Positions 1-39,193 of a stretch of 39,193 bases of DNA are shown here, in pieces. How positions within the stretch are numbered: position 1 is the stretch's first letter; each line of letters opens with the position of its first letter. This DNA comes from Promethearchaeota archaeon (GTDB taxonomy: Archaea; Asgardarchaeota; Lokiarchaeia; Sigyniarchaeales; SOKP01): positions 1 to 39,193 of the forward strand of contig JAHPZI010000016.1 in assembly GCA_019058295.1 (NCBI GenBank), given 5' to 3'. Position numbers and translations under genes: made by a program. The notes under the pieces are model-generated. The model searched no databases and was not told the origin of the DNA. It saw only the letters and a list, made by a program, of their open reading frames with translations.

Positions 1-94
1 ATTACACAAATTATGATTAAATCATCGAATCATCACTGAATTTGGTACCCAATCTTAATTTTTTCTTTAAATAATTTCAATATAGTCATGTTTC

Positions 95-787
95 ATGTGG
101 TTTGATTCGAAATATCGTATCAGACGGAAGACAGAAAGTTATCCCCGCCTAAAGAATGCGACAAAACCTTCACAGAACTTCAATACCATTATACCTATTT
201 CGAATCTTAAGAAAACCATGTCTCACGTTATTAACGGACTGAACGAGATCCCGTCTATCACTTACCCTGAAATGAAAAAAGTGATATTAGGCATTATTAA
301 AGATATATTAGAAGCCTTAAACTTTATCGGGTGGGTAAAAGTCCTTAATACCAAGCATAAATTTAAGTTCATTGCTCGCTTTTTTTCAAACTTAGAGTAT
401 TATCATGGAATTAAATGTGGTGTAGATAGAGATAAAGAAATGCCAGTAAAAATACAGGAATTACATTTTCCTTTAGAATTAGAGAAGGAACTCATAAAAT
501 ACAACAGAATACGGAATAAATGTATTCATCAAGAATATGAACTTAATCAAATGGAGAAAAAGGGAATTATAGAGTTATATTTCCAATTTTTAATCGCTTT
601 TTTTGAGAAAGAAATTAAGCCAATTATTGATTCAATGCGGAGAATTCAGAGAATTTCTCTTAAAGATTATTTCAATCTAGTTGCGGAGATCAAATTCTAC
701 ATACATACCTATTTCGAGAGCGGATTTCCTAATAATGTGAGGTATCGTCAGAGAATACTATTTATCTTGGATAAAATATGTCAATAA
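95..787 (+). CDS. Hypothetical protein with HEPN-like Rx4H motif
   Basis: 230-aa ORF; helical, contains RIRNKCIH (R-x4-H); true start may be downstream (ATG at 218). Confidence 0.5.
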   Translation: MWFDSKYRIRRKTESYPRLKNATKPSQNFNTIIPISNLKKTMSHVINGLNEIPSITYPEMKKVILGIIKDILEALNFIGWVKVLNTKHKFKFIARFFSNLEYYHGIKCGVDRDKEMPVKIQELHFPLELEKELIKYNRIRNKCIHQEYELNQMEKKGIIELYFQFLIAFFEKEIKPIIDSMRRIQRISLKDYFNLVAEIKFYIHTYFESGFPNNVRYRQRILFILDKICQ

Positions 788-813
788 CTCAATTGCAAGG
801 CTTTAATTTTGAA

Positions 814-1779
814 TTATTTTGAATTTCTATTTTTAAGCTCTTCGACTTCTTCTTGAAGTTTTTTTATTTTTTCTTCAAGTTTTTCTTTTTCTCCTTTGAG
901 GGATTCAAATACTTTAATACCAACAGGTATGGCAGCGATTAAAGCCATTTGTAAAATCCAACTATATTGCTCAAAAGCTATTTTTGAGTAATTATACATT
1001 ACAACTCCGTACAAAATTAAGATATATACAATTATTATATATAAAACTGCGGCGAAATGAAATTTTTCTTTATCAAAATAATTATTTATGAGAATATTAA
1101 AAATTAAAGTTGGGATTATAAATAAAAATAGGTAAAATACTAGGAGATCGAAAATACCATAAATTCGCCATGTACTTCCTCCTTTCAAACTTGAAATATA
1201 CTTACACGGATGACAGGCATATTTTTTAATCCAAATTTGTGGTCTATATGCATGAAAATAAATTAAAATCATTGTAAAACAGAAGAATCCTACCCTCATC
1301 CCGTATAGGATAAAAATTGATAATCTCGGTTTAAAATCTTTAGAATCTTTTATGAAATAGTATTCAAAATGATTAGCAATTATAAGAGCATTAGGTAATG
1401 CAAGAAATATGAGAAGCCATAAGTACGCAGAATTAAATTCAATAGAATTAAATCCAATATTGTAAATAATTATTAGAAGAAAAGCTATTATTAAAACTAG
1501 TATTACGTATTTTAATGATTTAATAACCTTTTTTAATGATTTAATAACCTTAATTATATTCTCTTTCTTTAAAAAAAAAATTCCATACACGAATAAAAAA
1601 TGAAATATGAATACAATAATAATTAATGAAATAAAGACAGGCAATAAAGAAGGTAATAAAACGCATGCAAACGGAAATAATAAGACGCCGATTATAAGAA
1701 AACTTAAGAAAAATCCACAGATATAAGGACTTTTAATTAGATCTTTAATTTCTTCCCAGAATGATTCATTTTCACTCAT
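814..1779 (-). CDS. Polytopic membrane protein with C-terminal coiled coil
   Basis: About 8 hydrophobic segments, ends EKEKLEEKIKKLQEEVEELKN. Confidence 0.7.
   Translation of the reverse strand: MSENESFWEEIKDLIKSPYICGFFLSFLIIGVLLFPFACVLLPSLLPVFISLIIIVFIFHFLFVYGIFFLKKENIIKVIKSLKKVIKSLKYVILVLIIAFLLIIIYNIGFNSIEFNSAYLWLLIFLALPNALIIANHFEYYFIKDSKDFKPRLSIFILYGMRVGFFCFTMILIYFHAYRPQIWIKKYACHPCKYISSLKGGSTWRIYGIFDLLVFYLFLFIIPTLIFNILINNYFDKEKFHFAAVLYIIIVYILILYGVVMYNYSKIAFEQYSWILQMALIAAIPVGIKVFESLKGEKEKLEEKIKKLQEEVEELKNRNSK
1510..1551. repeat. 21-bp in-frame tandem duplication (KVIKSLK x2)
   Basis: ttttaatgatttaataacctt occurs twice back to back. Confidence 0.9.
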
Positions 1780-2221
1780 ATTTCAAAACGAGTAATTGGA
1801 TTTTTAATCTATTTCAATTACTAAATTTCAATATCATCTTATTGAGATCTATAGATTTTATTATATAATAATGAATTTAAAATATATCATTTAATAGATT
1901 AATTCATTTAATTTGCCTAGAAGAGCATATTTTATATATACTCTATTGTAAGATGATTTTTTTTTCATCACATTTTTAGTGTTAATTATTCAAAGAAATT
2001 TCTCTTTTTGATCATTATTTTTTTAAATACGACTGAAATTGTATATATTGTTGGTATATTGTAATATTTCTTATAAAAGATCTTTGTATTGGGTACTGAA
2101 TTCGTCAATATTCGCTATTTATTTTCCTAAATCAGTAATTTTATATAAAATAAAATCTAATTTTTGTGATAGGAGATAAAAAAAAAAATTTTTCTGTTTA
2201 GTGACATAATCGAGCCTAAAA

Positions 2222-5200
2222 ATGGACAATATAGGAGCAGTATTGGTTGTAGGTGCGGGAATTGGGGGTTCTCAAGCTTCCTTAGACTTAGCTGATTCCG
2301 GATATAAAGTCTACTTACTTGAATCGACAACTAGTATTGGGGGAGTGATGGCGCAATTAGATAAAACATTCCCGACAAATGATTGTTCCATGTGTATTGT
2401 GTCTCCAAAATTAGTCGAGACTGGTCGCCATGAAAATATTGATTTGCATATTAATTGTGTAATTCAAGAAGTACAAGGCGAGGCAGGAAACTTTAAAGTT
2501 AAAATTTTAAAGAAGTCATTATTTATTGATCCCGATAGATGTACTGGATGCGGTCTATGTGGACGTAAATGCCCTGTTGAAGCTATTGATCATTTTAATG
2601 AAGGGCTATCCACATTTGCAGCAATTTCTGCAAAATATCCCCAAGCCGTACCTCTTGTCTATGCGATTGATAAAGATTATTGTATTGGTTGTGGAATATG
2701 TGAAGGGCTCTGTAAAGCTAAAGCTATACAATTTGATAGGGAAGATGAAATACTTGAAGTTAATGTAGGATCAATAATACTTGCTCCTGGGTTTGATGAA
2801 TATATTCCAGATGCTGCCAATCTCTATGGATATGGTAAATACAAAAATGTTGTAACAAGTATAGAATTTGAGCGAATCTTAAGCGCTAGTGGTCCTTTTG
2901 GCGGTAAAGTTCTACGACTTTCTGATGGATTAATACCTAAAAAAGTTGCGTTTATCCAATGTGTTGGGTCTCGTGATTGCACAGGGAATAGTCAACCATA
3001 TTGTTCATCAGTATGTTGTATGTATACAGCTAAACAGGCTGTAATTGCTCATGAGCATATGCATCAAATTAAACCAACCATTTTTAGTATGGATGTAAGA
3101 GCTTATGGAAAAGATTTTGACAAGTATATCTTAAGAGCTAAAAATGAATATGGTGTAAAATATATAAGAAGCCGTATTTCATCAATAACAGAAGTTCCTG
3201 AAACTAAAGATTTAAAGATTAGGTATGAAACTGAGGATGGACAAATCCTTGAAGACGATTTTCATATGGTGGTTCTTTCAGTTGGATTAAATCCACCCAA
3301 AGATTCCAAGGATCTTGGTGAAAAGTTTGGGATTGATTTAAATGAATATAATTTCGCAAAAACAGATATTTGGAATCCTGTACAGACTTCAAAACAAGGG
3401 ATATTCGTTTGTGGTGCCTTTCAATCTCCGAAAGATATTCCTGAAACTGTTACCCAGGCTAGCGCAGCAGCAGGTTGTGTAAATCAACTTTTATATAGTC
3501 AGCGAGATACTTTAATTAAAGAAAAAACTTTACCACCAGAAATATTCGTTACCGGGCAAGATCCTAGAATTGGAGTCTTTGTCTGTCATTGTGGATTTAA
3601 TATTGGTGGATTTGTTAATGTTCCAGAAGTTACTAGTTATGCGAGCACATTACCAAATGTGGTTATGGCAGATCACAACTTATATACATGCTCAGCTGAT
3701 ACTCAAATAAAGATTAAAGAGATAATTAAGGAATATAGCCTTAATCGAGTTGTTATTGCATCTTGCACTCCAAGAACTCACGAAAAATTATTTCAAGAAA
3801 CAATTAGAGAAGCAGGTTTAAATAGATACTTATTTCAAATGGCAAATATAAGAGATCAATGTTCTTGGGTACATATGAATCAACCTGAAGCTGCTACCCA
3901 AAAAGCTAAGGACCTTGTTAGAATGGCAGTAAATAGAGTAAGAAATAATTATCCTATTGAAAAACTCAAAATAAATGTTACACCAAAAACACTTATAATA
4001 GGTGGTGGAGTAACTGGTTTGGTCGCAGCGCTTAATTTTGCTAATCAAGAGTATGAGACCTATTTAGTTGAGAAAGAAGCTGAATTAGGTGGTTTTGCGC
4101 GTCATATTTATCATACGCTTGAAGGAGGAGATGTCCAAGCACAATTGAAAGATTTAATTGAAAAGGTTAAATCACATAAAAATATTCATGTGTATACTGA
4201 ATCAGAGATTGAAAATATTGATGGATATGTTGGAAATTTTAAAACCTTAGTAAATCACGGATCTAATAAAGAAAAAGTTGAATTGGATCATGGAGTTATA
4301 ATTGTAGCAACTGGTGCAAAAGAATACAAACCAAAAGAATACTTATTCGGAGAAAATGATAAGGTAATCTTACAATCCGAATTAGAAAAACAGATGGCAA
4401 CCACAGATAATCTTAAAGATAAAAAATCCATTGTAATGATTCAATGTGTAGGGTCAAGAAATGAAGAACATCCCTATTGCAGTAAAATATGTTGTGCTGA
4501 GGCAATTAAAAATGCTCTTTTAATTAAAGAAAAATATCCTTCATGTGAAGTTACAATTCTTTTCCGAGATATTAGAACTTATGGTTTCAAAGAAAAATAT
4601 TACAGAATGGCTCGTGAGAAAGGTGTAATATTTATTAGATATGATGAAAAATATAGACCAGAGATTAATCCAGAAGATTCTCAATTGAAAATTGAAGTTC
4701 TTACTCCAAGAAAAGATATTATCAATATTAATGCTGATTTAGTCGTATTAAGTGCTGGAATCGTAGCTTCTCATGAAGAGAATAAAAAGCTTGGAAAGCT
4801 GCTAAAGGTTCCATTAAATGATGATAATTTCTTTTTGGAAGCTCATGTTAAGCTTCGACCAGTCGATTTTGCAACTGAAGGTATATTTCTTGCTGGGCTA
4901 GCTCATTGTCCAAAGACAATTGAAGATTCAATTACTCAAGCTAATGCTGCCGTATCGAGAGCTTGTAAAATCCTCTCGAAAGAATTTCTTGAAGTTGATG
5001 GGTGTACAGCAGAAGTTGATGAAGAAAGTTGCGTAGGTTGTTGTGTCTGTGTCAAACTTTGTCCTTTTAATGCAATTTACAAGAATGAGTCAGGAACTAG
5101 TTCAGTCAACAAAGTGCTTTGCAAAGCTTGTGGCTTATGTGGAGCAAGTTGTCCTGAAAATGCAATAAAAATTCATCATTATACAAATGAACAAATATTA

Positions 5201-5245
5201 TCGATAGTTAATTCCTGTAATGAGGAAATATCAAATGGCGTTTGA
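2222..5245 (+). CDS. hdrA: Heterodisulfide reductase subunit A family FAD/Fe-S protein (long form with two FAD domains)
   Basis: GAGIGG and GGGVTG FAD motifs, LDKTFPTNDCSMC, IQCVGSR twice, YCSSVCC/YCSKICC, SCTPRTHE, EAHVKLRPVD, CxxCxxCxxxCP ferredoxin motifs. Confidence 0.95.
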   Translation: MDNIGAVLVVGAGIGGSQASLDLADSGYKVYLLESTTSIGGVMAQLDKTFPTNDCSMCIVSPKLVETGRHENIDLHINCVIQEVQGEAGNFKVKILKKSLFIDPDRCTGCGLCGRKCPVEAIDHFNEGLSTFAAISAKYPQAVPLVYAIDKDYCIGCGICEGLCKAKAIQFDREDEILEVNVGSIILAPGFDEYIPDAANLYGYGKYKNVVTSIEFERILSASGPFGGKVLRLSDGLIPKKVAFIQCVGSRDCTGNSQPYCSSVCCMYTAKQAVIAHEHMHQIKPTIFSMDVRAYGKDFDKYILRAKNEYGVKYIRSRISSITEVPETKDLKIRYETEDGQILEDDFHMVVLSVGLNPPKDSKDLGEKFGIDLNEYNFAKTDIWNPVQTSKQGIFVCGAFQSPKDIPETVTQASAAAGCVNQLLYSQRDTLIKEKTLPPEIFVTGQDPRIGVFVCHCGFNIGGFVNVPEVTSYASTLPNVVMADHNLYTCSADTQIKIKEIIKEYSLNRVVIASCTPRTHEKLFQETIREAGLNRYLFQMANIRDQCSWVHMNQPEAATQKAKDLVRMAVNRVRNNYPIEKLKINVTPKTLIIGGGVTGLVAALNFANQEYETYLVEKEAELGGFARHIYHTLEGGDVQAQLKDLIEKVKSHKNIHVYTESEIENIDGYVGNFKTLVNHGSNKEKVELDHGVIIVATGAKEYKPKEYLFGENDKVILQSELEKQMATTDNLKDKKSIVMIQCVGSRNEEHPYCSKICCAEAIKNALLIKEKYPSCEVTILFRDIRTYGFKEKYYRMAREKGVIFIRYDEKYRPEINPEDSQLKIEVLTPRKDIININADLVVLSAGIVASHEENKKLGKLLKVPLNDDNFFLEAHVKLRPVDFATEGIFLAGLAHCPKTIEDSITQANAAVSRACKILSKEFLEVDGCTAEVDEESCVGCCVCVKLCPFNAIYKNESGTSSVNKVLCKACGLCGASCPENAIKIHHYTNEQILSIVNSCNEEISNGV

Positions 5246-5999
5246 ACCGACTATATTAGGATTTTTATGTAATTGGTGCTCTTACGCTGGAGCAGATCTT
5301 GCTGGCGTAAGTAGAATCCAATATGCTCCGAATATCAGAATTGTTAGGATAATGTGTAGTGGGAGAGTCGATCCTATTTTCATTACTCAAGCATTTTTGA
5401 AAGGCGTTGATGGTATTATCGTTTTAGGATGTCATCTTGGCGATTGCCATTATATGGATGGAAATTATGAGGCAGAAATTAAGATGGCTGCCTTAATAAA
5501 ATTATTAAAGATGGCAGATTTTTCTGAACGATTTCGTTTGGATTGGGTATCTGCCTCGGAAGGATCTAAATTTGCTCAAATAATTAACGAATTTACAGAA
5601 CATATACGTAAGATAGGCCCTTCCCCATTCAGAAATGGAGCCCTTGAAAATGGCTTAGTTGATGAATTTAAAGCGATAACAAATTCATTATCTGATAATC
5701 GATTAAGAGCCTTAATTGCTAGGCAAAGAGCAATCACGACTAAAGGAAATGTATATAATGAAATAATACCTAAAGAGGAATTTGACGCTATTCTAAATAC
5801 TGCAATTTATGACGAGTTTATTCGTAATAAAATATTAGTAAAAATAAAAAATAAGGGCAAATCTGTACCCCAAATCTCAAAGGAGATTGATTTAGAACCG
5901 CATCTAATATTAAATCATATAGTAGAATTACGATCGAAAGGTTTAGTAGATGTTGAAAAAATTATGGAAACAGTTCCTTTATTCATCTCAACTAATTAA
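5235..5999 (+). CDS. mvhD: MvhD-type [2Fe-2S] hydrogenase iron-sulfur subunit with C-terminal extension (wHTH-like)
   Basis: FLCNWCSYAGAD, MCSGRVD, GCHLGDCHY, WVSASEG; ATG at 5235 overlaps the hdrA end. Confidence 0.9.
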   Translation: MAFEPTILGFLCNWCSYAGADLAGVSRIQYAPNIRIVRIMCSGRVDPIFITQAFLKGVDGIIVLGCHLGDCHYMDGNYEAEIKMAALIKLLKMADFSERFRLDWVSASEGSKFAQIINEFTEHIRKIGPSPFRNGALENGLVDEFKAITNSLSDNRLRALIARQRAITTKGNVYNEIIPKEEFDAILNTAIYDEFIRNKILVKIKNKGKSVPQISKEIDLEPHLILNHIVELRSKGLVDVEKIMETVPLFISTN

Positions 6000-6039
6000 T
6001 GACTGCTAACTTTTATCACTGATATTAATTAACTATTTC

Positions 6040-6213
6040 ATAAATAATAAGACTACGGGTTTACTTATCATTCCTGTAATTGGAAAGGAAGTAGGAGAAG
6101 AAGTCATCTTTTTAGGATAATCAATAGTAATTCCTGTAAAACAGGTTTAATGCGAAAGTTTTATTAATAGGCAAGGAAGAATTCCTGCTCCAATCCACTC
6201 TCAACGAAATTAA
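6040..6213 (+). pseudogene. 3' remnant of a UPF0210/DUF711 (PFL-like) gene
   Basis: Translates [55 protein letters not shown], matching the recalled family C-terminus (NNKTTAVRIIP...[17 protein letters not shown]); two internal stops, no 5' part. Confidence 0.75.
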
Positions 6214-6241
6214 ATAAAGAGCCAAAGATAATTATCTAATA

Positions 6242-7120
6242 ATGACTATGAAAATACCTAGTTTTGATTCAATAAGTCCAACTGCAAAGTATCTACTTTT
6301 GAATAAGGCATTAACAACCATTCCTTTTGCAAAAGAAGCAGCCGGAATAATATTTGGTGAGAACAGTATAAAATATGTACAGGAAAGATTAACTTCACTT
6401 GGTTCTATCTTGAGAATTCTTCATTTTGAAATGAGATATAGATCGGTTGATAATGCGCTGTCCAATATCGATATAAAAAATATCCTCGAATTTTCTTCAG
6501 GTTTTTCTTTTCGCGGATTAGATATATGCAAAGATCCCGGAGTTTGCTATATAGATACTGATCTCCCTCAAATAATAGAAAAGAAAAACATTATCATTCA
6601 GGAATTGAGCAAAAGGTTTTGTAATTATCCCATAGACAATTTATTTATGCGGGCATTGAATATTTTAGATGATAATGCTTTTACTAAGTTGATTTCCCTG
6701 TTTCCAGCCGGTCCAATTGCTATTGTAAATGAAGGATTTTTGATGTATCTTGATGAAGGGCAAAAACAAAAAATATGCAAAATCATCTATAATTTGTTAA
6801 GCATAAGAGGAGGTTATTGGATAACAGCAGACATCTATAGAAAGAAAAATAAAGAAGATCCTATCATTGAAGATTTTTTTGATGATCATGGAAAACAATT
6901 TCTCAAAGAACATCGTGTGGATGAAAATAGATTTGAGAGTTTTGAGGCATGGGAAGCTTTCTTTAAAAATTGTGGTTTTGAAATCTACAAGAAAATAGAA
7001 ACATCTAGCTCTCAAATAAGTTCGATAAAATTCTTAGCGAAAGTTCCAAGGGATAAATTAGAGGAAATAAAAAGAAGAAAAAGGATAAGAGAAACATGGA
7101 TATTAAAGATTAATGATTGA
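6242..7120 (+). CDS. Class I SAM-dependent methyltransferase (LCM-like)
   Basis: ISPTA, ILEFSSGFSFRG, YIDTDLP, NEGFLMYL, GGYWITAD. Confidence 0.8.
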   Translation: MTMKIPSFDSISPTAKYLLLNKALTTIPFAKEAAGIIFGENSIKYVQERLTSLGSILRILHFEMRYRSVDNALSNIDIKNILEFSSGFSFRGLDICKDPGVCYIDTDLPQIIEKKNIIIQELSKRFCNYPIDNLFMRALNILDDNAFTKLISLFPAGPIAIVNEGFLMYLDEGQKQKICKIIYNLLSIRGGYWITADIYRKKNKEDPIIEDFFDDHGKQFLKEHRVDENRFESFEAWEAFFKNCGFEIYKKIETSSSQISSIKFLAKVPRDKLEEIKRRKRIRETWILKIND

Positions 7121-7248
7121 TTGGGCGATTATAAATATTAAACTATCAAATTGAGTATATTTTCAAATCCAATTTACTACAAAATTTAAAAACCAATTAA
7201 AAAAACAATTAGCCTTCTAATAAGGATAAAGATATTGATCCGCTCGTC

Positions 7249-7283
7249 TTTGTGATAATCGTTCGGGCAGTAACTTCAGGCAT
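7249..7283 (-). repeat. 35-bp diverged copy of an internal segment of the gene at 15996-17183
   Basis: 32/35 identity to 16228-16262; both encode MPEVTARTIIT; all three differences are synonymous. Confidence 0.85.
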
Positions 7284-7415
7284 TTCTATTAATTAATTAT
7301 TTCATACTTTTTTAAATGGATAAAAAAATTAAAGAAATAATAATGCTATTTTTAAAATTTTTAAGAATTGCCTTTTAGGTTAAAGTAAATTTTTTTTTTT
7401 TCTTCCCCATTTTCA

Positions 7416-7616
7416 TTAAGTAGCCCTTTCTCTCCAATAAGTCCCACATTTGCCGCACTTATATTTCTTACCATAAACTTTCGGGTAATCCATTATAATC
7501 TGGGTTTTATCGGTTTCCTCGTGAATCATAAACTTATTCTCTTCCCCACAACTGGGACATTTTCTTCTTCCTTCAGGCTTATCAATAGTTAATATATCGT
7601 TCTTGTCTTCACTCAT
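7416..7616 (-). CDS. Small zinc-ribbon protein
   Basis: CPSCG...YKCGKCG. Confidence 0.85.
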   Translation of the reverse strand: MSEDKNDILTIDKPEGRRKCPSCGEENKFMIHEETDKTQIIMDYPKVYGKKYKCGKCGTYWRERAT

Positions 7617-7863
7617 TTTAACTTTTCAAACTCCAACAATTTTTTTCAATTTATTTATGAATTATTTTTATGATTTTATATTAGGTTAGGAAATTAAAAA
7701 CATTGTTACTTTTTGATTTTAATCATAATCATTTTTTAAAAAATTATCTTTTTTAACATCTTTTATAATGTATAATAGCCATAAGAGAAATAAAATATCA
7801 AATCAATATAGAATTAAAAAAATTATTATAGAAATGAATTATAATATTAAAAGGAGGATCAAA

Positions 7864-8157
7864 ATGACTCAAAATATTACAGCAAAATTATTATGTCCAG
7901 TATTAGGAGCTTTTATTGTTTTGTTAATAATATTTACGATATTAGGATTTAATCCTTTACTTTCATTTGGTATTTCTTTAGGTATTATTACTGTTGCAGG
8001 ATTTGCTATATATTTTTTTTTTGAGAAATATGAAGGCTCTAGGGGTGTTAAACATAGTGTTGGATCTGTTGAAACTAAAGATATGGTTTGCCCAGTTTGC
8101 AATATTAAAATTGAATCTGGTGTTCAAACTTGCCCTCAATGTGGAAGAAAAATTTAA
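7864..8157 (+). CDS. Two-TM membrane protein with C-terminal zinc ribbon
   Basis: AGGAGG RBS before ATG 7864; two hydrophobic helices; CPVC...CPQCG. Confidence 0.8.
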   Translation: MTQNITAKLLCPVLGAFIVLLIIFTILGFNPLLSFGISLGIITVAGFAIYFFFEKYEGSRGVKHSVGSVETKDMVCPVCNIKIESGVQTCPQCGRKI

Positions 8158-8190
8158 ATTTCTTTTTTTTAATTTAATTTCATAAGCAGA

Positions 8191-9444
8191 TTAGTCAATT
8201 TCAACATTTCTCCCAAGAGCCTTAAGTGCTTCATTTCTACTATTTTTTACTTCTGATTCATATGGATTTAATTTCAGAGATTGTTCGAATAAGTGTAATG
8301 CTTTTTTATATTTCCCTTTTTTACTAAGTCTTACCCCTTTAATATGTAATATTCGAGCCTTTTTTTCCTCCTTTGTATAAAGTTTATAAATTGAATTAGG
8401 GAAAATCAGACCTTTTCCTTTTTTTAAAGAGTATCCAGAAACATTTTCTTTAAGAGATTTGAAAAACTCATATTTAGATTGTCGTAAATTTTTGGGAATC
8501 GCATCCCATGTATTTTGCAGAACTTTTTGCTTTTGTTTTCTCCAAAGCGGAGCAGTTTTTAGAGATGTACGATGAAAATATATTTTTAGATCTTTAGCAA
8601 AATTATCAAATCCTATTTCTGCGATTCTCTCACTTAATAAATCTTTATTAGATATCAAATGATCTATTTTCCAATTATAATCAAGAACTTTTTTGCTAAG
8701 ATGCGCCAAAAAAGGTCCAAAATGATTTGATCGGGAATTAAAAACCTCCTCCGATTCATAATTCTCATGTCTAATAGGTATTAATTTTATTTTCCAAGTC
8801 GAGGTACTTAGCTTTGCTGATTGAGGATGAATTTTACTGAAAGCGTCCACATTATATACCCAGAAAGTTCCATCTGTTCGAGTAAGGTAAATAAATGATT
8901 TTGTAATTAAAACATGACCATCCCATTTTTCCCAATAATGTTTATTGCCTATAGAATAATGTCGTTTCATATGACAGATTGTACTATATAATATCTCATC
9001 AAATGGAGAAACTTTATCTTTAAGATAAGAAAAATCGATTGGAACATAAATATGCGGATTTTTAATCATTGCTTCATACCTAAGTTTCTTACAAATGGAA
9101 CCAAATCTTCTTGCTCTTATCTTAAAATCTTTATTTGATTCATATTTTTCATCATTTACGACTGAAAAACTGATATTTTTAAATTGAAACTTCCGTGATT
9201 TATAAGATGTTGCAGGCTCTGCAGGTATCTCCTCCCATTTAAGAAATTTAACTTTCTGTTCACCTTCGTCTTCATTGAAGGCAATCCCGGATGATGTTAA
9301 TAATACATGAGATCTAAATTGATGTTTTTCTTTTCCACTTTTTACTTCTATATCACATAAAGTACTATAAAAAATATCATCCCCTTCGGGAATATAGTTC
9401 GAAATATCACTATAATTTATATCTACATATATATTAGAAATAAT
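8191..9444 (-). CDS. Protein with tandem duplicated N-terminal domain (possibly PH-like) and C-terminal TPR
   Basis: Frame is open upstream of ATG 9069 to 9513; upstream part repeats the downstream domain (DDIFYSTLC/DEILYSTIC, HVLLT/HVLIT, YES..F..R...FG); TPR KGVRLSKKGKYKKALHLFEQSLKLNP; start uncertain (ATT/ATA). Confidence 0.7.
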   Translation of the reverse strand: MISNIYVDINYSDISNYIPEGDDIFYSTLCDIEVKSGKEKHQFRSHVLLTSSGIAFNEDEGEQKVKFLKWEEIPAEPATSYKSRKFQFKNISFSVVNDEKYESNKDFKIRARRFGSICKKLRYEAMIKNPHIYVPIDFSYLKDKVSPFDEILYSTICHMKRHYSIGNKHYWEKWDGHVLITKSFIYLTRTDGTFWVYNVDAFSKIHPQSAKLSTSTWKIKLIPIRHENYESEEVFNSRSNHFGPFLAHLSKKVLDYNWKIDHLISNKDLLSERIAEIGFDNFAKDLKIYFHRTSLKTAPLWRKQKQKVLQNTWDAIPKNLRQSKYEFFKSLKENVSGYSLKKGKGLIFPNSIYKLYTKEEKKARILHIKGVRLSKKGKYKKALHLFEQSLKLNPYESEVKNSRNEALKALGRNVEID

Positions 9445-9627
9445 TACTCGCCAATTTTTATCTTGTAAGATATCATTATATTCTAAACTATTTAAATCTA
9501 TTAAATAAATGCCCTAAATCATATTTTTTTTGGGAATACATGGATGAGAAACCTCTCTGGAAGTGCTGGAAATGCAATTATAGTCATTTAAAATATTTAC
9601 TTTAATATAGGGCTTTATATAAATTAA

Positions 9628-10263
9628 TTATCTTTTTTTAAGGTATTCTCCATATAATTTTGCTAGATGATACAATTCTGGAGAAGAAATTTGAAATTTA
9701 ACCAGGAAATCGTTAAAAATATTGTCGTAAAAATCTATAAGATCCTCATCCTTATCTTTAATTTCATAACCATATAAAAAGTCTAATTCCTTTGCTTTTT
9801 TAATTAAATCGATTTTGTTTATCCGCAAACTATCTGCAAGGACTGGTTTTCTAAAAATTTGAATTATATCTATTCCTACTAGAAAAGTTAAACCCCAAAA
9901 TGAAAAATTATCTTTAAATTCATCAAAATTTTCTTTAGTAAACTCGTTAATAGAATTTAAATCGTATAAATTTAACGCTAGAATCAAAATATCAAGTTTC
10001 TTAATCTTTTCATGGTTAAAAATAAATTCATTAAGGGTTTCAGCAAAAAAAACCTTAATTTTAATAGGAATTTGCTTATATACTATAAAATAATTAAAGA
10101 GACTTTTATCGTTTTCATTCGGTTCGGAAATTTTATCATCAATGGTCTTATTTTTCAAATAATCTAAGAATATTTCTCTTCCAGAGCCATTCTCAGAACT
10201 TTTTGAACCAACTATTCCTAAATGCAAGCTATAGCTAATTTTTTTCAAGAGATTTCTTTCCAA
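9628..10263 (-). CDS. Degenerate Ras-like small GTPase-fold protein
   Basis: Strand order typical of small GTPases (LGIVG..SGRE, IKIKVF, LDILILALNLYDLNS, TFLVGID) but lacks GKT, DxxG and NKxD. Confidence 0.5.
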   Translation of the reverse strand: MERNLLKKISYSLHLGIVGSKSSENGSGREIFLDYLKNKTIDDKISEPNENDKSLFNYFIVYKQIPIKIKVFFAETLNEFIFNHEKIKKLDILILALNLYDLNSINEFTKENFDEFKDNFSFWGLTFLVGIDIIQIFRKPVLADSLRINKIDLIKKAKELDFLYGYEIKDKDEDLIDFYDNIFNDFLVKFQISSPELYHLAKLYGEYLKKR

Positions 10264-10348
10264 AAATAATTTATAACTTAATATATTAAAAAAAACATTT
10301 TGATATTAAATTTTGATTAAATTTATCATTAACTTATATTGGTTTGAG

Positions 10349-11284
10349 ATGGCTTTAGTATATTTATTTCTAATTCTAATGGTTATTGCATGGAGTATGT
10401 CTTTCATAATTGTTGACATAGCAGTTGACTTTATTCCACCATTATCTTTAGCTTTGTATAGATTTATAATTGCTTCAGTTTGTTTTATAGTACTTGATAT
10501 TTATTTTAAGATTAGCAAAAAAAGAAAAAATCTAAATGAAAACGCTGAAAATAAAATAACTTCAAAATTTTCAATCAATCAATGGATATTAATCATCTTA
10601 GCGAGTTTTACAGGGGCATCACTCTTCTTTTTTGCTCAATATACAGCAATTCAAATAATAGGACCTTCACTACCTGCGTTATTTGTTTGTCTCTTAGCTC
10701 CTGTATTAATAGCGATATTTTCTATCTTTGTTTTTGGTGAAAAATTAAATAAATCAAAAATAATTGGATTTATAATTGCTTCATTGGGAGGTTTTTTATT
10801 AATAACTGGGGGTGACATAAGAACTCTATCTCCTAACTCCCCCTTATTTATAGCTTTATTGCTATCTTTGGCAACTCCCTTATTATGGGCGATCTATGCA
10901 ACTGCGATTAAAAAAGCATCGAAGTCAAAACCAAATTCGGATATTAAGATTCTTAAATATGTTGCTTATTTCGCAACAATCGAACTTTTGATTTTGGTCG
11001 TGCTGAATAACGAATTCTGGATTTTTATTGATAATTTTTTACATATCATTATATTTCTAAGTGCTCTCTATTTAGGATTTGTGTGCTATGTTCTAGGGTA
11101 TTATATTTGGCAAAATTCGCAAAACCAGCTTTCATCCTCAAAAGTTGCTTCATTCTTATATATCGAACCATTTTTAACCCTATTGTTTTCATTTATCCTT
11201 CAAAGAAGTGAGACCATTGTTTTATGGAATATAATAGGGGGGCTAATAGTTTTAATAGCTGTTATCATCATAAATTACAAATAA
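10349..11284 (+). CDS. DMT/EamA family transporter
   Basis: 10 TM; PPLSLALYRF, FGEKL...IG, VASFLYIEP. Confidence 0.9.
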   Translation: MALVYLFLILMVIAWSMSFIIVDIAVDFIPPLSLALYRFIIASVCFIVLDIYFKISKKRKNLNENAENKITSKFSINQWILIILASFTGASLFFFAQYTAIQIIGPSLPALFVCLLAPVLIAIFSIFVFGEKLNKSKIIGFIIASLGGFLLITGGDIRTLSPNSPLFIALLLSLATPLLWAIYATAIKKASKSKPNSDIKILKYVAYFATIELLILVVLNNEFWIFIDNFLHIIIFLSALYLGFVCYVLGYYIWQNSQNQLSSSKVASFLYIEPFLTLLFSFILQRSETIVLWNIIGGLIVLIAVIIINYK

Positions 11285-11411
11285 TCCGATTCTTTAAGAA
11301 ATCTTATTAGTTTCTCATTAATACAATTGTCAGTTTTATATTGAAACCTATTAAGATTAAAGTGAACTATTTAGGCTTTAAAATTAAATTAATTAAAAAA
11401 ATTATTGAAAT

Positions 11412-11702
11412 TTAAGTCTTATTCTTATCCTTCTTTTTATCAAATTCGAATGACTCAAATAAATCAAGATTTAGTTTTTTCGCTAAATCAAATCCCGTAT
11501 CAAAAATTAATTTCACTGATTGATAAAATAAATCTCCTAATACATTATCTACCTTGGAATCGCTATCATCATTAAGTTCCGAAAACATCTTTTTCATTTC
11601 GGAGGGATTTAATTGATCTCTGGTTTTTTCTTCAATTTTCTTATTCATTTCCACTACATCAACTTGAGTTCCATTCAAATTCGAATTATTTTTATTTTCC
11701 AT
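11412..11702 (-). CDS. Small hypothetical protein, co-transcribed with the PlsC-like gene
   Basis: GGAGG RBS, 96-aa ORF. Confidence 0.7.
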   Translation of the reverse strand: MENKNNSNLNGTQVDVVEMNKKIEEKTRDQLNPSEMKKMFSELNDDSDSKVDNVLGDLFYQSVKLIFDTGFDLAKKLNLDLFESFEFDKKKDKNKT

Positions 11703-11735
11703 TAACTTTATCCTCCTTTTTTTTAAAAATCTAAA

Positions 11736-12449
11736 TTATTGTATTTCATTATCATTTTCATCTTCATATTCAGGTATTATTCGGAGGTTATCAATAATAT
11801 TCAGCAATTCTTCAGCTAGTTCGTATCTCTCTGTTCGGTATTTTTCTCTAGTTAATTTACTTGATACACTAATTGGATTGCCAACTTTGACTCTTAATCC
11901 TGGAATTGGAATTAAATTTAATAATTTTGTCTCTTCAGTATGAATTGCTAATGGAATTATTGGAGATTTTCCTGCAACTGCAAATTTAATAATTCCTGCC
12001 ATAGATTTGACTTGAATATCTCGTTCCAATTTAGCCTCTGGAGTCATAGCAACAAGATCACCTTTCTCGTTTAATATTTTAAAAACATTATCGATTGGTT
12101 CCATATCTTCCTTATCTTTGGTGCCCCTAATCATTCCAATTGTTTTAAGAAGTTGACCTGCAATTGGATATGCCATTATTTTAGGATGGAGCATGAAATG
12201 TACTTTGCGTCCAGTTAATTGGCTTATTACTAACATGTCGCGAAAAACATTTTTTGATATAGTAGTTAAAATCGCTTTTCCTATTATAGGAATATTTTCT
12301 GCGCCTTCTACTTTTAAATCTGCTATTCCTTTTAATGCTATGCCACCAACCCCTTTTATAGCACTGTAAAGAAGATCTCCCACAAGCGCTTTTGTATCTA
12401 ACTTAGGCTTTTCTTCTTCTTTTTCCAGAATAACTTCATGTTCAACCAT
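11736..12449 (-). CDS. PlsC-like acyltransferase fold, catalytic His absent
   Basis: VEGAENIP, MTPEA (for FPEG), PIIPLAI, VKVGNPI; HxxxxD replaced by ISKNVFRD. Confidence 0.75.
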   Translation of the reverse strand: MVEHEVILEKEEEKPKLDTKALVGDLLYSAIKGVGGIALKGIADLKVEGAENIPIIGKAILTTISKNVFRDMLVISQLTGRKVHFMLHPKIMAYPIAGQLLKTIGMIRGTKDKEDMEPIDNVFKILNEKGDLVAMTPEAKLERDIQVKSMAGIIKFAVAGKSPIIPLAIHTEETKLLNLIPIPGLRVKVGNPISVSSKLTREKYRTERYELAEELLNIIDNLRIIPEYEDENDNEIQ

Positions 12450-12479
12450 ATTTTATAACCTCTTTTTATTTAAATCTCC

Positions 12480-12674
12480 TTAAAGTTTGTATATAAACTC
12501 ATTAACCTCTTCCATTCTATTTTCATAATACTCTTTAAGATCCTTCTCAGAAACGAAAGAAGGTATAACCTTTTCTGTAAAAATATCAAATATTGTGGAT
12601 AATTTTGACCTATGTTTTATAGTCTCGTAAAATTCCTTTCCTAAACTCCTTAAATCTTCTAAAAATTTTGACAT
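12480..12674 (-). CDS. Small hypothetical protein
   Basis: 64-aa ORF directly upstream of the PlsC-like gene. Confidence 0.6.
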   Translation of the reverse strand: MSKFLEDLRSLGKEFYETIKHRSKLSTIFDIFTEKVIPSFVSEKDLKEYYENRMEEVNEFIYKL

Positions 12675-12929
12675 ATCTTAGACATATTTTCTCAAACGAA
12701 TGTTTATTTTTATTGAAACTTTATTTATAAAACTTCTACCACCATTAAGAGTATTAATTCAAAGAATATTTTGAAAGGTATGAATCAAAGGAAAATATCG
12801 AATTTTCATATCTAAATACTACCTTCAATATTTTAATCAGCTTCGCAAAGCACGAAACTCAATTATTCATTAAGATAGAAATTTGACTTATGGCTAATTT
12901 TTGGTGAGAAAACTTTTAATTTAAAGATG

Positions 12930-13478
12930 TTAGAAGTTTTCTTCATCCGAAATTATTACCGCACCAATTGTGCCTAAAATCCCTGCTGTTAGCGCAATAT
13001 AGAAGCCAGGACCTAAACCCCATATAAACATAGCATAATAATACTCATCACCAATGGCACTACTAGTACTTCTGCCCCCGAAAAGAATTCCTCTTTCCAT
13101 AAAATATTTTAATTCGTCTGGATCAGCCATTGGCGAAAATAATGCTGCCAGAAATAATATAGGGCCCATAATTATAAAAATACCACCTACTATCCCAAGA
13201 ATCTTATTTGTTCTCATAATACCAACTAATAAGAGTAATGAACCAATCAAAGTTGAAAATCCTGCAATTATCCCGATTGGTCCTAAAATTTGGTGATTAT
13301 ATTCGTCAGTATAAACAGCTCCGAATGCGTTCAGACGGGTCCCACCAAAAAGCATATTCAAACCTCTCCCAAGAAGACCCAAGGAAAACCACCAAGAACC
13401 GTATAATGGGGAAATATAATATAAAAAAATACTTAAGAACCCAAAAAAGCATCCAAATTTAGCTAGTGTATGTTCCAT
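12930..13478 (-). CDS. Four-TM membrane protein (claudin/PMP22-like topology)
   Basis: 4 hydrophobic helices; WGLGPGFYIA before the last TM. Confidence 0.65.
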   Translation of the reverse strand: MEHTLAKFGCFFGFLSIFLYYISPLYGSWWFSLGLLGRGLNMLFGGTRLNAFGAVYTDEYNHQILGPIGIIAGFSTLIGSLLLLVGIMRTNKILGIVGGIFIIMGPILFLAALFSPMADPDELKYFMERGILFGGRSTSSAIGDEYYYAMFIWGLGPGFYIALTAGILGTIGAVIISDEENF

Positions 13479-13647
13479 GATTTTATCTCTTAGTTTAGTA
13501 AATTATAGACAATATAATCAAATTTAAATTTTTCTTTATTTGCCTAATTTAGAAAGTTCTCTCCCTTTTTATGAATATATTATAAGTTATTTAAAAATAA
13601 ATGAAACATTAATAATTATAAAAAATGAGTAATAGATTTGTTATATA

Positions 13648-13884
13648 ATGACAAACACGTCCATTAATTCACATGTTGCGGTCTTAGATATTAAAGCATG
13701 CTTAGGCTGTGGAAAATGTATTGATATATGTCCGACAGACGCAATTCCTCCACTTTTAGGACTCTATTCGAGATTACTCGAAATAGATAAAATTAAATGT
13801 AATGGATGTGGTGAATGTGTTCCCATTTGTCCTCATAATGCAATAAACTTAGTAGAATTATCTAAAACAAAAAATCAAATTTAA
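13648..13884 (+). CDS. 2x[4Fe-4S] ferredoxin
   Basis: CLGCGKCIDICP and CNGCGECVPICP. Confidence 0.92.
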   Translation: MTNTSINSHVAVLDIKACLGCGKCIDICPTDAIPPLLGLYSRLLEIDKIKCNGCGECVPICPHNAINLVELSKTKNQI

Positions 13885-13930
13885 GATTTTTTAGTTAAAA
13901 TGAGCTGATTTTAGAGTTTTTTTGAGAAAT

Positions 13931-13943
13931 AAAAAAAAAAAAA
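13931..13943 (-). terminator. Poly-T archaeal-type terminator
   Basis: T13 on the minus strand 7 nt after the stop of 13951-14820, between convergent genes. Confidence 0.5.
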
Positions 13944-13950
13944 GAATTAT

Positions 13951-14820
13951 CTAATTATCAAATGGATCTGCTAAAGGTCCTGAAATTCCAATTTTTTCAG
14001 CAATTTTTAATATATACTTTTTTCTATGGTTGTGCGTTATATCTAAGAGTATTAGAGCTGGAAAAGATAGAATTGTGATACCTATTGGTAATGTCGGATA
14101 AAATACAATGAACATAATACTCATACCTTGAACTCCTTTCGCAATTTCCATAACTTCAAACATATACCAGAAAAAAGCATAAAAAGAGAGAATAACTGAA
14201 ATCCCAGCATAACCTTTCAATAGATAATTATACCAACCGCCTACACTCCTAACTTCAGTTGGTTGAGCTAAATCTTTTACTTTTTCTTTGTTAGTATAAA
14301 CAATACCAGCATCTAGCAAAAACCACACTGATGAAAATATTCCCATAGATATACCCGTCATTAAAGCTAATAATGCAAGAAGAGTTACCATAGCAACTTG
14401 TTCATTATCTGAGCTATTTACAGCAATTCTCTGCACCCATGAAGTAAATGCAAACATTAAAGCAAAATTTATCGCCATTAATGCAGGAAACAACCCCTTT
14501 AAAAAGTATTTTTTGAATTTTTCTGGTTTTTCTTTATCTTGTACCCCGTAAATCATTTTCCGTCCGATTATCTTTTTATGGGCATAGAGATATAATGGAC
14601 CTAAAGCGTATCCAACGAAAACTCCTCCAATAATAGCACAAATAGTTATCATAATAAACATATATACGATATCATGGGCTGCGTTATTGGTTGGAGAAAA
14701 TCTGATCCAGTTTCGACCTACTGCCTCCGGATTATTACCTACAATAATCACTAAAACAAGTAAAATTAAATTTAAAATTATATATATCAATAGTGGTTTC
14801 ATATATTTTTTAACAGTCAT
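13951..14820 (-). CDS. Hypothetical polytopic membrane protein
   Basis: About 6 TM; WFLLDAGIVY, VGGWYNYLLKGYAG. Confidence 0.75.
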   Translation of the reverse strand: MTVKKYMKPLLIYIILNLILLVLVIIVGNNPEAVGRNWIRFSPTNNAAHDIVYMFIMITICAIIGGVFVGYALGPLYLYAHKKIIGRKMIYGVQDKEKPEKFKKYFLKGLFPALMAINFALMFAFTSWVQRIAVNSSDNEQVAMVTLLALLALMTGISMGIFSSVWFLLDAGIVYTNKEKVKDLAQPTEVRSVGGWYNYLLKGYAGISVILSFYAFFWYMFEVMEIAKGVQGMSIMFIVFYPTLPIGITILSFPALILLDITHNHRKKYILKIAEKIGISGPLADPFDN

Positions 14821-14959
14821 TTTTTTTACTCTAAAACAATTTTTAGAATTATCTAATAGAAATATTAAGTAAAATTTTAAGTTATACTAAGTCTTCAAAA
14901 ACATTTCCGCTTGTTTTAGAGTATTATTCATATAAATCAAGATAATATGAAATTAAAAA

Positions 14960-15988
14960 TTAAAAAACCTCCCATTTTCCACAGCGACTTCCCCATCGAG
15001 CTATCACCTTATCCTCCTCATCTGGCATTTTAACTTGAATAATTTCACAATTATTGGGACAATCACCGCAGTTAAAGGCTGACGTGACAAATTCAATTTC
15101 TGCAACTTCAAATCCCCTAAATACAGTTTCAGTTTCATGATTAAGGTAATGATCTCTCACTAGAATTGCCATACCTATTGCCCCCATTAAAACGTTATGC
15201 TTAGGGACAACCACTTTAACACCAAGGTGTCTTTCAAAAGCTTGTACAATCCCTGCATTAAAAGATACACCGCCTTGAAAAACAATTGGAGACTCTAAAT
15301 CTTTTCCCTTGGATAAATTATTCAAATAGTTGCGAACCAATGAATCGCATAAACCAGCGATAATATCTTCACGGGAATATCCCGCATTTTGCTTATGAAT
15401 CATATCAGATTCAGCAAATACAGTACATCTCCCGGCTATTGAAACTGGATTTGTTGATTTTATAGCATAACTTCCAAATTCCTCAATAGGGATTTCAAGC
15501 CTTGAAGCTTGATGATCAAGGAAAGAACCAGTCCCAGCTGCGCAGACAGAATTCATCGCAAAATCAATTATGATTCCATCTCTGAGGAGGATCATCTTCG
15601 AGTCTTGCCCTCCAATCTCCAATATTGTTCTCACATCAGGATATTCAGATTGTGCGCCTACTGCATGTGCTATAATCTCTGTCTTAGCAAGATCTCCGCC
15701 AACAACTGCTTTAGTTAAATATCTAGCGGAACCAGTAGTACCACAAGCCCGTATTGCATACCCTTGCAATTCTCCACTTTCCTCTACTTGCTTTCTTAAT
15801 TGTGCCATTCCATCTTTAACAGAGTCGATAGGTGACCCCTTATTTCTTAAGAACACGCTTGTAAGTACATTCCCATCTGTGTCTATTAGAACAAATTTTA
15901 AACTTACACTTCCCACATCTATACCTAGGAAAGCGTCTTTTTTACTATCACTCGAAATAGTCTTATCTGAAACTTGTACCATTTTCAT
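14960..15988 (-). CDS. CoA-substrate-specific enzyme activase (BcrAD/BadFG/HgdC ASKHA ATPase) with C-terminal Cys motif
   Basis: LGIDVGSVSLK, TEIIAH, EIGGQDSK, MNSVCAAGTGSFLD, RCTVFAESD, FQGGV, CGDCPNNC...RC. Confidence 0.92.
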   Translation of the reverse strand: MKMVQVSDKTISSDSKKDAFLGIDVGSVSLKFVLIDTDGNVLTSVFLRNKGSPIDSVKDGMAQLRKQVEESGELQGYAIRACGTTGSARYLTKAVVGGDLAKTEIIAHAVGAQSEYPDVRTILEIGGQDSKMILLRDGIIIDFAMNSVCAAGTGSFLDHQASRLEIPIEEFGSYAIKSTNPVSIAGRCTVFAESDMIHKQNAGYSREDIIAGLCDSLVRNYLNNLSKGKDLESPIVFQGGVSFNAGIVQAFERHLGVKVVVPKHNVLMGAIGMAILVRDHYLNHETETVFRGFEVAEIEFVTSAFNCGDCPNNCEIIQVKMPDEEDKVIARWGSRCGKWEVF

Positions 15989-15995
15989 TTAACCT

Positions 15996-17183
15996 CTATT
16001 TTGTCTGAACAAATTGAACACATTCATTATAAAAATTATTTCCGTAATGATCATAAGCGATTTTTTTATATGCATCTATTGAAATTTTTTGATCCTCAAT
16101 TTTTTTATCTCGTCTAGCGTGCAGTAAGTCCACAAAAGCTTCCAGTCTCGTACGGAAGCCTTCAGAACCACTCTGCTCGTCAAATGAGAAATAAATTACA
16201 GGTAAATCATATATCTTTTGGAGGTGATTTGTAATAATTGTTCGGGCAGTAACCTCAGGCATGCAGGTGAAAGGATATTGATGCACAAATCCATCAAATC
16301 CGGCTGTAGCTGTATCAATATATTCCCCAATCACCCATACCGCTTCTCCCCCAATATCCATAGGTAAATGAGGACGTGCAAGATGCTCAAGCCACTTCCT
16401 GTGGTAATTGAGATGGAATTTATGAACAATCCAATCATATAAAGAAATGCTTTGATTAATTAATACACCCATTTCCCCTAATTTCCGTCTAATATCGAGA
16501 TTAACGTAAGGTTCTAAACTGATATGGATCTCTCCTGAAATTCCTACTCTTAAGGGATTGCGAGTCTTATCAATATCCATATTATTAAATGTATCTTTTA
16601 TAACGTTGCGGAATGCACGCAATCCTTGAATTGTATTAGTTTCGTCCAGTTGTTTTACTAATTTATTAACTACTCTAGTAGTATCTCCTTGATTTCGCTC
16701 ATAAGCCCGAAAAATTCCTTCTGCAGTTTGAATATCTTCAAGGTGTTTAGCTTTTTTCAGGAAAAACCTGACAGCTTTTAGAGCTTTTGTATACAACGTC
16801 AATCTGTTGGAAGGACCAATCTTGAATATGAGTCTGAGCCACCGGAACGATAGTAAATCAGCTTGGTCAAGAGGAATTAGTCTAAAGTTTTTATACCCCA
16901 TTTCTTTTAAAAGCCGCTCCTGAACGCTGGCATAAAATCCGAAACGGCAGGGTCCGCAATCAATGGCCATAATTAGGGTATCTGCTCCCTTGTCAAGTGC
17001 GTTTTTGAGATCTCCGAGTGTTGCTTTAAAAGGAAAGCAAACAAATTCGGGACTGTATTTTACGCCTATTTTTATTGCTTCTCGATTAGTAGGGTCAGGT
17101 AAAACTACATCTACACCCATACATTCAACTAATGTTTTGAAAGCTACCCGACTAAGACCCATATTTGGAAATGAAGCTAGCAT
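15996..17183 (-). CDS. 2-hydroxyacyl-CoA dehydratase/PlsR-like reductase subunit
   Basis: CFPFK, CGPCRFGFY, GEI, PFTCMPE, FDEQSGSEGFRTRLEAF. Confidence 0.82.
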   Translation of the reverse strand: MLASFPNMGLSRVAFKTLVECMGVDVVLPDPTNREAIKIGVKYSPEFVCFPFKATLGDLKNALDKGADTLIMAIDCGPCRFGFYASVQERLLKEMGYKNFRLIPLDQADLLSFRWLRLIFKIGPSNRLTLYTKALKAVRFFLKKAKHLEDIQTAEGIFRAYERNQGDTTRVVNKLVKQLDETNTIQGLRAFRNVIKDTFNNMDIDKTRNPLRVGISGEIHISLEPYVNLDIRRKLGEMGVLINQSISLYDWIVHKFHLNYHRKWLEHLARPHLPMDIGGEAVWVIGEYIDTATAGFDGFVHQYPFTCMPEVTARTIITNHLQKIYDLPVIYFSFDEQSGSEGFRTRLEAFVDLLHARRDKKIEDQKISIDAYKKIAYDHYGNNFYNECVQFVQTK

Positions 17184-17200
17184 ATTAAACTTTATACCTC

Positions 17201-18232
17201 CTATGATACTTTTATCGTTGATTTAATCTTTTGCTTTGATGCAGCTCTTTGTTTTTGTTTCTTCCTTTTAATCATATCGGTAAAACTTTCTATTCGAGTG
17301 AGCAGCCCTGCGTCTCCACTGTGCTCGTCTATTATAATTGCGAGATAAGGAATTCCGACAGCTTTCATATCATGCATTATTAATTCTGAGATAAGGCTAT
17401 CAGGACCACAAGCGAAGCTTATGAGGAAGATTACCCCATCAATTTCATTACGCCCTTTAGTTAAAAAATATCTAATTGCCTGCATAATTTCTTCTTCATG
17501 TCTCCAATAGTTCAAAAGTTTCTTGTTGACAATAACTTGTTCCTTAAAAATATGCTCGGGCAAATTTTCAATCGTGATAACCTCAACATCTTGATCGTTC
17601 AATTTTTTTGCGAAATCTAAATTTACATAAGTATCAAAGAGATTATAAGCATGTCCTAATAATAGGAATTTAATAGAACCCTTACTTTTTCTTTTTGGCA
17701 CTTTGAAAGAGACGTCTCTTAACACTAGCCTTAAAGCATGAATGACAGAAACTCCTTTCCTTAAAAATTCTAAATACTCATCGTAATATTTTTGGGCTTT
17801 TTTATATGCCTCTAAGGAAGCTGATTGACTTTTACCTAATTGCTTACCAAGTTCTATTACTGCTGTGGCAATCGGAAATTCTTTCACATTTACTTCAAAA
17901 TTTAATAATCTTGGGCAATTTGGCAGAATTTTAATAACATCCGGGAGAGATATCCATTTTGGACACCAGTAGGATTCCTTTAATTCAGAAACATATCTCG
18001 GAACGAATAGAAAGTCTAAATCAGGATGTTCCTCTACTAATTGGAGCGCATGGCCGTAATAAACTTTCACAGGTAGACATAGTTCTCCAAATCCATGCAT
18101 TACTCCTACTTCTACTAATTTTTTATTAGTTGGTGAACTAAGGATTATTTCGACATTCAATTCATCAAATAATTTTTTCCAAAAAGGGAAGAATTTGTAA
18201 TAGTGGAGTGCTCTAGGAATACCAACTTTCAT
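17201..18232 (-). CDS. DUF2229 acyl-CoA dehydratase activase-related subunit
   Basis: KVGIPRAL, LCLPVKVYYGH, CPK, GHAYN, SFACGPD, DEHSGDAGLLTRIESF. Confidence 0.85.
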   Translation of the reverse strand: MKVGIPRALHYYKFFPFWKKLFDELNVEIILSSPTNKKLVEVGVMHGFGELCLPVKVYYGHALQLVEEHPDLDFLFVPRYVSELKESYWCPKWISLPDVIKILPNCPRLLNFEVNVKEFPIATAVIELGKQLGKSQSASLEAYKKAQKYYDEYLEFLRKGVSVIHALRLVLRDVSFKVPKRKSKGSIKFLLLGHAYNLFDTYVNLDFAKKLNDQDVEVITIENLPEHIFKEQVIVNKKLLNYWRHEEEIMQAIRYFLTKGRNEIDGVIFLISFACGPDSLISELIMHDMKAVGIPYLAIIIDEHSGDAGLLTRIESFTDMIKRKKQKQRAASKQKIKSTIKVS

Positions 18233-18235
18233 TTT

Positions 18236-19891
18236 TTAAACATTAGGGTTATTATAAAACATTAAATCCTTAATTCTTTCCATCAAGATATTAGTTAATC
18301 TTCTAAGCTCGTCATATTTTGGCATTGGTTTATCGAAATACTGTGAATGCTCCATAAAAGGTTCTCCAGCCTTCATTATACATCCTTTTCCAAAATTGAG
18401 CATTTTTGCATGTTTTGGATATATATTTTCAGTACCAGTTACTCCAACGGGTATAATAGGTACTTTTGTCTCGATAGCCAAGCGAACTGCTCCTGCATGG
18501 CCTTCTAATAAATCACCCCCTCCTAGATTGGTTGTTCCCTCAGGATAAACAACAACAAGCTGACCCTCTTCTAATCGATCTTTGCCAGTATTGTACGAGC
18601 TTATATCATGTTCTCCTCTTCTTAATGGAAATGCGTGATGTGTTCTTACCCAAGCGTTTACGATTGGTATTTTGAATAAAGATTCTTTTGCCATTTGATA
18701 TAATTGTCTACCTCCATTTTGCCATATGGCTAAAGGAAGCATTAATACATCCCATTCTGAGTTATGGCCACACGCAATAAGCGCTCCACCTTCTTGAGGT
18801 ATATGTTTATCAAAATCTATGACTTTAATAGGATTAATTAAATCAGTATAAGCAGTTAATAAAACACCTGTTAAGCCATATATTGGCTTTGTAAATGCGT
18901 CTCGTGCTCCGATCATATCTAAGGTTTTAAGAAGTGCATACCAAAAATCGTCGACACTCCATAAAATATGATGTTGTATATTTTTAAGGATTCCTTTAAA
19001 TCCACTTGATTTAGGTTTATCTTCCATATCTTTAGGATATCCAATCGATAATTCTTTTGCTTCCTCGTCATCGCCTTCATATAATTTAATTAAAACCTCT
19101 CGTAATTCATCAGTTAATCTTCTAATGTCAGGATAAGATGGTTCCTTCCCATAATAATCATCATAATAAATTGGTTCTCCGCACCGACAAGTTACTTTAG
19201 TTGGTTTCATTACTAACTTGCCTTTTGGAAGTGCATTGCGAGATCCTAAAACTACGAATGGTACTATTGGTACACCCATTTCAATTGCAAGTCTAACAGC
19301 TCCAGTACGAAATTCTCCCATTTCTCCGTTCTCAGCTCGAGTTCCTTCAGGGAATATGCCTACATACTCTCCATTTTTAAGTAATTCCCTCGCTTTATTA
19401 GTCCCCTCATCTGGATTATCACGATCAAGCTCGAAAGCACCTAAATTTTTGAAAAGAGTAGTTACTATGGGCGTTTTAAAATTTTCTTTTTTAGACATCC
19501 ATCTAATTGGTCTATGGACTGCTCCCCCAACAAAGAATGGATCTAAATGGGAATTATGATTTGATACTATTACCGCACCACCATGCTCAGGAGGTATTGG
19601 ACCCTCTACTCTATAGTTCCAAAAAAGACGCATCGCTGATTTACACCAAAAAGCATAAGCAAGCCACCATTGGAATTCATCAACTTCATCTTGTATTGTG
19701 AACTTTTCGCAGATAGAACGTAATATGTTATTTATATAATCAATAGGATTATGTTTTAATATTTTATATAGGGCTTTTTCATGAGGTTTCTCATATTCAA
19801 GTTCTTTATCTTTCTCTTCAATTTCGAATTTTACTTTTTCTTTTTTTATTTGTTTTTCTGATTCTTTTAAATCAATTTTAGGAATTTCCAT
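18236..19891 (-). CDS. plsC: Tandem double-domain lysophospholipid acyltransferase (PlsC family)
   Basis: Domain 1 SNHNSHLD...FPEGTR; domain 2 GHNSEWD...YPEGTT; both have GAVRLAIE..VPI.P. Confidence 0.9.
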   Translation of the reverse strand: MEIPKIDLKESEKQIKKEKVKFEIEEKDKELEYEKPHEKALYKILKHNPIDYINNILRSICEKFTIQDEVDEFQWWLAYAFWCKSAMRLFWNYRVEGPIPPEHGGAVIVSNHNSHLDPFFVGGAVHRPIRWMSKKENFKTPIVTTLFKNLGAFELDRDNPDEGTNKARELLKNGEYVGIFPEGTRAENGEMGEFRTGAVRLAIEMGVPIVPFVVLGSRNALPKGKLVMKPTKVTCRCGEPIYYDDYYGKEPSYPDIRRLTDELREVLIKLYEGDDEEAKELSIGYPKDMEDKPKSSGFKGILKNIQHHILWSVDDFWYALLKTLDMIGARDAFTKPIYGLTGVLLTAYTDLINPIKVIDFDKHIPQEGGALIACGHNSEWDVLMLPLAIWQNGGRQLYQMAKESLFKIPIVNAWVRTHHAFPLRRGEHDISSYNTGKDRLEEGQLVVVYPEGTTNLGGGDLLEGHAGAVRLAIETKVPIIPVGVTGTENIYPKHAKMLNFGKGCIMKAGEPFMEHSQYFDKPMPKYDELRRLTNILMERIKDLMFYNNPNV

Positions 19892-19909
19892 TTATCATAA
19901 CCTCTTATT

Positions 19910-20701
19910 TTAAGATTTCATTTTTAATGATGTTTGAACATTAGAATTTGAAATACGACCATTTTTAATACCAATGAGCTCTAATAATTCTGTTATTGAA
20001 TTAACCAATAAATCTGGCTGGAAATCAGCTAAGACTTCTTTTTTACTAATCCCGCTTGCTATACCTACGGTACACAATCCTGCTTCTTTACCCGCTTCAA
20101 TATCAGTTGGCATATCTCCAAATAATAACCACTCTGATCCTTTAATTTTTTTATACTTCTCTAAAACAGGGAGAAACGCGTCTGGGTGTGGTTTTAGAGC
20201 TGGAAGTTTATCGGCCCCATAAACTTCTTCAAAATATTTTTCAAGACCCTCCTTTTCTATTGATTCTATAACACTTCTTGTTTGATTGTGAGATACAATA
20301 AAAAGAACACACTCTTTTTTAAGAAAAGAAATTAGTTCTTTTGAGCCAGGAAATATCGATGCTTCTTTTGAATATTCCTGGTATTTTCCAAAGATTTTCA
20401 TTGCAATACGCAATTTTTTGAGATATCTTAAATGGCTCAAACTAGATATGGCCTTGAAAATTTCATATGATTGTAGTAGTATTTTAGGTATAGGATATCC
20501 TTGGATTGATTCCAATGTAGTTCCGATTTCTTGTATTGTAAGGTCCATGTCTGCTTGGATGTTCTTTTCAGTATAAACCTCTTCAATTGATCTTTTTAGT
20601 GGATCCATAACATCCAACAGTGTGCCATCAAAATCAAAAATTACACCACGAAACGCGCGTTCTCGTAATTTTTTAATTATTTTTTGGTCATTCATTTTCA
20701 A
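19910..20701 (-). CDS. HAD-superfamily phosphatase
   Basis: IFDFDGTL, KPHP, GDMPTDIEAG; start may be ATG 20695. Confidence 0.9.
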   Translation of the reverse strand: MKMNDQKIIKKLRERAFRGVIFDFDGTLLDVMDPLKRSIEEVYTEKNIQADMDLTIQEIGTTLESIQGYPIPKILLQSYEIFKAISSLSHLRYLKKLRIAMKIFGKYQEYSKEASIFPGSKELISFLKKECVLFIVSHNQTRSVIESIEKEGLEKYFEEVYGADKLPALKPHPDAFLPVLEKYKKIKGSEWLLFGDMPTDIEAGKEAGLCTVGIASGISKKEVLADFQPDLLVNSITELLELIGIKNGRISNSNVQTSLKMKS

Positions 20702-20987
20702 ATCTAAGAATGTTCTACCACTCTATAACAAGATATATCTTTTAATCAAATATGTATTTATACAATAAATTATATTTTTATTTTTAAACATAATCACCTA
20801 TTTCATACTTTCGGAAGTATTAAACTTTTAATAATTGTATTAAAATTTTTGTAAAAAATTAATAACAGAAAATTGCACTGGTAATTTCAGTAGAGAAAAG
20901 TACAGAATTATCGTTTCAATATATTAAAATCTTAGATCTCATTTTCAAAACACGATAAACAAATTCTACATAAATAAAAGGTGCTTT

Positions 20988-22406
20988 ATAATAACAAATG
21001 AGTCAAAATTTTCTATAAATCGTCACTTTTGGTCATTGTTCCTCTTGGGTGGTTTTCAAAGTTTAGCTTTTGGAGGATTAATTGTTCTTGTTGTACCATT
21101 ATCATTTATAATATGGCCCAATGATCCATATCATGCGCTAGATATGGGAATTTTGATTACTGTATTATTTTGGGTATCGGCAGCGGCAGGGATTTTTTTT
21201 GGATTCTATATCGATAAATTTAGAAGAACTAAGATAATTTTTGCAATTTCGATTTTTAGAGGAATTAGTATGTTCTTGATTGGATTTGTGGATGAGGGAA
21301 AAGGTATGGAAACATGGTGGTATTTTTTATTATATATCATCATTTTTGCCTTTTTTACAGGAGGGTCCTGGCCTTCTATTGTTTCTCTCTCAAACGATAT
21401 CGTTCCAAAAGATTATCGTTCCCGATTTTTTGGAATAATGGGGATTATAATGGGGTCCTTTACTACATTTGGGTTTTTAATAGCTTCTGCTTTTGTTCAA
21501 TATGGATATTGGAGGCTTTATTTCTGGTGGATTGGGTTATCAATTCTCGTTGCTGGTTTTATATTTTTTATTCACATTAAAGAGCCAAAAAGAGGGAGCC
21601 AAGAAGAACAACTTAATGAGCTTCTTAAAGATGATTCCATTGAATATGATTTCCAAATTGATCTTGAAACGATGAAAAAAACCATGTTAAGTAAAACTAA
21701 TATTGTTGCGCTAATTGAAGGTATTTCATCGAATATTCTAATGGGTAGTCTATATTTACTAGTTTTACCTTTCATACAAACTGAACCCCATAACCTTTCT
21801 CCCGTTTTTACCGGTCTTTTTTTAATTGTATTTGGTTTTACTGGGGGATTTATTGGGCAATTATTTCTTGCTAGATTCTCGGATAAAGTTGCTAAAACCC
21901 ATCCCATTAGTAGAATCTATTTTATAATTATAGCTCTTAGTGTAAGTGTTATTGCTTTTGTTCTTCTGTTTTTTATTCCATTGCCACATTTAACAATAGA
22001 ACAAGGTCGGGATATTCCATATTTATTCTCGATACCAATGATATGGATCTGGGGGGCGTTATTTTTTACTTCTAGCATAATATCTTCACTATATATGGTT
22101 AATCAAGCTCCTCTTCTCCAAGATATAAACCTTCCTGAAGCCCAAGGGAAAATTACTTCCTGGAATCAACTTGTAGAAAATATCGGTTTTGGCGCAGGAC
22201 CTTTGATTGTCGGAATTATTTTAACTGTGACTAGTTTAGATTATCAATTAACCGTTGTAGTAGTTTCTCTTTTAATAATTCCAGGAATACTGTTGTGGTT
22301 TTTAGCTTTAAGATGGTATGGTGAAGATAAGAATGCAATTAAAAAAATTTTAGATGAGCGAGCTGAAATTTTAAGAAAAAACAAATCTACTCAATTGTCC
22401 CCATAG
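20988..22406 (+). CDS. MFS transporter
   Basis: 12 TM, GFYIDKFRR motif A; frame extends upstream of TTG 21036 to an ATA at 20988 preceded by AAAAGGTG. Confidence 0.88.
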   Translation: MITNESKFSINRHFWSLFLLGGFQSLAFGGLIVLVVPLSFIIWPNDPYHALDMGILITVLFWVSAAAGIFFGFYIDKFRRTKIIFAISIFRGISMFLIGFVDEGKGMETWWYFLLYIIIFAFFTGGSWPSIVSLSNDIVPKDYRSRFFGIMGIIMGSFTTFGFLIASAFVQYGYWRLYFWWIGLSILVAGFIFFIHIKEPKRGSQEEQLNELLKDDSIEYDFQIDLETMKKTMLSKTNIVALIEGISSNILMGSLYLLVLPFIQTEPHNLSPVFTGLFLIVFGFTGGFIGQLFLARFSDKVAKTHPISRIYFIIIALSVSVIAFVLLFFIPLPHLTIEQGRDIPYLFSIPMIWIWGALFFTSSIISSLYMVNQAPLLQDINLPEAQGKITSWNQLVENIGFGAGPLIVGIILTVTSLDYQLTVVVVSLLIIPGILLWFLALRWYGEDKNAIKKILDERAEILRKNKSTQLSP

Positions 22407-22465
22407 CTTTTTATCTAATTAAATTAACGCTAATGACCTAAAAATAATAAGGAAAAAAAAACCTT

Positions 22466-22759
22466 TTAAATGTCTAACATTCTGAGTCGTTGGGAAATAC
22501 TTCTTCTCTTTAAAATTTTAACGAAATTGTCTTGTCTTTGTTTTAGACTATTCAAAAACTGGTCCAGCTTATCAAAATTATTGAAAAATTGTTCTGTCCC
22601 ATCTACAATAATTTTGACTCCTTTTTTTTCACCTTTTTGAATAATTGCATAAACTCCTCCCAATTCATCATGCTTAATAAATACTTTTTCTGAGTTTGGA
22701 TTCTTTTCATTACCCTTCTTGGCCCAAAAATTATTTTTTAGTAAAAAACTCCTGTACAT
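22466..22759 (-). CDS. Hypothetical protein
   Basis: ORF with GGTGGTG RBS upstream of ATG 22759. Confidence 0.65.
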   Translation of the reverse strand: MYRSFLLKNNFWAKKGNEKNPNSEKVFIKHDELGGVYAIIQKGEKKGVKIIVDGTEQFFNNFDKLDQFLNSLKQRQDNFVKILKRRSISQRLRMLDI

Positions 22760-23200
22760 CGAAATAGCAAACACCACCTTTTTTTTATTTTTATATATTT
22801 TCTGAGAGTCATCTTGATATATTCAATTATGACCCTTGCAGTAAGATCTAAGTAATACAAATAAATTTCATAATATAGAATAGTGTATTATCCAGATTAC
22901 ACAATACAAATTTAATAATTCCACACACACAAATTTATTCATATTACTCTGCCTTATCATAATCTAAAAAACGCAGATTTTATTTATAAATAACAAAGTA
23001 AAATTGTTTTAAGTTAATACTACAAATAATTTACTTGGGGTCAATTTCCATTGCTTTATATTACTCAAAAAAAAATTCTTTTTTCGTAATAAAAGAACAA
23101 AATAAGTTTTTTTAATATCTCTTTTATAGTTTTGTATAATATAATTTTATTATAGACAAATCCTTAAGAGTAGATGCGTTAAGGGTTATAAGGTATTTTT

Positions 23201-23494
23201 ATGGATTGGGAAACTAAGCTTTATTCTGATATTATGGAACAAGCATTTGATGTTTTAAATGATTATAACGATAGATTTATTTGGAAGTGCCATATAATTA
23301 TAGATCTAATGGATATTTTAAAAGAATCGGTAAATGAATCTATTAAATTAGTCATTACAAATGCCCTAATTTTATTATTATCTATATTTGAAGATTTTTA
23401 TATCGACTCTCTTGATTCAAAGAGTGTAGAATTTGATGAAATCTCAAACATAGAAAAGGATCTCCTAATTAATATTTTAAAATCAGAGGTTTAA
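23201..23494 (+). CDS. Hypothetical acidic helical protein
   Basis: 97-aa ORF, AAGGT RBS. Confidence 0.65.
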   Translation: MDWETKLYSDIMEQAFDVLNDYNDRFIWKCHIIIDLMDILKESVNESIKLVITNALILLLSIFEDFYIDSLDSKSVEFDEISNIEKDLLINILKSEV

Positions 23495-23550
23495 ATTTAA
23501 ATTACACATTTCGGAAAAAAAGAAAAGTCGAAATTATAAAAATTAGAGAG

Positions 23551-23712
23551 ATGATGATGAGTACTGGGATAAGTTTAGATGAAGATCTTGAATTAAAATG
23601 CGCTTTTTTCGATAAATGCTCTTTACCAAAACTAGATTCATTATGCTATAAATCTCCTGATTTTTTGATCTGTCCTGAATATAAAAAGAGGAAAGAACAA
23701 CTAACTAAATAA
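23551..23712 (+). CDS. Small four-Cys protein (below ORF-track cutoff)
   Basis: MMMSTGISLDEDLELKCAFFDKCSLPKLDSLCYKSPDFLICPEYKKRKEQLTK; GAGAG upstream. Confidence 0.6.
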   Translation: MMMSTGISLDEDLELKCAFFDKCSLPKLDSLCYKSPDFLICPEYKKRKEQLTK

Positions 23713-23764
23713 TTCAATACAAAAATTAACTATTTCTTTTTAAAATTAAATCAGTATTATTCAT

Positions 23765-24520
23765 TTAAACGATTTTTGTGGAATAAAATAAAATATCATG
23801 CTTTGTTTTTTTAGTCTTGTTTAGATTTTTAAATATTAAACCTAATAATATAAAAAGAGATAGCATTAATCCGAAAAATAATAAAATCGCGAAAATATAA
23901 ACGAATATAATAGATATAGAATATACCTTTAATACTTCAAATAATAAACCAACTAAAAAAGGTATAGGAATCATTAAAACAATAATTGTGAGAGCATTAG
24001 TCATTCTTCTAATCTTAGATAGAATTGCTTTATATGGAGTAAGATCCCCTGTAAATTTACGAGAATTACTTTCATTTAGCTTAAGAAACTCATTACTCCA
24101 CTCATCATTTTTTGCATATATTACCGATTCAAACTTAAAATATTCCAACTGAATATGTAGACTAATTATATTATAAAATCTTCCATAAACATTGCTAAAA
24201 CAATATGCAAATACTATAAGTAATAAAAATGGCCACCAAATTTGTAAAATCGATAAAAAAATAGATAAAATAATTATCAATCCAATTATTAATAGACAAG
24301 GTTTTATTGATGGTTCCTCTTTCAATTTGGAATGTTTTAAACATACCCATGCTTTAAAGAATCTTTTATGATTTACATTATAAACATCGATTTTATTCGT
24401 AACTTCTTTTTCACCACATATAGGGCAGACCTTAGGAGGCTTTATATTAATTTCTTTATTCAATTCATCTTTAAAATCATTTTTAATAAATACAACATTA
24501 TAATCAGATAAATCTTTCAT
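23765..24520 (-). CDS. Membrane protein with N-terminal Zn-finger
   Basis: CPICG...CLKH, 4 TM. Confidence 0.7.
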   Translation of the reverse strand: MKDLSDYNVVFIKNDFKDELNKEINIKPPKVCPICGEKEVTNKIDVYNVNHKRFFKAWVCLKHSKLKEEPSIKPCLLIIGLIIILSIFLSILQIWWPFLLLIVFAYCFSNVYGRFYNIISLHIQLEYFKFESVIYAKNDEWSNEFLKLNESNSRKFTGDLTPYKAILSKIRRMTNALTIIVLMIPIPFLVGLLFEVLKVYSISIIFVYIFAILLFFGLMLSLFILLGLIFKNLNKTKKTKHDILFYSTKIV

Positions 24521-24570
24521 AAATTTTCCTTTTTTATACAGTGAAAATATTTATTTAAGCTAAAACTCAT

Positions 24571-24942
24571 TTAAAAGTTCAATTCTAATAAAAATTCAAT
24601 AAAATTTAAATCAGTATTACAATTTGGACATGTTTCGGCTTTTTTCATTTCACTAATATCAGCTCCGCATTTATAACAGTATTTTTGAAATGCCCTAAAA
24701 TGGTTTATATTGCTTTTTATATGATTTATTGCCATATTATACATAAAAAATAAAATAAAAGGAGCTCCTGCTAAAAAAATACTAAATCCTAAAATAAAAG
24801 CAACTCTCCAGGTTCCATTTGATTCAAAAAGTTCTGGTGAGAAGATTAATAATATAACAACTAAAATAATGTAACTGATATAAGTAAATATAATTTCAAT
24901 TAAAGTTATTATTTTTATATGTTTTATTTTCATTTTATTCAC
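24571..24942 (-). CDS. Two-TM protein with C-terminal zinc ribbon
   Basis: CYKCG...CPNC. Confidence 0.75.
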   Translation of the reverse strand: MNKMKIKHIKIITLIEIIFTYISYIILVVILLIFSPELFESNGTWRVAFILGFSIFLAGAPFILFFMYNMAINHIKSNINHFRAFQKYCYKCGADISEMKKAETCPNCNTDLNFIEFLLELNF

Positions 24943-25057
24943 AATTCTTCTTAGATTTTAAATATATATATTAATTAAATCTTCAAATTTATTTAACCAA
25001 TACAAAAAATTTTTGGAAAAAAAGCATTTTCTTAACTTTCATTTAAAAAACACTCTT

Positions 25058-28000
25058 TTAATCTCTAATTTTAAAAAGTTCAATAGTTTTAATAATAACT
25101 GGACCAATTAAACCCGATGGCATGAATTCCTTTCTGTTTTTATGATTTTTCCAGTTTTTACCCCCTTTTTCACCATAGCCATTTAACCGATTTCTAAGCG
25201 TTGGAGTTATCTCAATTTCTATTTTATTTTCACCACTTTTTATATAAGGTGTTATATCAATTTCATACGGATATACTAACAATGGATCTGTGAGGGAATT
25301 ATTAATACTTACTACAGCGACATCATGAACTCTTCCAAGGGAGAGAATAAATTTTAGGTTATTTTGGATGCTATTTTCTTCTATAGTAAATTTTGTGGTA
25401 TAAATACCTTTACTAGAACAATATTTTAATTCAGGAATTTCTCGCCAGTCTTTTAATTCTTCTAAATTCTTTTCAATTGATGAAATATTTCCCAAGTGGT
25501 CTCTAATGTTAGTTTTTAAATGCCATTTGTTTAATGGAATAGATATTAAATAGTCCTCATTGATTTCCATTACTTTTTCATCACCATTACTTAATTTTAC
25601 ACTAAATTTTCCAGGAGTATCACCATAGCATACAAGCTCACCATTAATCCTCTCAGATCTTAACTGACTTTCGATAATATGTAGTTTTTCTTCTGTTTTT
25701 TTGAATTCTATGATTATTGATCCATAGGCGTTAAACCATAAATCCATTTCTATAGAATTCTCCTCCTTTTTGTATTGTGCGGCTTGACATATTCTTCCAC
25801 TCCAAGGATCTAAAATGAATGGGATTTTATCTGAAGCGGAAAATCTAATATTTACCTTTTTTGGCTTGTTATGAGAGTGTCTTAAGAAATAATAGTCTGC
25901 TTCTTCACTTCTTTTAAGAATATAATAAATAGTTGGGTGTTCTTGATTATATATTAATTCGGGATTTATTTTTAGCTTCTGGATTAAAAATTGGGAGATA
26001 TTTTGATTCCTTTCAATCAAAAATGCTTTTTTATTTTCAATTAAATCATTTATAATCTTTTTAATTTCTTTGTCATTCTTCTCGAAATTTAAAAAACCTG
26101 GTTGCTCATCTGGTAATGTACCTAGGAAAATGATAGGAATTCCCGAGTTATTTATTTCTTTTAATTTTCGTGCAATATCTAATGAAATTTTTTCTATGTT
26201 TGGGAATATTAAAATGTCAAATTCTCCACATCCCACAATGAGTTTATTACTTGCAATTCTGTTACTTGCAATTCTGTTACTTGCAACTCTGCCATTTAAA
26301 ACACTTTCTTCGTTAATATGAGTATAAAAAAATCCATTAGAACTTAAATTATCAGTTAATTCTAATAATTGTAATGTCCATTTATCATCAGGATCCCGTT
26401 TTTTCTTTTTACTTGAAAGAGGAGCGGTTTCTGTTAGAGGAGCATCAAACTCATCTAAATAACCAGCCATTAATTCCTCCGTTTTTAAAGATGAATCACA
26501 ATAATTAAAAGCTGAATAATAAATCGCTATATTAGATACTGGTTTTCCGTGCTGTAATACATATTGACATCTTGTTATATATTTATTCATGATTGGAAAA
26601 AAATCCCAAAACGGATTCATTCTGCTAAAATTAGATGAAAAATTCGCTATCTGTGGAAGATATGGTGTGGAAAATCCACAAAATCCAGGATAAGGGAACT
26701 GCTTATTTTGATATGGAAATCCATGATATATCATTTGATTTATTCCAGAAATAAATAATCTATCCGCAGCAACCTTCCATTTAAGGGGTGTTGTCATATA
26801 ATCTCTCTGATTCCAAACAATTGATTCAGCAGTAACTATAGGTTTATTGTAGAGAATAGCAGCTGAACCCGCAAATTTTAAAAAATCAATTCCACCTCCC
26901 GCATATAAATTTTCGGTTTCAGGAATATGCGCAATACCATATGTTTTTAATGTGTCTGCTCTAATCCCATAGGCTTGTATCCGATTTTTTAATTTATTAT
27001 TTTCGTCCCAAATTGTCATAGTCTTCACAAACTCTTCTGAAAAAAGATCGGAAATTGTTTTTTCATAATCATATCTAATTTTTTCTCCGATAGTACCTTG
27101 AAAATCAAACAAGGGCATATTTCCACCAAAAAATGCATGGAGATATTTATTATCTCTATAAGGAGCAAAACAGATTGGTAAAAATGGTCTAAGATTATAG
27201 CCTCGTCTTTTTTCAAATTTATTTAGAAGATCTTCAGTCCATAACCAACTAGAAGCTAATTCAAGGCTATCCGTGAAAATTGCTCGAAGTGTTGTGCCGA
27301 AATGATTTTCAAAATACTTTTTGCCCTCTCCAAGATGTAAATCCAAATGTTTTTTAATTGCTTTGGATGAAAGATGATCTAATACTAAACTTCCCTTTTC
27401 TGGTTCTGAACGACTATCTACTAACGGATGTACTCCTGAAGGGCCACTATAAAAAGAGAGAATTTGCCAAATTCCCTCAGGAATGTTCCAATTTAAATAT
27501 AGATCATCATTAACTTTATCAGTTAAATCTATAATCGAATCTTTATCAATGTAGGTGGTTTTAAATTTACTAAATGCAATTTTTCCAGGTTTTTCAGGTT
27601 TAAATGCAACTACAGCTTCTAATTTAATTCCCTCATCAATATCCTCAATAATACCTAGACCCATTTTTGGTGGCCTAATATACTCTGGAATTTTATCAGA
27701 ATATTCTAATGGTCCTTCAATAGTTTGCTCACCTACCATTAATACTTTCATGGAATCTTCGGGTGAAATATGAGTCCCTCCAGCGGGCCAAGAAGAACTA
27801 ATGGTTAAATCCATTATCATTCCTCGCTTGGATGCTTCGTCTAAAACTGCTTTTACCATTTCATAATAATAAGGTTGCATAAATCTATGGGAACGAGCAG
27901 CTCTCTCCTTATCCTTCTTTTCTAAATCCATAGGTGAACCAATCATAAAAACTTGGATTTCAGCACCTAAAAATCCCGCTTCGTCTAACTCTTTAACTTC

Positions 28001-28120
28001 TTCTATTAATTCGTCTTTATCAACATCTAATCCAGTCCACCACCATCGTACAAGAGGACGAGCATCATTCGGAGGGCCCTTAAATTCAGACCAATCAACA
28101 TCTTTTAAATTGAAAGACAT
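25058..28120 (-). CDS. Glycoside hydrolase family 106 (alpha-L-rhamnosidase-like)
   Basis: ARPLVRWWW, WPAGG, FTDSLE, FEKRRGYNL, IPETE, GINQMIYHG, LSLGRVHDVA, PSGLIGPV; ATG 28120 avoids overlap with the upstream gene. Confidence 0.85.
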   Translation of the reverse strand: MSFNLKDVDWSEFKGPPNDARPLVRWWWTGLDVDKDELIEEVKELDEAGFLGAEIQVFMIGSPMDLEKKDKERAARSHRFMQPYYYEMVKAVLDEASKRGMIMDLTISSSWPAGGTHISPEDSMKVLMVGEQTIEGPLEYSDKIPEYIRPPKMGLGIIEDIDEGIKLEAVVAFKPEKPGKIAFSKFKTTYIDKDSIIDLTDKVNDDLYLNWNIPEGIWQILSFYSGPSGVHPLVDSRSEPEKGSLVLDHLSSKAIKKHLDLHLGEGKKYFENHFGTTLRAIFTDSLELASSWLWTEDLLNKFEKRRGYNLRPFLPICFAPYRDNKYLHAFFGGNMPLFDFQGTIGEKIRYDYEKTISDLFSEEFVKTMTIWDENNKLKNRIQAYGIRADTLKTYGIAHIPETENLYAGGGIDFLKFAGSAAILYNKPIVTAESIVWNQRDYMTTPLKWKVAADRLFISGINQMIYHGFPYQNKQFPYPGFCGFSTPYLPQIANFSSNFSRMNPFWDFFPIMNKYITRCQYVLQHGKPVSNIAIYYSAFNYCDSSLKTEELMAGYLDEFDAPLTETAPLSSKKKKRDPDDKWTLQLLELTDNLSSNGFFYTHINEESVLNGRVASNRIASNRIASNKLIVGCGEFDILIFPNIEKISLDIARKLKEINNSGIPIIFLGTLPDEQPGFLNFEKNDKEIKKIINDLIENKKAFLIERNQNISQFLIQKLKINPELIYNQEHPTIYYILKRSEEADYYFLRHSHNKPKKVNIRFSASDKIPFILDPWSGRICQAAQYKKEENSIEMDLWFNAYGSIIIEFKKTEEKLHIIESQLRSERINGELVCYGDTPGKFSVKLSNGDEKVMEINEDYLISIPLNKWHLKTNIRDHLGNISSIEKNLEELKDWREIPELKYCSSKGIYTTKFTIEENSIQNNLKFILSLGRVHDVAVVSINNSLTDPLLVYPYEIDITPYIKSGENKIEIEITPTLRNRLNGYGEKGGKNWKNHKNRKEFMPSGLIGPVIIKTIELFKIRD
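26247..26291. repeat. 15-bp in-frame tandem repeat x3 (RVASN-RIASN-RIASN)
   Basis: ttacttgcaattctg x2 plus ttacttgcaactctg. Confidence 0.9.
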
Positions 28121-28133
28121 GTGAGGTTCACGA

Positions 28134-28640
28134 TTATTTAAAATTCTTTTCAAAGTTCCAAACAGAATCTTGAATTGTATGTAGATTTTTAACTACTTTT
28201 CCAGAAGTTTTTGCCTCCATTTCTTTCGCATTAAAAAGGGCTTTACCTACAGCTAAAGGCCTTTTATGATTCTCATCAACTATTTGCATAATATCTCCCT
28301 TTTTGATGGAAGCATCAATTTCTGTAATACCAGGACGCATAATATCAGCTCCATTTGTTACAAATCTAATTGCGCCTTTATCTACGACGATAGTTTTTAA
28401 ATCAACCTTTTTATCTAATAATAAGGTTAAAACCGGAATATATCCCTCCTTTGATTTCCAAAGCTTTAGTTCATTATTAACAGCATATAATGTATCCCCT
28501 GCTTCAGTATTGATTACTTCAACAGTACATTTACCGGGGAAAATTTGGTTTATGAATTTTTCGTCGTATTGTTTCAGAATTACTTCCTTAAGTTTCTTAA
28601 TTTCTGTGTGTTTGATAAAATGCCTATTTCTTATATTCAT
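28134..28640 (-). CDS. PUA-domain RNA-binding protein (archaeal MCT-1/Tma20-like)
   Basis: VVDKGAIRFVTNGADIMRPGI, PLAVG, GKVVKNLH..D.VW. Confidence 0.9.
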   Translation of the reverse strand: MNIRNRHFIKHTEIKKLKEVILKQYDEKFINQIFPGKCTVEVINTEAGDTLYAVNNELKLWKSKEGYIPVLTLLLDKKVDLKTIVVDKGAIRFVTNGADIMRPGITEIDASIKKGDIMQIVDENHKRPLAVGKALFNAKEMEAKTSGKVVKNLHTIQDSVWNFEKNFK

Positions 28641-28793
28641 TTGTCAAAAAATAATAAAATTTAATATAATAAAAACCTATTAGCTTTTTATAACCAGACT
28701 CTAAAAAATAAATATCTATATAAGTTTATAATTTATTATAGATTAAAAAAAAACAAAATCTTTTAGTATATTATAAAAGGAGGTTTCCCCTTT

Positions 28794-29363
28794 ATGAGTG
28801 AAAATAACGATAAAATTGTGTTTCAAGGTCAAACTGAGACAATTTATAAGATAATCGTAATTGGTGACCCCTCTGTTGGTAAAACGAGTCTATTAAGCAA
28901 ATTCTCAACGAATCTCTTCCCAGAGCAGTACCTGCCAACGGTAGGTGTAAACATAGTTAAGGAGCGATTAGAAACCACTATTAATAACGAGGATATAATT
29001 GTTAATTTAATGATGTGGGACGTAGCTGGTCAGCCACAATTCTATATGCTACATAAACCCTATTTCAATGGAGCTGATGGTATAATTTTAGTTTTTGACA
29101 TTACGAGGAGTTCTAGCTTTTCCAATGTAAAAAATTGGTGGAATACGTGCATAAAACATGGGCTTAGTTCAATCCCTCGTGTTTTAATCGGTAATAAGGT
29201 TGATTTAAAAGACGACCGGAAGATAGTACAGCCCCACGCGAACCATTTAAGTGAAGAATTAAACGCTGAGTATTTCGAGACTTCAGCAAAAACAGGTGAT
29301 AATGTAAAATTAATCTTTGAAACTATTGCAAAGAAAGTATTTCATTCAAAATCAAAAAAATGA
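28794..29363 (+). CDS. Rab-like small GTPase
   Basis: GDPSVGKTS, YLPTVG, WDVAGQ, GNKVD, ETSAK; AGGAGG RBS. Confidence 0.93.
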   Translation: MSENNDKIVFQGQTETIYKIIVIGDPSVGKTSLLSKFSTNLFPEQYLPTVGVNIVKERLETTINNEDIIVNLMMWDVAGQPQFYMLHKPYFNGADGIILVFDITRSSSFSNVKNWWNTCIKHGLSSIPRVLIGNKVDLKDDRKIVQPHANHLSEELNAEYFETSAKTGDNVKLIFETIAKKVFHSKSKK

Positions 29364-29433
29364 TTGGGTGGCCTTGTCTAATATTTTTGCTAGGGCTAAT
29401 TCTATAAAAATTTTTTTCAAATTCTCCTTTTAA

Positions 29434-30021
29434 TTATAACCTATTTATCCAGAACCCGATTTTTTCCTTAATGTTATTTTTTAAATTCTCTGTTAATGTA
29501 TTTTTGTCATTTAGTAAATTTATTACCTGTGAAATCTCGTAAGGGATTTTACTTCCACCTATAGATGTAAAAATTTTATGTTTAATAGATTCCAGATATG
29601 TTTTAATCAATTGAATATCTTCCATATTATCCATTTCAAACATAAATTCTGATAATTGATTTGAAATTGACTGTTTGATTTCTGTAATTGAGATATCTCT
29701 TTCAATAATTTCACTTTTTTCATGAGTTATATTACTTTGAATTAAAGATTTTATTAGTTCAAGTTCCATTTCTAAAGTATTTTGATTATCGATGATTTTA
29801 ATTAATTGAGGAGTAAGTCCCTTAATTTCAATCGTAGCTTTGTCTAAATCTTCAATTTTATCAGACAGGTACTTTATTGTGTGCGTAGTTTTCCCAAATT
29901 TAGTTATAAGATCTAAACCAAATTTCTGAAGTATTTTTGAAAGTTCATCCATTTTTTTATCTATCTTTTCTAATACTATTTTAACACTCTCCTCTTGTTT
30001 TCGATTATCTGAGTTTGACAT
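29434..30021 (-). CDS. Coiled-coil hypothetical protein
   Basis: Heptad-rich N-half, helical C-domain; AGGAG RBS. Confidence 0.7.
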   Translation of the reverse strand: MSNSDNRKQEESVKIVLEKIDKKMDELSKILQKFGLDLITKFGKTTHTIKYLSDKIEDLDKATIEIKGLTPQLIKIIDNQNTLEMELELIKSLIQSNITHEKSEIIERDISITEIKQSISNQLSEFMFEMDNMEDIQLIKTYLESIKHKIFTSIGGSKIPYEISQVINLLNDKNTLTENLKNNIKEKIGFWINRL

Positions 30022-30134
30022 TAATTATCTCCTAAATAAAGAATTTTTAGAATAACATATTTTTTTATTTAATTAATATATTTTTTAAATAAAAAACTTC
30101 TCAAGATTAGTAAAAAACTGATCGACTGATATTC

Positions 30135-31019
30135 ATGATCCAGTATATAAACATAATGACCAAGGATGGCAAATCATTGCTATTTAGGAATTATGGAGAT
30201 TCCGAAATTGATAGAGATTTATTGGCGGGATTTTTAAGTGCTTTTTCAGGATTCATGAAAGAAATTAGTCGTTCTGACATTAAAAGTACCTCTACAGAAG
30301 ATTTTAAATATTATTATACCGTGGTTAATTCCTTTATAATAGTTGTATGTGCGGATTTAGAAGATGATGACGCTCAGGTATATTCAAAAATTAATAAAAT
30401 TAGAGCTCAATTTATTACAAATTATGGTAAGATGTTTGAGAATGGCAATTGGGATGGAAATCGCACTATTTTTTACGATTTTGAAAAGGAATTAGATACT
30501 ATCGTTTTAGGCGCATTAAAAGTAAGTATTATTGGATTCGGTGGAGTAGGAAAAACTAGTTTACTTCATCTTATATGCGGAAGAGATATTAATCTTGAGT
30601 ATGTTCCAACGATTACTGCAAACATAAGTTCATTTAAAGGAGGAGAATTAGGTAGCCGAGAGATAGTTTTCTGGGACTTCGCTGGACAGAAACAGTTCAA
30701 GACTTTATGGGGGAGTTTATTAGACAATACACAAATCGCACTTTTAGTATTAGATTCAACTTTTGAGAATTTAAATTCTTCTAAAGAAATTATTAAAGAT
30801 GTTTTGGAAAAATATTACAAAGGTTATTTAATAATAGGAATAGCAAACAAACAAGATTTGTCCCATAGGCTTACTCCTGAATTTTGTGAGAAAATTCTTG
30901 CAAATTTATCTGATAAAATACCCCCTATAAAAGTTCATGGAATGATTGCTATCAATCCAAATTATCGTGAAAAAATTTTAGCAATATTAAGAAACGCTAT
31001 TAATTCATTGAAAAGTTAA
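30135..31019 (+). CDS. Longin-domain / small GTPase fusion
   Basis: N-term longin pattern (IMTKDGKSLLFRNY, LLAGFLSAFSGF); GFGGVGKTS, YVPT, WDFAGQ, NKQD. Confidence 0.85.
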   Translation: MIQYINIMTKDGKSLLFRNYGDSEIDRDLLAGFLSAFSGFMKEISRSDIKSTSTEDFKYYYTVVNSFIIVVCADLEDDDAQVYSKINKIRAQFITNYGKMFENGNWDGNRTIFYDFEKELDTIVLGALKVSIIGFGGVGKTSLLHLICGRDINLEYVPTITANISSFKGGELGSREIVFWDFAGQKQFKTLWGSLLDNTQIALLVLDSTFENLNSSKEIIKDVLEKYYKGYLIIGIANKQDLSHRLTPEFCEKILANLSDKIPPIKVHGMIAINPNYREKILAILRNAINSLKS

Positions 31020-31024
31020 ATTAG

Positions 31025-32779
31025 GTGAATTATTTGATTGAATTTGAAATAGAAGATATAAAATTTGAAGAAGGTAAAAATGGTATAAAAATCCTAAAAT
31101 TGCCCAACTTAACTGAGGAAGAGATAAAGTTAATCGATCCAATAGTTGCTCCAACGTCTGGGTTGAGAATTCAAATCTATGATATTATAGAAGAGAATGA
31201 AAAATATTTACTAACAAAACGCAACTTATACCTATTTCTTAGAATGTTTAAGGCAATCAGCCTAAAATTTAAAGAATTAAAAAATAATCAAAATTTAAAA
31301 ATTCTTTTATTCACTGATAATAGACCGAGTAAGGACATCTTATTAAACTACTGTTCACAAATTTTTGCTTATGATGGCTTCGAAATCTATTATCAAAAAG
31401 ATAATCCTGGTGAATCCAAAATTTCTTCTCCATATGGAGCAGCTTCGGTTGCTTTATATGAAGATATAAATTTAATTATTGTATTAACCGCTAGTCATAA
31501 TGATTTATCTTGGAATGGTATCAAATTATATATAGATTATCCTATTCCCATGTCAGGTGTTATCTTTAAAGATATTTCTAAAAAAGCTCTTGAGGTAAAA
31601 GAAATTCATTTACAAACAGAATTCACACCGATTGGCATAGACGCAGAACAAAAAAATAACGATTATGTTGTTAATCTATTATCAAAAGTTATAGAAATTG
31701 AAAGTTTAAAGAATAAAAACATTGTTATTTGGCCTTATTTGGGTAAAGCTAGAGGTATTGTTAATTTATTTAAACAATATGGCGCAAATGTTGTTCTTAT
31801 CGAAGAGGAACTCAATCCTCCTAATCCTTTGAAGAATCTACAAGAATCTAAATTGCAGAGAATTATGGCTCAAGCAGATTCTAACTTGGCATTATTGCTT
31901 GATGCTGATAGAGACAGAATTGTATTGTATGTAAAGCAGAATGGAGAATATTTCACCTATATCCCTAATGAAATCTATTCAGCTATGCACAATATCTTAG
32001 CTCGTAATTTCAATAAAAAAATTATAAATATAAGGACAATTCCGAGTGATTTAAGAGGAGATGAGACAAGTTTCATTAATCTTCTCAGCGGAGTTGGCTA
32101 TAAGCACATCGGGATTTTATTATATTTTCTATTAGGTATCGAAGTAGAACAGTCCAAGGTAGACACAGCAATTTTATATATGGAAGATGAGAACAAAAAG
32201 TTAATAAAATTTAATAATCCTGCCCCTTTAAGAAGACAGATAATCTCTCTGATGGAGAAGCAAGGAATTGAGGATGAAAGCTTCATCATAGTGATGTGGG
32301 AGGAATCTGGGGGGCATACTTTAAATGTTTTAAAGGTATCCAAGAATTCTGAGACAGGAGAATTTGAATTTTCCTCAGACTTTACAATTATCGCTGACAA
32401 ATATCCCGTGCCTGCATTAGTCTTGATTTCAGAACTAATATGTAGAGGATTTGTGATTTCTAAGTCAATAGATTGGTCAATTGTAGGAATTAACAGAACA
32501 ATCCCTGCCACAGATGAAGAGAAAGTTAGAATAATGAAAAACTTTGAAAATAACGATGATAAAACTATTAGTATTAAGGATAAAGAATATAAGATAAAGT
32601 CCTTATCAGATAATAATGGGATGATAGATATTTATCAATTAAAAAGTGTTGATTCTACCTTATATTTTAGACCTTCTGGGACGGGTCCTGATGTTAGGTT
32701 CTATATTTTTGGTAAAAGAGAAACATATTTAAAAGAAATCCAGACCGTAATGAAAAATATCGAAGAAAATTTTAAATAA
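31025..32779 (+). CDS. Phosphoglucomutase/phosphomannomutase (alpha-D-phosphohexomutase) family
   Basis: TASHN phosphoserine loop, DADRDR metal loop, WEESG, FRPSGT. Confidence 0.88.
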   Translation: MNYLIEFEIEDIKFEEGKNGIKILKLPNLTEEEIKLIDPIVAPTSGLRIQIYDIIEENEKYLLTKRNLYLFLRMFKAISLKFKELKNNQNLKILLFTDNRPSKDILLNYCSQIFAYDGFEIYYQKDNPGESKISSPYGAASVALYEDINLIIVLTASHNDLSWNGIKLYIDYPIPMSGVIFKDISKKALEVKEIHLQTEFTPIGIDAEQKNNDYVVNLLSKVIEIESLKNKNIVIWPYLGKARGIVNLFKQYGANVVLIEEELNPPNPLKNLQESKLQRIMAQADSNLALLLDADRDRIVLYVKQNGEYFTYIPNEIYSAMHNILARNFNKKIINIRTIPSDLRGDETSFINLLSGVGYKHIGILLYFLLGIEVEQSKVDTAILYMEDENKKLIKFNNPAPLRRQIISLMEKQGIEDESFIIVMWEESGGHTLNVLKVSKNSETGEFEFSSDFTIIADKYPVPALVLISELICRGFVISKSIDWSIVGINRTIPATDEEKVRIMKNFENNDDKTISIKDKEYKIKSLSDNNGMIDIYQLKSVDSTLYFRPSGTGPDVRFYIFGKRETYLKEIQTVMKNIEENFK

Positions 32780-32831
32780 ATTTCTTATCTAACATATTAG
32801 TTATTAACTCTAATTGTTATTTTTTTTAATT

Positions 32832-34010
32832 TCAAATCTTTTTCTTACTTTTTACTCTTTTTCTTTCTTTTAAGTAATGAGAGATAAAACCAAATATTAT
32901 CTTTCGATACATTTTTTTTGCTAAATCAGGACCGAGTGCTTCAGGTGCATATGCTCCGCGTTTCCTTATTTTCCCTAAAGCTATTTCTTCTGAGAGGACT
33001 GCGATGGGAATTGAGGTGTCCATAGCCATGTCAAAATATTCTGGATTAAATCCTTTTACAGTTAGCTTTTTTATTTTAATTTTTTTTTTGCCCTTTCTCA
33101 ATCCCTTTACTTTAACTTGAATACCTCCACCAAAGTTCGCTGTTTCATAATCAATTTTACTTAAATCTATATGCTTGCCAAGTTCCAATTTCATATATTC
33201 ATAGGGAGCTTCAGCTTTAGCACTCTCAATTATAATTTTTTCTAAATCTAATCTTTTTTCCAATGCTTCTCGAAATACTTCACTTAATCCAAAAGGTACT
33301 ATGTTTCCTTTACAAGAAGCAGAACGGAGGTTTGGAAAATAAAGAGGTAATGTTATAGGTTCACTATGACCTGAATGATATACTAAGCAAGGTGTTTTAT
33401 TAAGAATTATTTCTTCTGCCCCATCTTTAAATCCAGTTACGGTAATAATATTGCCATCCTTATATGTTGGGATTTCTCCAAATTCCTCATTTATAAAATC
33501 TATTAGAGTGCCTATTCCTTCAGAAATATCTATGGTCTCAACATCACCCATTCCAGTAACCCATGCGATGTGTGCTTCGAGGACTGTATCAAACTTAGAT
33601 GCTAATTTTGCTACTAGAAGATTTGTGATACCTGGAGACGCTCCTAGGCCTGTTATTAATGTTAGCCCTGCTTCTTTCCATTTTTCATTTTGTGAAAGTA
33701 GAGCTTTTGTTATTTCGATATCTGCGCAAGCATCAGTATAATGAATTCCGGCTTTAAAAGCAGCATCAGCTACTATAGTTCCATGTCGAAAATAAGGTGC
33801 TACCACGTTTATTGCCAAATCTACTTCTTTTAGAGTTTCTACTAATAAGTCATTATTATAAATATCTACTATTCTCTCCTCTACACCCATTAATCCCGTT
33901 TTCGTTAAATCTAATGCTAAAACTTTATCAATTTTACCCCTTTCAACAAGTGCTTTACACGAAGCACTTCCAACATAACCTTGTGCTCCAATAACTGCTA
34001 TAGAAGTCAT
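32832..34010 (-). CDS. Saccharopine dehydrogenase-like NAD(P)-binding oxidoreductase
   Basis: VIGAQGYVG, INVVAPYFRHG, GLGASPGITN, HSEPITLP, GAYAPE. Confidence 0.85.
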   Translation of the reverse strand: MTSIAVIGAQGYVGSASCKALVERGKIDKVLALDLTKTGLMGVEERIVDIYNNDLLVETLKEVDLAINVVAPYFRHGTIVADAAFKAGIHYTDACADIEITKALLSQNEKWKEAGLTLITGLGASPGITNLLVAKLASKFDTVLEAHIAWVTGMGDVETIDISEGIGTLIDFINEEFGEIPTYKDGNIITVTGFKDGAEEIILNKTPCLVYHSGHSEPITLPLYFPNLRSASCKGNIVPFGLSEVFREALEKRLDLEKIIIESAKAEAPYEYMKLELGKHIDLSKIDYETANFGGGIQVKVKGLRKGKKKIKIKKLTVKGFNPEYFDMAMDTSIPIAVLSEEIALGKIRKRGAYAPEALGPDLAKKMYRKIIFGFISHYLKERKRVKSKKKI

Positions 34011-34117
34011 ACTTACTTATTTTTCATAATGTAGCTAAGAATAATATAATTATATTTTTATAATTATATAAAGTGTCCAAGATAAAAAAAAATATCTCTA
34101 ACTTTAATCAGTTTGAA

Positions 34118-35740
34118 TTAATCCTTTTGAATAACTCCAGGTATGAGTATATTTTGTTGTGCTAATACCAGAATTCCTTTTTGTTGAAGTTGTTTCATTG
34201 TTAACAATGTTTTTTCTTCGTTCCATTCTAATCCATTAATAAAGTCTTCTTTCTTCATTGTTTCTTTACCAATGGCAAAATTAAGAAACTCTTTCTGACT
34301 TTCAGTTAAATCAATCTCATTAAACAGATAAAAGTCATATTCTCCAATTTTTATTGTGTCAACAATCATTTTTAGCTCGATTAATTGATTTAGTACAGTT
34401 TTTAAAATCTCTTCAGAAAAATCTCCTAATTCCTGGGTGAGATATTCTTTAATTTTTTCATATTGCGCTATACCGCCGTTAATTAGAGAGAATTTTTCAT
34501 GATATTCTAAAACTTTTTCAGAGATCTGATTTTCTAAAATTTGGGGATCTCTTGTTAAACCCTTATCTGCTTTTACTGGCACTATATCATCCAGAGCCTC
34601 CATCGCACCCAATAAGGCATCTTTATCCATAATTTCTTGTTCTTCTTGGAGTTTCTGCTTTTCACTGGGCATATCTTTCACTTCTGCTGAAGGGATTTCC
34701 ATTTTTTCAACCTGAGAAAGTCTTTGTTTTAATTTTTCTTTTCTTTCTATTTGTAGTTTTTTCTTGTTTAATTCTTTATCTTTAGCCTCTTGAATTATTT
34801 TTTCAATAGTATTATTCCACACCTTTCTATCCTCTATCTTTCCAAATCCTCTAACAGCAATTCTATCATCAAAACGAGTATCTAATCCTTGATCGCTTAA
34901 ACTTTTAATTACATTTTTTGCATGTTCTTCCTTCCATTCCGTTAATTCCAATAATTTTCTAAATGTTAGGTCCTCATCGTAGGCAAAAGTTAAGAGAACT
35001 TTTTCAGCAAGCGAAAAATCAAATTTTTCCTCTCCTAATACAATTACATGAAAAGTCGGATTAACTTCAATAACATCTCCCACCAAGTTAGTCTCCTTCA
35101 TAATGTTTACGATTGGAAGAATATCCTCATCTTTTAGCCTTTTATTATTTGATAGTACATGATATTTTAATCGTTGAATCGGGATTAATCTATAATGATC
35201 TAATTTATGTTCACCAATTAATGATTTAAATTGACGAGACATTCTATCGTAAAACATTCCTACTCCTGCGTCAGTTTTTTTAGGACTAACTCTATAAGAT
35301 TCCTCATCATATGATTCGAGCAATGAAATAGCTGCTTTAAGCTCCTTCATATCTGAAAGTCTCTCTTCTTCAGTTGTTGGCATAGCAGAATCTAATCTTT
35401 CCACAAAAGTATCGAATTGTTTACCTGCTTTTTTAATTTGTCTTTTTTCTTTAAACTTATATTGATATTGATCTTCAGAAACGTCTCTCACTTTATCGAA
35501 GAGCTTGAATAAAGTTTTACTTTTTACCTCCCTCTCAATCTCCTCTTGAGTTTTAGCGATAAGTTCGGAAGTTTGAGTGAATTTTTCCTTCGCTAAATCC
35601 CTATCTTTGTCTAATACGAATTTAACTAAAATATTATCTATTGAACTACTTTCTTCTTTCTCAATTTCTTCTAAAAATTGCTTTCTGTCTCTAAATGTTT
35701 TAATTTTATTTAAAAAATCTAAAATGATATTTTTTTTCAT
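34118..35740 (-). CDS. ESCRT-II-like protein with two EAP30 (Vps22/Vps36) winged-helix modules
   Basis: KQFDTFVERL...GVGMFY...LTEWKEEHAKNVIKSLSDQG and INGGI...LTESQKEFLNFA...LEWNEEKTLLTMKQLQQKG resemble Vps22/SNF8 motifs. Confidence 0.6.
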   Translation of the reverse strand: MKKNIILDFLNKIKTFRDRKQFLEEIEKEESSSIDNILVKFVLDKDRDLAKEKFTQTSELIAKTQEEIEREVKSKTLFKLFDKVRDVSEDQYQYKFKEKRQIKKAGKQFDTFVERLDSAMPTTEEERLSDMKELKAAISLLESYDEESYRVSPKKTDAGVGMFYDRMSRQFKSLIGEHKLDHYRLIPIQRLKYHVLSNNKRLKDEDILPIVNIMKETNLVGDVIEVNPTFHVIVLGEEKFDFSLAEKVLLTFAYDEDLTFRKLLELTEWKEEHAKNVIKSLSDQGLDTRFDDRIAVRGFGKIEDRKVWNNTIEKIIQEAKDKELNKKKLQIERKEKLKQRLSQVEKMEIPSAEVKDMPSEKQKLQEEQEIMDKDALLGAMEALDDIVPVKADKGLTRDPQILENQISEKVLEYHEKFSLINGGIAQYEKIKEYLTQELGDFSEEILKTVLNQLIELKMIVDTIKIGEYDFYLFNEIDLTESQKEFLNFAIGKETMKKEDFINGLEWNEEKTLLTMKQLQQKGILVLAQQNILIPGVIQKD

Positions 35741-35914
35741 TCAATAGCCTTTTATTCTTTCTTTCTTAAGTTAATAATTATTAGCTAAATTAAAATTATT
35801 ATGGAATATTTTTTTTTCCATTCGATATCTTAAATTTAATTGTAATTATACATTTAAAATAATTAAAACAATTTCTTTTAAATTTAAATATTAATAACTC
35901 TTCTTGATAAAAAT

Positions 35915-37180
35915 ATGGACATGCAAGAAAAAATTATCAAGGATGAAATCCTTGAAAAGATGAGTTTGGAAAATGCTTTTAAAATCCTTAATGATAATCT
36001 ATTCCCAATGCTAAATGATGAAGAACAGGGATTTTGCCAAGAGCTTCAAGAATTTTGCTTAGAATTACATCCCCAAATAGATAAAAATAAAGATGTATAT
36101 GTTTTATTCCCAGAATTAGGAAAAGCAGGATATATGCAGCGAATTAATAAATGGAGAGATTTTACTCCTTATGGAATGAAAAAAGAAATTTTAATGGCAT
36201 TGCATTTATCAATCTTGGATCCTCAGTTAGAATTAGCTCGTTTAGCAAGCGGTATTCTATGTGGAAATCCTACTTTTCATTATTATCATCACGGAGGTGA
36301 AAGTGATGAAATTTACAAAGTTCAAGATGGTTTGCTATCAGGTCAAAAGATTGGATGCATCGGCATTACAGAGCCAGAAAGAGGGTCAGACGCGGTAAAT
36401 ATGCTAATGAAATGTACAAAAACCGATGATGGGGTTATCTATAATGGTGAAAAAGTGTTTACTACAAATGGACCAAAATCAGACTATGTTTGTACTTATG
36501 GTGTATATGATGAAGCACATCCGCGACAAACAATGGTACAAGCGATGATCAGTCGTGATTTCGGATATGAAACTAGAAGATTAAAAATAAATTCAGTCCC
36601 GAGGGTCCATATTGCTCATACAATAATGAATAATGTTAAAGTGCCTAAAGATTATATTCTAGCTGATGATGGAGCGGGATATACAAGACTTTTCGAAGGA
36701 TTAGTACCTGAGAGATTAGGAATTATGGGAAGCGGAGTTGGTATATGCTGGGGTGCTCTCATTTACGCAATAATTTATGTCAATTTAAGACAGCAATTTG
36801 GCCAGCAAATAATTAAATATCAGGGTGTTGGATTTAGTTTAGCAGATTTGTTATCTCAAACTACCGCAGCAACTACATTAGCATTAAATGTTGCAACTAT
36901 TTATGATGATAAAGTATTATTTGCAGAAGAAAGAAATCCAACTGCAGAAAAATGGTGTGCTGCTGTATCTTCTCAAGGAAAATACATTCTCTCAAAACTT
37001 ACCCACACAATATGTTATGAGGTGCAACAGCAAATGGGAGGAATCTCTGTAATCTCTGATAATACGCCCATCGATGAGTTTATGGACACGAGTAAAATAG
37101 AAGAAGTTATCGGAGGTGCAAGGAACATACAGCTATTTATAATACAGAATCTCTTAAGAAGATACGGAAGAGATCTCTAA
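35915..37180 (+). CDS. Acyl-CoA dehydrogenase
   Basis: GITEPERGSDA, NGEKVFTTNG, RQQFGQQI..YQGV, QQMGG, IEEVIGGA. Confidence 0.92.
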   Translation: MDMQEKIIKDEILEKMSLENAFKILNDNLFPMLNDEEQGFCQELQEFCLELHPQIDKNKDVYVLFPELGKAGYMQRINKWRDFTPYGMKKEILMALHLSILDPQLELARLASGILCGNPTFHYYHHGGESDEIYKVQDGLLSGQKIGCIGITEPERGSDAVNMLMKCTKTDDGVIYNGEKVFTTNGPKSDYVCTYGVYDEAHPRQTMVQAMISRDFGYETRRLKINSVPRVHIAHTIMNNVKVPKDYILADDGAGYTRLFEGLVPERLGIMGSGVGICWGALIYAIIYVNLRQQFGQQIIKYQGVGFSLADLLSQTTAATTLALNVATIYDDKVLFAEERNPTAEKWCAAVSSQGKYILSKLTHTICYEVQQQMGGISVISDNTPIDEFMDTSKIEEVIGGARNIQLFIIQNLLRRYGRDL

Positions 37181-37250
37181 AATCTTTAAATTAAAATATT
37201 CTTTCTTTTTTATTTCTTTTATCAAATAATAAAGGTTATTTTTATAATTT

Positions 37251-37973
37251 TTATTGTAGAGTTTTAATTTCACAACTCAAATGGGAGAAATATCCTTCAT
37301 TTAAGAAATACAATGTCATATTAGATAATTCTTTTTTCAATAAAAGACCAAATTCCTCAAGTTTTTCAATATATTTTGAGATTGTATTAGAATGGATTTC
37401 AAGTTCTTTTGAAAGGTAATTTTTTGAATAGCCTTCGTTGTTTTGCTTAATATATTGGATTATTTTTTTGCATTTCTCTCTTGAAATGATATGAAGAATT
37501 TCATCGTTTTTGGAAGGTAATTTTGAATCGAAATATGCATCAAAGTTTTCTATTTTTACTTTCCTGATAAGATTAAATTTTAATAATATATTCAAATGCC
37601 ATTCAACACTAAATACACTAATATTTAGAGATTTAACTAATTTATTGAAATGAATCCCGGGATTTTTGGTAATAAATTCATATATTTTTTTCCTATTCAA
37701 ATTTGAGAAAATATTGGATTTTATTAATTTTGAGCCCTCAACAATAATATTATTTTCTACAAGCGATTTGAGAATTTCACAGATACCATTATAGCTAATA
37801 TTTTTTTTTTTTTTTGCTATTTTAGCATTTAGAAAAGGAATTATTTCGATTTTATTAAAAGTTCTATTCTTGTTAAGATATTCCTGAATAATATTTAATA
37901 CTAATCTCTGTTCTTCTGAAAGGTCATTTAACGTGTCATATAAAATCTCGTTTGAAATTTTATTCGCCTTCAT
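37251..37973 (-). CDS. Winged-helix transcriptional regulator (multiple wHTH)
   Basis: NRKKIYEFITKNPGIHFNKL...WHLNILLKFNLI; second HTH LSKELEIHSNTISKYIEKLEEFGLL. Confidence 0.88.
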   Translation of the reverse strand: MKANKISNEILYDTLNDLSEEQRLVLNIIQEYLNKNRTFNKIEIIPFLNAKIAKKKKNISYNGICEILKSLVENNIIVEGSKLIKSNIFSNLNRKKIYEFITKNPGIHFNKLVKSLNISVFSVEWHLNILLKFNLIRKVKIENFDAYFDSKLPSKNDEILHIISREKCKKIIQYIKQNNEGYSKNYLSKELEIHSNTISKYIEKLEEFGLLLKKELSNMTLYFLNEGYFSHLSCEIKTLQ

Positions 37974-37975
37974 AA

Positions 37976-39193
37976 TTAAGAATTTAGCCTTTTTAAGATC
38001 TTATCAAGAATTTCATTTCTTTCTTTGGGAGAAAAATGCAGCATTTCTTTAAGAAATTCTCTTTTTTCTTCATCTTCTACATTTAATAAATCCAATTTTC
38101 TAAGAAACTCGTCAGATACTGCAGTTAAATCTATATTATCTAATATATTATCTAATATAGCATCATTTCTTTTGGTCTTTTTTGTATCAAATATTTGGCG
38201 TAATAAGTTTTTATTAGGTAGTTCCTTTAAGAGTTCTTTAGAAGATGGAGTAGAAGGGAAATTTTTGGAATATTCATGAAATTTTCCTTTAAGAATTGAT
38301 TTAGCTTTTTTCTTTCTTTGTGGCTTATAATATATATTTTTCTTTCTGTGTTGGTTATAATATAAAGAAGTAGCAGCAATACCACTTACAGAACCGATAC
38401 CGAAGATTATTATTATTATTGATATTATTCCATTCTCATCCTCACCCTGATCATCATCACCACCGTCATCATCTGGGTACCATGGGTACCATGGGTACCA
38501 TTCCTTAGTACAGTCAAATCTCCAGAGGTCATTCATAAACCCAAGATCACCTGATTCGTCAAAGCCAAACCCTCCGAATAACCATAAATCTCCATCCGTA
38601 TCGGTCCAAGAAACAGAACGATCTCTAGCTCCAGGGCAATTCGCCCCATCAAGAACTCCCTTCGTGCCATATTCACCTTTTTGATTTGTAGTGTTACTCC
38701 CCGACATCCACGTCCACTCATTTGAGGTGATAGTAAATCTCCAGAGGTCATTTAGCCACCCAATATCATCTGATTCGTCAATACCATCTCCTCCAAATAA
38801 CCATAAATTTCCGTCCGTATCCGTCCAAGAAACAGGATCAAATCTAGCTCCTGGATAATTCGCCATATCAGGAACTCCCTTCGTGCCATATTCACCTTTT
38901 TGATTTGTAGTGTTACTCCCCGACATCCACGCCCATTCCTTTGAGGTGATGTTAAATCTCCAGAGGTCATTTAGTCGCCCACTATTACCTGATTCGGGAT
39001 ACCCAGAACCTCCGAATAACCATAAATTACCGTCCGTATCCGTCCAAGAACCAGGAGGAGAGTATCTACTTCCCGGATAATTCACCATATCAGGAATTCC
39101 CTTCGTGCCAAATATACCATTCTGATTTGTGGTTTTATTCCCGGACATCCACGTCCACTCCTTTGAGGTGATGTTAAATCTCCAGAGGTCATT
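37976..39193 (-). CDS. Kelch/galactose-oxidase beta-propeller membrane-anchored protein (5' end outside window)
   Basis: Repeats of YPGAR...SWTDTDGNLWLFGG...LNDLWRF; acidic linker, single TM, basic cytoplasmic tail; frame open to window edge. Confidence 0.85.
   Translation of the reverse strand, partial: NDLWRFNITSKEWTWMSGNKTTNQNGIFGTKGIPDMVNYPGSRYSPPGSWTDTDGNLWLFGGSGYPESGNSGRLNDLWRFNITSKEWAWMSGSNTTNQKGEYGTKGVPDMANYPGARFDPVSWTDTDGNLWLFGGDGIDESDDIGWLNDLWRFTITSNEWTWMSGSNTTNQKGEYGTKGVLDGANCPGARDRSVSWTDTDGDLWLFGGFGFDESGDLGFMNDLWRFDCTKEWYPWYPWYPDDDGGDDDQGEDENGIISIIIIIFGIGSVSGIAATSLYYNQHRKKNIYYKPQRKKKAKSILKGKFHEYSKNFPSTPSSKELLKELPNKNLLRQIFDTKKTKRNDAILDNILDNIDLTAVSDEFLRKLDLLNVEDEEKREFLKEMLHFSPKERNEILDKILKRLNS
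38474..38500. repeat. 9-bp tandem repeat x3 (WYPWYPWYP)
   Basis: tgggtacca x3. Confidence 0.9.
38516..39193. repeat. ~219-bp intragenic tandem repeats (Kelch blades)
   Basis: tccagaggtcatt recurs at 38521, 38740, 38959 and 39181. Confidence 0.9.

Follow-up and report, generated by a model that had tools for sequence, protein, structure and literature searches.

A Lokiarchaeia operon joins PlsC acyltransferases to a split DUF2229-type radical enzyme and may form a self-contained acyl-lipid module

The closest described relatives of the system analyzed here are PlsA/PlsR of Clostridium perfringens (CPE1194/1195), with single-gene forms in Enterococcus, Lactococcus, and Bifidobacterium, and Ger, exemplified by Thermotoga maritima Tmari_0479 and Desulfatibacillum alkenivorans SHJ90043. 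PlsA/PlsR, whose chemistry is oxygen-sensitive and of the BCR/HAD type, combines two activase units with Red2 and with Red1, the latter made up of DUF2229 and an HGD-D tail; its arrangement is Act1-Act2-Red1 + Red2 (PMC12838417). Ger has the domain architecture BBDHDDH (PMC13159169). We use BBD for the fused Act-Act-Red1-Red2 proteins of ~1400 residues, which have the architecture of PlsA/PlsR and Ger. Another ATP-dependent two-component reductase, DCCP/DCCP-R (6eno, 7yyl), uses a homodimer of DCCP, in which six cysteines hold an [8Fe-9S] cluster. PlsC homologs in Lokiarchaeota are already published, as are Ger homologs in Lokiarchaeota and Heimdallarchaeota (PMC13159169), but we found neither operonic coupling of PlsC to a Ger-type enzyme nor a split form of such an enzyme in the literature searched. 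The published Ger search required ≥30% coverage of the 1400-residue Ger at E ≤1e-50 (PMC13159169). Because a 343-residue subunit cannot reach 30% coverage, the split system is probably not among the reported homologs.

The window (39,193 nucleotides of a genome that is 79% complete) contains five minus-strand genes encoding a HAD-IA phosphatase, a tandem PlsC acyltransferase, two Fe-S subunits that we call DUFa and DUFb, and an ASKHA activase (Table 1). Recomputed coordinates gave intergenic gaps of exactly 18, 3, 17, and 7 nt, as the preliminary description had stated, and co-transcription seems likely. The gene content of the five-gene unit proposed there stood, but its extent did not, as the conserved 64-residue, pseudo-PlsC, and 96-residue genes (11412–12674) also belong to it. 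In this genome, two multi-TM genes separate the activase from these downstream genes, whereas in relatives the 64-residue gene lies directly 3′ of the activase. For the multi-TM proteins, a weak DUF4064 match was the only hit in Pfam and NCBIfam, and tblastn detected neither gene among 20 related loci. An Asgard origin is supported by the closest homologs, which come from metagenome-assembled genomes (MAGs) named Promethearchaeota, Lokiarchaeota, Thorarchaeota, Hermodarchaeota, or Hodarchaeota. Taken as a whole, the locus is best explained, if tentatively, as a self-contained acyl-lipid module.

Table 1. Genes of the operon and its surroundings, with positions in the window
Feature	Coordinates	Strand	Remarks
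MFS transporter, 456 aa	21036–22406	+	Pfam MFS_1, E 3e-36; divergent upstream neighbor
HAD-IA family phosphatase	19910–20701	-	263 aa as ORF
Tandem PlsC/LPLAT acyltransferase	18236–19891	-	551 aa
DUFa, Red1-like Fe-S catalytic subunit	17201–18232	-	343 aa
DUFb, Red2-like Fe-S catalytic subunit	15996–17183	-	395 aa
ASKHA activase	14960–15988	-	342 aa
Multi-TM gene, 289 aa	13951–14820	-	part of insert 12930–14820
Multi-TM gene, 182 aa	12930–13478	-	part of insert 12930–14820
Conserved 64-aa gene	12480–12674	-	always between activase and pseudo-PlsC in 8 loci, 59–89% identity; no Pfam family
Pseudo-PlsC, 237 aa	11736–12449	-	PF01553, E 1e-8; active-site motifs absent
Small acidic protein, 96 aa	11412–11702	-	partial conservation 3′ of pseudo-PlsC

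Domain matches place all three subunits (DUFa, DUFb, and the activase) in the DUF2229 branch (PlsA/PlsR, Ger) of the BCR/HAD radical-enzyme superfamily, as had been proposed, and not among true 2-hydroxyacyl-CoA dehydratases. DUFa matched positions 1–217 of the 218-position Pfam model DUF2229 (E 9e-43) and, at its C-terminus, the last ~60 positions of HGD-D; DUFb had the same HGD-D tail and a weak DUF2229 match. Likeness to HadC was confined to the last 60 residues. Over its full length, DUFa aligned with the Red1 module of BBD proteins of 1330–1420 residues at 27–33% identity (E values to 3e-37, coverage 92–99%), and its best fused relatives (1380–1420 residues) belong to Deltaproteobacteria/Thermodesulfobacteriota, the phylum-level group of the Ger-bearing D. 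alkenivorans. DUFb aligned with residues 1026–1404 of one BBD protein (P0284; E 3e-21), with 22% identity to Red2 of fused forms. Its 1617 homologs were either standalone proteins of ~360 residues or the C-terminal half of fusions of 700–770 residues, and these bacterial DUFa-DUFb fusions support a putative DUFa-DUFb heterodimer. Three cysteines were invariant in each subunit (C52, C90, and C275 in DUFa; C49, C79, and C307 in DUFb, among 124 sequences). DUFa is 65–92% identical across genera of the archaeal family, which indicates strong purifying selection.

The activase matched BcrAD_BadFG (E 1e-46) and TIGR00241 (193 bits), and its bridging-cluster cysteines, C149 and C188, were invariant. 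Activases of known structure (243–276 residues; HadI 4eht, HgdC 1hux, MbdQ 9gai, DCCP-R 7yyl) cover only residues 20–281. The C-terminal cysteine tail noted previously was present beyond this region as C307-x2-C310-x3-C314...C336, and it aligned with the CxxCxNxCEI...GGRC tail that P0284 has after its second activase module (42% identity including the tail, E 6e-82). At the level of sequence alignment, then, each of the three proteins has a single counterpart among the BBD modules: Red1 for DUFa, Red2 for DUFb, and Act2 for the activase. As in PlsA/PlsR, a cysteine-rich tail follows the activase unit that adjoins Red1, and each Red module has three invariant cysteines; the operon contains the same module types as PlsA/PlsR and the same domain set as BBDHDDH Ger. 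Unlike PlsA/PlsR, however, it distributes them over three separate genes with a single activase in place of two fused units, and the identities to Red1 and Red2 given above were measured against fused BBD forms, not verified PlsA.

AlphaFold2 models of DUFa (pLDDT 92.4) and DUFb (pLDDT 93.9) resembled the catalytic subunits of HadBC/HadI, HgdAB/HgdC, BzdNOPQ, and MbdONPQ, with TM scores of 0.5–0.57. For both models, all of the top 20 PDB matches were HadBC, DCCP, BzdNO, or MbdON; the best folds were HadBC (3o3m/3o3n), DCCP (7yyl), BzdNO (8s02), and MbdON (9g87) for DUFa and DCCP, HadBC, and BzdNO for DUFb. These enzyme systems also share with the operon the logic of ATP-driven ketyl-radical formation and an ASKHA activator whose [4Fe-4S] cluster bridges two subunits. 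Sequence identity to dehydratases and class I benzoyl-CoA reductases was nevertheless only 10–15%, only the last ~60 residues were detectable by sequence, the N-terminal two thirds matched DUF2229 rather than HGD-D, and the CoA-transferase context was absent. Dehydratase and BCR equivalogs in NCBIfam were rejected as assignments for DUFa and DUFb, at 15–17 bits against cut-offs of 350–700. DCCP was the top structural match of DUFb, but the operon has two different subunits with three invariant cysteines each, and NF040772 scored 15.6 bits against a cut-off of 350.

These folds bear on whether the radical enzyme acts upstream of PlsC on an acyl-CoA thioester. It might, for instance, dehydrate a 2-hydroxyacyl-CoA or reduce an acyl-CoA that is unsaturated or aromatic; PlsC would then receive an unusual acyl donor, and the product would be an ester lipid with an altered chain rather than an ether. 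To our knowledge, all other characterized BCR/HAD enzymes act on acyl-CoA thioesters; the fold and three-cysteine sites of DUFa and DUFb match those of the CoA-thioester enzymes HadBC and BzdNO; and the donors of PlsC enzymes are acyl-CoA or acyl-ACP. We regard this alternative as rather unlikely. No match spanned the whole of PF06050, none of the dehydratase or BCR equivalogs was matched, and a CoA-transferase, a 2-hydroxyacid dehydrogenase, and an acyl-CoA ligase were absent among the annotated genes of the operon and its immediate flanks. Moreover, the activase has a BBD-type cysteine tail and not the short HgdC/HadI form, and the only characterized DUF2229-type enzymes that we know of act on glycerolipid O-esters.

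The tandem PlsC contains two PF01553 acyltransferase domains (E 1e-61), both with intact HX4D and PEGT active-site motifs (NHNSHLD/FPEGT and GHNSEWD/YPEGT). It scored 177 bits against the generic LPAAT domain model TIGR00530, and its only PDB sequence match was T. maritima PlsC (5kym, E 6e-19). In the pseudo-PlsC, the PlsC fold is kept, but ISKNVFRD replaces HX4D and MTPEA replaces PEG; 0 of 10 orthologs contained HX4D or PEG, and the protein is predicted from these substitutions to be catalytically dead. It is nonetheless maintained 3′ of the activase in 8 loci from genera g1, g3, g4, g5, and g8, and in families f3 and f4 it forms the third domain of a fused triple PlsC of 872–876 residues. 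The genome, at 79% completeness, has no other PF01553 matches than these three domains and yielded no PlsY, so the acyltransferases appear to be dedicated to the operon. Bacterial PlsC (LPAAT) and LplT-Aas systems share the HX4D and PEGT motifs and, here, a nearby MFS gene. The operon differs from them in pairing two catalytic domains in one chain with a dedicated pseudo-domain, in lacking an acyl-ACP synthetase domain, and in its archaeal host, which has a normal GGGPS; neither PlsY nor PlsX was found as a partner.

PlsC could instead acylate an amino-lipid, sugar, polyamine, or other small molecule, with the radical enzyme modifying the acylated product to give a specialized metabolite unrelated to membrane ether lipids. 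PF01553 includes such acyltransferases (OlsA-type enzymes for ornithine lipids, for instance), NCBIfam gave weak OlsA and OlsF matches, the PlsC motifs of families f3 and f4 diverge to HX4E and FPQQT, and HAD-IA phosphatases mostly use small phosphorylated metabolites. We consider a non-glycerolipid acceptor improbable, as the best PlsC matches were LPAAT models and T. maritima PlsC, OlsA scored 35–39 bits against a cut-off of 300, and amino-acid- or sugar-activating genes were not conserved in the operon.

Compact archaeal genomes are often tightly spaced, and adjacency of acyltransferases and an Fe-S enzyme from unrelated pathways might be fortuitous. Synteny contradicts this idea and makes it scarcely credible. 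First, PlsC genes were in the operon at 25 of 26 loci of the PlsC-linked DUFa clade, compared with 0 of 16 loci of other, paralogous Asgard DUFa genes. Second, five arrangements occurred (HAD, fused PlsC-PlsC, DUFa, DUFb, Act; PlsC, PlsC, DUFa, DUFb, Act; PlsC, PlsC, DUFa, DUFb; PlsC, DUFa, Act, DUFb; and triple PlsC, HAD, DUFa, DUFb, Act), and linkage persisted through this fusion, fission, and reordering in at least four families and two further MAG lineages; such recurrence across genera and families is not expected by chance. Third, the PlsC-linked DUFa sequences formed a single clade (SH-aLRT 99). Two of the three outcomes that the preliminary description had named as telling against it, grouping of the subunits with true dehydratases and loss of the plsC linkage, were thus looked for, and neither was found. 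In bacteria, BBD genes adjoined plsC at only 2 of 80 loci; the coupling is thus without precedent among characterized enzymes, a point against the ester-to-ether reading set out below.

The same phylogeny qualifies the proposed likeness to PlsA/PlsR and Ger: the module-for-module alignment with BBD proteins stood, but the PlsC-linked clade lies apart from, and not nested inside, the fused BBD (PlsA/Ger-type) clade, and the subunits cannot be called orthologs of PlsA or Ger. Verified sequences of PlsA, PlsR, and Ger were absent from the tree, which left the branching order of the three clades without resolution. This separate position is compatible with an acyl-CoA substrate, as are the mixed neighbors of the non-PlsC Asgard paralogs (aminotransferase, disulfide oxidoreductases, DegV), which suggest diverse substrates in the family. 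In favor of a coupling to acyl lipids, the same locus in genera g2 and g5 also encodes a PlsA-like protein (985 residues, Act-Act-DUF2229) and a PlsR-like protein (466–474 residues), and this pair sits between DUFa and DUFb.

Acylation followed by ester-to-ether reduction, carried out by the split DUF2229-type enzyme with PlsC and the HAD phosphatase, is the reading that we favor, at somewhat short of an even chance. The PlsC domains would transfer acyl chains from acyl-CoA to a glycerol-phosphate-type acceptor, and the HAD phosphatase may dephosphorylate a phosphatidate-like intermediate or a head-group precursor. In the activase, C149 and C188 presumably hold a [4Fe-4S] cluster that bridges a homodimer; by hydrolyzing ATP, the activase would push an electron of low potential into the heterodimer of DUFa and DUFb, each subunit of which would hold a three-cysteine [4Fe-4S] cluster. 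One of these two clusters would create a ketyl radical at the carbonyl of the ester that PlsC had just formed, and reduction and dehydration would then lead either to an alk-1-enyl ether of the plasmalogen type, the vinyl ether that PlsA makes, or to a saturated alkyl ether like that made by Ger, two outcomes that sequence does not tell apart. We infer the lipid substrate, ether product, cluster types, and order of acylation, dephosphorylation, and reduction; computed support comes from gene order, intact motifs, folds, invariant cysteines, colinearity with BBD proteins, and the clade-specific PlsC linkage.

Several observations weigh against ether formation. Identity to BBD modules is low (22–33%), and the split form counts against it, because every confirmed alkyl-ether producer has the fused BBD form (PMC13159169). 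Lipid analysis of the cultured Lokiarchaeon, by a method that may have overlooked other types, found archaeal lipids only (PMC13400652), and another paper states that archaea lack plasmalogens (PMC13012113). The genome encodes GGGPS of the normal archaeal ether pathway, and no source of glycerol-3-phosphate was evident in it beyond weak Rossmann-fold matches to GpsA; at 79% completeness, missing genes are weak evidence. If correct, the ester-to-ether scheme, unproven as yet but open to testing, would let a Lokiarchaeia-type archaeon make non-isoprenoid ether lipids. The bearing on eukaryogenesis suggested earlier is weakened, as a 2026 paper derives eukaryotic plasmalogen synthesis from myxobacteria via an unrelated aerobic route (PMC13012113).

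Finally, the MFS gene raises the question of salvage, in which lysolipids from bacterial partners or sediment would be imported in LplT-like fashion and re-acylated by PlsC in Aas-like fashion, with the radical enzyme altering ester bonds or not; foreign lipids would then be remodeled rather than made de novo. This divergent gene is a recurring neighbor, loosely conserved beside the operon in genera g1, g2, and g5 and upstream of the HAD gene at five loci (L033, L034, L038, L039, L040). The PlsC domains scored on the Aas-type model PRK08633 (E 1e-34), and a bacterial-type de novo pathway looks incomplete with no PlsY and no clear glycerol-3-phosphate dehydrogenase, an argument weakened by the incompleteness of the genome. 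Salvage is nevertheless very unlikely in our view. MFS_1 is generic, the MFS protein resembled the LplT portion of LplT-Aas fusions only marginally (NF005291, E 0.0015), and PRK08633 reached 119 bits against a cut-off of 1221, with TIGR00530 scoring higher. The distance between MFS gene and operon also varied by kilobases, and the MFS query found no match at f2, f3, and f4 loci, L053, or L055. Membership of this gene in the system is uncertain.

The HAD protein matched HAD_2 (E 1e-26) and Hydrolase (E 6e-22) in Pfam and has both the DxDGT nucleophile motif (FDFDGT) and GDxxxD; every NCBIfam match, including phosphoglycolate phosphatase and PpaX, fell below its cut-off. Its start is more likely the ATG at 20695, two codons inside the TTG-started ORF, because ortholog alignments begin at residues 3–5. 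The placement of this gene in the operon, as first described, applies here but is restricted to some lineages: its position is the same across family f1, and in f3 and f4 it lies between the triple PlsC and DUFa. At the other end of the operon, the 96-residue protein was 56–60% identical to counterparts at L034 and L039, with weaker matches at L040, L044, and L048.

Linkage to PlsC-type acyltransferases is conserved in one clade of Asgard DUFa (Red1-like DUF2229) proteins and is specific to that clade. In the window, the genes for DUFa, its Red2-like partner DUFb and an ASKHA activase (Act) follow those for a HAD hydrolase and a tandem PlsC, and the ORF listing gives gaps of exactly 18, 3, 17 and 7 nt between these five co-oriented minus-strand genes, the same values that had been read from the sequence alone. 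The identities assigned in the preliminary description (HAD phosphatase, double PlsC, DUF2229 subunit, dehydratase/reductase-like subunit and activase) agree with Pfam and NCBIfam, and translation of the activase shows the CxxCxxxC...C that it placed at the C-terminus, as C307-x2-C310-x3-C314...C336. The proposed five-gene extent held in part: all five genes are present, but the unit is larger, with three more conserved genes downstream in the window's family.

Genes of the window at and around the PlsC-DUFa operon
Feature	Position	Strand	Basis or context
HAD-IA hydrolase	19910-20701	-	ORF listing, Pfam, NCBIfam
Acyltransferase with two PF01553 domains, 551 aa	18236-19891	-	ORF listing, Pfam, NCBIfam
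DUFa, full-length DUF2229 plus short HGD-D tail	17201-18232	-	ORF listing, Pfam, NCBIfam
DUFb, weaker relative of the DUFa kind	15996-17183	-	ORF listing, Pfam, NCBIfam
Act, BcrAD_BadFG activase	14960-15988	-	ORF listing, Pfam, NCBIfam
Two multi-TM genes, 289 aa and 182 aa (latter weakly DUF4064-like)	12930-14820		between activase and 64-aa gene
Conserved 64-aa protein	12480-12674		conserved order in the window's family
PlsC-fold protein, 237 aa	11736-12449		conserved order in the window's family
Small acidic protein	11412-11702		conserved order in the window's family
Divergent MFS transporter	21036-22406		looser neighbour

We sampled synteny in 47 related loci with tblastn and iterated profile searches. 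Across genera g1-g8 of the window's family, the genes keep the order HAD, PlsC-PlsC, DUFa, DUFb, Act, 64-aa protein, 237-aa PlsC-fold protein and small acidic protein. The two multi-TM genes are an unconserved insertion after the activase in the window, with no counterpart in 20 related loci. The closest DUFa homologues come from MAGs named Promethearchaeota, Lokiarchaeota, Thorarchaeota, Hermodarchaeota or Hodarchaeota, and DUFa orthologues were present in 60 of the 68 other genomes that represent the window's family in the phylum sample. The window's own genome is 3.2 Mb and 79% complete. The HAD ORF starts with TTG and has an ATG two codons downstream (window:20695-20701); the ATG is the likelier start because orthologue alignments begin at residues 3-5.

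PlsC was present at 25 of the 26 loci of the PlsC-linked clade, in five gene arrangements: HAD, fused PlsC-PlsC, DUFa, DUFb, Act at 20 loci of the window's family (f1); PlsC, PlsC, DUFa, DUFb, Act in family f2, including a 4.36-Mb single-contig genome; PlsC, PlsC, DUFa, DUFb at locus L053; PlsC, DUFa, Act, DUFb at L055 and L056; and a triple PlsC (872-876 aa, with a pseudo-type third domain), HAD (490 aa), DUFa, DUFb, Act in families f3 and f4 (L061, L062). By contrast, none of 16 loci of other Asgard DUFa paralogues had PlsC within about 8 kb. The linkage to plsC anticipated earlier is therefore conserved, and this synteny contradicts and excludes the view that PlsC and the Fe-S enzyme are adjacent by chance. 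Bacteria offer a different picture. Fused ~1400-aa Act-Act-Red1-Red2 proteins (here BBD) had an adjacent plsC at only 2 of 80 loci (L090, L146), and because bacterial BBD genes so rarely lie near plsC, the coupling cannot be argued from bacteria. At L090:831-5763, a gap of 14 nt separates the end of the gene for a 251-aa PlsC from the BBD gene, which is co-oriented with it.

The sole member of the clade lacking PlsC is L063, where a PadR gene directly abuts DUFa; in its relative L064, the order is PadR, PlsC, DUFa. In these two f2 genera, the PlsC/DUFa operon lies downstream of a 2TM-domain gene and a PadR-family regulator (L064:10237-11571, L063:1927-3192), making PadR a candidate local regulator. 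Neighbours of the non-PlsC Asgard paralogues had no common theme (DegV, aminotransferase, disulfide oxidoreductases, H+-PPase, NosD-like). One DUFa-DUFb-Act set of this clade without PlsC is immediately preceded by a co-oriented DegV (fatty-acid-binding) gene (L069:6981-7937); the neighbours of the clade's other members are unrelated.

DUFa matched PF09989 (DUF2229) over positions 1-217 of 218 (E 9e-43), and Act matched PF01869 (BcrAD_BadFG; E 1e-46). Against PDB sequences, only the last 60 residues of DUFa found a relative, which was HadC-like (3o3m_B, E 0.001), and DUFb had no significant match; by this measure neither subunit is close to any solved protein. AF2 models built on 51 homologues of DUFa and 124 of DUFb were both confident (pLDDT 92.4 and 93.9), and Foldseek searches with them returned only catalytic subunits of 2-hydroxyisocaproyl-CoA dehydratase, DCCP, BzdNO and MbdON (E 3e-10 to 1e-6, TM 0.50-0.57). 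Each subunit has three invariant cysteines (C52, C90 and C275 in DUFa, all also invariant in BBD Red1 modules; C49, C79 and C307 in DUFb), a pattern like that of the three-Cys [4Fe-4S] sites of dehydratases, from which we infer the cluster type. The bridging-cluster cysteines of Act, C149 and C188, are invariant in 37 sequences, and Act carries a 60-residue tail missing from solved activases (243-276 aa).

The common catalytic-subunit fold and the three invariant cysteines per subunit are shared with 2-hydroxyacyl-CoA dehydratases (HgdAB/HadBC/FldBC/LcdAB). As the preliminary description had supposed, however, the subunits do not appear to be true members of that group: the HGD-D match (PF06050) is confined to positions 281-342 of 342 rather than full length, and the HadC equivalog scored 17.5 bits against a cut-off of 700. 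DCCP has six cluster cysteines, as against three invariant ones in each of DUFa and DUFb, and its equivalog (NF040772) scored 15.6 bits against a cut-off of 350. In the operon and the flanking ~10 kb annotated, the neighbourhood consists of HAD, PlsC, MFS and membrane proteins, and a CoA-transferase and a 2-hydroxyacid dehydrogenase are absent. The main rival to ester reduction holds that the radical enzyme acts on the acyl-CoA donor before transfer.

Ger consists of two activase domains, DUF2229 and then alternating small DUF2229 and HGD-D pieces, and the fused B-B-D architecture occurs in every confirmed alkyl-ether producer (PMC13159169); PlsA/PlsR is Act1-Act2-Red1 plus Red2 (PMC12838417). 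The bridging-Cys activase, Cys-rich tail, Red1 and Red2 modules of this type are all matched in the window's operon, which differs in having one activase gene instead of two fused activase modules and three separate genes instead of a B-B-D fusion. Longer relatives of DUFa (1330-1425 aa, mainly from Deltaproteobacteria/Thermodesulfobacteriota) have exactly the Ger/PlsA-PlsR architecture, and their alignments to DUFa span 92-99% of it with 27-33% identity and E values as low as 3e-37. In one BBD protein, P0284, Act aligned best with the second activase module (42% identity, E 6e-82), tail included, with residues 307-336 of Act facing 624-652 of P0284 and the tail motif CxxCxNxCEI...RC recurring in the BBD consensus. 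DUFb aligned with the C-terminal Red2 module (residues 1026-1404, E 3e-21, 22% identity) and shares CxP, GPCRFG and PFTCMP motifs with the BBD consensus. Given this one-to-one match of modules, the window therefore encodes a split version of the BBD machine. No further DUF2229 was found in the window's genome (79% complete). Bacterial DUFa-DUFb fusions of 700-770 aa, followed by an activase, support a predicted DUFa-DUFb heterodimer.

A Red1 tree of 75 rows (quick IQ-TREE, SH-aLRT), none an experimentally verified PlsA, PlsR or Ger, placed the PlsC-linked Asgard proteins (31 rows), a BBD clade of bacterial 1400-aa proteins plus Asgard PlsA-like proteins, and the Asgard standalone paralogues without PlsC in separate clades, each with support of 99; the bacterial DUFa-DUFb fusions attached weakly to the BBD clade (support 82). 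The PlsC-linked clade lies apart from the BBD clade, with no resolved order among the three. The earlier claim that the subunits are built as in PlsA/PlsR and Ger is upheld for the modules, which match P0284 one-to-one; orthology to PlsA, PlsR or Ger is a possibility only. DUFa, DUFb and Act matched no PlsA/PlsR/Ger model in NCBIfam, and the PDB holds no PlsA or Ger structure. A profile search of genome contigs with the BBD alignment gave 80 loci, all from MAGs except that of Ca. Brocadia pituitae, and none from a species with a verified enzyme. With the split clade, the range of architectures known for PlsA/Ger enzymes becomes wider.

Both domains of the 551-aa PlsC have an HX4D dyad and an (F/Y)PEGT motif (NHNSHLD/FPEGT and GHNSEWD/YPEGT in translation), and HX4D is present in 21/24 and 24/26 orthologues of the respective domains. 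The 237-aa protein retains a PlsC fold-family match and has ISKNVFRD and MTPEA in place of HX4D and PEGT; HX4D or PEG occurs in 0 of 10 orthologues, and by these motifs the protein is a conserved pseudo-acyltransferase. All three PF01553 matches in the window's genome (79% complete) lie inside the window; PlsY was not found in that genome, and a GpsA search gave weak Rossmann-type matches only. GGGPS of the ordinary archaeal pathway is encoded elsewhere in the genome. The HAD protein has the FDFDGT (DxDGT nucleophile), KPHP (Lys) and GDMPTD (GDxxxD) motifs and matches HAD_2 over positions 1-177 of 178; its substrate is not assignable because every NCBIfam equivalog fell below cut-off. Acylation of a non-glycerolipid acceptor by PlsC is a lesser rival, as is salvage of foreign lysolipids. 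The MFS transporter as an LplT orthologue is retained as a minor rival at most, its likeness to a model of LplT-Aas fusions reaching E 0.0015 only.

Gene content, motifs, folds and linkage were obtained by computation. In the pathway whose substrate, product and step order we infer, the PlsC domains would acylate a glycerol-phosphate-type acceptor, HAD would take off a phosphate at an undefined step, the activase dimer would spend ATP to push an electron into DUFa-DUFb, and DUFa-DUFb would reduce or dehydrate the ester carbonyl, yielding a vinyl or alkyl ether in the manner of PlsA/PlsR and Ger. The backbone may be archaeal glycerol-1-phosphate, because bacterial PlsC takes both stereoforms (PMC13400652). 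We tentatively suggest, while thinking it somewhat likelier to fail than to hold, that Lokiarchaeia make fatty-acid-derived, non-isoprenoid ether or plasmalogen-type glycerolipids by PlsC acylation and then ATP-driven ester reduction by a three-subunit sister lineage of PlsA/Ger.

How eukaryotes with fatty-acyl lipids descended from a host whose lipids were archaeal isoprenoid ethers has long been a problem. The PlsC homologues that the preliminary description mentioned for Lokiarchaeota are indeed published, together with PlsY homologues (PMC6737245), as are Ger homologues in Lokiarchaeota, including Ca. Prometheoarchaeum (PMC13159169). The Ger search in that paper (PMC13159169) set a coverage threshold of at least 30% of the 1400-aa protein. 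The split subunits are unable to attain it. Full-text searches (DUF2229; Asgard with PlsC; plasmalogen with Asgard) found no papers on the operonic coupling or the split clade. The lipids of Asgard archaea were still an open question in a 2026 review (PMC12993045), and only archaeal lipids turned up when a cultured Lokiarchaeon was analysed, subject to a caveat on the method (PMC13400652). One conserved transcription-unit-like block holds all PF01553 domains found in the genome (79% complete), and what had been scattered gene presence becomes one defined pathway, with six to eight genes available for expression or for searches in cultures. If true, our proposal would describe a pathway for acyl-derived ether lipids that has no precedent in archaea, would place it in the archaea most closely related to eukaryotes, and would contradict the stated absence of plasmalogens from archaea (PMC13012113). 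Eukaryotic plasmalogen synthesis is reported to have come from myxobacteria by an unrelated aerobic route (PMC13012113), so the operon would not be its ancestor and the bearing on eukaryogenesis is limited.

In genera g2 and g5, additional genes lie between DUFa and DUFb, with DUFb and Act 12 kb downstream or on the next contig. Some of these genomes have a 974-985-aa Act-Act-DUF2229 (PlsA-like) gene and then a 466-474-aa PlsR-like gene without a Pfam family (L038:10419-14804, also L042, L045 and L047), the two-gene layout described for C. perfringens plsA-plsR. Others have a paralogous DUFa', Act', DUFb' set (L047:400-3941, L044:4207-9001), and some carry both. DUFa' falls inside the PlsC-linked clade and is a fusion (812-837 aa) with an N-terminal VAO-type FAD_binding_4 domain, whose best matches were cytokinin dehydrogenase, EncM, DprE1 and GlcD-type VAO flavoproteins; alkyl-DHAP synthase (AGPS) was rejected (E 5e-4 to 0.025 only). 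Selenocysteine in the fused paralogues was also rejected, as the L047 frame has no interruption and the match that was flagged begins 3 nt past its end; the '1 TGA' flags are most simply terminal stop codons.

In one f3 genome, the triple PlsC and HAD are separated by a gene of the LarA family (lactate racemase-like, Lar_N plus LarA_C; L061:10580-11962), which is absent from the f4 locus L062; its product might conceivably serve as a 2-hydroxy racemase or epimerase for a backbone resembling glycerol phosphate. In one g3 genome, HAD and the tandem PlsC are separated by a B12-binding radical SAM gene carried on the other strand (L041:5386-6849). Among the bacterial loci, L099 and L109 hold full-length BBD (PlsA/Ger-type) genes in Ca. 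Brocadia pituitae and a Ca. Scalindua MAG; anammox bacteria such as Ca. Brocadia and Ca. Scalindua are known for ether-linked ladderane lipids.
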